A stretch of DNA of 64,000 nt from Oopsacas minuta. Its lineage: Eukaryota > Animalia > Porifera. Positions 1 through 64,000 of the stretch are shown piece by piece. Every line of letters starts with the position of its first letter. Within the stretch, counting starts at the first letter, position 1. The stretch is from assembly GCA_024704765.1 (NCBI GenBank), contig JAKMXF010000313.1, forward strand, positions 347,515-411,514, written 5' to 3'. The translations under genes and the position numbers were made by a program. A model generated the notes under the pieces. That model did no database searches and had not been told where the DNA came from. It worked only from the letters and a program-made list of their open reading frames with translations.

Positions 1-273
1 ATCTTGTATTAATCAACGGACCTAGTATTATTTTATGAGTATTACTCTGAGCACATGAATACATCTTATTCGTATACTCCAAACACAAAGAAAATCAGAG
101 AAGAATCCAAACCAATGTAAATTACGCAGTTCTGACAAATTGTTTCAAGATTCAAATCCACGTGACAATAAAAAAAAAAGGTAATTAATGTGGTAACAAT
201 TACTGCTTATTGTCCATCGGTTACGCCCCACTTCACTGGAAGACTTACAACACCCCAGACCCACAGCTGTAGT

Positions 274-1021
274 CAGTGGCGTAGCCAGGTTCTATAGTCA
301 GGGGTAGTGAGTACTAGAAAAAGGCGTCAATCCCAAAACCAAATAAATACTCTATCATCTAAATTATCCAAAAAATGCTATCTCAGTAAATAAATGTTTA
401 TTTAGGGTTATTAACATCATCATCACACACGCTAGATAAATATAAAAACGCAAACTATTTTAGGATATGTTCCAACTGCTTTCGTCTAGGCTTTATCCTA
501 GCGAAATAATCTATTATTTTATCATTATCCACTTCAGTAGCCAAACTTCTTTCAATGGAAATCAAAGCTAACCCTCACAATATTTCCCCATCAATAGTAG
601 ATATGATTCAAAGAATAATACTTTATGGTTGCATAATACTGAATGTGTATGGAGGTGTTTGAATAGCAAAGCTAGTTTCATGCAAATAAAGATCTACACT
701 TTACAGATGTACTGTTACACGCAATACATTTATGATATATCCAATTCTAATTGAATGCACACATTAGCTGACTATAGCTAATATTGCAATTTATGGAACA
801 CCGGACAAAAACTTTCAGCAATTCAATCTATAACCGAATACAGTGGAGTCTCCCAAAACGGACAGAAACCATGTCCCCAACGTGTCCGTTATTCGGATAA
901 TATACATACACTCTTTTCCCAAATATTGAACCGATAAGGATGTAATATAATCATTTGAAAATGCGGAGCAAATGCGTCCAGGAGGAGCGATGCTCCCCTG
1001 CTCCCCCTGGCTACGCCACTA
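274..1021. mobile_element. Non-autonomous hAT element (MITE)
   Basis: TIRs CAGTGGCGTAGCCAGG (274-289) and CCTGGCTACGCCACTA (1006-1021, terminal mismatch); identical 8-bp TSD GCTGTAGT at 266-273 and 1022-1029. An 8-bp TSD is diagnostic of hAT. Confidence 0.85.
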
Positions 1022-1160
1022 GCTGTAGTGGGGTCGTGTATATGTGACTGGGGCCCCCAATGTTCTCCGAGATGCCACATCATTACTCCAAGGGGCCAGA
1101 AAAATGTCAACTTTCTGGGCTAATTACTAATCTAACTTTATTTCTTTCGATGGTCTAGAA

Positions 1161-1219
1161 CAGTGGTTCTCAACTTGGGGTCCGTGGCCCTAAAAACGTT
1201 TATAGGTTGAGAACCAATG
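1161..1219. mobile_element. 59-bp hAT (Charlie/Buster-type) mini-MITE
   Basis: TIRs CAGTGGTTCTCAAC / GTTGAGAACCAATG (13/14); identical 8-bp TSD GTCTAGAA at 1153-1160 and 1220-1227, matching the NTCTAGAN target preference of Charlie/Buster hATs. Confidence 0.85.
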
Positions 1220-1649
1220 GTCTAGAACTTGTTCCCCACCAGATTGAATTTGTGCCCCCCAGATTTCAAAGCCACATGACACCACTGCCCAGTTGGATGG
1301 TTATACCCAACTAGAAATTTATAGATTTGCCACTAGGCTTGGCTCCTCCTAAACACATGAAAACAACTTCCCTCTCTCCTGCCCCCTGGAAAATTCCGCC
1401 CCCCCCTTAGGGGAAAAATTCTGGCGACGTTCTTGACTTCAGTCGACATTCGATTGAGTAGAATGAAAGTTTGATGTACGAAATACATAAAGTATCCATT
1501 GTATGAACCATATGCTGCCATATGATAAGTCAGGTAGACCTCTGGGCTGCCTAGACTTATCCGGGTGCTCGGGTCGTTTTACGACGCCTATGATTAGAAT
1601 GGAATGTTAACTTTTAATCCTCGAACTAAGTGCCTTAAATTTCAGTAAC

Positions 1650-1824
1650 CTTTTCCAAATTTAGCAAATTTATCTTAGAATTCCCCACTTAAAGAGGTAA
1701 ATTCAATGGAGTAAGGGATGATTATCTCTAAAGTATTCCCCATTACCCTGGTTATAGAGGTTCGTTTCTATGGAATTCAATGAAGACGGGCGAAAATTGC
1801 CCCACTTATAGAGGTTGCACTGTA
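1650..1824. mobile_element. Tc1/mariner-pogo-like MITE terminal fragment
   Basis: Ends in GAGGTTGCACTG followed by TA. A homologous copy at about 48950-49170 ends GAGGTTCCACTG-TA. Related TA-CAGTGGA ends occur at about 839, 2751, 14120, 36450 and 54620. Confidence 0.55.
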
Positions 1825-3655
1825 TTTATAGTCACTAACTCTAACCAGCCCTTTAATAATATCAGAGTAATTAATGTTATCATTAATTAATTAGACTAGT
1901 ATACACTTCAATATTATCATCACCAGCTCTTATACTTTCTGTGATTTACAAGATGTGCTGACTCGGTTACTCATGACGACATTATCTCAAATCTAAAATG
2001 GTGAGTTAACTGATTATCATAGATATTGTTGATGATCTCCAAGGTGTTCATAAATTTTTGATGCATCAAAAGTGGAAGTCATCAAATTTTAGCCTACCTT
2101 CTTCAGTTTGGTTTTTTATAATAACAGTACACAAACACATATCATCTATAGTCACCAAAGATATAGTACGATTTAGCTTGTTTGGGTAAACTAAGAAGCA
2201 CAAACTATCAAATATATTCGATTGAGAAAATTAACAGTATAGGCGGCTATTTACAATTTGCTACAGACATTTTCACTATTTCGGACTATTTGGAAGATTT
2301 TTGGGTATGAAATATATAAAAATAATCCATATTAATGAGCTATCCTAAGGTCATCAAACACGATGTTCTAAAAATACACCTTATCCAAATATTTTAGGCT
2401 AAATTTTTGATGACATAGAATCTAACTTCAATCTATGTTGAATATACAAGTAATTGGATCGGTAACGCATAATTGTCAAGTCTCACGGATTGTAACCAAG
2501 TCTCACTTTAACTTTTACATTCTCACTTTAAAAATCCTCAAAATTTAATGTCATAACTGTCAAGTTAACATGAAAAGAACAGTGTTAGGTCATTATGTTA
2601 GCTAAAATCAGATTGGTAATCCTCATATTTTATTTGTTTTAAAAAAACTCGCTAAAATAACAATAATCTTGACGATCTCACGGATCGAAATTTCAAAATT
2701 TGACAACTTTGTTAATGATTCCTAGTCTCACCAACTAAACAGCTTTATGGTACAGTGGAACCCTGCATAACCGACATTCGTTGGGACATTAACGAGTGTC
2801 GGTTTATGTGTATATACAAATTTGTTTGATACTTAACAGGACTGTACGCACTATATAAGGGTTCATTTGGTTCGAACGAACCCCGGCCCCCCTTTACACA
2901 GAAATATTTTATTTGTTCGCTCTATAGTAAAGTGGATTAAAGGTCTTGTTTGGCTTTTTCCTGATATACCTTTAATGGTTCGAATTTGAAATACTATCTT
3001 AATACTGCATATACGAATTCATCCACAGCTTGAATACATGGTTTGTCTTATTCGCAGTATTCTCCTGCAGACATTTGTCAGGATGACTAAGAAGTTAGAA
3101 CGCCTCTTCTCTAAGTCTAAGCCCAAAGTATCTAGTTGATCTCTAGCCCAATCGGTCCCCTTTCACTTCCCTCTCTAAAGTTTAAGAGACTTTTAGAAAA
3201 CAACTATATATTATATATTTGTGCTTTCGCTATGCACCCAGGATATTCATTTCTATCAATCGAATATTCTTCGATCAATTCAGTTCTGCTTTCTCCTTCT
3301 TGATTAACTCATCATAATTACTCGTATATGGATATACATTACAGACTTGCCAACCCCTCGTTATCAATCCCTTGATTTTAACAATTTCCCTCGATTATCC
3401 AGGGAAATACTTGGATCTCTTAGGCCGATAATCTAGTGCTGAAAAGGTTAGAAGTTGCATTGTTGCGTCTCCTAATGTATATTTCATTGATTATGGGATG
3501 ATCAGAAAATTGATATACGAAATATTTTATTACTTTAGGGAATAGCTCATATTTTCTAAATTCATTTATGAACATCTGAAACATAGACTATGACAGATTT
3601 TAATCTATCTCTGAATATATGATATCTGAATGCTAGAACAGAGTAAAACAATTTG

Positions 3656-3780
3656 GTTCTGACAAGTGACAGTTGATCCAAATATCGATTCGGACAAGTG
3701 TCAGTTGACTACGATTCGGATAAGTGACAGTCACGAGTATTCTGACGAATGCCAACTGGAAAATTCTGACAAATGCAGCT
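3656..3780. repeat. Degenerate short tandem repeat (approx. 25-30 bp unit, core ATTC[T/G]GACAAGTG[A/T]CAG)
   Basis: About five imperfect copies visible by eye. Confidence 0.5.
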
Positions 3781-5122
3781 CCCCTCATTCATTATTCAAT
3801 GTATCCGATTTCAACTTGTAATATATGCGTTGTGACCTTATAAGCAAAAGATAATACAAGTTTACAGTTAGATATGTAAGAATTAAATAAGAAATTACTG
3901 TTTACTATTGTTTGGCTTATTTCGGCATATTGTACCCGAGCTATCAAATATGAATAGTAAATGAATTTATGGAGTTATACTTTACTCTATCACAGCTGTG
4001 AGCCAAATTATATTTCATTTTCTAATCAAGAAGAGGATCTTAAATCAACTCTTAAAATATAAGAGATTTCTATCACACAGTTTTGAGTATAAAGAATTTA
4101 TTTGTATTTAACTCTTTGGACATTTTTTAGGTTTAAAAGTTAATTAAATAATTAATTAACTCTACTCCAAACCCAATCAAGAACCTACCAATACATATAT
4201 GATATATTATATAATATTTAGAGGAATAAAGAGTATAGAGAACCTGACAAGAGTATGTTAATAGAAGTTCGAGGATAATTACTCAATAGTTAATACTTAG
4301 ATGCCAAGTGTTATCACCAAATTTCAAGACAAACTGCTAAATACACACATAGATGTAACCTTTTTCATCAATCCGTGAGATTTCTTCAGAAGTTCCGTGA
4401 GATTTGGCATCTCTACATCAAAATTACAGTGGAGGAGACTAAATAACGTGAGATTTTAGAGCCGCTAAAATCCGTAAGACTACGGATAACCCCATTAGTT
4501 TGTTATCTCTGTACACACTTCAGAATAAATTTATACATTCCACAATCCTACGACTAAAGTATTCAGTATTCAGTCAGGGACAAGCCAAGGAGACTTGTTT
4601 GTAGGAAGAATAATAAGTTCTCATAAGAGAATTAATTGAAGCGCTGATATCGGAGCTGTTATCTAGCTCACCTTATCATACTAGGATTATGATCAGTTAT
4701 TCTAAGTCCTATCATTTGAATGCATTTGTATGCAAATTCTCGAGAACCTCCTAATATCTTTTATATATCTATCCGTCAGTCCTCTCTAAGTTTTGTCATA
4801 TATCCATGGTATCATATTATCTTCCTTAGCACTTAAAGAATAATAGAAATACTGTTATACTTGTATCGAGTTTCAATATTGTTTTCAGAATTTTTGAAAA
4901 TTCTTCACTCTTATGCTTGGTATTTTTCCTAATTTTACATTTACTGAGTCATATCAGGGAAATTAATAAGATTAATCATATTTAATTATTAAGAAGAACG
5001 CTTCAATGTGCTAGATTATCAAACTATAAATGGAAAAAGTTTTCTACGAACTAGATATTGCATGTAATGTGTTATTTATTGCCGTATTTCTTATATTGAA
5101 GTGTATAGCTGACTATTTGATA

Positions 5123-8100
5123 ATGGCGGCTACTAGCGGCTCGTTAGCCTTTGGTGACAATTTAACAGTACTGACGAAGAAAGATCTTGTCGAAGAATTG
5201 AATAAGCGAAATCTTAAAACGGTTGGAACTAAGGGTGTCCTCATAACCAGACTGAAATCTGTTCTCAAGAAAGAAAGTCAAGAAATGACAGAACCATCCC
5301 CTGAAATGGAAATACCGGAACACAAAGACGTCAGTCAAACAAACATAGATACTTTAAATTCATCAAAAGAAGACGAAATTCCTCTTCCTACATTCATATC
5401 CCCTGATTATGAGAATATTGATTCTGCTCAAGGATCCCCGGAGGATAAATTTGAGGATGACCAAGAGTCCAAGAAAGAACCTTCTCAAGAAATGGAAGAT
5501 ATTAATCAACAGGAGAAAGATCTGATGGATATTAGTAGTTCCTATTTTGAGCAGATTGATTCTATGTCAGACACTGGTGACCAACCAGAGGGTGTGTCAA
5601 ATGATGCAGAGTATGAGGTTCTAAGCGATAAGGAAAATCCTGAAGACTTTGATGATTTCTGTCCGATAGAAGGAGACAGCTACGAACAAGACATGACTGA
5701 ATTTGTCCAAACGGAAGGAGGAGAATTCATACCAGATCAGCCTCTGCCTTCTGAAGTATCTGAGGTGTTGTTGTATGAAGATGAACCAGCTGATCTAGAG
5801 GTTATTGACTATCAGGGAGGTGATGAGCATACAGAACCTATAGATTCACCAGATGAAGAGTTCCGCTTAGAGGGACAGGAACCTATATCTCCGTGTGATT
5901 CAGAGGAGTATCCTGTGGTCCTTCAAGAAACTACTGAGAAAAAGGAGAATAAAGCTAATTCAAATCAATCGAATGAAGATGAGGTTATACTCGATGTCGG
6001 AGGTGAAAAACTGGAAATCGATAATGTCGCTAAAAAGGATAAGTTTGATAAATACAAAGAAGTTAAGAATCAAGATCCTGAATGTAATCTCTGGATTAGT
6101 AACTTGTCAGAAGATACACGAGCTAGTACACTCAAGAATAAATTTACCCCACATGGCAATGTCATATCTGCGAAAATAGTCGCTAACGCATCGAAATCTG
6201 GCGAAAAGAACAAATTCTTCGGTTATGTAATTATGAGTAATGCAGAAGAAGCAGCTAAATGTATTCGAGATTTGACTAACTCAGAGATTGATGGAAAGCA
6301 GGTAATAGTTGAAATTGCTAAGGCTACTCTTCCTAATGTTGTTTCTAGATCTGGGAGGCTAGAGGAGAGAGAGAAGAGAGATCACTCAGATCGGGGGGAC
6401 TCCAGTCGATCTGGGAAGAGAGATAACTTTCAAGGTCGCAGGATAATTCTTGTAAGAGGAGAAAACGGACAGAAATTAGTGCGGGTTAGAGACAGCAATC
6501 ATTCAGCTGATAGTAGAACACATTACTCCTCTGTTAGACAGGTTAGAGAGGTTAGAAATGTAAGATCTCATCGTAGTGCCTCTCCTCGTGACCGCAGGAT
6601 ATCTATAGACAGACGAAATAGGTATTCTCCGCCTCCAAACCTCAGAGAAATGCATTCCAATGATCCATATCGTCGTCGTGTGGTCAGCAGGGATTATCCT
6701 TCATCCTCAAGCGGAATGGACAGCAAGAACTACGGATCTTACAGAGGACGTGGTTTGCATCAGGATTCTGGTTATGGTCGTGACGTATATTCCTCTCCGC
6801 GAATGAACCACTCTATGCGAGGGGTGGGCATGCATTCGCCGAGGTCGTTTGACCCCACTGGTGAGAAATCTAGGAGAGATGAGGATAAGAGGAGAATGGT
6901 TGACGAGATTAGAAGACATGAACAGCTGGAGAATGAAATTCGAAAACGCGAGCAAAGAGACAAAGAACGTCTATTGAAACAAATGCATGCTAGGGAAGCC
7001 GTAAAGGAGCAAGAATTTCGTGAGAGAGAAAGACAACTACATGAACGAGAACAAAACGAAAGACAGAAGAGAATGATGCTTGAAGAAGCACTCAGAAGTA
7101 AGGAAAAGAGAGAACGAGAATTGTTAAAAGAAAAGGAAATTCAATCAAAAATGTTGCAAGATCGAGAGCGTCTACTCGCTAAGCGCGACAAAGATGCTCA
7201 AAACCTGACTCAACTCCAACAAGAGTTGATTATCCTTGAACAGAAGCAGAAAGATGAAAAGTTAAAACTCGAACAAAGGTTGAAAGAGTATCAGAACAGG
7301 GAGAAGATTTTTGAAATGGAGCAACAGGATAGACATAGAAAGGATATGGAAGCTAAAGTTAGAATGGATGAAGACCAGGAGAGGAGAATGAAAGAGTCCA
7401 AGAAGCGTTATGAGGATATGTCTACCCCAAGACAAACAATAAAACGACCTTTCGAAGAATCAAGAAGAGAATATTCTGAGAAACGGGTAAGAGATGATCC
7501 ACATAGTCAGTTCTATCCTTCTGGAGATAATCAGAGATGGAAGGATGTTGACCGATCGAAGGGTTCTGCTCCTAGCCACGCCTACAGGCCGGATAGTTAT
7601 CCTAAGAGAGGAGCTCCTCCCCAGCACTCCACCCACTCCTCTGGTCACGGGACTCGTTATCCCAAACAATCTGAAGATTACTACGATAATACTGATTCAG
7701 GTAGCCATTCTTATTCCCATGCTACTCGACCATACTCATCGCGTGGTGGGCATTCTTATAGGGGTAGAAACTTTCCAACCAAATATTCAGACAATGAGAG
7801 ATCCATGGTCCAGTCAGGCCAGAGCAAGAAAATGAGGGATCACAGTCCCTCCCCCCAGGACCGTTATTCTTATCCTCGGTCAGAGCGGCACTCTATGAGT
7901 GGGAGTGGGAGTCAGTCTCACAAGTCTCATTCAGACAGTCGGTCTGGTCCGCCCTCAGGGTCTTCCGGGATGGGAGGCAGACAGAGTGACAGATACGGAG
8001 AGAGGCAGTCTAGTGGAAAGAGCATGCATCGTGACAGCTCAGGACACGGGATCGGTGAATGGCACTCTCGCTCTTATGGCTCCAGTTCAGGGCAGCAAAG

Positions 8101-8335
8101 TGGATACTCAGAACAGAGACCTCTTTCTTTTGACAAGCTCCCTAGACCTCCCATGCCCTCCTTTAGTCTCCCACCCACCCCTGTCTTGCCTGGAGCACCC
8201 GGTGGCTTCATGAATCCGAGTGCTCTGGGGCACAATGCAGCTGCTGCTCTACTCACAAGTTTCAGTCTCCATCAGCATCAAGGAGCTCTCAGGGCCCCCT
8301 TCCAGCCCAATTTCAATCCTAACTACAGACAGTAA
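5123..8335 (+). CDS. SAFB: Scaffold attachment factor B / SLTM-like protein (SAP + RRM + coiled coil + RS/RG-rich tail), intronless
   Basis: SAP motif LTKKDLVEELNKRNLKTVGTKGVLITRL, acidic linker, RRM NLWISNLS...FGYVIM, charged coiled coil and Arg/Ser/Gly tail. The ORF opens at 5030; MAATSG at 5123 is the more plausible start. Confidence 0.85.
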   Translation: MAATSGSLAFGDNLTVLTKKDLVEELNKRNLKTVGTKGVLITRLKSVLKKESQEMTEPSPEMEIPEHKDVSQTNIDTLNSSKEDEIPLPTFISPDYENIDSAQGSPEDKFEDDQESKKEPSQEMEDINQQEKDLMDISSSYFEQIDSMSDTGDQPEGVSNDAEYEVLSDKENPEDFDDFCPIEGDSYEQDMTEFVQTEGGEFIPDQPLPSEVSEVLLYEDEPADLEVIDYQGGDEHTEPIDSPDEEFRLEGQEPISPCDSEEYPVVLQETTEKKENKANSNQSNEDEVILDVGGEKLEIDNVAKKDKFDKYKEVKNQDPECNLWISNLSEDTRASTLKNKFTPHGNVISAKIVANASKSGEKNKFFGYVIMSNAEEAAKCIRDLTNSEIDGKQVIVEIAKATLPNVVSRSGRLEEREKRDHSDRGDSSRSGKRDNFQGRRIILVRGENGQKLVRVRDSNHSADSRTHYSSVRQVREVRNVRSHRSASPRDRRISIDRRNRYSPPPNLREMHSNDPYRRRVVSRDYPSSSSGMDSKNYGSYRGRGLHQDSGYGRDVYSSPRMNHSMRGVGMHSPRSFDPTGEKSRRDEDKRRMVDEIRRHEQLENEIRKREQRDKERLLKQMHAREAVKEQEFRERERQLHEREQNERQKRMMLEEALRSKEKRERELLKEKEIQSKMLQDRERLLAKRDKDAQNLTQLQQELIILEQKQKDEKLKLEQRLKEYQNREKIFEMEQQDRHRKDMEAKVRMDEDQERRMKESKKRYEDMSTPRQTIKRPFEESRREYSEKRVRDDPHSQFYPSGDNQRWKDVDRSKGSAPSHAYRPDSYPKRGAPPQHSTHSSGHGTRYPKQSEDYYDNTDSGSHSYSHATRPYSSRGGHSYRGRNFPTKYSDNERSMVQSGQSKKMRDHSPSPQDRYSYPRSERHSMSGSGSQSHKSHSDSRSGPPSGSSGMGGRQSDRYGERQSSGKSMHRDSSGHGIGEWHSRSYGSSSGQQSGYSEQRPLSFDKLPRPPMPSFSLPPTPVLPGAPGGFMNPSALGHNAAAALLTSFSLHQHQGALRAPFQPNFNPNYRQ

Positions 8336-10118
8336 TCTGTCTATCCTCTCACTAATTCCTAGTTAGTTAAGAAAGAAAAACTTAAGACAAATAGTGAATA
8401 CACAGTAATTAGTTTATGTTATTTAGAGCTGTTAGTTATAAACAAGGTTTGAACTCTCCAGAATCTATTCTCATTCTATCAAGATTTGGATTATTAATCT
8501 TGTCCTTCTAATTGCAATTGTGGAACAGTGATATAATAATACCCCGAGTACCCATTATTCATAAAAATACTACATTTACTTCTCAGTAGTTTATCATATC
8601 GAGTATGGAATGTTTACAAATATGGTTAAGCAATGAGTTATTGATTACGTATCTATTTTGTGGAAACTTGGCACTAATGTTGTATCTGTCGTGGCCGCGT
8701 GTGCAAGGTGCTAGGTGTCCCAAGTGGACTATTAGTGAACATGCCTATTTATGGAAGTAAACTTTATGGACAATTCGACAATTGAGTATTTGGGTAGTTA
8801 ATTAGAGAAATAGACATTTAAAATTCACGCATTGTATATCAAATGGAAATATACCAGTTTATAACAACATATTCAGTGTCTCATCAATTCCCCTCAAGTT
8901 AATTGATATATTCAATTTTATAAGCGTTGCACTGATCTAGCTATTTTTACGAATACAGTTACTCCATTATCCTGCTACAATTCGCTTTATGCTTGATATT
9001 ACTTTGATAAGGATTGTCAGCCGAGGGTTTGTCAAAACCAGCCCTAACCCTCACTATCTAACATTGGTAATTCCAGCAATATAGTTCACTAAAATATCCT
9101 TGCTTCTGCCACATTTTGAGGCTGAATACGCGCTTGCCTTCCTCCAAGACTTAATTTTCCAGTATTTAGAATCTAAGAAACGAATTTCCAATTACAGATT
9201 CAAGATATGAATTTAGCAGAAAATGTTTGGAAGATAAATAATGTAATATAACGATATTCTTAGTATATTTGCATACAAGCTTCAAGAATAAAATTTACAG
9301 ATAATATTTATTTTTCTTCAACCGGGGTTCTCAATAGGCGGGGCAAATCTGCCCGCGGAAGAATCTGAGATTGACATTTTGTTATTTCATTTAGTGTACT
9401 AAGCTAAGGTCGAGAGCTCCTATGTATTTATCATGAATATTTCTATCTTATACCGGATAATTGAGTTCTTAATCCTGAATATGGTGATTAGTCTGCCCTA
9501 CAAAGCTCAATCATGACCCTGATATACTGCTGAATATCTCCCCGAAAAGGCCGACTGAAAATGTGTTATTACCATACATCTCGAGAAATATACTATTAAA
9601 TGCAATTAATCTGTATGTGTTGCGTCACTTGTGTGTATAGCTATGTTTGTAAGTTCGGAATTGATTGAAGAAACTGTAAGACCCTCAGGGCTGATTTTTG
9701 GCACATCCCTTTAACTGCCATATATTATTATGGCGAATTTGTTATAGTATTTAACTGCCCCTTTTAACACTATTTTCTTTGAAATACAATTTAGTTATAT
9801 CCCTATGTCTGATTTATTTCTCACCTTCTAGTTGGTGATTACTCAGCATTGTATTCTCTTCACTAATATATAGTTGTCATTGACAAAATATTAGCCACTT
9901 ACAATATTTTCACAGATTTGTGATATATTCTTACGTAAGATTGGTATACTATACATATAGCTATAATCCTTGGTTATACCTACTGATTTCAACAATTTGA
10001 CGGTAATTTGATAATTTATCTTCATTTTCTGCGAATTATTATGATGACGTTGCTAATCTCATTTTGGGCACATTTATAGTAACAAAATACTTCGTCATTC
10101 TATTCAAAAAAATCAGTT

Positions 10119-10890
10119 TTGACGACTGATAATGATTCTGTTATGGAATTTCTCCTGATCGATCAAGTCAACCGACTAGGTTTATGCATCCAGATAGCCC
10201 AAGAATTAGCGATGTTTCCAGTGAATCTTACTGTTCCTTTTCCGATGATTCCGATAGTAACTTATATGCTCATCAAATTATCGAGTCTACTGATATTACC
10301 CCAAATTCACGCCTGAATGATTGGAATGATACTCCATCAATGAAATCAAGCACTTCATCAGTATTTTACTCTGCTTTGGTCTAGTTTCCCTGTCACATAT
10401 TTCTTCATATTGGAAAAAGTCAAAGCTATACAATAACAAACTAATCCCTTACTTATGGGTAGAAATAGATTCGAAATATTAATCAGAATGTGGTACTTTG
10501 TGGATAATGAGGATCGTGATATATTAGATAGATTGGCAAAAATATGTCCATTGATTACTATGTTATCCCAAAATAATAAAGAGATTTATAATCCTGGAAA
10601 AATATTGTTATTGATGAAAGTATGGTAGCCTGGAAAGGTAAATTATTCTTTCGTCAATATATAAAGCGCAAGAAACACAAATATGAAATCAAATTGTTCA
10701 AATAATTTGATTCCATATTTGTGTCGAAAACGCTTCTACATATACATTTGAAGTTTATTGTAGTGCTAGGGAAATTTAGGAGAAGGGACAGGCTTACAGT
10801 ACAGTATACGCAATAATCGGAAAGGTATACCAAAGGTTGTAAAACATCAAAACTAAAGATTGGTGAACACATAGCCAGGGCATATATACC
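10119..10890 (+). pseudogene. piggyBac (PGBD4-like) transposase remnant
   Basis: Frame-shifted translation gives MGRNRFEILIRMWYFVDN, IVIDESMVAWKGKLFFRQYIKRKKHKY (DDE_Tnp_1_7-like motif) and NNRKGIPK; stops and frameshifts present; TIRs not found. Confidence 0.8.
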
Positions 10891-12339
10891 CAATATTTAT
10901 GAACAAATATGTAGAAATATGGGAATTGAGGCAAAACTTAGCACAAATATATTCTTAACATGAATATAATGGCTGATGAATGAAAACGAATGCATAGGAT
11001 AAATGTATAAATGTTGGAGGCCAATAATAACATTTTTCCGAATTGTCAGTCTTAGATGACTGCGCACGGGGGTATCGTCAGTCACCGATGACTGACTGAC
11101 AAGCAGCTAAACTGTTGTATCTGCTAGGGTAAATGTTGACACTTGAAACATGTTGTTTTCACATCTCAGAGGTAGATGTTGACGTTATAACTTTCAGGAT
11201 ATTTTCTTAAATATATTTTATGGATTCGTTTTTCTAAATAGCATTTTATGGCCTCTTAATAGGAAATTTTCATTATAATATACTAATGCTATCAAATGCA
11301 AATGTAAGAATTATAGTAGTTTCCGGATGAAAATACATACCCTATATGATTTTCGGAATTATCCCAAGATGATACCGATAACCGATGATAGGTCTGCCAG
11401 TTATAATAGAGCGTCCCGAACTGAAATATTTGTCAGTGGATTCGACGGTCCTATTATCATAAACTGAGTAAAGCCAGTTCACTCAGTTTATGATAATTGC
11501 AAACTGTTTCCAGATACAGATATGCAAAAACTTTTCGGTAGGCTTTATGATCATCCCTTCTCAATGAAATTATGCCAAATGTTCAATTGAAGTCGCGTTA
11601 ACCACTGAGAAATACAAAATATCAACTGACTTATTCTATTCAATAACTAGTATGTTGTATAGTAAGTATAACTATAACGGGCTCGTCAAAAGGTCTTCAA
11701 AGATCCCATTCGTCAAGCATGTTCTACTACTAAATATTTGTAAAATTTTGGACCTCGATAGCCATATTGACAAATAATACATACTGGGCCAGATGAAGGT
11801 TAAGTAACCTGGTCAAATATTTGAGCGATTTGACCTGACCTGAAGTGACCTGATTCAGGTTACTTCAGGTCATTTTCAGCTAATTTACAGGTTATTTGCA
11901 GGTCATTCAGAATATTTTTAGCTTATTTCAGGCTTCATTAAATTTACGCTATTCTTTCTTTTTTTGATAATCTTACCTTGCTAATCCCGTCACTTAATTA
12001 ACTTGTAAATTGAGTAGAATTACAGGCAGCCCTCACCGTTCGCGATGTATTCCCTCGATTATTCGCGGTTTTTGTTCCGAGTTATGTCAGTTTGATAGAA
12101 AATTTGCAATTTTTATATTTGTATGCATTACTATGGCAAAAATGTATGTTTTATCGATGAACAGCCCACTTACATTGGACATTTTATCTAATTCCAACAT
12201 TTCTAGTGTTTTTGTGGTATTTTAATCACGTGAAAACAGAAACTTCTCTTCTTAACAATAAGCAAGTTTTAGCCTCTTATGCTTACACAAGTAATATTTT
12301 AACTCAGTGAATACAATTAACCTTTTTTAAAACTCATAA

Positions 12340-13141
12340 TCCTAAGGGTTAGCTTCCACTTGTTAAATAGCGGTAAACAGCGACGTAGAATTCGACATTA
12401 ACATTTTAAAATGTCTAACAAGAATATTAAAATTCAATTTTATCTTTGCTAAAATGGATAATTAGTGGAATAGCATAATTTCAATAATCCATTAAAATCA
12501 ATTTGATAAATTTAAGTCGGCACGGACGGTGATTTTAGATTTTTCATTATAAAGTTTGCACGTTTCTGAGTTATCGACAGATCATGGATGTCACATGTTT
12601 TGCCAATATCTACTTATAACTGGATAATCGTGGAAGTTATGGTCAAATCAGGAAAGGAATTTTATAGTATTCACCCAACCTCCCTTACCCTTGTGATACA
12701 TTTTGATATGATAGCCCTCAAAATTACTGCGCAATCTCAAAAATGACCATATATGGGTGTATATATGATTACGTGATATTGGAAAGAGATATCATATCAA
12801 TATGTTCACAAGGGTACGGGAGGTTGGGCGTAATTAGAAATGCCTATCCTGATTTGACCATAATTTCCACGATTATCGAGTGATAAGTGGCTATTGGCAA
12901 AACATGTGACATCCATGATCTGTTCGATAACTCAGAAACGTGCAAACTTCATCATGAAAAATTCTTATTTTTGTACAGAGACAGTTTTGGATCATTTGGT
13001 ATTTCAACATTTTGAACATAGATTAATAATTAATGTTCTACATGGTTTCAAAGATGGAGCAGTTGTTAATATATATTTACCATTTACGCTAAGAAATGAC
13101 GTCACTTCGATCTGAAAATTTTCACAAGTGTGGCTTTAGGG
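12340..13141. mobile_element. Foldback-type long-inverted-repeat element, copy 1
   Basis: Inner arms about 12541-12713 and 12788-12960 are reverse complements (roughly 85% by eye); the loop contains AAAATGACCATATATGG, shared with the element at 29990-30695. Outer limits approximate. Confidence 0.7.
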
Positions 13142-13515
13142 AATTCCTACATATCAATAATACATTTATTAAAATGTATCAGTTTCTTATTATCAGCGAC
13201 TATACAATTCCCGATCAAAATATATCCACTTCTTCTTATCCCTGGTCCAGTGAAAATTGACTCAGTGATCAGGCCTTATCTTTGGAGGCTATGATTTGAT
13301 CTATATTATGTCAACATCTACCGTATGTTCGGAATTGAATGAATAAGCTGGGAGACCCCAGGGCTAATTTTGGCATATATTGGGCCTTGCTCGGAAGACT
13401 TTGATTCTTGGGCGAAAGTTCACACCTATGAAATTATTGCGTAAAAATCAGATTATTAGAGCTCCAGTATTACCACAGAATGCCATTAAATGGAATTTGG
13501 ATGATCCATGGATAA

Positions 13516-14655
13516 TCTATATTATTAAATCTCAATTGTTGTTTGTTTGTTTGTCCGTTGTCAAGGAAAGGATTTACGGTATGCAATTTTGAAATTGTCG
13601 CAAAACTATGTATTTATCGTGTTTATCAAGGAAGTAAATAAAATTTAATAAACTTCACTAAATATATGAAACATGCTGAATCCGATTTTCACACTTTTGG
13701 ATTAATCATATGTAAATTTATTGTTGTTTTTATGAATATAAAGTAAACAAATTTCAAAATTAAGGTGAATCATACTTTCAACGACTATCCTGGAGTATTT
13801 GAGTAGGCTGAGCCCAATTATGGAATTATAAACAACATATTGTGAATTTTTGTTTACTTTTAGGTACATAAAGTAAACAAATTTCAAAATTGAGGTAGAA
13901 ACATGCTTTCAACGACTATCCTGGGGCAGGCACGTAGCTACAGGGGGGCAAGGGGGGGGCAGTTCCCCCCCCAGATAAATTTGGAAGTTTTCGTTTTTCT
14001 ATACATTGTAGTTAGCTTATTAGCAACCAGCTTTCAGGTCCAAACGGGATTATAATGTTAATTTCATTGCCCTATTAGCAACCAAATTTCTGCAAAATCC
14101 GAGTTGCTAATAAGCGAACTCCACTGTAGTTAATAGCCTATGTACTTCAACTGCATCGTCAAAACTATGAGGTTAATAACTCGCGTTGCGATTATGGTTT
14201 TAATACTAGATGTAGACTAGTCTAGTGCTCCCTAACTTAGTAATCTGGTACTTGATGAATTAAAAAGGTTATACATGTAAGAAAAGGAGACTGGGTCGTA
14301 CTTGTTATACACAAGTAATTAACTTTTCAAAAATATTTATCCCTGCAATTGCCCCCCTGAATTTCTTGCTCTAAATACGTGCCTGTCCTGGGGTAATTGA
14401 GTATACTAAGTCCGAATATGGTATTGTAAACAATATATTGTGAATTTTTGTCTACTTTTTAGGTACATAAAGTAAACAAATTTCAAAATTGTTGTAGAAA
14501 CATGCTTTCAATGGTTATACTGTGATAATAGTGTGTGCTGAATCTGAATATTGTAAACAATATCAATATTATTAAATCTTAATTGTTGTTTGTCCGTTGG
14601 ATACCCCGAGGCGCAATGCGTCGAGTTCATCGCGAAGCGACGAGCCAGAGGCTCG
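13516..14655 (+). mobile_element. Non-autonomous Helitron with internal 130-bp tandem repeat
   Basis: 5' A|TCTATATTATTAAA with a (TTTG)n tract; 3' GC-rich hairpin TCGCGAAGCGA then GGCTCG|T; repeat units start at 13739 and 13869, with a third after the MITE. Confidence 0.75.
13927..14385. mobile_element. hAT MITE nested in the Helitron repeat
   Basis: TIRs CAGGCACGTA / TACGTGCCTG; identical 8-bp TSD TCCTGGGG at 13919-13926 and 14386-14393. Confidence 0.9.
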
Positions 14656-14794
14656 TAAAAAATTAAATTCTGATCAAAAATTAACCTTGAGGCAATTATT
14701 GCCGATTATCCCGTTTGCGTATGGACCCAAAAGCACTGACAAATGTAGCTGTTACATACTTATGCTGAAACAAGGTACAAAGCTCAAGGCTACT

Positions 14795-14834
14795 TCCGCC
14801 CGTCCACCGCGACCTAGCAAGCGAAGCGCGCTAG
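14795..14834 (+). mobile_element. Helitron 3' terminus (second family)
   Basis: GC-rich CTAGCAAGCGAAGCGCGCTAG|T: hairpin followed by CTAG and T, the canonical Helitron 3' end. Confidence 0.55.
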
Positions 14835-15379
14835 TAATGACAAGGCGAATAGTTAATTTGCCTTATACATCTGTCACCCATTAAATCACTGAAACACATG
14901 GTTTAAACACAGCTTGGAAAGCAGCATTTTTCTCTCTAAAATAGCTTTTGCGAACCGCATGGTGAGATAACATATTTTAGGTAATTGAAACTCATACTTT
15001 GATACCATATTCCTATATGTCACTAATAAATACCTAAGCTCTATCATACATATTTCCGAGATATGTGGTAATAACACATTTTCCAGTCTGCCTTCTCGGG
15101 GAAATATTTAGCCGTTCATTAAGTAGGCCATGGCTCAATCTAGGCTTAGGAAAATATACTTTGCCCCTTGAAAGAAATTAATTGAGAACCCTGCTCTGCT
15201 ACATGTGTATTTTGTATCCACTCTCTTACTTACTATTTATCTAATATCGTGTATACGTATGTGTCACGATATAGTCAGGATATTAAGTATGAATTCTAAT
15301 TACACGAAGTATCGAGCTATCATGAACACAAAATTAACCAACAAGATATATTATTATTTTCTATTTCAAGTTCTGTTTC

Positions 15380-15925
15380 ATGTCAGATTCTCCCAAAATA
15401 ACACCAGCTGATCTGGATTATCTTGCTATGAATGAAGTGATTTTCATCTTACCAGGATTCTCTCTAGGAAGGATTACACTTATCTTGGGAGACTTTGGTC
15501 CTTTTGTCCCTTCCATAGCTACAAAAGCACCTCTGTGGTTTGCTCTGTACCTGAAAGAACGCAAGTTATGTCAGATACAAGTTCCATCATGGCTGACTTG
15601 TGAATGGTTAGAGACAAAACGAAATGAAGAGCGGAGCGATCCAGATGGACCCCTACATCCAATCCACCTCCATTATATGGAGATATCTTCCATCTTATTG
15701 AACCATGCTTCTGATGATATCCCGCAAGCAGAAGAGATCAGAACACTCATTAAAGATATTTGGGATATGCGTATGTCCAAATTACGTAGGAGTATTAGTA
15801 TTATGATTAAAGAACAGCATGTACATGCTCAAGTCAAAAATATATCTTATATGGAATTGTTTTGTATTCGTCCTCATCTCTGTAATTCTCTATTCTTAAT
15901 AGATCACATACAAAAGGCTTCATAA
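15380..15925 (+). CDS. GINS2: DNA replication complex GINS protein PSF2, intronless
   Basis: Motifs GDFGPFVPSIATKAPLWFAL, CQIQVPSWL, HYMEIS and IRTLIKDIWDMRMSKLR; 181 aa. Confidence 0.95.
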   Translation: MSDSPKITPADLDYLAMNEVIFILPGFSLGRITLILGDFGPFVPSIATKAPLWFALYLKERKLCQIQVPSWLTCEWLETKRNEERSDPDGPLHPIHLHYMEISSILLNHASDDIPQAEEIRTLIKDIWDMRMSKLRRSISIMIKEQHVHAQVKNISYMELFCIRPHLCNSLFLIDHIQKAS

Positions 15926-16683
15926 ATTACTTTATTCTGATTTTTTGAAATTATTTCACTTTTCGAGAATCTGCAGATTGTTACTTAGAAGATATTATAC
16001 TGGATATGTGTTCGGTTCTATAATCATGCATCAATAGTTTTCCAAGTTTATATCTGTTCGGACATAAATTATGTATCTGATTTTATCTTCTATCCGCCCT
16101 TTGTTTTTTGAAAATTCTAAATAATGCGCTAGTTTGTGTACAATCAAAGTTTAATTTAATTTTTGTACGTACAGTCTTACAGTAGTTGATTTCAATAATG
16201 CTCGAATTAGATGATGAAATCGACTATATTTTATTGTTCCATCATGATGACTAATCAGATAGAAACACAATTGAAATTTGACTTTGCGATGAAAAACTTC
16301 AATATTTAAATAAATAAGGCAATAGAACCTCCCAAATGGACAAGTCTGGAGAGTTAGACACATTTCCGAGGTTCCACTTTTAGAGTTCTACCTGTATTAA
16401 TAAGAGACACCGACAATTTTACATTTGACCACTCAAAGGTGTAATTCAAATGTGATAAATTGAATATAGAGTATGGCTATTTGAAACTTCAGTGAAACCT
16501 CCGTTAGTGAACTACTCTGATTAGTGAACAAAAACTTTTGCCCAAATTGGTTAACTATAAAGAGGTTTGACGGTAATTTTGTATGTTCTGGAGAATGTTA
16601 AGTATCTACCGCGGGACAGGTTGAAATAAATTATTATACTTGTAGTATTTACTTGCATATTCATGCTACGGAATATGTTCCTT

Positions 16684-17700
16684 ATGGCTGATGCTTAGCC
16701 TCAGGTAGCACTTTCCACAGACCCGTTCCTGTTGCTAGGAAGAGAGAGTACAGAGAAACTAGATGGCATCATAAGAGCTACTCAGATCAACAAGCAACAG
16801 CTGATCGATAGACTACACTGGTACAGAGACCAATATAGAGCAAGTGAATATATAAAGGAGTTTATCAGATCTCTCAGCAATGAGAAATGATCCTAGCTGC
16901 TAATATCGATATTATCATGCAGCAGATAGATGATATGGAGATTATTGAGACTAAGATTGATTTCAAAAAGAAACAAACCTAGACCACTTTTGGGAAATTG
17001 GATGAGGGAGAGAAGAGTTTAAGATTGGGTTTAATAAGTAACACTTTTATGAAGAATAAAAACCTCTATTTGTTAGTGATTTTATGATAATTATATTTTT
17101 GGGTTTTCAGTATAGAAGGAACTTTACTGGATCAATTTGGTAATGAAGAGCTAGAAGGACCTTTTTCCATGGAATCTGTTAATGATTGTATTTTCCTAAT
17201 ATGTTATTCGTCTAACTCTGAGCGATTATACATTCGTTAAAGAATTAGGAACTGTAGGTAAAGCAGCGGGCCAATTCAATCAACTTTTGTCAATTTGTGC
17301 ATCCATGAACACTCTATTTGTTGCAAAATCCATTGTTCCCCTACGATACTTATCAAGACGCATACAGAGGATATCTGGATACGCTAACTATATTAACCAG
17401 GCATAATACATTTTGTATTCTGAGGACTCATCTTATTGGGTTTACTGTAACCCTGAGGTTACACAATATATTATTCAACGTTTGGAATCCTCTCCTCAAC
17501 CCGCTGCCATATCTAAAATGACACTTAGAATCTCAAATCACATATTGCTAACCAGAGCAAGGTATTCCTTGTCATAATGTGGGACTCTTCTTGAGAGACT
17601 GAAATCAGCATATTTTGATCATGATATTGGTAGAAATTAGAGTTTGTGATTAAATAATTACAAACTTTAGAAAGATATTTAAAGTTTTGTTAGTACACAT
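16684..17700 (+). pseudogene. Decayed gene: N-terminal coiled coil plus possible NHL/beta-propeller-like remnants
   Basis: ATG at 16684 followed by stop-interrupted reading MADA*PQVALSTDPFLLLGRESTEKLDGIIRATQINKQQLIDRL; later GTLLDQFGNEELEGPFSM. Paralogous segments at 19388-19740 and 53600-53707. Family assignment is tentative. Confidence 0.4.
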
Positions 17701-18256
17701 AACGACTTGAAATATTTATTGATTGTATATATTGTATTTGAATTTCTGCATTTTTGTTTATCTATATTTCGCCAACACGATCTATTATGAGTATTGTACT
17801 TACAATTCAGATAGAATTGATATGGCAATAGTAATGAAGATTAATGACTAATGGTGATTGTCAAATTAAATCGTTATATCAAGCTCAAGGGACCGCGAGA
17901 ATTACTTCGATATAAGTAGAGTTCTATAAATCCATGTGTTCGATATAGCGAGAGTTGATTGTATGGTAGCAAGCCCTCCTTAATACATGCCAAATCAGCC
18001 AATCATAAAACTTATCAATTCCAAGGGCTAGATAAATCATAAAGATAAATTTTGCTATTTATCGCCAGTTATTAAATAAGAAAGAATTATTATCAGAACG
18101 AAATCAGCTGGAGGAGACTAAGAAACCGGAACTATTTATTTTTAATGGTGATATTAAACAGCTCACAGATATACTCGTAGTGACATCTATTTGTGTACCT
18201 GATTTTCCGATACGATACAAGATTTATTACAAAGAATATCTGGATTTACTATCATA

Positions 18257-19372
18257 CGAGCCTTTGGCTCGTCGCTTCGCGATGAACCCGACGCATTGCG
18301 CCTCGAGGTATCAATTATTCTCCAAATTGACGACCCCTTTGAGTATTATAATATAGATATATTTAAGACAATGTAATTCACAAATATACGTATATGGCAT
18401 ATATATTATTGAATTATTTTGTAAGATCAACCCCTTCGTAGTCGTTGAGAGCAAGTATCTACATAAAATTTGAGATTTTGCTAATTTGTTTACTTTATAT
18501 TCATAAAAACAACAATAGATTTACATATCAACGGACAAACAAACAAACAATGCCATATACGGACTCAGCATACTTGAGTACCCCGGTATAGCCTTTGAAA
18601 GCATGATTCTACCGCAATTTTGAAATGTCTTTACTTTATATTCATAAAAACAACAATAAATTTACATATGAGAACTTGCAAATGCGAAATTCGGATTCAG
18701 CGTACTTAGTTACCCTTCTGAGGCTCGCCCCCCCAGTTTCTTTGAAAAAATGATGCTTAAGGATATTTTAATATTCCAATTTCCTAGTTTACTCAATGTA
18801 CTGCAAATAAATATTTGGAACATGATTGTAATTCTTAATACTTCTAACCGATTAAAAAATGTTTATTTATGTATTTGTAATGAATGTAATATGAGCAGCT
18901 GGTTATTGGTATGATTTAATAATGTTTATATTATTCGCAGTCTAGAGTCTAGACCCTCATGTTATATTCTGAATTTCTCCATTATACAAGTCATATTTTT
19001 AATAAAGTCATTAAATTCGATATAATACACTTTACTATTCACTTTACTATTCATTATAATTTGTGTAGTTAAACGTAAATTGAGTAGTGAGTACAATGGC
19101 CCCCCCCCTCACTATTTTGGTCAACCTGACGCCCCTACCCTTGGCTAGCCGTTTAGAGCAAGCCTACATATGATTAATCCAAAAGTGTGAAAATCGGATT
19201 CACCATGTTAGATATATTTAGTGAAGTTTTAGTGAATTCTATTTACTTCCTTGATAAACACGATAAATACATAGTTATGCGACAATTTCCTAATTGCATA
19301 CCGTAAATCCTTTTCTTGACAACGAACAAACAAACAAACAAACAAACAACAATTGAGATTTAATAATATAGA
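18257..19372 (-). mobile_element. Non-autonomous Helitron, same family as 13516-14655
   Basis: Reverse complement has the same 5' TCTATATTATTAAATCTCAATTGTTG(TTTG)n end at 19372 and the same 3' hairpin/GGCTCG end at 18257; interrupted by an insertion at 18721-19137. Confidence 0.75.
18721..19137. mobile_element. hAT-like insertion in the Helitron repeat (one TIR degenerate)
   Basis: Right end CCTGACGCCCCTA (reverse complement TAGGGGCGTCAGG); flanks CCCTTCTG / CCCTTGGC (5/8, degenerate TSD). Confidence 0.5.
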
Positions 19373-19387
19373 TTCACCAAGTATGAT

Positions 19388-19740
19388 CCTATTTTGTATT
19401 CTGAAAACCCACCATATTTAGTTTACTGTGAGGTTACAGAGTATAGTATTCAGCGTTTGCATTTCTCTTCTCGAGTTTCAGTCTCTATTATGCCACATGT
19501 AAAGTCACTTCCTAATTGGCAACCAAAGCAAGGTATTTCTTATCATATTACCGGACTCTTCTGGGAAAAGTAATATCCGAGTGTATGATCTAAACATGGG
19601 TAGAAATTATGGAATGCGATTAGTAAATTCCAAATTTTAGAAAGAAAATTATTATTTTATTGTTACTCATAATGACTTGATAGAATTTTTTGTATCTATT
19701 TTGGTATCATGGATTTGAATTTGTGTATTTTTGTATATAA
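19388..19740 (+). pseudogene. Second decayed paralog fragment of 17405-17760
   Basis: About 70% nucleotide identity by eye; codon-level match ILYSENPPYLVYCEVTEYSIQRL versus ILYSEDSSYWVYCNPEVTQYIIQRL. Confidence 0.45.
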
Positions 19741-21670
19741 ATATCTATATTTCACCAAATATAATTTATTGTTTGTATTTAACTACCAATTTACAGAATT
19801 GATATGTCAACACGTGACCATGAAAGACATTAAGATATTTGGTGATTATCAAAGTATAGTATGTTTTATTGATCCCCATAATGTTGACTAAATAGTGGGA
19901 AATAGTGTAACATGGTGGAATTTGTAAGTGGGCAACAGAAACAAGCACTAATGAATAATATCTATTGTTTACATTATTCATAAGTGTCTGATAACGACAA
20001 GTTTGTAGGATTATAGATTTATGGTTCAGGAATCAGAATACTGTAATTTATTTAATTATTATTACTCCATTATTGATATTTAACTCTAAATCTAGGACAG
20101 AGGTAGGCCCACAGGATTTGCAATTTGGCAAATTTCTGGCACTGAATTATGATCCGAAATTGAAATATTTCTTTCCCATATTTATTAGTTATGGTTTTCT
20201 ATTTGGGTATTCAATATAAGTACACGCATCTCGTTTTTACGAGCACGGTTAATACGAATAGTTTAAGGATTTAAGAGTACTAATTTGTCATATTATCAGC
20301 CCCCTTCGGTCCTTCTTGGTTCAGTCCTGGTCCATAAATTTGTAGCAATCTGCAAAGGGGCAATACATTACATTCAATTCTGGCAACTAAATTCTAAGTA
20401 TATGATCAAGCATGTGATTATTGTATAATTGTTATATAAGAAGTGCCCACCCGCCTGGAGGGCGCCTTTGGTGGAGATGAAGTGTTCGCAAGCCCCATAG
20501 CGTAAGTAAACGAAGCGTGCTTGTATATTTGAATATTTATTTCGAGGTGACCATGTTATATATAGACTTATAACCTTATAGTATGGGACTCGAAATCATA
20601 GTTCAAGTTTGTTCAATTACTTGAGTATATATGCAAGTATTTTTTTTTACTGAACTGGACATATCTGATTACTCTTCGTTAGTAGTGAAATTTACTTGTC
20701 TAATAGTAAAAACTAACCTAGATTGACATAGGAATATGCTAGCGACTGTCAAGTAATTTTAAATAGTTAACTACACAGTGGAACGTGGATATTCCCACAC
20801 CTGAACTTGAACCAGGATGCTAATCCAATCCATCAAACTTTGAGCAATCGATATCGACAATCGAGAGATTTATCAATATTTCATTGATAATAACATTAAC
20901 GTTCCTCGATATTTTTCAATATTTATCCAATTCCATTTTGAATTCTTATCTTCGTACACTAGCTTATCTGTGAATTAATCTCCAGAAACAGTACATACCA
21001 ATAGCAGGCACAATTGAATTGGCCAAGTTTTACAATTCCATATCAGCAAATAGTTACAAATTAGAAATTACAACATGCGCATGATAAGGTAATATACATA
21101 TGTGTGTTAATTAAACAATTCTCATCGAAAATGAAAAAATATCGATGAAAATTCGTCGATAAATATCCAATAGAGCTCCCAACTCTGGAGTGGTATCATT
21201 TAATCCTCTCTTCCTAAATTGTAAATTGTAAAACACAGTAGAGTGGGTAGACTTCTGAATTTTAATATGTTCTAGGAATTGTTTGCATTACATAATTATG
21301 TCGACTGTTTTTGCCTGCAATTTGAAAAGCATTAAGAGTGGAACATGTGTTACTCAATATTCCGATATGGCTATGACGCTTCTAGTATGGAGGGCTGAAG
21401 AAGCAACATGGAAGATCTCCATAACTCAATTCCTCACCGAAACGATAGGACACTTTTCGTTGTTTACGATGACCACTGAAGAAAAGAAGTTGTGTTATAT
21501 TGCACCGAAGATTTGCTGACAAGACTAATATGTAGTACATAAAATAATGATGCTGTCAAACCTGCTCTGAATGCTGTGCCAGAGCCTGGACAATGAAGTT
21601 TGTGCCCCATGGTATTTAAGAAATGACCATACTGTTAGGTAGCAATGAAATACTAAAGATATCATTCGAG

Positions 21671-21988
21671 AGTGGAACTGTCACGCTATATTTGGTCCGC
21701 CGCCATAAATGGTAGAACCTCTATAAGTGGGGGGAGGTCGGGCCGGTGAATCTGCCGATATACCCCCTCCCCATCCCAATTTATAATTCCATTTCAATTA
21801 CCCTTTAACCAGAGATTTGTTAGTAAATATGTGTAGCCAGTTCCTCCAACGACTGTTTTCAATGATATTTGATTATTCTTAGATGCCCTAAGGTTATTTG
21901 TTGAATTCTGAGGGACCATCCATGCTACTATATATGGTCAGGCCGGACCGACTTTGAAGGGGACCAAATATGGCATGACAGATTCACT
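21671..21988. mobile_element. TIR MITE, superfamily unresolved
   Basis: CTGTCACGCTATATTTGGTCC (21678-21698) versus the reverse complement of GGACCAAATATGGCATGACAG (21961-21981), 19/21 match, extendable to about 28 bp; no TSD seen. Confidence 0.55.
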
Positions 21989-22546
21989 GCTACTTACTGT
22001 GTGTGATACTGATTGGGCAGCATGTTGGTATTGTATGTGATTTACGCTGTGTTTTATCTCGACATAAGAAGGCCTACCCCTTATCGTATGATACTTTCAA
22101 ATTATCCAGGGTAGTGTAATTGTAGTGCATAGTCCTATTTCTCCAGGCGTGGCTCTTAGGCCGACCATTGGATGCTTATAAGTATAATGCTGATCTCCCG
22201 CCTCATGAACAGATGGCCATAAGTTGTCCCGAGGTGCAGCACGCTTCTCTCACATGAGGGGGACAGATTTATTATGTTAACCTGTGGTGTAATTTTTTAG
22301 CAATACATTGCGGGATGTAGCAAAATTGCATTAGACTGAAAATCGGGACAATTAAGGTTTTAATACATGTTCGAAAAAGCGGGACTGTTGGAAAGTAGGC
22401 ATGCTTTAAATACTCCACTCTCAGTTTGTTTTGTAGTTTTGTAATTTGGTGCACTTCTTGTTACTTAAAGTTTACCCTCCATGTTAACGCAATTATTGAA
22501 CAACTAACAATGTATTATTAATCAATTGTTCTAGTAATTTTGTGAA

Positions 22547-25426
22547 ATGATAAACAGGTCTCTCATTACTTCTTTCTTCAATTCTCCTCACAATAATGTA
22601 GACCCTCTTCAGCTGTCAGCTGTTAACACATCACCCATCCTCCTATCACCAGACTCACTGGAGAGTTTAGACGCTTTATCATTGCAGGGCGATCCTACTT
22701 TTGAGAATAAAGATTCCTCTCAACGCAAACACAAATCTTACCTACCTGAGAACATTTCAATCTTATCAGATCCAACTTTATTGGAGGAAGACAGATCTAT
22801 AGTTATATTAGAGGATAATTCTGTTATTAATGAAGAATTATTACCTGTACACATACAAACTAATTCAAACAAACAATCTACTCTGTCTGCTCTCTTCCAC
22901 ACTCCTACTCTACCTGATACAGCTGTAGAGAATCTTCCTGATAAGAGAGAGAAGAGAAAAGCAGCTGTCAAGGCTAGTCAGCAAATGACGGAGTTATTAA
23001 CTCATTCTAAGACAACTAAGCTAGCAACAGATGTGGAAGATGGGAATGTTATAGCCTCTATCTTTCTCAGCATTGCGGAGAAGAGAAGACTGAGACAAGA
23101 ACGTTCTGAAGAAGAGAGAAGATTAGAAAGAGAACAGAAAAGAGAACAAGAAATTGAAAAAGCAAAATATGAAGCATTCTTAAAATTCGCTACAGAGCCT
23201 ATTATACCAGCTGGTCCTATTGAACATGCTAATAACTCACAAACAAAACACACTCCTGATTACACACATATCTATTTATGGAATACTTTGCAACATGTTA
23301 CACAGTTATCTCAGGATAGAACTTACAACACAAGCTTCAAACCTCTTCAATATGTTAATGTAGAGATTTGTTCTCTAATCGAAATAGAAAATAATAACTA
23401 TAATTTCTTGAGTGATGAGACTGTGGTTGAGGATTCTAGAACTCTCGATTTAGATACGGTACAAGTATTAACTTCAGGAAGAGAGCAAGAGAGTATGATG
23501 TTAGAATTAGTAGAAATATTTCCTTATCTCCCTGTTAAGGAGTTATATACGTATTATTACTCTCTAACTTATCCGAATGATGTTAAGACAGATGTTTTAT
23601 CTACTCAGGGACTGAATACTGATAGTAAGAAGCGTACCCGACAGATGGAGACAGACAACCCCATCGCTTTTAAATCTAAACGTAGGAGAAACCAGTTATC
23701 TCCTTCAAACCAGTCTCAATCAAAAGATTGTCTTATAGTTGATTGTATAACTAAATATGATACAAATACAGGTACTGAAGAAACAGTACAATGGAGTGAT
23801 AAGTACCTCCCTGTTACCATTAGCCTACTTGTATCCGATACTAATTCTGTCAGTAAAATGAAAGAGTTCTTAAAAGAATGGCAGAAAGTAGAAAAAGAAG
23901 ATTCTTCTGAGAATAGCAGAGATTCTTCTGATGCAAAATCGAAGCCAGAAATGACAGATTCTAGTGATGATGACTTTGAAGTTTTCCTGAAAAGACACCG
24001 TGTGTTGGATGAAGATACTCAAGGAAGTACCAGCAGTTCAGAGCATGCATTAACAAGTACCATGCTGCTCACGGGTGGCGTGTCAGCTGGAAAAACTTCT
24101 TCTGTCTATGTTATTGCACAAGAGTTTGGTATGAAAGTAATGGAAATAAATTCTAGTATGAATCGTTCCGGTAGAGATCTACAGCTCTGTTTGTCTGAAG
24201 CTACACAGTCTTTCAGAGTTACGTCAAATATGAAAAATACACCTTATAAAAAAATACATTTGAATGAAAATGAGAATCCTTTAACCTCTTACTCTAGTCA
24301 CTTTACTAAAAATAGTCTAAAAGTTCAGAAAACTGATTTTCTGGCGAAACCTTCTAAAGAATGTGCACCTGCTAATCCTGTTTTGACATTGACGGATGAC
24401 ACCGTTATCCTTTTAGACGAGGTGGACTTACTCTTCGAATCAGAGAAGGGATTCTGGCCTGCATTCCAACATATCGCTAGGGAAACTAAGTTACCGATAT
24501 TCCTAACAGCTAATGAAGCAGATGATTATGAGAGAGTCCCTGATATCTTTACAAATCATACATGCTTTCAACCCATTCCTGTTACTAAGCTATCGCTTAT
24601 AATCATTCTCTTATTCTTAGTTCATAAAATTAAAATTCCTGTAACCCTATCAACCGATATTGCAATTTGTTTCTGGCCTGATCTCAGAAAGATCTTACAT
24701 GTTCTTCAGTTCTGGCTCACTCCTAATACACAGTTTACTGAACTCAAGAAAATAGTTCAAAACATAAGTTTATTTCTCTCATCTTTTATTATCAGAAATG
24801 AATCGTTTGTATTTAACACAAATTCGTTACTTTCCTCACATACTTGTTATAATATAAACGCTACTCTCAGGAGTGAAATTACACATATTAAGAAGTCTAA
24901 ACTTTATCTCTTACATCAGCAATATAGAGTTAGAAGTGTATTCTCTTCTTTGGAAATATATCAAGCTAAACTAATGTCAACTCAATCTCAATTTCCTCTA
25001 AAGACTATTACGTTAGGAGATGGATTCTCTCCCGAAATACTCCATATTCATAATCCTGAGTTTAATAAGTTTATGTGTGAGAATACCATACTTACAGAAT
25101 GCTATAATGCGAACAAGTTAGTTATTTCTCAGTACAATTTAGCTGAAGATTATTTAGAGAATTTAGCTAACGAGAAGAGACAATTCGATAAGAATAGAAT
25201 CTGGGAAAATAACCTACAAGAAATAAGTGAGAATATTCTTACAGACAGAAGTGGATTCCTTACACGTGAATTCGGACAACATTACCTGCCATATCTCAAG
25301 ATAATATGTATGTCAGAAGAAGAGAGACAACTGAATACAAGGAGAAGACAATTCAAACAATACTTATCTCCCACTCTCACTTCAAATCTGATTGATTTGT
25401 TAACAAATTCAGAATTAGTAAATTAG
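22547..25426 (+). CDS. ATAD5: ATPase family AAA domain-containing protein 5 (ELG1, PCNA unloader), intronless
   Basis: WSDKYLP motif; Walker A GGVSAGKT; EINSSMNRSG; Walker B region ILLDEVDLLFESEKGFW...TKLPIFLTAN typical of ATAD5/Elg1; 959 aa. Confidence 0.85.
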   Translation: MINRSLITSFFNSPHNNVDPLQLSAVNTSPILLSPDSLESLDALSLQGDPTFENKDSSQRKHKSYLPENISILSDPTLLEEDRSIVILEDNSVINEELLPVHIQTNSNKQSTLSALFHTPTLPDTAVENLPDKREKRKAAVKASQQMTELLTHSKTTKLATDVEDGNVIASIFLSIAEKRRLRQERSEEERRLEREQKREQEIEKAKYEAFLKFATEPIIPAGPIEHANNSQTKHTPDYTHIYLWNTLQHVTQLSQDRTYNTSFKPLQYVNVEICSLIEIENNNYNFLSDETVVEDSRTLDLDTVQVLTSGREQESMMLELVEIFPYLPVKELYTYYYSLTYPNDVKTDVLSTQGLNTDSKKRTRQMETDNPIAFKSKRRRNQLSPSNQSQSKDCLIVDCITKYDTNTGTEETVQWSDKYLPVTISLLVSDTNSVSKMKEFLKEWQKVEKEDSSENSRDSSDAKSKPEMTDSSDDDFEVFLKRHRVLDEDTQGSTSSSEHALTSTMLLTGGVSAGKTSSVYVIAQEFGMKVMEINSSMNRSGRDLQLCLSEATQSFRVTSNMKNTPYKKIHLNENENPLTSYSSHFTKNSLKVQKTDFLAKPSKECAPANPVLTLTDDTVILLDEVDLLFESEKGFWPAFQHIARETKLPIFLTANEADDYERVPDIFTNHTCFQPIPVTKLSLIIILLFLVHKIKIPVTLSTDIAICFWPDLRKILHVLQFWLTPNTQFTELKKIVQNISLFLSSFIIRNESFVFNTNSLLSSHTCYNINATLRSEITHIKKSKLYLLHQQYRVRSVFSSLEIYQAKLMSTQSQFPLKTITLGDGFSPEILHIHNPEFNKFMCENTILTECYNANKLVISQYNLAEDYLENLANEKRQFDKNRIWENNLQEISENILTDRSGFLTREFGQHYLPYLKIICMSEEERQLNTRRRQFKQYLSPTLTSNLIDLLTNSELVN

Positions 25427-26761
25427 GCATTTTCCTGTTGCGTTATTTATAAATGGATTGTAATTCAATTTTTGGCAGCCTTTCATTGTATCTGTAAACT
25501 GTAATGTAGAAATTGAGTTTATCAAGTTTTTAGTAAATTCAATTACAAATACAAGCTACATATAACTACTAATTGTTGATTGAATATGTGCAGGCATATA
25601 CCTCCGTCAATATACTGAAAGCTCAATCGATATAATTATTTGATTTTCATGATAAAAGTTGCCATAACTTCTTCAGTATTGATTTATTCAGTCAGAATTT
25701 CTTAGAACCAATAAATTATTTGTTCTTTATATGTTCAATTATACTCTGTCGCAATGGATATGCAGTAATTAATTCATTTACACTTTTGTAGTTTAGAAGA
25801 TTATCTATTATACTCGTATCCACGTGCCACTAATGATAACCACCACTTTATGTTAGTGCCATAAATGGCTTGAAGAAAAAACTTACTAAGCCACTCTGAA
25901 ACACCGTACGCTATATTATCCATTCAGTACAAACACGAATAAGAACGTTGATGTTGCTTAAGAATCCAATTACTGATTCCAGCTAGGTTCAGGATAGCAA
26001 ATGTAGTGTTTGATAAAATAATATTAATTCTGTGGACAAAATTATTTAGGATTTCTAATTACGTAATTACTCTTCAAAATCTTTGCTGAATTAGTCCAAA
26101 CATAACTATGATCCAAAGGATTGTTACCCGAGCTAGCGCTAGCATAGGAAAATGCTCTGTTCATACAAACTTCAGTATTTGTATTATTACATCGTGAATA
26201 ATAGAATTGCATAATACGAACCCTCTTAATCATACTAATACGTTTATAAATTATTCAATTTCCTTTACAATTTACTACTTTACTTTCTCCCACACACAAT
26301 TCATGCCAGACTGTAACTATTTCTACCAATTAACTATTCACATGCGGTATACTCATTAGTGGTCACTAACCCACAATCGTGGTTATATATTGTATAATTT
26401 GCTTGACAATAGTTGTTGTGAACGGACATTAGTCTGTTGCTTCTCAAATTGTACTCTTTTCATTTTATAAAATACATAATTATCGATTTGGCCATGATTA
26501 TGACTTCTATTTATTTATTACTCCAGAGCGGTAGTAACAAACTTGTAGCGGATTAGTATCAGCGTCCACTAAATACTTTATACATGATTCCTTGCTAGTT
26601 CAGAAACCTCAATAGAATAAACCTGTACAGACAATTACAAACTAATTGTACTGTGACTAGTTTCTTCTGTTGAAAGTATAAGAGACTTGTACAGGCATAT
26701 ATATCAGGTAGGTTTTACAAGATAATTATTATTATACTAAATCTGCTTAGTGCTAGCATAT

Positions 26762-28009
26762 ATGAGCCAGGCGAACAAAGTTTCTTTAAACACACTTCTG
26801 GCCAGTGAGCCAAGCAGAGACTCTCTGAAGCCCTCAGAAGTTGACATGAATCATTCGTCCAACGCCCCGAATTACAAGGTGGGTAAGAAGATTGGAAGTG
26901 GAAATTTCGGTGAATTACGGCTGGGACAGAACTTACAAACGAACGAGCACACAGCAATAAAGTTGGAGTCTGCTAGATGTCGGACACCCCAGCTCTACCT
27001 GGAGAATAGATTCTACAGATGTCTAGGCAGTGGGGAAGGAATCCCTCGCATACATTACTATGGACCGTGCGGTCGTTATAATGCACTAGTACTGGAGCTA
27101 CTGGGTCCAAGCTTAGAGGATTTATTTGAAATTTGTGGAAGAAAGTTCTCAGTAAAGACAGTAGTACTAATTGCTCTACAACTAATTGAACGCGTTCAGT
27201 TTGTACATAATAAATCTCTGATTTTTCGAGATATCAAACCGGAAAACTTTCTAATTGGGCGTCCTTATACTACTAAGGCTCGCACACTTTATATAATAGA
27301 CTTTGGCTTAGCAAAAGAGTATCGAGATAATGTTACTGAGAAACACATTCCATATAGAGAGAATAAGAGTTTGACTGGTACTGCTCGCTACATGAGCACT
27401 AACACACATCTGGGAAGAGAGCAAAGTCGTAGAGACGATCTAGAAGCTTTAGGTCATATGTTTATGTATTTTCTACGCGGAAGTTTGCCATGGCAAGGTT
27501 TGAAGGCTGACACATTGAGGGAGAGATACCAAAAGATAGGAGAGACTAAGAGGAGTACACCCATTGAGCTCCTCTGTGAGAACCATCCCGAGGAGTTTGC
27601 TAAATACCTCGATTATGTACGTAAACTGGACTTCTATCAAGAGCCTGATTATGAATATCTCAAGTCAATGTTCCTGGGACTATATAAGAAGCGAAAATAT
27701 GAGTTTGATAGCAAATTTGATTGGTCGGGGAGAGAACATCTCACTCCTATCGGTAAAATAATTTCTGAACTTTCAACAAAACCTCTACCTACCCCTGAAC
27801 ATCCTACCCCGCCCAAATCTCTCCCAGATTCAGAGATTCATCCTAACCCAACCAACACAACTAAATTACATGAAGTATTACATGACACACCATCTGCTAT
27901 ACCTAAAGTTAGACCAAACGTGCCAACTGCTTCTCCAGGAATTGTGGAGACTAGAAGATGTTGTGGCTGTTTCTTCTCAAAGAAAAAGGTACGGTCTCCC
28001 AATGAATGA
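26762..28009 (+). CDS. CSNK1G: Casein kinase I gamma, intronless
   Basis: [69 protein letters not shown]; C-terminal CCGCFF cysteine cluster like the palmitoylated CK1-gamma tails. The ORF opens at 26750; the ATG at 26762 is preferred. Confidence 0.93.
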
Positions 28010-28706
28010 CACAACACATACACACACTAATTACAATGTATTCATTGTACAGATGCCTGTTTATATGACAAATTTTTATTGGTATTAGTAAATCGATCAG
28101 TAACAGGTTACTGTACTCATTAATGAACTTCTCGTTCTATTGATATAATGTAACGCACTAGATGTTTTTATTTTGTCCTTTTGATAGCACGTTCTTCTTT
28201 TGAAGCACTTGTTTTTAGTATGACAAGGTACACAAGTCCTACTGTACATTATCCACTCAAACTCTATCTGAATGAATTGCTATTCTTTATTCATATACGT
28301 AATCTATTTTATCTTGTAAATGATTCAAGCACTAGTTAACTGATGGATTGTCTTACAATTACAATATTGCTCCAAGTAGAATTGGGCTTATACCATATAC
28401 CCAAATCTCCTAATAAATATTTAACAAATCTATATTTATTTAAATTGATACAGCTAGAATATTCTTGGGTTATCTAAATTATTTAAAATATTCAATAGCC
28501 TCTGAAGCTGAATTATTTCATAGGGAATTCACTTGGATTCAATATTTGTATGTTAAATAATAATTTCAAAATATTACATATATTTCCCTTCCTACCAGTC
28601 ACGCGATATAAATAAGGAGAAATTATTGTGAGATAATTATTTGGCTGATAATTCTGTGAATTATTAAATTATACCAATTCAATTATTGCAGTAGATACAG
28701 AGTTCA

Positions 28707-29723
28707 ATGGCTTCAGAGACCTTAGCCAAACTGGAGAGCATGAATACTGACACGATGACGGTTGCTAGGTTCGTGTTAGAGGAGCAGAAGGCTAATCCGC
28801 ATGCCACGGGCTCATTCACCATTCTACTACAGTCTATCTTGACTGCTATAAAGGCAGTCTCTCAAGCTGTCAGGAGAGCAGGCTTCGCACAACTACACGG
28901 TAAAGTGGGTGTAACTAATGTACAGGGAGAAGAGGTAGCAAAGCTTGATGTACTCGCTAATGATATGTTTGTAAATATGCTGAAGTCTAGTTTCGAGGTA
29001 GGATTGATGATATCAGAAGAAGATGAATCTGTAATTGAAGTAGACCTGAAGCATCAGGGACGGTACATTGTGTGTTTTGATCCTCTGGACGGGTCAAGTA
29101 ATATAGACTGCCTTGTGTCTATTGGTTCTATTTTTAGTATATTTAAGCGGGAAACAGCTGATCCTGTCAATCAGAACGAAGTTCTGAAGCCAGGTAGCAC
29201 TATGATAGCTGCTGGCTACGCTCTGTATGGGAATGCTACAATGGTAGTTCTGACTAGCGGGAATGGAGTAAATGGGTTTACTCTAGACCCTTCCATAGGT
29301 GAATTTATTCTTACTAACCCTAATATACAAATTAAACCGAAAGGAAAGATATTCTCAATCAATGAGGGATATGCTGCTTTCTGGGAAGAATCTGTAACTA
29401 AGTATATTCATAAATGTAAGTTTCCTGAGAGCGGGAGCCCTATGAATGCTAGATATGTGGGATCCATGGTTGCAGACGTGCATCGTACTCTCGTGTACGG
29501 TGGCATATTCTTGTACCCAGCCAACAAGAAGAGTCCCAAAGGGAAACTCCGTTATTTATACGAAGCTGCTCCTATGGCCTTTATAATAGAACAGGCAGGT
29601 GGTAAGGCTACGACTGGTAAGAAGAGGATATTAGATGTAGTACCGGAGAATATTCATGACAGAGTCCCTGTGGTGTTGGGGTCTACTCAGGATGTGGATG
29701 AGTATCTTTCTTTCTGTGTGTAG
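28707..29723 (+). CDS. FBP1: Fructose-1,6-bisphosphatase (class I), intronless
   Basis: NVQGEEVAKLDV, SEED, FDPLDGSSNID, RYVGSMVADVHRTL, KLRYLYE; 338 aa. Confidence 0.97.
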   Translation: MASETLAKLESMNTDTMTVARFVLEEQKANPHATGSFTILLQSILTAIKAVSQAVRRAGFAQLHGKVGVTNVQGEEVAKLDVLANDMFVNMLKSSFEVGLMISEEDESVIEVDLKHQGRYIVCFDPLDGSSNIDCLVSIGSIFSIFKRETADPVNQNEVLKPGSTMIAAGYALYGNATMVVLTSGNGVNGFTLDPSIGEFILTNPNIQIKPKGKIFSINEGYAAFWEESVTKYIHKCKFPESGSPMNARYVGSMVADVHRTLVYGGIFLYPANKKSPKGKLRYLYEAAPMAFIIEQAGGKATTGKKRILDVVPENIHDRVPVVLGSTQDVDEYLSFCV

Positions 29724-29989
29724 AACTACCACCTATCTATCTATATAGAGTTTGTTTTATCTCGAGATTTGTTTGAAATTCCAGGTTGTTAGTTATCCTA
29801 TTTATTCAATTATTAGTATATAATTATATAATTATTACTACCATAGGATTCTATACTTTAATGCAATGGTACTGATTGAGGACTTGGACTAGGGATACGT
29901 CAAGCCAGTGCTAAGGAATTCTATTAGTTACGAAAAATTTGAAACGTTACATTTTGGTCCGAATAAATGTATTATTGATATTTGACATG

Positions 29990-30695
29990 ACGCGCAGTCT
30001 ACATCTACAAACTATTTTCAGGCCAAAATGACGTCATTTGATTACTTAGCGAATATGTCAGAAAAATGTTCCAGTTTTGAAAATCTGTAGGGAGTAATTA
30101 ATACAATTACGGCTTCAAGATTTATACCTGGGGTATCCATAAATCCCATGGTTTAAATCTTCACGGATGTCCTATTTTTGGCAATATTCACCAATAACTT
30201 GACAACCTCCAATGCTATGGCAAAATCATCAACACAGATATGTAGTATATACTCGAATTCCCATACCCTGATAATCATTTGATATGATGTCTCTGATGGT
30301 TATGAAGCAATCTTGAAAATGACCATATATGGCATTATTGATGACTACAATATTCTTTCGAGATATCATATCAAAATGTATTATCAGGGTATGGGAAGTT
30401 GAGTATATACTACATTTCTGTTTGATGATTTGGCCATAGCATTGGAAGTTGTCAAGTTATTGGTGAATATTGGCAAGAATATGCCATCCATGGTCACTAC
30501 TATAACTCTAGAACGCGGGAACTTTATCATGGCAAATCTTGATATTTTGTACAGTAACATCCGGATATCCCATGGCATAAATCTTAAAAACTTAAATGTA
30601 TAAATTTACTCTCTACAAAGTTTCAAAACTGTAACATTTTTCTGACATATTTGCTAATTAAGAGATCAAATGACTTAATTGTGTAGACTGCGAGT
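29990..30695. mobile_element. Foldback-type long-inverted-repeat element, copy 2
   Basis: Outer arms CGCAGTCTACA (29993) / TGTAGACTGCG (30692); inner arms about 30180-30292 and 30360-30474 (roughly 90% complementary); same loop motif as copy 1. Confidence 0.75.
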
Positions 30696-33021
30696 GGGAA
30701 AGAAGCAATTAAATGAAGAACTTCGTTCAGAGGTTCTACTTAACTGTTGGGAGCCTCCCGACAATTATAAATTTCCTCCAATTATCCAAGGAGGTAGGGA
30801 GAGATATTTTAATAGCAAATGGCTTATTAACTACACGTGGCTTGCTTATTCTGAAATTTATCAGGCGGGTTTTGCAAAATTTGTGTCCTATTTCTCGACC
30901 GACATGATAAACGTGTGGGTAAGGGGGTTCACAAATGGTGGGCTCCTTAGTAACCAAGGCATTGACCAACTACAAGTGTGCAATTGAATTATTCAACAAA
31001 CATAGTCAGTTAATTTATCATAGAGACTGTTGTGTAGCATGCGAAACTTTCAAAAGGACGGTAGGGACACCGAGACTTGATATTCAAGACCAGCTTGATC
31101 GACAAAGAATTAAACAGAAACTGTTAAACCGCCAGAGATTAGTACCTATAATCGAGACCATCCTCTTGTTAGGTAGACAGGAGTTATCATTTCGCGGACA
31201 CAGGGGTGAATCTAAAGAATTAGATATTGAAGAACCGAAAGAAAATGATGGTAACTTTCGTGCTGCGCTAAGATTACCTCTAAGAGCAGGAGATATTGTA
31301 TTGAAAGACCACCTCGAATCCAGTGGATCCAATTCTAAATATTTAAGTCCAATGATCCAGAACGAGGTTATCAAGATTAGTGGAACATTGATTTGTCAAA
31401 CAATAGCTTCCGAAGTCCAGAAAAGCATACCATTCTCTATTTTAGCAAATGGATCAGCGGATGTTTCTGCTCATGAGCAGCTTTCAATTTTCAGTTCGCT
31501 ATGTTTTTCGATCGGAATGCTCAGTCTTTTTAAGGGAAATGTTTCTTGGCTTTGTTACAGTTTCAGATCTAACTGGAGAAGGAAAGACAATCATTTCATT
31601 CTGTGTTTCTACTGGATTAGATTTGAATAACATGGTGGGATTAGGTTCGGATGGTGCTAGCGCTATGTCTGGGAAGTTCAAAGGAGTGCAGGCATGAATC
31701 CGCGAATTATATCCAATGGTTCACTACACACACTTCATCGCACAGCTTAAATTTAGCAATTGGAAAAGCTAACACTGTTATTCTTGGAAGCGTATTTTCT
31801 AATCTTTCCTCCATAATTTCCTTCTTTCATGGTTACCCTTTGCGAGAAGAGAAACTACGCCAAGCAATATGCCCAGAATCTAAGCGACAGCGATTGAAAA
31901 CAATTTGTGCAACAAGATGGGTCGAACGACATGATGCAATTCTTGTGTTCATGGAATTAATCGAGGCAATTGTTACCTATTTAGAAGAACTAACTCTTGT
32001 ACCAGGAGAGACAGGTTCGAAAGCAAACCAACTTGTTCTTGTCTGCACATTATTTGACTTTCTATACTCAAGTACACTTTTAGAATATCCAAGCGCCCTT
32101 CTGCTGACAGTTTCTAAGCAATTACAGTCGCCAACATTGGATTTGGGTAACATTTGCTCAATGATTGAAAATGTGATTTCCATTTTCGAAAGGAAATGAA
32201 TCAAAATGATGCTTGTACGCGAATTTACATTAAGGCTAAATCTAGAGCTGAAACTTTGGGGGTTTCAGTTACTTTACCAAGAGCTTTTGCAAGAAGTAAC
32301 CCCGAATTCGTTGGAAAAGAAGAGTCTTTTTATAAAAAATGCGTTTTCATTCCATATTATCAGTGGCTGATTGAACAACTGAACTTAAGGTTTTTGAAGC
32401 ACAAACAAAGTTTTTACAATTCAGAAACTTATTCCAAGTTTTGGGAAATATGCCAACAGAGGAAATGCAAAAAGTATTAGAGCCCATGGACACAATATTA
32501 CATTTAGCTCTTCAGAAATCGAGGCACAAATGAAAATTTGGGTTGAAAAGAAATGGAAGGGAGAGCTGATTCCTGATAATGCTGTTAACTCATTAGCACA
32601 CTGCAATAGAGACATAATGCCGGCTATATTCCGTTTCCTACAGATATTTTCAACGATACCAATAACAACCGCAACAAGTGAAAGGAGCTTTTCAACCATG
32701 AAGCGTATAAAGACCTATCTTAGAAATTCTATGGGAGAAGAAAGATTATCAGGTCTTGCAATTATATCTGCCCATGGACGTGAAATACAAAATTGAACCA
32801 GAGGAAATCATAAATGAAATAGCTAAAATTAACAGGAAGGTTGACATTGTTTTGTAGTGTATCTGTAGTATTAGTAAAGACAACAATATTTCAAGTGGTT
32901 TTGGGACATAGCCCCGTAAGTATTCCACTGATTGGGATAGATAAATATAAATTGCAATCAATCATCAAAATATTTCGGGGGGGCCATGGCCCCCTTGTCC
33001 CCTCCCCTGACTACGCCACTG
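30696..33021 (+). mobile_element. Decayed hAT transposon (PRKRIR/THAP12/ZMYM-like transposase pseudogene) with intact right TIR
   Basis: Fragmented ORFs 30679-32796: WL.YTWLAYS zinc-finger-like segment, DUF4371-like GRQELSFRGH and YLSPMIQNEVI, TRWVERHDA, and dimerisation motif TATSERSFSTMKRIKTYLRNSMGEERLSGLA. First catalytic Asp reads Asn (SILANGSAD). Right TIR CCTGACTACGCCACTG ends at 33021; left end not found. Confidence 0.88.
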
Positions 33022-33300
33022 TACTGAGGTAGCAGTGTATGCTGAGTCCAAATATGATATTGTAAACAACATATTGTGAATATTTGTTTACTTTAGGGAC
33101 ATAAAGAAAATAAATTTCAAAATTGAGGTAGAATCGTACTTTCAACGACCTTACTGAGCTAATCGAGTATATTGAGTCTGAATAATGTAAACAACATCAA
33201 AATTATTAAATCTCAATTGTTGTTTGTCTGTTTGTTTGTCTATTGAATACCTCGAGGCGTAATGCGACGAGTTCATCGTGAAGCGACGAACCAAGGCTCG
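33022..33300 (+). mobile_element. 3' part of a Helitron (same family as 13516-14655)
   Basis: Repeat units, internal TAAATCTCAATTGTTGTTTG and terminal ATCGTGAAGCGACGAACCAAGGCTCG|T. Confidence 0.7.
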
Positions 33301-33414
33301 TAAAGATATATAATTGAAAACGTGATCTAAAAATGGAAATGAAAAAGGTAACAAACAAATATTCAAAAATCTATTTAGTTTAGCTCTACAAAGCTGCCGT
33401 AAATACATCCAGAC

Positions 33415-34548
33415 ATGGGCAGTAACGAAGGAAATAGATTTTTGGTGATTGATAATGGTTCAGGAATGATTAAGGCAGGATTTGCAGGAGATGATGAACC
33501 TCGTGCTGTCTTCCCAGCTATTGTGGGGAGACCTCGTCACAGTGGTATCATGGTTGGTATGAGTCAGAAACATTACTATGTTGGAGATGAATCTCAGAGT
33601 AAACGTGGCATCTTAGCTCTATATTATCCCATGGAACACGGTATAGTTACTAACTGGGATGATATGGAGCATATCTGGCATCATACATTCTATAATGAGT
33701 TACGTGTAGCACCAGAAGAATGTGGAGTTCTGATGACAGAATCACCTCTCACCCCTAAGGCTAACCAAGAGAAAATGGTCCAGATAATGTTTGAAACATT
33801 CAGCATTCCATTTCTCCACCAATGTATCCATCCTATACTATCTCTCTATGCTTCTGGTCGTACTACAGGACTTGTTATTGACTCTGGAGCAAGTGTGTCT
33901 CATGTTGTTCCTATCTTCAAGCAACATGCATGTACACATGCAATTCTACGTCAGGATATTGCAGCTGGTAGAGACTTGACTGACTACTTGATGAAGATAC
34001 TGTGTGAGCGTGGTTACTCATTTACTACGTCAGCAGAACGAGAGATAGTTCGGGACATTAAGGAGAAGTTGGGTTACGTGTCTATAAACTTTGATGAAGA
34101 GATCCATGAGAGTGAACCTGATGATACTCTCGAGAAGAAGTATGAATTACCCGATGGACAGGTAATAACTATTGGGAATGAGAGATACCGTTGTACCGAA
34201 CCAATCTTCAAGCCTTCTCTCATAGGAATGAGTGCTTGTGGGATACAAGATCTAGTCTATAGTTCTGTCATGAAGTGTGACATTGACTTACGTAAATACC
34301 TCTTCAAGAATATTATCCTATCTGGAGGTAACACAATGTTTTGTGGATACTCACAGCGTATTGAGAAGGAAGTAACCCAATTAGCTCCAACATGTGATAA
34401 AGTAAAAGTTATAGCTCCTCCTGAGAGGAAATACAGTACTTGGATTGGAGGATCTATTCTAGCTTCAATGACTGATTTCTATAAAATTTGTATATCTCAT
34501 GATGAGTATGAGGAGTATGGACCCTCTCTTGTACATAGAAGATTTTAA
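33415..34548 (+). CDS. Divergent actin, intronless
   Basis: [58 protein letters not shown]; 377 aa with many substitutions relative to conventional actin. Confidence 0.92.
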
Positions 34549-34616
34549 TTGTAAATTTGTATATATTTGTCTCTCCTATGGTACCCAGAAGTTTCGTCCA
34601 ATTGAAAAGTCCCCAT

Positions 34617-36119
34617 GGGCCAGTTTGGGCTGCCTAAAACTGGTCTGGAGGACCAATTTGTATTGTCATATATCTCCACTAGTTGACGCGAGGATTTGAA
34701 CTCTTGCGTCCAGCATGGTTCTTTTTTTGGCACCCCTTGACTGCTGATGGGTGTATCTTGGAGGCTTACTGGCAGAACATATTGCATTTTTTATCGAATT
34801 ATAATTTGCTAATGAACCTGGTGTTACCTTGTCTTGTCTGTCATTTATTTTTACTTTTGGGCACGAGGATTTGAAATTTTGCTTGGATTCGTGTCCAGCG
34901 TGGTTGCTTCAAAATGCACTTGTCAGCACGACTTGGTTGCTGACAAGTGTATTTTGAAGCATTCCTGATAAGAGGATATGACTTGGTTATCGAATTAACT
35001 AATGAACCTGGCGTTACCTTACGAGTATTTCTTAACATCTTTTGGAGTTTTTTATAATTTTTGTTTGATTAATTCACTTTACTTTCAAACTTGAAATCTT
35101 TGCCGACCAATTTTGCCCTAAATTATTTTAACATTTTCTACTTCTTTCTTTCTATCAGAATAGCTACCTCTATGCCAGGGTGTTTAACATCGTAATGAGT
35201 TAGTTATATTCGGAATAACAGGTATAACTCAATTTGTTCGCCCAGTGTTATAGGACGAATAATGCTAACAAAACTGTGAATTCCATTATCTGCAAGTATG
35301 TGATGTTAACTCGATGAAATGCATAAATTAGGAACTAATAATTCTGATAATTAATTAAAGTTATGGGCTGACACCAATAGTTGCTATGTACTGAGTGAGT
35401 CTATAACATTATGGATCGTCTACAAGTTCTATGAAACAGCTGTGCTACAATGCTCATGCCGACCGTTTTTTAAAGACATGAAACACGTGACAACTTATTT
35501 CTCAGCAAACTAAGCAAAAGCAATCATCATGCAGTGCCAGTACCTTTAAAGGACCCTCCATGAAGTACCGGGTACTTCGTGGAAATAATTTTGAAAATAG
35601 GACCCACCACCAAGCTATGGGTCCATTATCTCCTGAGTGACGCCCCTGTCCATTTCCTGAAACATTTCCTAGCGTCAGAGCGCGGAGACAACGGTTATAC
35701 TCTGGACAACCAGTGGTGGACCCAAGGGGACGAATTGGGCATTTTCCCAGATTTGAGGCCCCCAGGTCTGCCAGATCCTCAAGCTGTCACGAAAAATATG
35801 GTCCTACCTAGCCGAAATTGGTCCAGCAAAGATTTGTCCTAGAAAGTAGAGTGAATTAATCAAAAGAAAACGATGAAAACTCCAAAGGATGTTAACAAAT
35901 ACTGGTAAGGTAACACCAAGTTCATTAGCAAATTATAATTCGATAAAAATGCAATATGTTCTGCCAGTAAGCCTCCAAGATACACCCATCAGCAGCCAAG
36001 GGGTGCCAAAAAAAGGACTATGCTGGACGCAAGAGTTCAAATCCTCGTGTCAACTAGTGGAGATATATGACAATACAAATTGGTCCTCCAGACCAGTTTT
36101 AGCCAGCCCAAACTGGCCC
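34617..36119. repeat. Large inverted repeat: two oppositely oriented copies of a repeat family around a spacer of about 700 bp
   Basis: 34617-34830 is the reverse complement of 35907-36119 (over 90% by eye); 34990-35112 matches 35815-35925. Confidence 0.85.
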
Positions 36120-36461
36120 TGGATCGGGGGACCAGATTTGGCAGCCAAAATTGGTCCAACCAGAGCACTTTTGGCTCGAAAAATTTTTGCGCAACAAGGC
36201 CACCACTGCCCAATATATATATTTAGATTTTGCCCAGGGTATGCAAAATCCTCCAACCGCCCCTGTGGACAACACAATGTGGGTATCCTTGGTCTCTGGT
36301 CTTCCATGGAAGTTCCGCTCGACGAACATTCCACTATTCGAGCAATCTTGACATTAATCCAAGTTTAAAATGATGTCCTACAGTAAGAATAGTGAGCATT
36401 GCATATCTATGTCGTTATATTGTAAATCCCTGAGGGTACCTATTATCAGAGTTCCACTGTA

Positions 36462-38568
36462 TATGCTACTAGATAAAAGGTTTGAGTATACAAGTGCGTA
36501 TGTATTTTAATGAGGGAGTGATAGTATGGCCGCTCTTTTTGCATAATCGAAGACTTGCAACTTTTCTCATACTATTTTGTTGCAATGAAGAGCAGGACAT
36601 GAAGAGTGCCAATGTTTGTAAAGAGATGCTCGAGAAGGGACACTCCTCTCCTATCTATCCACAATTATCACTTGATAAATCCGCCTTTCTTTTCGACTCA
36701 CTTGAGGTCGGTAAAACTAAGTATTTAGAATTTCGACGTACATTACTTTCTGAAGATCTCAAGTTACCAAGCTACATTATTGTAGCTAAACATCAGTCTC
36801 AAATTAATTTGCTGGATGAGGTGCGTATAATTCATAGAGAATTTCCATGTGGAGTAGGTATTTCTACACCAGACTACTCACCATACAGTTGAACGAATTG
36901 TATCTAACTTAAGTCTTGATAACCTTGTTAATTGTCTATCCTCTTAAAGTTCGAGTATCCGATGGCTTAGATGGATCTGTGTGTCATCGAGTTTACCAGC
37001 AAGCTTTATCTAACCCTGACCTCTCGACTCCAACCTTCATTTTATTTGGTTTCAAGGTTAACGCAATCATAAATGCAAATGATCATATCCTATGGAAACC
37101 TCATCATCTGAATTCACCATTTTGCACTCGACCAGTTGCCCTCTTAGCCCTTCCAGAAAATGAAGAGAGTGTCAAGTGTTTAATGGACTCATTAATAAAT
37201 AACGAAACTTCAACTATTGAAGAGAGTGGTTTGTGTTTACAGAATGGCAATGCAGAGGTCAAGATCATAATATCTCATTTCGATACAAAGATGGCAAAAA
37301 TCTTAAGCGGTGCTGGTGGTGCTAATTCCCAAATGTGTACTGCAGCGTTCAAACAGATACACAATATTAGCATAGTTCAAAATGGCTTTACCATAAATAA
37401 GACAATCCATGATGCACGTGATGTATTTGACGAGGTTGATGAAGAAGAATTTTGTCTTTGCCAACAAATCAAAGATTCAATTTAACACACAAACCGATCT
37501 CAGAAAAAGATATCATATCAGCTTCTCCTCTACATGCATATTTGAGAACATTTAGTTGGTTCCTATTAGTGATTTGCCATTTACAGTGTGGTGCTACTCA
37601 AAAAATGGTCACCAACTTCGCCAAAAATTCTTGGTGCCAAGAAATATATTACTAGCTTTATTAAGGAAAAACTTAGTATATCCATGACACACCATCAGTC
37701 CAAGGCGGAACCACAACAACCGGAAATGTTGTTCAGAGATGCTTCACAAGTAGAGATGATACTGTGCAAGGATATTTATGGTTGTTCCTCAAGAGACACA
37801 TCAAGTTGTCACTACAATCTTTAATAATTTGAGTGCTATCTTGAGATTGTATAATAGCAACAGGAAAGTGGACACCTGGCCTTGACAATGTAGAGACCTA
37901 CGAATCCATTTTGATCAATTTTTCATGGGCACATGTAACCCCTACTTTACATAAACTTCTAGTCCATGCACCACAAATAATTGCAGATCATAATGATGGG
38001 TTTGGCTTAGAAGATTTGTCTGAAGAAGGCCTTGAATCTTGCGATAAATTGGTCAGGCGATACCGTGAGAGACTCTCAAGAATATTTAGCTTTGAGGACA
38101 ACTTACCTCTCAAAGTGATCCAATTTTAGCATCCTTTCGTAATAATACCAAAAAAGATTCGGAGCCAGATCTATCTGAGTTGAAAAGCTGTCAAGATGTT
38201 TTGGTGAATTCACTAATTATAAATACGTTATAGTTAGTTCAATGAACGGTAGGTCATTTCAACAAGAAATGTGGTTTCATAAGTTTATAAAAATGTACAT
38301 TAAATAGTGTTAATAATATCAAAACATAAAATATTCAATTTCTGAACATATAACTCACAAATTGCCTTAATTATAATCGATAAAAAAAACAAAATATTTT
38401 TGAATGTGACAATGACGTCATTACTTTCACACCCAAAGACTTAGAAAAAATCTAGTTACGTCAATCGATCCCTTGGGTATGATTCCCCATATGTCAATAA
38501 TATAGTTTAATACGTTATCTAGTACCCTAATACCTACGTTCAGGTTTTGGCCATTTCGTGCCACTGTG
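36462..38568 (+). mobile_element. Transib/RAG1-core-like transposon, frame-shifted transposase with right TIR
   Basis: DGLDGS..HRVYQQ (Asp at 36970), CTRP, HFDTKM (Asp at 37282), SPLHAYLR, TPTLHKLLVH, SEEGLES..K..RRYR (Glu at 38034). The terminus reads CACAGTGGCACGAAATGGCCAAAACC on the minus strand from 38568. The 5' side abuts a pogo-like end at about 36461. Confidence 0.85.
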
Positions 38569-38847
38569 CTTGCTTCGAAAAGGAGCGCACTCCAGCTCCC
38601 GCTTCAAGAAAATGTAGCGCACTCCATTCGCGCTCCTTTTCATTCTTTCAGATTTACATTAGATTTGTATTTAAGTAATCAGGTTAGAATTTAACAATTG
38701 TACATTCTAGAAATTGCTAAATGCGCCAAGATCAAACCATTCCAATAAATTGTGAATTCTACAAAAGTGTCCAAGCATCCACTTTTTATAGCATATATAA
38801 TGAAATTTATACAGAATAACGATGAAATTGTAAATTGTGTGCAACTA

Positions 38848-38996
38848 CAGCGCCGTAGGAAGCAAAGAATTATTGGCACGGCGAGGTACATTGTATTGGA
38901 ATGGCATTCATCACATCTGACTATTACTAATAATAGAAATTTTTAATTATTGGTGCGGCGAGCGTCGCACCTGCCGCACCGGTTCCTACGACGCTG
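38848..38996. mobile_element. hAT-like MITE
   Basis: TIRs CAGCGCCGTAGGAA / TTCCTACGACGCTG; homologous copy at 58976-59125; TSD not clear. Confidence 0.55.
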
Positions 38997-39166
38997 AATT
39001 AAATAGGACCGCGCTCCAGGTATTTCTTTACCCTGGCTGGATATGTACAGTATAGTCATAATCGAAGATTAAATGAATAATTAAATGATCGAGAACGGGA
39101 ACGCTGATCACAATTTCCCCTAGGATCGGGATCGTGTTTCAGATCGGATCGTTTAATTCCCTAGTC

Positions 39167-39329
39167 CATTTATTTCCAACCTGGGGTCCATGAACCCCTT
39201 AGTGTGTCCAAAGATTACGGCTGGGGGTTCACAGGAGCTCAAAGTTTAAATTGCAGTATATGGGAAGTCTACAGAATGTGTTAATATTGGTATAGGGGGT
39301 CCACGTTTGAAAAAGATTGAGAACCGATG
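39167..39329. mobile_element. hAT (Charlie/Buster-type) MITE
   Basis: Identical 8-bp TSD CCCTAGTC at 39159-39166 and 39330-39337; right TIR ATTGAGAACCGATG; left TIR degenerate; same family as 1161-1219. Confidence 0.75.
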
Positions 39330-39434
39330 CCCTAGTCATTACACTTAGTACGTAGCTATTACTTTATATTTCTGAATCTTAATTGAGAAATTACTGCTAA
39401 GTACAAATTCTTATAGCAATATTATACAGTGATA

Positions 39435-42416
39435 ATGATCTCCCAAGGAAAGGAACAAGTTTTCCAAGACAAAGAGAAACCTAGTGATGTTCGTACCAGT
39501 AACATAACTGCAGCTAAAGCAGTAGCTGATGCTATCCGTACCAGTCTCGGACCCAGAGGTATGGATAAGATGATACAAGCATCAAAAGGAGAAGTCACCA
39601 TAACCAATGATGGAGCAACAATCCTAAAACAGATGCAGGTGATACACCCTGCAGCTCACATGCTAGTAGAGCTAGCTAAGGCTCAAGATGTTGAAGCTGG
39701 AGATGGTACTACTACTGTTGTTATTCTAGCTGGGAGTATCTTGTCAGCCAGTCAGACTCTCCTGTCAAAGGGTATACATCCTACCTCTATCTCTGAGAGC
39801 TTTCAAACAGCTGCTACAAAATGTCAGGAGTTTCTAGAAGAATTAGCTATACAGGTTGATCTCAGTGACAAGGCAACTCTTATCAAGAGTGCTACTACCT
39901 CTCTCAGCTCTAAGGTGGTGTCTGAGTTTAGCGGGCTACTGGCTCCGATTACAGTAGAGGCTGTGTTGAAGTGTATTGATACTGCTACTGCAACTAATGT
40001 AGATCTCAAGGATATAAAGGTAGTTATCAATATAGATTGTAATGAATTTCAAATTCTTACAGTTCATTTTGGAAAAATTGAAATCTTTCCTTAAGCTTTT
40101 TATCTTTACTAAATTTGAGGAAGAAAGTCAAATTTTTTCAAACAATCTCGTACGGACTTCTTTGACCATTTATATCTCAGAATTCATGTTGCCGGTAAGA
40201 ATTATCTTAATAATTATGTTAGAGTCAAATATGACCATATAGAGTTATTGCTGTTTAAAGGAGTAGACGAGACAAACTGTGAACCTTTTCTCTAATCACT
40301 TAGTCATAACTTTACCTGTATCCACACTACTCAGATTCGCTTAGTCAAAGTAGTCATATTGCATTTTAGTGCAGTTCCTATAGGAAGATGCCCTGATGGC
40401 ATGGACGATGTGCTACGGCCGTGCGAAATCTGTTTGTCCAATTAACATGAAAATTGGCATACATATACATTTTGGGTCGGGGATTTGCACCTCGGGTATG
40501 ATTTTTCTAAAGTGAATATTTCACACCTTTTTGCACCTATTTCAAATAGATGCTAGAGATTTTGTTTAAAAAGTTAGACAGAGGGTAATTGTAGGATAAT
40601 ATTCGGAATTTTATCAATAGGATTTGAGGATAGATCATGAAGTACAATAGAGGACAAATAATATTGAATATCCTGAAATATTTATCAAATCAAGGAGCCC
40701 AAAATCAGTTGGGTCTGGTGCATTGCGGCATTTACACGAGGGGGTCAGGGGGGGCATGCCCTCCCTGAAAAGAACAAAAATTCATAACCCTGAGCTGCAC
40801 TACCAGTCGTCGGCTGGACATTTGGTATCAATATGCTTATTATGATTATGATTGAAAGAGTCTTAGAGTTATAACTCAACAAGATGGACAATACATAGTT
40901 AATATTTACGTATTATTTTTTTCGTCCAGTTTCAGTTTTTCAATTCGTACAATTGCACTGAGCAAATAATATAGTATTATAATTGTCTTCGTATTGCCAA
41001 CTTTTATTGTGTTAACTCAAAGAGCCGAATGTTGGAATACATTATGTTCTACTGTACCGTGGTGGCGTAACGAATGAAATCATTGGGGGGCATTGGGGGG
41101 CAGTTGGATCTTTCAAAGTACCTTTTTTGGTGAGTTGAAAAGTTAATGATCGTATAAGTAAGAGTGTTTCATCTTCCAAAAATGGGGGGCATTGCTCCCT
41201 CCAGTCCTTCTACAGTTACGCTACTGTTAAACTGAGAGATAGGTACAGTGTTCCCTCTAATTTTCGGTGGACCCATATCTGATGGGGGTACTGCCAAATT
41301 CCTTAGAGGAAACACTGGGATAGGAATTATCCAGAATTCGCATTAACAAGATTCCAATAAAGTTACTAACCCAATGCTATTAGTTATATATATAACTATC
41401 CTATCTTGTAGGTGATTACAAAGCTAGGAGGTACTCTAGAGGACACTGAGCTGGTTGAGGGAGTCGTGTTTGACAAGAAAGCCAGTCACGCCTCTGGAAG
41501 TGTAGTCTCAGTTGACAAAGCTAAGATCGGTCTGATCCAATTTTGTATTTCCCCGCCTAAAACTGACATGGAGAACCAGGTGATAGTTACTGAGTACACA
41601 CAAATGGACCGCATCCTTAGAGAGGAGAAGAACTACATACTGGAGATATGCAAACAGATTAAGAAAGCTGGCTGTAACGTACTACTCATTCAGAAGAGTA
41701 TTCTAAGAGATGCTATCAATGACTTAGCTCTGCATTTCCTAGCAAGGATGAAGATTATGGTAGTAAGAGACATAGAGCGAGAGGATATTGAGTTTATCTG
41801 TAAAAGTCTTGGTTGTAGGCCTATTGCTTCCCTCGATCACTTCTTGCCGGAGTCTCTATCCAGTGCTGAGCGGGTAGAGGAAATATCAGTGGGAGGGAGT
41901 AAGGTCGTAAAGGTAACAGGCCCCTCAATTGGACAGAAGACGGTTTCTATACTAGTGAGAGGTTCTAACAAGCTAATCCTAGATGAAGCAGACAGATCTA
42001 TACATGATGCTCTGTGTGTGCTACGTTGTCTAGTAAAGAAGCGAGCCTTGATTCCTGGAGGAGGAGCTCCTGAGATTCACGTAGCACTACGTCTGCAGCA
42101 ATACGCCAGGACACTCAGTGGAATGGAAGCATATTGCATTAAGGCGTTCGCTGATGCTTTGGAGATAATAGCATTCACTCTGGCAGAAAATGCTGGATTG
42201 AATCCAATCGCTACTGTAACAGAGCTCAGGAATAGACACACTAAGGGGGAGCACAGTTGTGGGATTAATGTCCGCAAGGGACAGGTCGGAGATATGAAAG
42301 AGGAACAAGTGATACAGCCTCTACTCGTTACATCCAGTGCTATTAGTCTAGCAGCTGAGACTGTAAGGAGTATTCTCAAGATTGATGACATACTGAATGC
42401 ACAGCATCATGTCTAG
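39435..42416 (+). CDS. CCT4: T-complex protein 1 subunit delta; exons 39435-40019 and 41412-42416
   Basis: [29 protein letters not shown]; GT-AG phase-0 intron 40020-41411 restores DLKDIK|VITKLGGT; 529 aa. Confidence 0.95.
40381..40823 (+). mobile_element. DINE-1/HINE-like (Helentron-associated) non-autonomous element in the CCT4 intron
   Basis: 5' hairpin ATGCC..GGCAT, block CCGTGCGAAATCT, 3' CTGAGCTGCACTACCAGTCGTCGGCTGGACATTT hairpin plus T tract; further copies at 44654-44996 (+) and 62834-63270 (-) carry a (GTCC)n tract. Confidence 0.6.
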
Positions 42417-43033
42417 TAGAGGATGTTTGTAGGTCAATTATGTGCCTGTAGGGACTAGGTTGTATGCTTAGATTATATAGGAAATGCGTTATATTAGACT
42501 AACGGGGTTTAAGTGTTAATACGTATGAATTAGCTATTTAGTAAGGTTGAAACTGCTTCAATTTAATAATCACATTTATAGAAAATAACAAATGTAATAA
42601 ATCTACGTATTTAGTATAAGTTGATTTATTACATTTGTTTGATTCAGATCACCTTATGTGAGAAGTTGTGATTGCAGATATAAATATATAATAAAGGAAG
42701 CTAAATTATTTGGTTCTCAACCGAATACTAATGCATCGGTTCCAAACAGAATATCAACTATTTGCCAAATTTTAGTTGGTTAAACCGAATATTCAACTTA
42801 TGTATTCAGTTGTAACCATGTTATTTAGTGAACACTTATTTCAATAAGTTACATGTCCAGCAAGCTTCCCAACCATGTAATTACCTAATATACTCTCTAA
42901 TAAGCCATTCTAGAACTCAGATTATATTGAAGTGAATATATTAGGGCTTTGATAGTTGATACGGTTATACAGGAGTTTTACAGAAATATTCGATACATTA
43001 TGTCCATATATTTGATAGTATAATTCTCTAATA

Positions 43034-44272
43034 ATGGCATCTCACCACTTCCCTTATACTGGTTTTCCATCAGCCCCCACACACAGCAACTCATCCCCTA
43101 ACATCACCAGTCCCTTTGAAACCTCACCTGTCATTACATTCCATCCGCTTACTAATGGAGATGTGCGTACCAGGAGAGAAAGAGAAGCAGACATCGTGAG
43201 GAATTTCTCAAGTGAATTAACTACTCTCTTACCCATTCAACCCAATCTAAAACCCAAATACGAACAAGTAGCTCTACTTGATGACGTCATATCTGACCTG
43301 GTGTCTCTTAGGCGACTGAAAGAGGTGTGTACAGTACCCATTAGCTCAGAGGAGGTAATATCCTGTATAGCTTGGTCTCAGCCTCAGAACAAACACTTTG
43401 CTCTCTCTTACAACACTAAAATAAAACTATACGATTACAGACAGACGCTAGAGAATGGATTAATTAGTCAATATTTGTGTTGTCCTTTTGAGGAGGTAAA
43501 GACAGATTCACAGGTGTTATCAATCGCATTTCAGAGAAGTCATATCAGTTACTGTCTAGCTAGTGGGGAGAAGGATGGTACTATTTGTTTATGGAGATAC
43601 GAAGAACAAAGAAATACTAATCAATTCGTTAAAGATACTATTGACAAGCTAGCCTCAACCTGCTGGACAGTCTCATGGATGCCAGGATCGACTCTGGTTA
43701 CGTATGGAGGTCAGGACGGTATCATACGCATACACGAGTGTGTTACGAAGACATCTATGTACGAATGGAGAGCAGATGCGTCAGTAAACGCACTGCTGTT
43801 TGCAAACCAGAATCTTCTTATAGCTGGTACCAGTTCTGATGCCATTCCCTTATACGACTTAAGGACCCCAAGTATATCTATAGGTAAACTGAAACGAGTG
43901 AACCAGGGGGTATGTGCTCTCAGTTCTATAGTGGGGTCAGAATTCGAAGTGGTGTCAGCCTCTAAGGACAGTACGTTAACCCTTTGGGATCTGAGGATGC
44001 GTAGACTCGTGAGAGGGTATAGAGGACATAAGAATGAGGACAAGTTCGTGGGTCTTGCTAATAATGGAAAGTTCATTGCTGTAGGTACAGAAGATGATAG
44101 TATAATATTGTATCATAAAGAAATATCCTCCCCCGTTATGTGCTACAACTATCCTCCTGGAAATATGGGGTTTGTAAGATGTTTATCTTTCCATGAAGAT
44201 GAGAAACATCTCATTGGAGGAAACTCAACTGGAAATGTTAAAATACTCAAAATTGAAATGGACTTACCTTAG
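43034..44272 (+). CDS. COP1/RFWD2-type WD40 beta-propeller protein lacking RING and coiled coil, intronless
   Basis: KIKLYDY, CWTV, LYDLR, VVSASKDSTLTLW, RGYRGHKNEDKFVGLANNGKFIAVGTEDDSIILYHK and GNSTGNVKIL align to the COP1 WD40 ([37 protein letters not shown]); no Cys/His RING in the roughly 95-aa N-terminus. Confidence 0.8.
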   Translation: MASHHFPYTGFPSAPTHSNSSPNITSPFETSPVITFHPLTNGDVRTRREREADIVRNFSSELTTLLPIQPNLKPKYEQVALLDDVISDLVSLRRLKEVCTVPISSEEVISCIAWSQPQNKHFALSYNTKIKLYDYRQTLENGLISQYLCCPFEEVKTDSQVLSIAFQRSHISYCLASGEKDGTICLWRYEEQRNTNQFVKDTIDKLASTCWTVSWMPGSTLVTYGGQDGIIRIHECVTKTSMYEWRADASVNALLFANQNLLIAGTSSDAIPLYDLRTPSISIGKLKRVNQGVCALSSIVGSEFEVVSASKDSTLTLWDLRMRRLVRGYRGHKNEDKFVGLANNGKFIAVGTEDDSIILYHKEISSPVMCYNYPPGNMGFVRCLSFHEDEKHLIGGNSTGNVKILKIEMDLP

Positions 44273-44653
44273 TATTTCATTTGCAATTCAATGATTTAAG
44301 TATTCTGTTTGTACAATTTCTATTTTTGAGATAAAATATTAAAATCTAAATTGTTTAATACGTCTTTCAATGAATACGTATTATACGTTCAATATACAAT
44401 TTTTTCTGCAATACATCATTTCATCAAAACAGTAGTAAACAGTAGTTCTCGAATTATTAATCAGAAACTCAGCACAATTAACTAAATTACAAAATACACG
44501 ATAATAATGTGACTTATACAAATTTAACAGTGTCAAAATTTCGAGGTTAACCTATAATACATTTAAATAGATTACGTATAACGTATTACAGTAGAATCTC
44601 ATAATACGTACACGAGCGGACCTTCGAAATTTGTTTCCTTATCCGGAGTCCAA

Positions 44654-44996
44654 CGTCCGTCGGTCCGTCCGCGCGGCCGTGCGAAATCTAGCAGTCCGAT
44701 TAACATTAAAATTGATATACATATACACTTTGGATCGGTGATTTGCACATCAGGTATGAATACCTTCTAAAGTGAAATTTTCACACCTTTTTATGTAAAA
44801 CTCAATAGCATGCTAGAGATTAATTTGTTGTCCAGTAATTGGGTACGTATAGTCTGATGATATTTGCAGAGGGTGAAAGTTATACAATCAGTCAGGGTAT
44901 GGCGCATTGCGCTATTTACACGGGGGATGTGCCCCCCTGGAAAGAATACAACAAATAACCCTGAGCTGCACTACCAGTCTGTCGGTTGGACATTTT
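44654..44996 (+). mobile_element. DINE-1/HINE-like element, copy 2
   Basis: GTCCGTCGGTCCGTCC tract; internal blocks and 3' hairpin shared with 40381-40823. Confidence 0.6.
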
Positions 44997-46752
44997 AGAG
45001 TAAGATGCCATCTAGAAGATGGATAATAGTCAACAGATGCAGATTAAATTTTGTGTATTAGGATAGCCATGCCACTAACAAATTTTGGTTTTGTCCAACA
45101 GTGAATTCTTTAATCTTATGTTGCATGTCTTAATCTCAAGTTGAGATTATGTAGAGTATCTTTGGACAAGGAGAAAGTCCGATTAGTGAATGAGGGGAAA
45201 TGAAAATTAGTTCGAGTTAACGGCAAGCCCGTTCAAGTTATCCGGTTGAAATGCCACTTACCATAGAAACAGTACTAACAACACCAAAAAGAGATCTAGT
45301 TAAAACCGGGCCAAATGGACCGGTGGCGCCGGCCCTGAAAGTACATAAGAGATAGCGGATGTTGACTGTATATCTTAATTAATGATTTAAAATTTTTGAT
45401 TGTTGTAAAGCGCTCTTAATTGGGTTTGAGCGCTGACTCGATTGCACACACATGCACATACTTTGTATAATTATTGATTCATTATTAATTCGGATCTTGT
45501 ATTTTAACTGGTTAATAACCCGAATTTGGGGAAACATTGTGTTAGCTTGTGTAAATAGGTGAGACTTGGCTGATATAATATTATATTGAGGGTAAGACGG
45601 GAGCGGAGCGTACCGAAATTTACTGTTTGTAATTTGAGTGATATCAACGTAATTAATCAATACCACAGTCTTGCCAGATAATATTAATATCCTGGTAGGG
45701 AGATACAACCCCTACCCACCTGGATCCACATTGGCGGGCCCCTAGGGTGGTAGCCCTAAGCCATGGCTTTGTTGGCATATAGATAAATCCGGGCCTGTTG
45801 ACTGGCCTCACACTATATTACATTTAAAGAATTCTGCTGAAACGGATAAGAGCTACAGTTTATTACGAACGCAGGCATACATACTAACGAGGTTCTACTA
45901 GGTTCAATTTTTATGGATTTGATTAGATTGTAATGTTAGAAATAAGGTGAAACATACCAGTAAATTAGAGCATAACGTTTAGTAGCTGACTATGTAGATG
46001 TCTATCATTACCTAATTTATAGCGTGATTGCGGAAAGAGTGTAAAATTACACTCTACTTTGCCTTAAAAAGTAACAACCCTGATTTCATTCACTTGAGTA
46101 TACAAAAATTGTTAACAATCATTCCGCCTGTTGCAGTATAACACGAATACACTGGTGTTAACACCTGCAACATAGCTGCTAAACTTTACGTGATAAACTA
46201 AAATGGATCTCATTTTAGGTATGTGCGGATCAGATACCCCATAATCCATTCTTAGCTTGAAGTCGCTAGATCGTGCAGGTCAATATAACAGTAATATATT
46301 CGTGAATACATACTACGTATTCAGACCAAGGTTACAACCGAATAGTTCAATATTCGGTATTTCGAAGCCCAAACCGAATATTCTCAGTAGTATTTGGTTG
46401 ATTTAATCGAATAATATTAGTATTCGTTTAGGCTGCTATTCATGAATACTGATATTCGGTTGCATCCGTTTCAACCCTGAATTGCAAACGTATTAATTAC
46501 CCAAAATTAGAGAAATTAATTGTTAATGAAGTTAATTAAGGTTCAGGAATATCCACTGTAAGTAGGTTGCATTGATTTAACCACGCTATGCAGTTAGTAG
46601 CTTATCAGTATATAATGTAGGTAGAGTGGCAGTTTTGGATTAGAAAGCAATCCAATAGCAGGACACTGTATGCATACCATTGCTATATCTAGTTGAGGTT
46701 TGAAGATTTTGTTTCATATAGTGTAATATACAATTATTTATTATTTCATACG

Positions 46753-49700
46753 ATGCGATATTTGTATTTTGCTCTGTTCTTATTGCCATTCTTTACAATA
46801 TGGACCTCAGGATCTTTTCAAATATGTCTTTCTCCTGATAATGAACAGATCTACTGCGAACCTGGAGCTTCTGAGTTGAATCAGTTCCTAAGTTTGAGAT
46901 CATTCCACACCTGTGGTGAAGTGTCACAACGAGTGAGTTATTTGAAATACGTATATCTATCATACTTGCCAACCTGGGTGAAGATAAAAGCAGGACAAGG
47001 CGGGGCGTGGCATATTAGTGTTAGACTGGGCTACAAAAAAGCGGGACAATTAATGTTTTGGCAAGTTTTGGGACATTAGCCTCATTGGCACGCAACACAA
47101 GTCCGAATACGAGAGACGTCCCGCATAAACGGGACTGTTGGCAAGTATGATCTATAACTGACGAATACAGCTACAATAGACTTATATTAAATCTGAGGAC
47201 TATCAAATGTTTTCAACTTACAATAAACCGAATAAAGTTTATATATCAACATGTTAACACTGAATGCCTAATTTTACGTATGGCAGTAAGTGTGTAAAAC
47301 TGTAAATTCAATTTCCTCGTAACACAAAAATCCCGGTTCATTTGAGGCAATTAATTTTCTACATTAACCACCAATTATAATTAAACAATTAATTAACTGA
47401 AAGAGATAGATTACTATACGAATAAGGTTGCATTTCATTGACAATAGAACAACGTTGTTAATATTTATAGAATCGTATTAGTTTGGCTATGGTTTGGGGA
47501 ATAATTGATATTATTTGTATTATATTTCGATAAAATTATTGAATACAGATATAAGCTATGGTAATAGTATATCACGTGGTGTATGTAGTCTTGATTAGCA
47601 GAATGTCTTAAAATTTCCTAGTTTAACTTTCATATATATTAGTTGAGCTTACTGTTAATCACATAGGTATGTTGGAATAATGCATTAACAAACGAAACCC
47701 AGTGTCAAACATGTGACAATTCTGACAGCAGCTCTAGCTACCCTCTCTCGAACCTGCTGGACAGTCCTGGTGTATGGATATCAGATGGCTCTTTTAATGC
47801 TGTTATCTATCTGGAAGGAAACAAGTCACAGATTTTCTCTCTACTAACGATCAATTTCTTGTCTACGTTACCAGTTGCAACTAGCATAGAGAGGTACAGT
47901 TAATATTAATTATATATGACTGATGGAATCTGATGACACGATTCTATTAGTTTAAATTTAGCATAGAGTATAGGAAGAGTATTAAGCCCTGTTCAATTTT
48001 GGAGCGCTCCCGTTTCGAGCTCACTGTCGCTAATTTAGCCAAGTATAAAATTGCAAATTGAATTGATAAAGTAACATTTCAACCACGTATTTGTTTACTA
48101 TATATTTCAGAAAAACAACAATAAATTTACTTATGCGAAAAATAGAATTTCGGATTCAGCGTACTTTGTTACCCCATCGTAGCCGTTAAGAGCACTTCTC
48201 GCGTATATTTTAAGATTTCAACTATTTGTGTGCTTTATATTCATAATGTTTTCTAAAAAAATGTCTGAAGTCAAAATACTGTCCGGTTGGACATAAGTTT
48301 CGAAATATACTTCTGATTAGAAAAATCTGTCCAGATAGTATATTTTGTCCGGCCTAAATATAAGAGATGATAATTACCCAATGATGAGAGCCTTTCGTAA
48401 TTGTATTTTAATGAGTAATATTTAATTGTCCGATTACGGGAAGAGGGTTACTGTCGTAATCAATCCGAACAAAATGTGTGGCCTAGTAGTGGTAGATGAA
48501 TCATTTTCATATCATTTTATTTCCAGCAATAACTGGAATAATCAATAATTGCATTCACTTGTTAAGCCCTTGTTTTCACTGTGGGTACAAGAACAATAGA
48601 CTCTATTGGTCTAGGCCCGATGTTAGACTTAAAGTTTGGGATGAATGGGATCTATGTTTAAAGTATTTGTAGCTGAAATTCAACACACATGTATATAAAT
48701 TTAAAATCCTTATTTCTTGATTGTTGTTCTTCATAAATTAGAAAAGTAGGTAAATCTGTGTCAGTATTTATTTTCAAATGTAAATGTCCTTAAGCTGATA
48801 TTTTTGAGTCAATATGTATAACCACTTCCTTCAACGAATGTTTTTCAATGATATTGGATTATTAGAATTGCCCTAAAGTTGTTTGTTGAATATAAAAAAT
48901 TGTAGCAAATTTTCCCCTGAGAAACCCAATAATTTCAATTCATCACAGCGATAAATTTGTGTATTTTCTTCCAAATTTAGCACAAAAATTGATTATTTAA
49001 GAAATTTCTCGTAGAATTCGAATTCCACTTAGAGAGGGAAATTTGAATGGTATGAGGCATATATTTATCTCTAAAGTATGCCCATTCCCCATTCACCGCT
49101 TATAGAGGTTCGTTTCTACAGAAATGAGTAGAGGTGGGCCCAAATTGCCCCGCTTAGAGGTTCCACTGTAATACATAATTTAACCAATTAAGTATGTTAG
49201 TTGAACTACTTATGTGGACTCCCAGTTAGGGGGGCCTAAATATATGTTTCGCCGAATAGCAAAAAGTTGCCAGTCCGCCCCTGCTAATAGGTTAACACCG
49301 TTGTAACTAATTCTATTTACTAATATTCTAATAATATTTTCACTGAAACTAATTTTCAGTGAAGTATTGATTTGATTAGCGGTTCTGTTCTGCTGAAAAT
49401 TGTCAACAATGCAATCCATAACATTTAGATTAAATATTCTAAGCAACATACTGACACCTGAATTGTAAGGAATTATTGAGTCAGTATTTTGACCCGGACC
49501 TTTATTCGAAAACAATAAAAACAACAATAAATATATATATGTGAGAAACTTGAATACGCAAAATTCGGATTCAGCATATTTTGTTACCCCATCGTAGCCG
49601 TTAAGAGCAAGTGCCTACGTATATATTAAGATTTCAACTATTTGTTTACTTAATCTATACTATTAAAACGCAAATAATCTCTCTCTCTCTATATATACAT

Positions 49701-52700
49701 ATTTATATGTATATATGTTTGTATGTCCAGAATTGATTGAAGAAACTGGAGGACCACTAGGGTTGATTTTGGGCATACAGGGTATTTTGGGCCTGGCTCG
49801 GGCCAGATTCGAGTCTTGGACGAAAAATCACATCATTGACCATTGCTCAGCCAATATACATGATAGAAGTTTGAAATTTGAATCACAGGTACCCGTTAAT
49901 GTGACAAATGTCCTGACGTCATGATTCTCATTTTGAGAGTAATAATTAATTATCCAATGAATAAATAAACGAAAGCACAGCATAGTACATCAATAAGACT
50001 AAATCTTATATCGCAGCTTAATCTTGAGTACGTACTATTAATAATTTAATGTTTATTCAATGTCTCTACAGTTCCAACCAAGAAAATCTCAGTTATTCTA
50101 CAATCGCCTATTTCATTCAGAATTGTTCGCAATCACCAGTACACCTACAGTCTGTGTGTATAGAGCACTCTAGTCTTAATACACTGGAATATTCTACTCC
50201 TGAAGGAATTAAGTCAGATGCAATTAGAATTACTTTTTTATCTCATTTGAAGAGCTCATCAGATGGTTATTACTCACATGCAGTAGAGGTAATACTAAAT
50301 TTATGATAATTAATCCGATACGGTGAATATTCTTTAATCTTAACATATTTAGCGGATAGTTGTTGGTGGATTTTGTGATTGTAATGGACATGCTTCTGAA
50401 TGCAGTGGGGAGGGAGCTGATAGGAAATGTGAGTGTCAGCATAACACAGCTGGAAGGGACTGTGAATCTTGTTTACAAGGCTACTACCCTTCAAGCGATA
50501 AGGAGATATCTGATCCTAACTACTGTGAAGGTATTTAATTATTTGAGATATTATTCAATTATTGAAATTTATTACAAATATCAATCGCTAGTGGGATGTG
50601 ACTGTGAGTTATGTGGTGTTGAAGATGAATTCCAACCTTGCAATCCTGTAACCAAGGAATGTATCTGTAAAAGTGATGTAGAGGGAAACAGGTGTGACAG
50701 ATGCAAGTCTGGTTTTCATTCATTGTCTTTCGGTAATCCAGCAGGTTGTCAGGCATGTTATTGCCCTTACGGAGGAGCAGCAGATCTTCCTTGTGACGCA
50801 ACCACAGGAGCATGTTATTGTAGAGAAGGATTTACTGGCAGTGCTTGTAATGTCGAGTTAGGATTATACATTCCTTCTTTAGAGCAAATATTCTCAATCC
50901 GTAATATCGCTGACAATCTCAACACACCTACCTATGTGTTGTTAGATCAGATATCTGGTGTGAGGTCTGGCACTGGCTGGAGGGTGAGCAGTGAGGAATC
51001 CTTTTATACTCAGTTTGTTGTGGGGGAGACAGGGGATTACTTATTCATCCCCCTCATAACTACTTCATCTCTTGACATTAATGTCGTTATTACATTGGCA
51101 GCTAACAACTCAGATTCTGATTTATACACTATCCCAGCAGCTGATCTATCTCAATGGAATACTGTGGTTTCATTGAATTCACAACTTTTGTACACTGTAT
51201 CAGTAGAAATAAGCTCTACAGATAATCTGTTGGTTGTAGAAGATCTACTCTTTCTACCACTGGAAAGCGCTTCAATATCTCTAGACAGGTCAACACTGGA
51301 GACACTATATTCTAATTGTATTCCATACCATTATTACGCTGCACCGGAATGTAATTTGACAAGCTACGTATCTGCTAGTCTCACACAGTCTCCTCTAGGT
51401 TGGTTTTAATCACTTTAAAGTTTATATACTTTTATTCTCAATAAGTAACTACAAAATACAAACTGAATGTACAATGGGTTCTCTAATAGTCCTTGTTCAT
51501 ACATAATCTCTTAATCGTTATTCACTTCAAATTCTGTAATTGTCCGCTTCGAGCCCCATTGCCACTGGTGGATATTTAGAGAGGACCCCCTGTATAGGGT
51601 ATACATTTAAATCTGTATTGGGAAGTAAAGAGTAAAATCGTAATAGGTAATTACACTTATGTAGAGAGAGTTTGTGTAAGATTTGAATCTATTTGTATAC
51701 AGGCTAGAGTTTTCTCTGATTAGTTCTGACTTCTGAGCCAACTTGATGTATGAATAATAACGATCAAATTGGTAAGAAAACTACTAATTAATTAATAGAT
51801 GGAACGTCAAATAATAATAATATATTTTTCGCTCGTTTTGCTTTGTTCTTCTCTTCTCTATCTGTCGATTCATAGTTAAGGTTCATTACTACTATAAAGG
51901 TTTAAATAATTGATGATCAAATCAAAATTAAGTGACCCGGAATTTTAGCGAATATTGTAATCAGGTTGACCCGGAGACCAGGCCCAAACCTGATATAAGT
52001 AATCCATTTGATTAATAGATGTACGTTAATATACATTGTAATATCTCAGAATCAATCTTCAAAAAACAAGTTTAGCAATAATCAAGTAAGAAATCAAAAT
52101 GTAATTTTGATTATTTAATATTACATTTAGAAATGTGTTCTTTCAGTTGTGGCATGTTAGAAGCCACTTTATGACACAAGTGACACTTTAGAGGAGTATG
52201 TAACAGATCTGAAAATTTGAATTTATCAAAATGAACTTTTCCTTTTGACTCTAATTGTTTCAAAATCTCTTCGTTACTGACGAAATATTCTGTGTTAAAA
52301 CTATTCCAATGTTTTTTGGTCTTTAGTCCAGCTCCTTGGAAGTCTGTACTGATCACATGCATGTGTAATTGCGGTACGCTGGGTATAGCATGGAATCCCA
52401 TTTTATACTTCACTCCCTGGCAATCAACGCTTAATAAAGATTGTATGAATTTATCTGCGAACAGTGCCATGTGTTTTAACAGTCCTATATGGGATGTATT
52501 CAAGTCAGTTATAGAATTTATAGTTTCTTTTGGCAATGTGAGGTAATGATGTTTAGATTTAGGATATTTGTCTCTGATTATAACAACATGGTCATCTTGT
52601 TTCAGAATATTCTCAGGTTTGAACATATCAGTCAAGAGACTCGTAGACCAGTGACTCTTAGAGGCCATTCCTCGATTATACAGATATTAGTATGTTTGGC

Positions 52701-55700
52701 TGTGGTGTAGTCAGAGAAATGCAAAAAAATCTTGTGAATATTAATAATATAAATTATGAAACTACGAATTTCAACATTTATCAGTTCAGTAATCTAAATT
52801 GACCAAACTGTACTCAATACTGTACTCAATACTGTACTGTACTCAATACTGTGACTGGCCGATCGGCCAAGTTAAAGCTCCTCAACAAAATTCCAATTAC
52901 TTGTAGCGCACCTTAACCGATGTAACCAAAATGATTCAGCGTCACAGTGGATACTTTTCTTATTGAGATAGAAAAAAATTCAGTGAGATCATTCGACCCA
53001 TCAATCAATTAATATATATTGTTTCCATTAGCAAGTATAATTCAGCAATATTGATTCTTGATTTTATCGAATTAATTATCCAAAAATCATTTTCCCTAGC
53101 TACCAGCCTACCACACACAAATTCAGATAATGAGACCATATTGTATCTAGGTAATAGTGAACAAGAAATTGAGGACTAATTGTTGATACAGTTCCGCAAT
53201 TGTACCATGTGATATGACTAAGAGATTTGTCAAGTGAGATTACGGCTACAGAATAGAGGGATTAGTTGAAATTATGATAACATATCCCATGGGCACAACA
53301 AAGCTCATGAGTCAGGGTGGGGAAAGATGACGTCATTCCCACCCGCCCTATACTTTTTGTATCACTGTGGAATGAAATCTGTGTGGGCACATGTCGACCC
53401 AAAATGGCCTAGTTGCACCTATGAGACATATCTTGCAATATAAGAGAATATTTGTATGCCTAAATAGGAATCGAGTTGTCCTGCATCTCTATATACAGAT
53501 CCTACTTTCTAACGAGTCTGTAACCATTTAGAATAAGTACTGGAACTCGGCACAGTACCAAATAGAATTAAATAATAATGTAATGTTTGATTTATAATAA
53601 TCCACTTCTTACACTCTTCTCTCCCTTCTCCAATTTTCCCAAAAGTGAGTCTAGGTTTGTTCTTCTTCCTGATCTGCTGCATGATAATATCGATATTAGC
53701 AGCTAGGTTAAGAGACGGAGCAACAGTCTGTAGAATTATCTTGTTTGATATACGTAGTTACAATTACATGTGTATCCTGATTGATATTCATTAATATTTT
53801 ACTCTTCAGACTAGACAGCTGCACGTAACAGTAAATAAAGTTCGCCAATTGGTAGTCGTGTGGCCTAAGGGCTGAGGAATCCATGGAATTCAGATTATGA
53901 ATACGGTCCTGCATCTGAAAATCCAAAATGTCTGCCTTACTAGACTTATCTCAACTATTGTCTCACTGGCAAGTGATTCGCTAAATTTGACTATTTCTAG
54001 TCTCATTGAGTCGCAGTGTTTCACTAGCTCTATACTGCAGGTCTCAATACCAGTATAGTTTATTTTCATCTCATGCTTCTTGTAATGTGTAGCTAGATTG
54101 ACATCCAGTTTCTCTGTATGCACTCATCTATCTACAGAAACGATATTGGATCTGTAAGTGTTACATAAGGAAGCCTCAACACTATTCTATTAATAAATGC
54201 AAATACTATAGCTTCATAATATTTATTAATCCAGTTGAAACTGTAACAACATTATTATGTACTATGGATACAGCCCTCTGGTTAGGACCAAAATGCTTAA
54301 TCAGAATTCTACTTAAAAGTAATATCATTTAATGAATTAACAAAGAAATCCATGTATGATGAACTTTGGTAACAACAACAAATTCCGCATATAACAACAT
54401 GAAACCAAAGTCCCGAGTACTTCGTTATAACTAGAGCTTGTTGTACAGGAATACCTGCTTGGCCTTTAGGCAAAGAATGGATTTTAATATTGGCCCTTGC
54501 CGAAAGAATGGAAATCTTGTTTCTTGAATTATATTATTTTAGTCTTAACACATATAAAAACGAGGTTTGTTCGTTGTAGGCGGTTGTCCGCTTCTCTTCT
54601 CGGAGTGTCCGTTTTGGGAGACTCCACTGTAATGCTAATGGGGAAAATACAAATTCAATACATATGATGGTAATAGAAAATATAGGAACTATTTAGAAAA
54701 ACTGTAAAATCAAATTGCTGATGTGTGTAGGGAAAACCGCGAATAGTCGAGGGAATGTGTCGCGAACAACAAAACAAAACACAAAAATCATCTGCGAATA
54801 GTCGAAACCGTGAACGGCGAGGGCTGCTTTTATATTACTGTAGTTGGCGTAGCTAAGATAACATATTACGAGCAAATGTACTCGTTATATCATTAAAGTT
54901 GAATATAAACAGTATCCATACTCATTTCAAATTTACAATATCCATATATACATAATTAAAAATTGTTATTAAAAGAAAACCTGTCAATTATTGGACTTAT
55001 AGCTACTACTGCCTCGTTTATCTATCTCACTCAAGAGCATATTAACTTCCTGAGTTAAGGTTAACACTTCATCCTCTCGTCCCTCCTTCTCAGCCTGAGA
55101 GAGATACCCTCTCAGCAGTCTCAGCTGTAAGATGTACGGATCTTCTTCTACATCCTCTAGAGCTGTATTGTCAGTAGAGGAGGCTACCCATCCTGTGCTG
55201 AGCAGGTGAGACTGACTCCTTGGCTTACTTGGATTGGCTTCGAGAGATTTGTCTGATTGTCTGAATGATTTTGACATGACTCTCTCTTCCTCTCGCTTTT
55301 TGCGTATCTTAGCTATTTCAGCATCTGAGGGTACATTAGGTAAACAAGCGATACGTTCTTGTAAGTATTTAACGGAAAAACTTCTCACTCCTTTGTGTAG
55401 TCTCAGCTGTCTGGGAGAATATTCGATCTCTTCAGCACCAGCGTCAGATCCACTGTTTACGGGTGTTTCTAATAAAGCCATTACTTTCTTACTCTTTATA
55501 TCAATAGACTCGTACAATTGTAATATTGAGAATCTCATACGTTTAGCTTCATCACTGGTGTGTTCTATTTTCCCTTCAAATATTCCGCTAACCATACTTT
55601 CATACTTGGGAAGCATCACGTCTACTTCTCTCATCATATCACATATGCTGGCGTAGAGGAGACTCAGTCTAGGCCTAGTGTGCACAGATTCAAGTCTCTG

Positions 55701-58700
55701 AATTCTCTTGTCTATAATAGCATTACATGAAGTACATAACCTCACAGCGTTATCCGACTTCCCATTCATTTCTCTTGCTTGCTCCTTCGCCTTCCTCAAA
55801 GCACCTTTACAAGCTTGTTCGTCTAGGCACTGCTTATTCGTCTTCTCAAGGAGCATGGCTATCGGCATTGGTAGAAACATAGAACATCCACCACAAATCA
55901 CAAAGCCACACAGCCTGCAATGGTGTTTGCTTGCCAATAATAACTTCTTAGAACAGATTGCGCAGTACTTGCCATCCTTATCTGACTGCCATTGAACAAC
56001 CTCCATCTCCAACTTTCGCATCTTTTTCTCGGAAGGAGAACTGATCGTAGCTGTCTTCATACTCATCATCTTCCCCAACCGAATGAGTACTTTGTTTGTC
56101 TCTACCGTCAACTGGTCTACGTATTTATCCCTGAGAGGTCTATACAGGTTCATGAAACATCTCGAGCTGCCGATCTCCTGCGGCTCCCAGCAATAGTTGC
56201 TTATTCCACTAGGATTAGTGCTGGGTACACCTGCGGACGAAGAATCAATACTCATACTTGTGTTCTCTTCTTCTGTTGAATAATCTATGCTAGCTTTCAA
56301 AGATTTGCTTTGAGAGAAACTTGAACTGGAAGTGAACTTCTCTCTAGCCTTTCCGATAAGTCCCTTCACAAAAGAAGGAGACTCTCTCTCCCGGAAAAGG
56401 GTTGTGAAACTTCTTTTCTGTGAGTGAACATCCTCGAAATGCTGCTGCAGACCTGTCATAGAGCCCTGGTCCTCCATACAGTGGGGACAAATGTACCCTT
56501 CCAAGCAAACCTCTTCTGCCATTCTTTCAATAGAACGAATGATACAGTCTATACTATTTTGCCTATTTCATTCTAAGACTAATATAATTGTAATTATGTA
56601 TAGAATATTCTTAATTATCATCTACGAAATGCTAAGTATCCCATCAACATTCAAAATATCTGAAGTAACTGTAAAGGATAATTACATAACACTACCAAAG
56701 GGAAGGGAGGGGGTATACAAGTGTGACAGCCCCATTATTTTTGTATTACAAAATGTCAAAAAGAGTGACACAGTGAGGGGGAGGGATCAAAATTTAGGAA
56801 GTTTTGCGGTACGTAACGTTTGAACGGGTCCAAATATAATTCTCAATTGGGAGTGGAAACGTAGAAATGTAGATTAGATTCAATTTGCTTATTCGAATAT
56901 GTATTCCGAATGAATCTGAATTCAATAGGTAACGTAATATATTAAAAGGATAAAATTATGATAACGATAGTGAAAGACGCTTACCGTATTTCCCTTAGAG
57001 CCGAGCGTCGTGTTCAAATTTCACATCAACACGACACGAAAGACAGAAAGTAAAACACGAACAAGACACGAACACAAATAAACTTGTCCTCTCCGTAAAA
57101 TAGGTAGATCACTAAGATCAGTCAACACTGAACGCCATTACTACATAATTACTTGTTTTATGAACTAAATTTGGGTTTCTCTAATTCACGGAACGGATGA
57201 CATTTCACATCGATGGTAATCAATATGTTAAATTACTTAGTATCCATTCAAACAACAATATTCAAGTTATTTCGCCTATAAATATTCCATCTCTAATTTT
57301 CGATCTCCTTATCTTGGCTAGAGGGAGGTACTTATCCATCCGAAAGGTGGTCCGGATAAAATTCACGATTAGAATGATAAAAGTTATTTATTGGTATTAT
57401 TAGATATTTTATTGATTTCGCTACAAAATAGAGAAAATTGATTACCACTAGAGGTTGCAACGGGCCAACCGAGCCCGGCCCGACACGAGGCACACAGGCC
57501 CGAAGCATACCTAAAATATAGTTTAGAATATTTTTTAATTTGAATGAAAAATTGATTTAACCAAATCTTAAAGTCAGAAATTGTGATTGAATACAAATGA
57601 TGATTGTAATTAAATGTTAGGAAATAAGCCAAATTATTTCAAAAATTTTATAGCCGGTTTATTCGGAACCCTCAAGTATCGGCCATAATCCCGGCCCTAC
57701 CCGAGGCCATAAACCCAAACTAGGCTCGTGCCCGGGTTTGCGACCTTTAAATACCACCAACGTGGAAAGTCGAAACAAATGCTTGACAACTGTCATGTAA
57801 CAATATTTTGTGATTTACAAAGCCAAATGCAATAAACAACAAATTTGAAATTTTTCAAGAAAAATTTGTCTGTTCCTTTCCGTGAATTAGGGATGTCTCT
57901 AATTTTACATGATATAATTAATTGTACAAACTCCACAAATATTTGTTGAGATGTCCTCGAACACGCCACGTCTACGTTTACTTTATACAACTAACAAATA
58001 ATATAGTATTTTATTTATGTACGGTATTCGTGAAACGAATTGTCCATAAAGCAAAATTTCTATATAGCGAAGTGTCCATGTAAGCACAGTGTCAGTTACA
58101 GTCCGTATAGCCAAAAATGTCTATGTAGCGTAGTGTTTATGTGAGGAAGTGTCCGTATAGCGGACTGTCCTTATCGATTAATATTATTACAATTCTCATT
58201 TATTTCTCACTGTTATCTAATTATACAAATAACCATACATCTATAATCATCTAATATTGTAGGAAACATGGAGAGTTCTATTGTTTAGTCTGACAAGTGA
58301 TAGTTATATAACTTCTGTAATTAAGTATAATTAGAATGTTTAGCTTGAATGATTTGCCCAAACACCCACAATGGGGGACTTCCCACAGTGTTGTAGGAGT
58401 CACCATTCTAGTATACTTTGTTTTCTATTACACTGTCAGATTGTCTCGGGATAATTATTGTAGGTTGATTATACCATTAATATAATACTCTATCAAGGAA
58501 TTTCCATCAATTTACTTATATTGACTATTGTGGAGTGTTAGTCGTGAAAAATATATCAAATTCTTCCTAAAACAGTGAATATATATATCAGGTCTTCATC
58601 TGGGTACGCTGCATTCACCCATAGGTGCTTAAAATGCGCGAAATGAAGGTCTTCATCAGTGGGTGAATATATGTTTTGGGTGGCGAAAAGTAAAATAAAC

Positions 58701-61700
58701 GCAACTAGGATGGTCTGATGAATGTGATGATGAGGCTGGATGAAACGCTGAAAAATATATATGCTTATGTAATTATGTTGAGTATTGTCCTCATTTCCAG
58801 GGCAGCTCCAACTAGGGTGATAAAATATAAGGCCTGAATTTTTATATACACGTATCATAATATTCAGTGAAATTATTTTATACAATTAACACAAAAGTAT
58901 TTCGAATCTTATACGTATCGATCTTTCTGCATATGCGTAAATAATATTTAACAAATTGAATATTACAATAATATCCAGGACATAGGAAGCAAAAAATTAT
59001 TGGTACGGTGAGGTACATTTGTATTGGTGCGGCAATCATCACATATGACCATTAATAATAATAGAAATTCTGAATTATTGGTGAGGCGTGCGCCGCACCT
59101 GCTGGCACCGGCTGCTGCGGCCCTGATATCACTGAATGTAAGACAAAATACGTTTATACGATGTAGAATGAGTGTTGGATGAATATAATTGCCTATAAGC
59201 TATAGTGATTAATTCATGAATGGGAAACAACTAATTTGATTTGTAACATTAATTTATTCCTATTTTTAGAATGTGACTGCAACGAAAAAGGTTCAGTATT
59301 AGGAATCTGTGACACATACGGAGGACAGTGTTTATGTACTCCTAACTATGGCGGTAGGAGTTGTGACCAATGCTCACCAGGGTTACAGATGGGAAATAAT
59401 GGAATCTGCGAACGTAAGTTAATGTTATTTCATACTCGATACATACTAAGATTTTCTTGCAACTCGATCTAACCATAACTGGTATATTAATTATAACGGG
59501 AATTGCTGAGATATTAAAAAGTCCTTTGTGTATGCGCTACTCGACAGGTGGCAACGCCAAGTAGCGCATGCGCTAATGGCTTTTGAATATCTGGAATTGT
59601 TAGCATTTACGACTTTTATATATTAATTCTAGCTTGTAATTGCGATCCTATAAAGTCAGAGACAGCTGCTTGTAACTCAACTGGATATTGTTACTGTACT
59701 GACCCACTATCAACTGATGAAACCAGTAGAACATGTTCAAGGTATTTAATTGTTACCCAAATTATGTGTGGTTATTATTTATTAAAGGAGTCAAACCTTT
59801 CAAAAGATTAGGCCAAGTAGATAATTCGAGCATTGAAAATTCACATAATAGTACAATTTGCAAACTACATTCTTATTCTTGCTAAGCCCCTTTTATATGC
59901 GTATTATGGATAATGATCTGAACATCCACCAGACGTGGTACAATTACTAATTTCTAATTAACACAATTTCTTGGAAAATGCAATTAATTATATTTGTAAT
60001 TATTAATCACGGTATCCAGTTATCTCAATCAATCACCAGTTATTCACGCAACATGATCCCAAGGAAATCCAATCTATTTAAGTAATTGGCATTAGGAATT
60101 TGATATATAGTTATACAACAATCGAGAGTAAATAATATAGATTTCTAATCAAAAAGAGCACACACACATTGAAATTAAATAAATCTTCAACAAACAATAT
60201 CGCTATGCGATAGCATTAGTGTCGTAATCCACCGGGAATCCGGAAATGACCGGAGCCTTCTCGGAATTTATCCGGAACGCTAGATGTTACCGGGTCATAT
60301 TCTTGCCACTATACAAATGGAATGCAACCTTTTTCATCTGCGGAGCCCTAATGTCCAATTTTGGTTGCGGAACCCTGCGGTATACAATAAGTAGATTTAT
60401 TAAAATTCAAAGTAAATTTCATCATTCTCATGTGTTTCGAAGTCTCCGACTTAGCGGTTCAATACTCAAACGAATGTCTTTCAGGTTACTGCCCGGTTAG
60501 CACAACCCTGACTTATTGCATTGGATGGCTAAGAGCTGAACATAAATTCGAAGCCTATGTCCCTATGCTTCTCACTTCTAATTTATCCTTTAGCTGTAAC
60601 CCAGGCTATACACTATCTTCGGCTGGTAGCTGTGTTAGTTGTGATTGTGATATTGTGGGATCTCAGGATCAGATCTGTGATCTAGTGAGCGGAGACTGTA
60701 CGTGTAGAGTTGGTTATCAGGGGTCACGCTGTGATAGCTGTCAGTCTACTCACATTTCCTCTGGGGATCAATGTGTATTGTGTCCGTGTCCTGGTATTGA
60801 GGATAGGAATAATGCAGATCAGTGTTTTATGATTGAGGGAATAGTTAGTTGTATGTGTTCAGATGGTTTCACTGGATTAACCTGTGAAGAATGTGATGCC
60901 GGGTATTTCGCTGAGTATTCAGGTAAGTTGATATGAATATATTTACTAGTTCATTATCTCGCTATATTGTCTATCCCTCTCTTTAATACATTTTCTTCAT
61001 AGATTTAGGATTCTTGGCTAGTTGCAGAGAATGTGATTGTAATGGAAATGGTATAGAAGTGGGCGGAAAACTTTGCGACGGAGTTACAGGCGAGTGTCTC
61101 AGATGTACTGGTAACACAGGTGGTAACAGCTGCGATTATTGTGTGGATGGATTCTATCAAACAGTTGATGGAAGTTGTCAAGGTAATTTCAACAGTCATA
61201 TTAAAATTACCATGAGATTATCTAACATTAATTATTTATGTTTATACCCTGTTAGTATTAGTTTTAATTGTAAGGAATATAGCTTGATCAAAGTTGGTAG
61301 AAAAACATATTTTGATTTCAATTCCCTCTAAAGTATGCAAATTCCAAAATATTGATAAGTATTGTTGATCATGATACTCTACTCAGGTTAAGAACTCTCT
61401 AGTAATGGAAGCATACCCATGGTTACCCATAGATATCTGTATTTCAAAATTATTGTTAAATTTACCAGTACTAAAATTGTTGAACACACTCTATCTATTG
61501 ACATAATGTAACAGCATGTGACTGTGACGTCATTGGGTCAGAAGAACACTTGTGCAACAGATATACAGGCTTCTGTGAGTGTAAAGAAGGATTCTCTGGG
61601 GAGAAATGTGATCAATGTGATGTTAATTTCTTCAGCTCTTCCGATACATGTCCAGGTGAGAATCCAATCTCAAAAATGTTTATATATGTTAAAATGTTAC

Positions 61701-63895
61701 ATACTCCTTTAGTAAGAAATTGAAATTGAATTTCCTAGCTATTATTAGCCAAATAAATATCCCTTAATTACTAAGAATTTGAATTAATTAAAATTGAATT
61801 TAGCTTGCAGCGCCTGCTTCAATCAAGTATTTGAACTTTACTCCTCTCTTCGTGGACGTTTAAACTTGTACCAGTTTCTCTCTCAGTCTGGATGTACCCT
61901 TCTCTCTCCTTCCTTACAGGAACTATTGAACATGTACTCCAGGAATATCTCACTAATACATACAGATATAAATTTAGTTAACCAAGTGGATGCTGATCTG
62001 TTTTCAGCACTCACAGGTCTATCAACTCAAGTACAGCAGCTAAACGTTAGTATAGTAACAGCTGTAATAATTTTTCAAACTTGTGGGAATATATTTGTTT
62101 TATCTTTCGATTGATAAATGATTACACTCTAATGTACCATTTTTATTCTGATTTATTTCTAATCAGGCTGAAGTGGGTATTCTTCTTACAGATGCTAATC
62201 AGGAACAAGAAAGGGCTATGGACCTACAAACTACCTCTGAAACTAATTACCAGAATGCCAGGAACACCCTGGAAAGAATAGAGGATACAATAATTACATA
62301 TACAGCAACTATCTTGAGGATATATCATGTGCTTCAATTAGTATACATCGGGATTACAAAAAATGTGAGTTAAGAATCATATTAGCTCTACCGTTAAGTT
62401 CGTTTTGTTAATTCACAATAATCTAAACTGGTAATATAGATTGAAGATATTAACATCATTGTCACGAGAGAGAGTGAGTTGGTTGATTTACAGAGGATAT
62501 GGATCACTGAGTCTAGTGACCTGTCTACAGAACTTGTTAACACGGCAGTGGATACACTGCTTTCAGCTCAAAAGGCTGTAGAGTTACAGCAAAACACTAC
62601 TCGATTAATTAGTTGGTCCTTTTCGCTTCTGAGGATACTCTTTCTACAAGCAGAATTACTCAATTCTACCTACACAGTGGTGTGTTATTATGGTATATGT
62701 ACTCTTGTTCTTATCGGTGGTTATTACAGCCAAGACGAGTCTTTTATTTAAACATACTTGTCGAGTAGAAAAGTTAGAATATTCTGATTGGAAATCCTTG
62801 TAAAATTGGAATTTTTTACATAATAAATAGTAAAAATTGTCCAGCCGACAGACTGGGAGTGCAGCTCAGGATTATTTGTTTGTGTTTTTTTTTCAAGGGG
62901 GGTACGCCCCCCTGACCCCTCTGCTTATACGTATATACCGCACTACACCAGCCCCAGATTTAGGGCGCCTTGCTCTGAGAAATAATTCAGGTTAAACAGT
63001 ATACCAAGCTGAGTTGACTATCATGAATATCAAATATATATTCAGTCATACTTAATTACACCTTACTAGCAGTTCAAACGAAATCTTTAGCATGATTTTG
63101 AATAAAATGCAAAAAGTTGTGAAATATTCAAAAAATTCATATCCGGGGTGCAAATCTTCGACCCGAAATATATATATATATATAAATCTGGCTGTTAGAT
63201 TTCGCACGGCAGTGCGGACGGACGGACGTCGCACATCGCACATCGTCCATGCCACTATGGCATCTCCCTAACCTAAAATAAGAACATGGTGAACAATGTT
63301 GCATGGAAATAGGAAACTGTTCTATTTTCATGCAAAATTGTTGTATGTTACCTTGTTGCAAGCAGCTAAATTGCATGCAACCAAGTACATCTTGTATGGT
63401 GAGCTTTAGATTTCCATATATTGAAAGTAACAGCATTTTCTCATCACTCAATAGTAATACGTACAAATAGAGCTGTTTACTGTTGGTAAAATTTATAGAT
63501 ATATTAATGATTTATAAGCAAGTTAGTCAGTGAACTTATATATCTAATTAAGTTATAATATCTGATAGGTAGAAGATGCAGCCGTTACAGCAGAAGAATA
63601 TTTAAGAATCATCACCTCATTACTTGACTCTCCTCCATTTGATATTCCAGTATTTCCACACGATAAATTGAATAATGATGTTTTGGTGCTAGAAGATTTT
63701 GTTATACAGCTTAGAAAAGAATCTCTCTTTCAAGTAAATCGATCTAATATAGAAATTAGCTCATCCCAAATTCTTATCCAGAAAGGAGAATTTTTACTGA
63801 ATGTGACCACTGTGTTACAAAACATATTAAATTCCCACAAATTGTTAGCTGAGAATGCTGTAGAAGAATCTAATCAACTTATCCAGCAGCTAATA
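46753..63895 (+). CDS. Laminin subunit beta-like, multi-exon, 3'-incomplete
   Basis: Hand-spliced GT-AG exons with consistent phases: 46753-46932, 47667-47893, 50072-50288, 50353-50530, 50592-51398, 59270-59413, 59633-59741, 60594-60922, 61003-61182, 61515-61655, 61804-62045, 62167-62364, 62440-about 62692, about 63573-63895 (last two boundaries uncertain). Gives signal peptide, LN domain (TCG; [24 protein letters not shown]), LE repeats, a IVB-like domain, more LE repeats, CSACF hinge and coiled coil. Confidence 0.85.
46961..47149. mobile_element. TIR MITE with CAT termini (P-element-like or hAT-like) in laminin intron 1
   Basis: Perfect 13-bp TIR CATACTTGCCAAC / GTTGGCAAGTATG; flanking duplication ATCTAT (6 bp). 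Confidence 0.7.
52111..52668 (-). CDS. APTX: Aprataxin (HIT + C2H2 zinc finger; no FHA domain in the ORF), nested in a laminin intron
   Basis: [50 protein letters not shown]...LKEH; 185 aa. Confidence 0.93.
   Translation of the reverse strand: MASKSHWSTSLLTDMFKPENILKQDDHVVIIRDKYPKSKHHYLTLPKETINSITDLNTSHIGLLKHMALFADKFIQSLLSVDCQGVKYKMGFHAIPSVPQLHMHVISTDFQGAGLKTKKHWNSFNTEYFVSNEEILKQLESKGKVHFDKFKFSDLLHTPLKCHLCHKVASNMPQLKEHISKCNIK
52807..52852. repeat. 12-bp tandem repeat ACTGTACTCAAT (3 copies plus partials)
   Basis: Copies at 52807, 52819 and 52836; about 140 bp upstream of the APTX start codon. Confidence 0.85.
52943..53369. mobile_element. Possible Transib-derived MITE bounded by CACAGTG / CACTGTG
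   Basis: Left CACAGTGGATAC; right end reverse complement CACAGTGATACAAAAAG; no matching 5-bp TSD seen. Confidence 0.35.
53430..54123 (-). pseudogene. Frame-shifted gene remnant, paralog of 16684-17700, nested in a laminin intron
   Basis: Broken ORFs 53890-54123 and 53708-53926; 53672-53707 is identical (36/36) to 16892-16927; continues [17 protein letters not shown]. Confidence 0.45.
54984..56522 (-). CDS. RBSN: Rabenosyn-5 (C2H2 + FYVE + Rab-binding helices), nested in a laminin intron
   Basis: YICPHC...HFEDVH; WQSD...C..C...KHHCRLCG...C..CS...RLC..C; C-terminal [29 protein letters not shown] Rab5-binding hairpin; 512 aa. Confidence 0.9.
   Translation of the reverse strand: MAEEVCLEGYICPHCMEDQGSMTGLQQHFEDVHSQKRSFTTLFRERESPSFVKGLIGKAREKFTSSSSFSQSKSLKASIDYSTEEENTSMSIDSSSAGVPSTNPSGISNYCWEPQEIGSSRCFMNLYRPLRDKYVDQLTVETNKVLIRLGKMMSMKTATISSPSEKKMRKLEMEVVQWQSDKDGKYCAICSKKLLLASKHHCRLCGFVICGGCSMFLPMPIAMLLEKTNKQCLDEQACKGALRKAKEQAREMNGKSDNAVRLCTSCNAIIDKRIQRLESVHTRPRLSLLYASICDMMREVDVMLPKYESMVSGIFEGKIEHTSDEAKRMRFSILQLYESIDIKSKKVMALLETPVNSGSDAGAEEIEYSPRQLRLHKGVRSFSVKYLQERIACLPNVPSDAEIAKIRKKREEERVMSKSFRQSDKSLEANPSKPRSQSHLLSTGWVASSTDNTALEDVEEDPYILQLRLLRGYLSQAEKEGREDEVLTLTQEVNMLLSEIDKRGSSSYKSNN
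57449..57749. mobile_element. hAT MITE
   Basis: TIRs TAGAGGTTGCAAC / GTTTGCGACCTTTA; TSD ATTACCAC / AATACCAC (7/8). Confidence 0.7.
62834..63270 (-). mobile_element. DINE-1/HINE-like element, copy 3 (in a laminin intron)
   Basis: Reverse complement: ATGCCATAGTGGCAT hairpin, GTCCGTCCGTCC tract, and CTGAGCTGCACTCCCAGTCTGTCGGCTGGACAATTTT 3' end. Confidence 0.6.
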
Positions 63896-63899
63896 GTAC

Positions 63900-64000
<101 letters not shown>

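Follow-up and report, generated by a model that had tools for sequence, protein, structure and literature searches.

The 64-kb stretch of Oopsacas minuta DNA analysed here (64,000 nucleotides, hereafter the window) carries on its forward strand, at positions 33415-34548, an uninterrupted actin open reading frame (ORF) of 377 codons plus a stop codon; no other actin-like sequence was found in the 64-kb window. The encoded protein matches the Pfam Actin domain (PF00022) along its full length (410.5 bits, residues 8-377 on profile positions 5-409 of 410), aligns with conventional actins of the PDB at E values of about 1e-177 with a single one-residue gap, and has exclusively actins among its best 60 PDB matches. 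Its mean identity to 21 conventional actins is 68%. AlphaFold2 run on a 40-sequence alignment yielded a mean pLDDT of 39 and a pTM of 0.33, a technical failure due to an alignment that was too shallow and made of too similar sequences rather than evidence of disorder. Since this model is unusable, the fold assignment relies on the sequence alone. The features of the coding sequence (CDS) are the following, with residues of the window protein numbered as the actin number + 2 through A183 and + 3 past the inserted A184:

33415-34548, forward strand: divergent actin CDS without intron, identical to the deposited O. minuta protein P0197
33415-33441, forward strand: variable N-terminal nine codons (MGSNEGNRF), with weak DNA similarity to the close paralogs
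33751-33753, forward strand: codon T113, corresponding to actin N111T, a change private to this copy
33805-33834, forward strand: FLHQCIHP block, corresponding to actin 131-138 (AMYVAIQA in conventional actin), with Q137H plus the family-fixed A131F, M132L, Y133H, V134Q, A135C, and A138P
33889-33894, forward strand: codons A159 and S160 of the P2 loop, corresponding to actin D157A and G158S
33916-33927, forward strand: W-loop FKQH in place of actin Y166-E167-G168-Y169, with F, K, and H fixed in the family
33964-33966, forward strand: inserted codon A184, between actin A181 and G182, found in 25 of 28 family members
34474-34491, forward strand: DFYKIC, corresponding to actin 351-356 (TFQQMW), with T351D, Q354K, and W356C fixed in the family

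An earlier note, based on the letters of this DNA, had described an intact but strongly divergent actin with altered hydrolysis site, P2 loop, and groove receiving the D-loop of the neighbouring subunit, and the alignment supports this description down to single residues. Gln137 is replaced by His (codon 33829) and Ala138 by Pro, DSGDG has become DSGAS (D157A at 33889, and G158S), YEGY at actin positions 166-169 reads FKQH, one residue has been inserted (RQDIAAGRD versus RLDLAGRD), Trp356 is Cys, Cys374 is missing from a protein that ends in HRRF, and the acidic N-terminus is lost (MGSNEGNRF). G13-S14-G15, K18, H73, and H161 are kept, and the 377 codons contain neither stop nor frameshift. Among the residues of the canonical actin set, the window protein thus lacks Q137, D157, and G158 and retains D154, H161, and S14. 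All the changes that the note listed are present, but comparison with relatives narrows the scope of several of them: only O. minuta has His137 and Ser158 (position 158 is Gly in the other members), the acidic N-terminus is missing in this copy alone, its paralogs beginning with MVSTDEDVYN, and C374 persists in one of the family's two subclades. In the aligned gene body, the non-synonymous changes private to this copy are V43I, K68Y, I71M, and N111T (actin numbering), the last one affecting a residue that we take to be the partner of R177 in the phosphate-release gate.

The exact window protein was already public in the O. minuta assembly GCA_024704765.1, so that the guess of a glass-sponge host made in the note proved right. 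This genome encodes four copies that form one cluster at 90% protein identity or more, namely the window copy, P0198 (on the same contig), and P0010 and P0199, which lie on another contig in inverted orientation to each other, with about 16 kb between them. A 93%-identical protein called ‘Actin-4’ is likewise a paralog within the O. minuta genome and not an ortholog. It had first raised the possibility that the window belongs to a sister species of O. minuta, which was rejected because the O. minuta assembly contains the exact protein. On O. minuta contig JAKMXF010000332, loci L001 and L005, an inverted pair about 16 kb apart, flank an ankyrin-repeat gene and have an identical N-terminus and several variants in common. 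L001 carries the change G15E in the first phosphate loop, whereas the window copy retains G15. A fifth, more distant copy (P0124, locus L006) has its frame shifted by a net 7-nt deletion near codon 325. At this locus (L006:10001-11125, contig JAKMXF010000327) DNA identity is 83% and the old C-terminus reads cleanly in another frame. Either L006 became a pseudogene very recently or the assembly is wrong here.

About 25 further proteins carrying the same derived motifs come from ENA assemblies, which are other glass sponges: the glycine dehydrogenase (GcvP) encoded beside one of these actins shares 86% identity with its O. minuta counterpart, with the next named match at 58% or less. Four more relatives lie at 74-91%. 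In a maximum-likelihood tree (IQ-TREE) rooted on plant and protist actins, 29 divergent actins formed one clade with 100/100 support, on a stem of 0.31 changes per site, nested among conventional actins. Within this clade the O. minuta copies grouped with 99/94 support inside the second of two subclades, and the subclades track the source samples, with the first type represented by at least seven copies in one sample and the other type found in another sample. The tree was built from actins only, and the exclusion of Arps is based on nesting plus the 68% identity to conventional actins. Because the clade is nested among conventional actins, its members are derived actins and not Arps, in agreement with the note.

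The derived motifs shared by the family (residue counts are over 28 members, the tree clade having 29) are FLHQCI-x-P, DSG-[AG]-[SG]-VSHVVPIFK-[QH]-H, DIA-x-GRD with the inserted residue, SGGN, and DF-x-K-x-C, all five of which occur in the window protein as well as in 25-28 of the 28 members. At 25 positions the family is fixed on a residue other than that fixed in conventional actin: H101C, A131F, M132L, Y133H, V134Q, A135C, A138P, I151L, L153I, T162V, Y166F, E167K, Y169H, P172T, L180I, M227L, P258T, L261I, E270S, H275Q, V287I, D292Y, T351D, Q354K, and W356C. Asn303 is also fixed in the family. Position 157 is always A or G and position 168 always Q or H, position 137 can be C, T, H, or N, and position 15 is Gly in only six of the 28 members. 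The proteins are rich in cysteine, with 10.6 residues on average versus 4.2 in conventional actins. By contrast, D11, S14, K18, D154, G156, H161, R183, R210, K213, E214, G301, and G302 are retained throughout, the D-loop is mostly kept and close to the conventional one, and so are the segments 195-205 and 283-290.

Residues 131-138 (hinge strand and helix), 166-169 (W-loop), and 349-356 (wall of the barbed-end groove) have therefore undergone fixed replacements throughout the family, and constraint has gone family-wide at Q137, D157, and G15, whereas the residues holding the nucleotide and the metal have been spared. As most of the sites in question are fixed on a new residue, or at least altered in every member, throughout the 29-member clade, the changes do not result from chance decay, and random decay would not yield such a pattern. 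It is rather a coordinated rebuild of three areas of the molecule, namely the hinge strand and helix, the P2 loop, and the groove lying between subdomains 1 and 3.

In all paralog pairs but one, DNA similarity begins 3-14 nt upstream of the ATG and stops 3-9 nt past the stop codon, and the flanks cannot be aligned despite a synonymous divergence of only 0.03-0.20. This restriction to the CDS is seen in O. minuta and in two other glass-sponge samples (loci L002, L007, L009, L003, and L008; ERZ25072730 and ERZ25071281). Moreover, comparison of the four O. minuta copies gives 12 parsimony-informative sites, which are distributed 4/3/5 over three incompatible groupings that are clustered along the gene. 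Together, the CDS-limited similarity and the mosaic variants indicate gene conversion among copies, acting on the coding sequence only. Retroposition does not explain the restriction to the CDS, since neither a poly(A) tract nor a shared UTR exists; the possibility that the intronless CDS is a retrocopy of a conventional actin was rejected for these reasons and because the ORF is intact. Outside the CDS, the window locus and the paralog locus L001 are the only pair to share any sequence, and three features border the coding sequence:

33405-33414, forward strand: stretch before the ATG conserved among paralogs, with a pyrimidine-rich tract and AG (33411-33412) at its end
34549-36547, no strand assigned: non-coding block shared with the paralog locus L001 only, at 98.65% identity
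34617-36119, no strand assigned: fold-back element within the shared block, whose inverted arms (34617-34830 and 35907-36119), each about 214 nt long, are 97-98% complementary

Between the window locus and L001, the CDS is more divergent (2.5%) than the adjoining non-coding DNA (1.35%, p = 0.022), which fits conversion of one of these two coding sequences by a third copy. The fold-back element begins 70 nt past the actin stop codon, and the ORFs on both of its arms start with the same peptide. On the other side of the gene, seven of the ten loci (window locus, L001, L004, L006, L002, L007, and L009) have a pyrimidine-rich tract and an AG 2-8 nt before the ATG. The AG at 33411-33412 may serve as acceptor site for a 5' UTR intron, which would explain why the similarity among copies starts there. 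A scan for TATA and poly(A) signals common to the paralogs found none, and a scan with bacterial promoter and terminator models, irrelevant to a sponge host, showed no enrichment. Just upstream, the segment 32946-33327 has 50-100 times the contig depth of its neighbourhood in all four sequencing runs that we examined (see below), with many loose ends into other copies, and it marks a highly repeated element. Further upstream (31651-32796), ORFs resemble, by eye only, remnants of hAT/ZBED-type transposases.

The selective constraint on these genes, estimated as dN/dS by the Nei-Gojobori method, depends on the time scale. Conventional actins typically have dN/dS values near zero. The divergent family, with 68% identity to conventional actins and dN/dS of 0.19-0.78, departs from this extreme conservation: values are 0.19-0.36 between the window gene and the genes of other species, 0.31-0.44 among paralogs within other species, and 0.51-0.78 in pairwise comparisons among the four close O. 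minuta copies. Pooling these four copies, we counted 50 non-synonymous and 20 synonymous changes, a proportion that does not differ significantly from the 78.5% of non-synonymous changes expected under neutrality (p = 0.10). All four copies are nevertheless devoid of stops and frameshifts, whereas in simulations 70 random substitutions left a stop-free ORF in only 6% of runs. The non-coding DNA common to the window locus and L001 has accumulated five single-base indels per 27 substitutions, so that several frameshifts would be expected in an unconstrained coding sequence. The integrity of the four ORFs therefore argues for maintenance. For the window copy alone it is weak evidence, since a single lineage with 10-25 substitutions is expected to keep a stop-free ORF 38-67% of the time. 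Over long periods constraint would thus be moderate, and in the recent O. minuta copies weak, in the manner of birth-and-death gene families.

Evidence bearing on transcription comes from four sequencing runs of one sample, of unrecorded library type and available as contigs only, which we compared with the locus over 5,701 bases at 99% likeness. In three of them the summed depth over the CDS is 1-3 times that of the flanks, which is what would be given by genomic DNA with collapsed paralogs. The fourth run, X2, has a summed contig depth of 4300-7700 over the CDS versus 83-130 in the flanks, a difference that five gene copies cannot explain. Adapters are of the TruSeq type in X2 and of the Nextera type in X1 and X4. 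At position 33945, where a synonymous letter is private to the window copy, X2 shows the window letter at a depth of 895, which suggests, within the limits of contigs from an unrecorded library type, that the window copy is transcribed.

From all these data, we consider that the ORF probably encodes a protein and belongs to a family of divergent actins, multi-copy and specific to glass sponges, that derives from conventional actin. The most serious alternative is that the window copy is a young redundant duplicate drifting towards a pseudogene, its ORF being intact because time has been short or because gene conversion has repaired it. Several observations are in line with such a drift: the dN/dS of 0.51-0.76 to its three closest paralogs, the pooled test that does not depart from neutrality, the CDS more diverged from L001 than the non-coding DNA next to it, the private changes at the N-terminus and at N111, the frameshifted sibling L006, and the position of the copy just downstream of the highly repeated element in a transposon-packed region, which also speaks against a functional gene. 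On the other hand, its 377 codons have neither stop nor frameshift (weak evidence for one copy, as said above), its private non-synonymous changes are few and G15 is kept, unlike in L001, and its private synonymous letter stands at a depth of 895 in X2 against 83-130 in the flanks. The earlier note had named a dN/dS near 1 without expression as the sign of a young pseudogene; the recent copies come close to it as far as dN/dS is concerned (0.5-0.8, p = 0.10), but ORF integrity and the long-term dN/dS favour function. We therefore regard the drifting duplicate as unlikely, and the best reading of the gene is that of a family member, functional now or until recently, under relaxed constraint.

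As a member of this divergent family, the protein would still bind ATP or ADP, with hydrolysis, nucleotide exchange, or phosphate release differing from those of conventional actin and most likely slower. The slow- or non-hydrolysing, structurally specialised actin that the note had proposed is plausible, and fits a family in which Q137, D157, and G15 are no longer constrained but the nucleotide-binding residues persist. The altered groove is predicted to face profilin, cofilin and other ADF-H proteins, WH2-type partners, and the D-loop of the neighbouring subunit. The protein would accordingly be a specialised isoform with its own partners or filaments instead of a bulk cytoskeletal actin. 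ADF-H domains dock in the groove corresponding to the rebuilt one. A bolder version of the same idea, to which we give little credit at present, is that glass sponges possess a second, private actin system, slow- or non-hydrolysing and with a rebuilt barbed-end groove, that would form its own long-lived filaments in the syncytium together with lineage-specific partners.

The changes in the cleft and groove could also be seen as those of a toxin-insensitive backup actin of the type of Chlamydomonas NAP1, working when poisons that target these sites hit the conventional actin. The groove (166-169 and 349-356) has been rebuilt where many sponge macrolides bind, D157, which we take to be a latrunculin-contact residue, is changed, and a residue has been inserted next to G182-R183, but we know of no actin toxin from hexactinellids. 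A 2025 review has proposed that sponge actins diversified against the sponges' own toxins, citing a Halichondria actin and NAP1 (PMC12444908). However, among the latrunculin contacts Y69, D157, R183, T186, and R210 (partly after PMC12444908), the window protein has changed D157 only (D157A), with the insertion beside G182-R183; it keeps R183, T186, and R210 as well as Y69, which is changed in NAP1 and in the Halichondria actin and is kept in 21 of the 28 family members. A toxin-insensitive role seems very doubtful.

The earlier note had also pointed to the actin reported in the axial filaments of glass-sponge spicules. According to this explanation the window protein would be that actin (‘silactin’), a stable, non-hydrolysing scaffold for silica deposition. 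The host is indeed a glass sponge, four hexactinellids have been reported to contain actin in their axial filaments (Ehrlich et al. 2022, PMC9009123), the database searched in that study (UniProt Porifera plus Swiss-Prot) predates the glass-sponge genomes and could not contain the divergent family, and an altered hydrolysis site would suit a static filament. But the filament peptides in the supplement of the same study (PMC9009123), which include [30 protein letters not shown] and [29 protein letters not shown], come from four glass sponges and bear the conventional DSGDG, YEGY, Q137, and A138, and the window protein departs from them at each of D157, G158, YEGY, Q137, and A138. The filaments were detected with an anti-beta-actin antibody and phalloidin (PMC9009123). 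In Aphrocallistes vastus, which has 43 actin-like genes, the only one upregulated in the growing osculum is said to match the actin of Ehrlich et al. (PMC10282587), and the silicification toolkit in the O. minuta genome paper lists only conventional actin (PMC10280926). The spicule link is therefore not supported, the published peptides being conventional exactly at the changed sites: the reported skeletal actin is conventional and nothing positive ties the divergent family to silica. An axial-filament role seems highly improbable.

Finally, placing the protein in a known Arp family, or regarding its gene as a processed retro-pseudogene derived from conventional actin, as the intronless and divergent CDS and the inclusion of Arps in the Pfam actin family might suggest, can practically be dismissed given the 68% identity, the nesting within conventional actins, the 60 best PDB matches all to actins, the absence of a poly(A) tract with similarity between copies ending at the stop codon (hence no shared 3' UTR), and the conservation of the family across species with dN/dS of 0.2-0.4.

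In comparison with known systems, the window protein resembles conventional actins such as Drosophila Actin-5C and human beta-actin in its full-length domain and same length, in keeping H73 together with D11, S14, K18, D154, G156, H161, R183, R210, K213, E214, and G301-G302, and in its near-conventional D-loop and conserved contact segments 195-205 and 283-290. It differs from them in the replacement of Q137, A138, D157, G158, the 131-135 strand, the W-loop (166-169), and 351-356, in the inserted residue, in the lack of C374 and of an acidic N-terminus, and in having 10 cysteines versus about four. With mammalian ACTL7A/B and ACTRT1-3 and Drosophila Arp53D it has in common an intronless CDS, a raised dN/dS, and lineage-specific gene turnover, but these fast-evolving, germline-biased proteins are far more diverged from actin and none of them is a close relative. 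Like the latrunculin-insensitive Chlamydomonas NAP1, it is a divergent paralog with an altered nucleotide cleft that exists beside a conventional actin; NAP1, by contrast, is single-copy, has Y69 changed, and has an inducible backup role shown experimentally.

Among sponges, the closest parallels are HdA6 of Halisarca dujardinii and HpA4 (XP_064405707) of Halichondria panicea, which are also lineage-specific actins with 67-74% identity to conserved actin and substitutions at functional sites (PMC12146513, PMC12444908), and which likewise coexist with conventional actin. HdA6 is 74% identical to the conserved actin and cell-type restricted (PMC12146513). The window gene has neither its intron at codon 89 nor its single-copy status, and, in contrast with the Halichondria protein, it keeps Y69. 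Neither HdA6 nor HpA4 appears among the best 120 relatives of the window protein, and the glass-sponge, HdA6, and HpA4 divergences are probably independent. ‘Non-conserved’ actins of O. minuta, A. vastus, and Euplectella were placed in one alignment figure in 2025 but left without analysis (PMC12146513), and our literature search found no paper describing the divergent glass-sponge clade, its fixed changes, or its concerted evolution. Divergent sponge actins are thus a recognised theme, and what is new here is the glass-sponge clade.

Actin is among the most conserved eukaryotic proteins, and a clade that keeps the fold and the nucleotide-binding residues yet frees Q137, D157, and G15 represents a natural experiment on the need for the actin ATPase. 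The family also bears on the live dispute over the organic core of glass-sponge spicules, in which a ‘special actin for glass’ is currently without support, and supplies copy-specific markers, located at 33415-33441, 33752, 33819, and 33945 for the window copy, and diagnostic peptides, e.g., [20 protein letters not shown], with which a skeletal role can be tested. The sharp confinement of paralog similarity to the CDS in three species cleanly illustrates concerted evolution in an animal lineage that branched off early. Other arrangements of the copies occur in the ENA glass-sponge assemblies: at locus L008 (ERZ25072730/ERZ25071281), two family members lie in tandem 2 kb apart, and L007 matches L002 at 97.6% over more than 5.5 kb, being either a segmental duplicate or a second haplotype.
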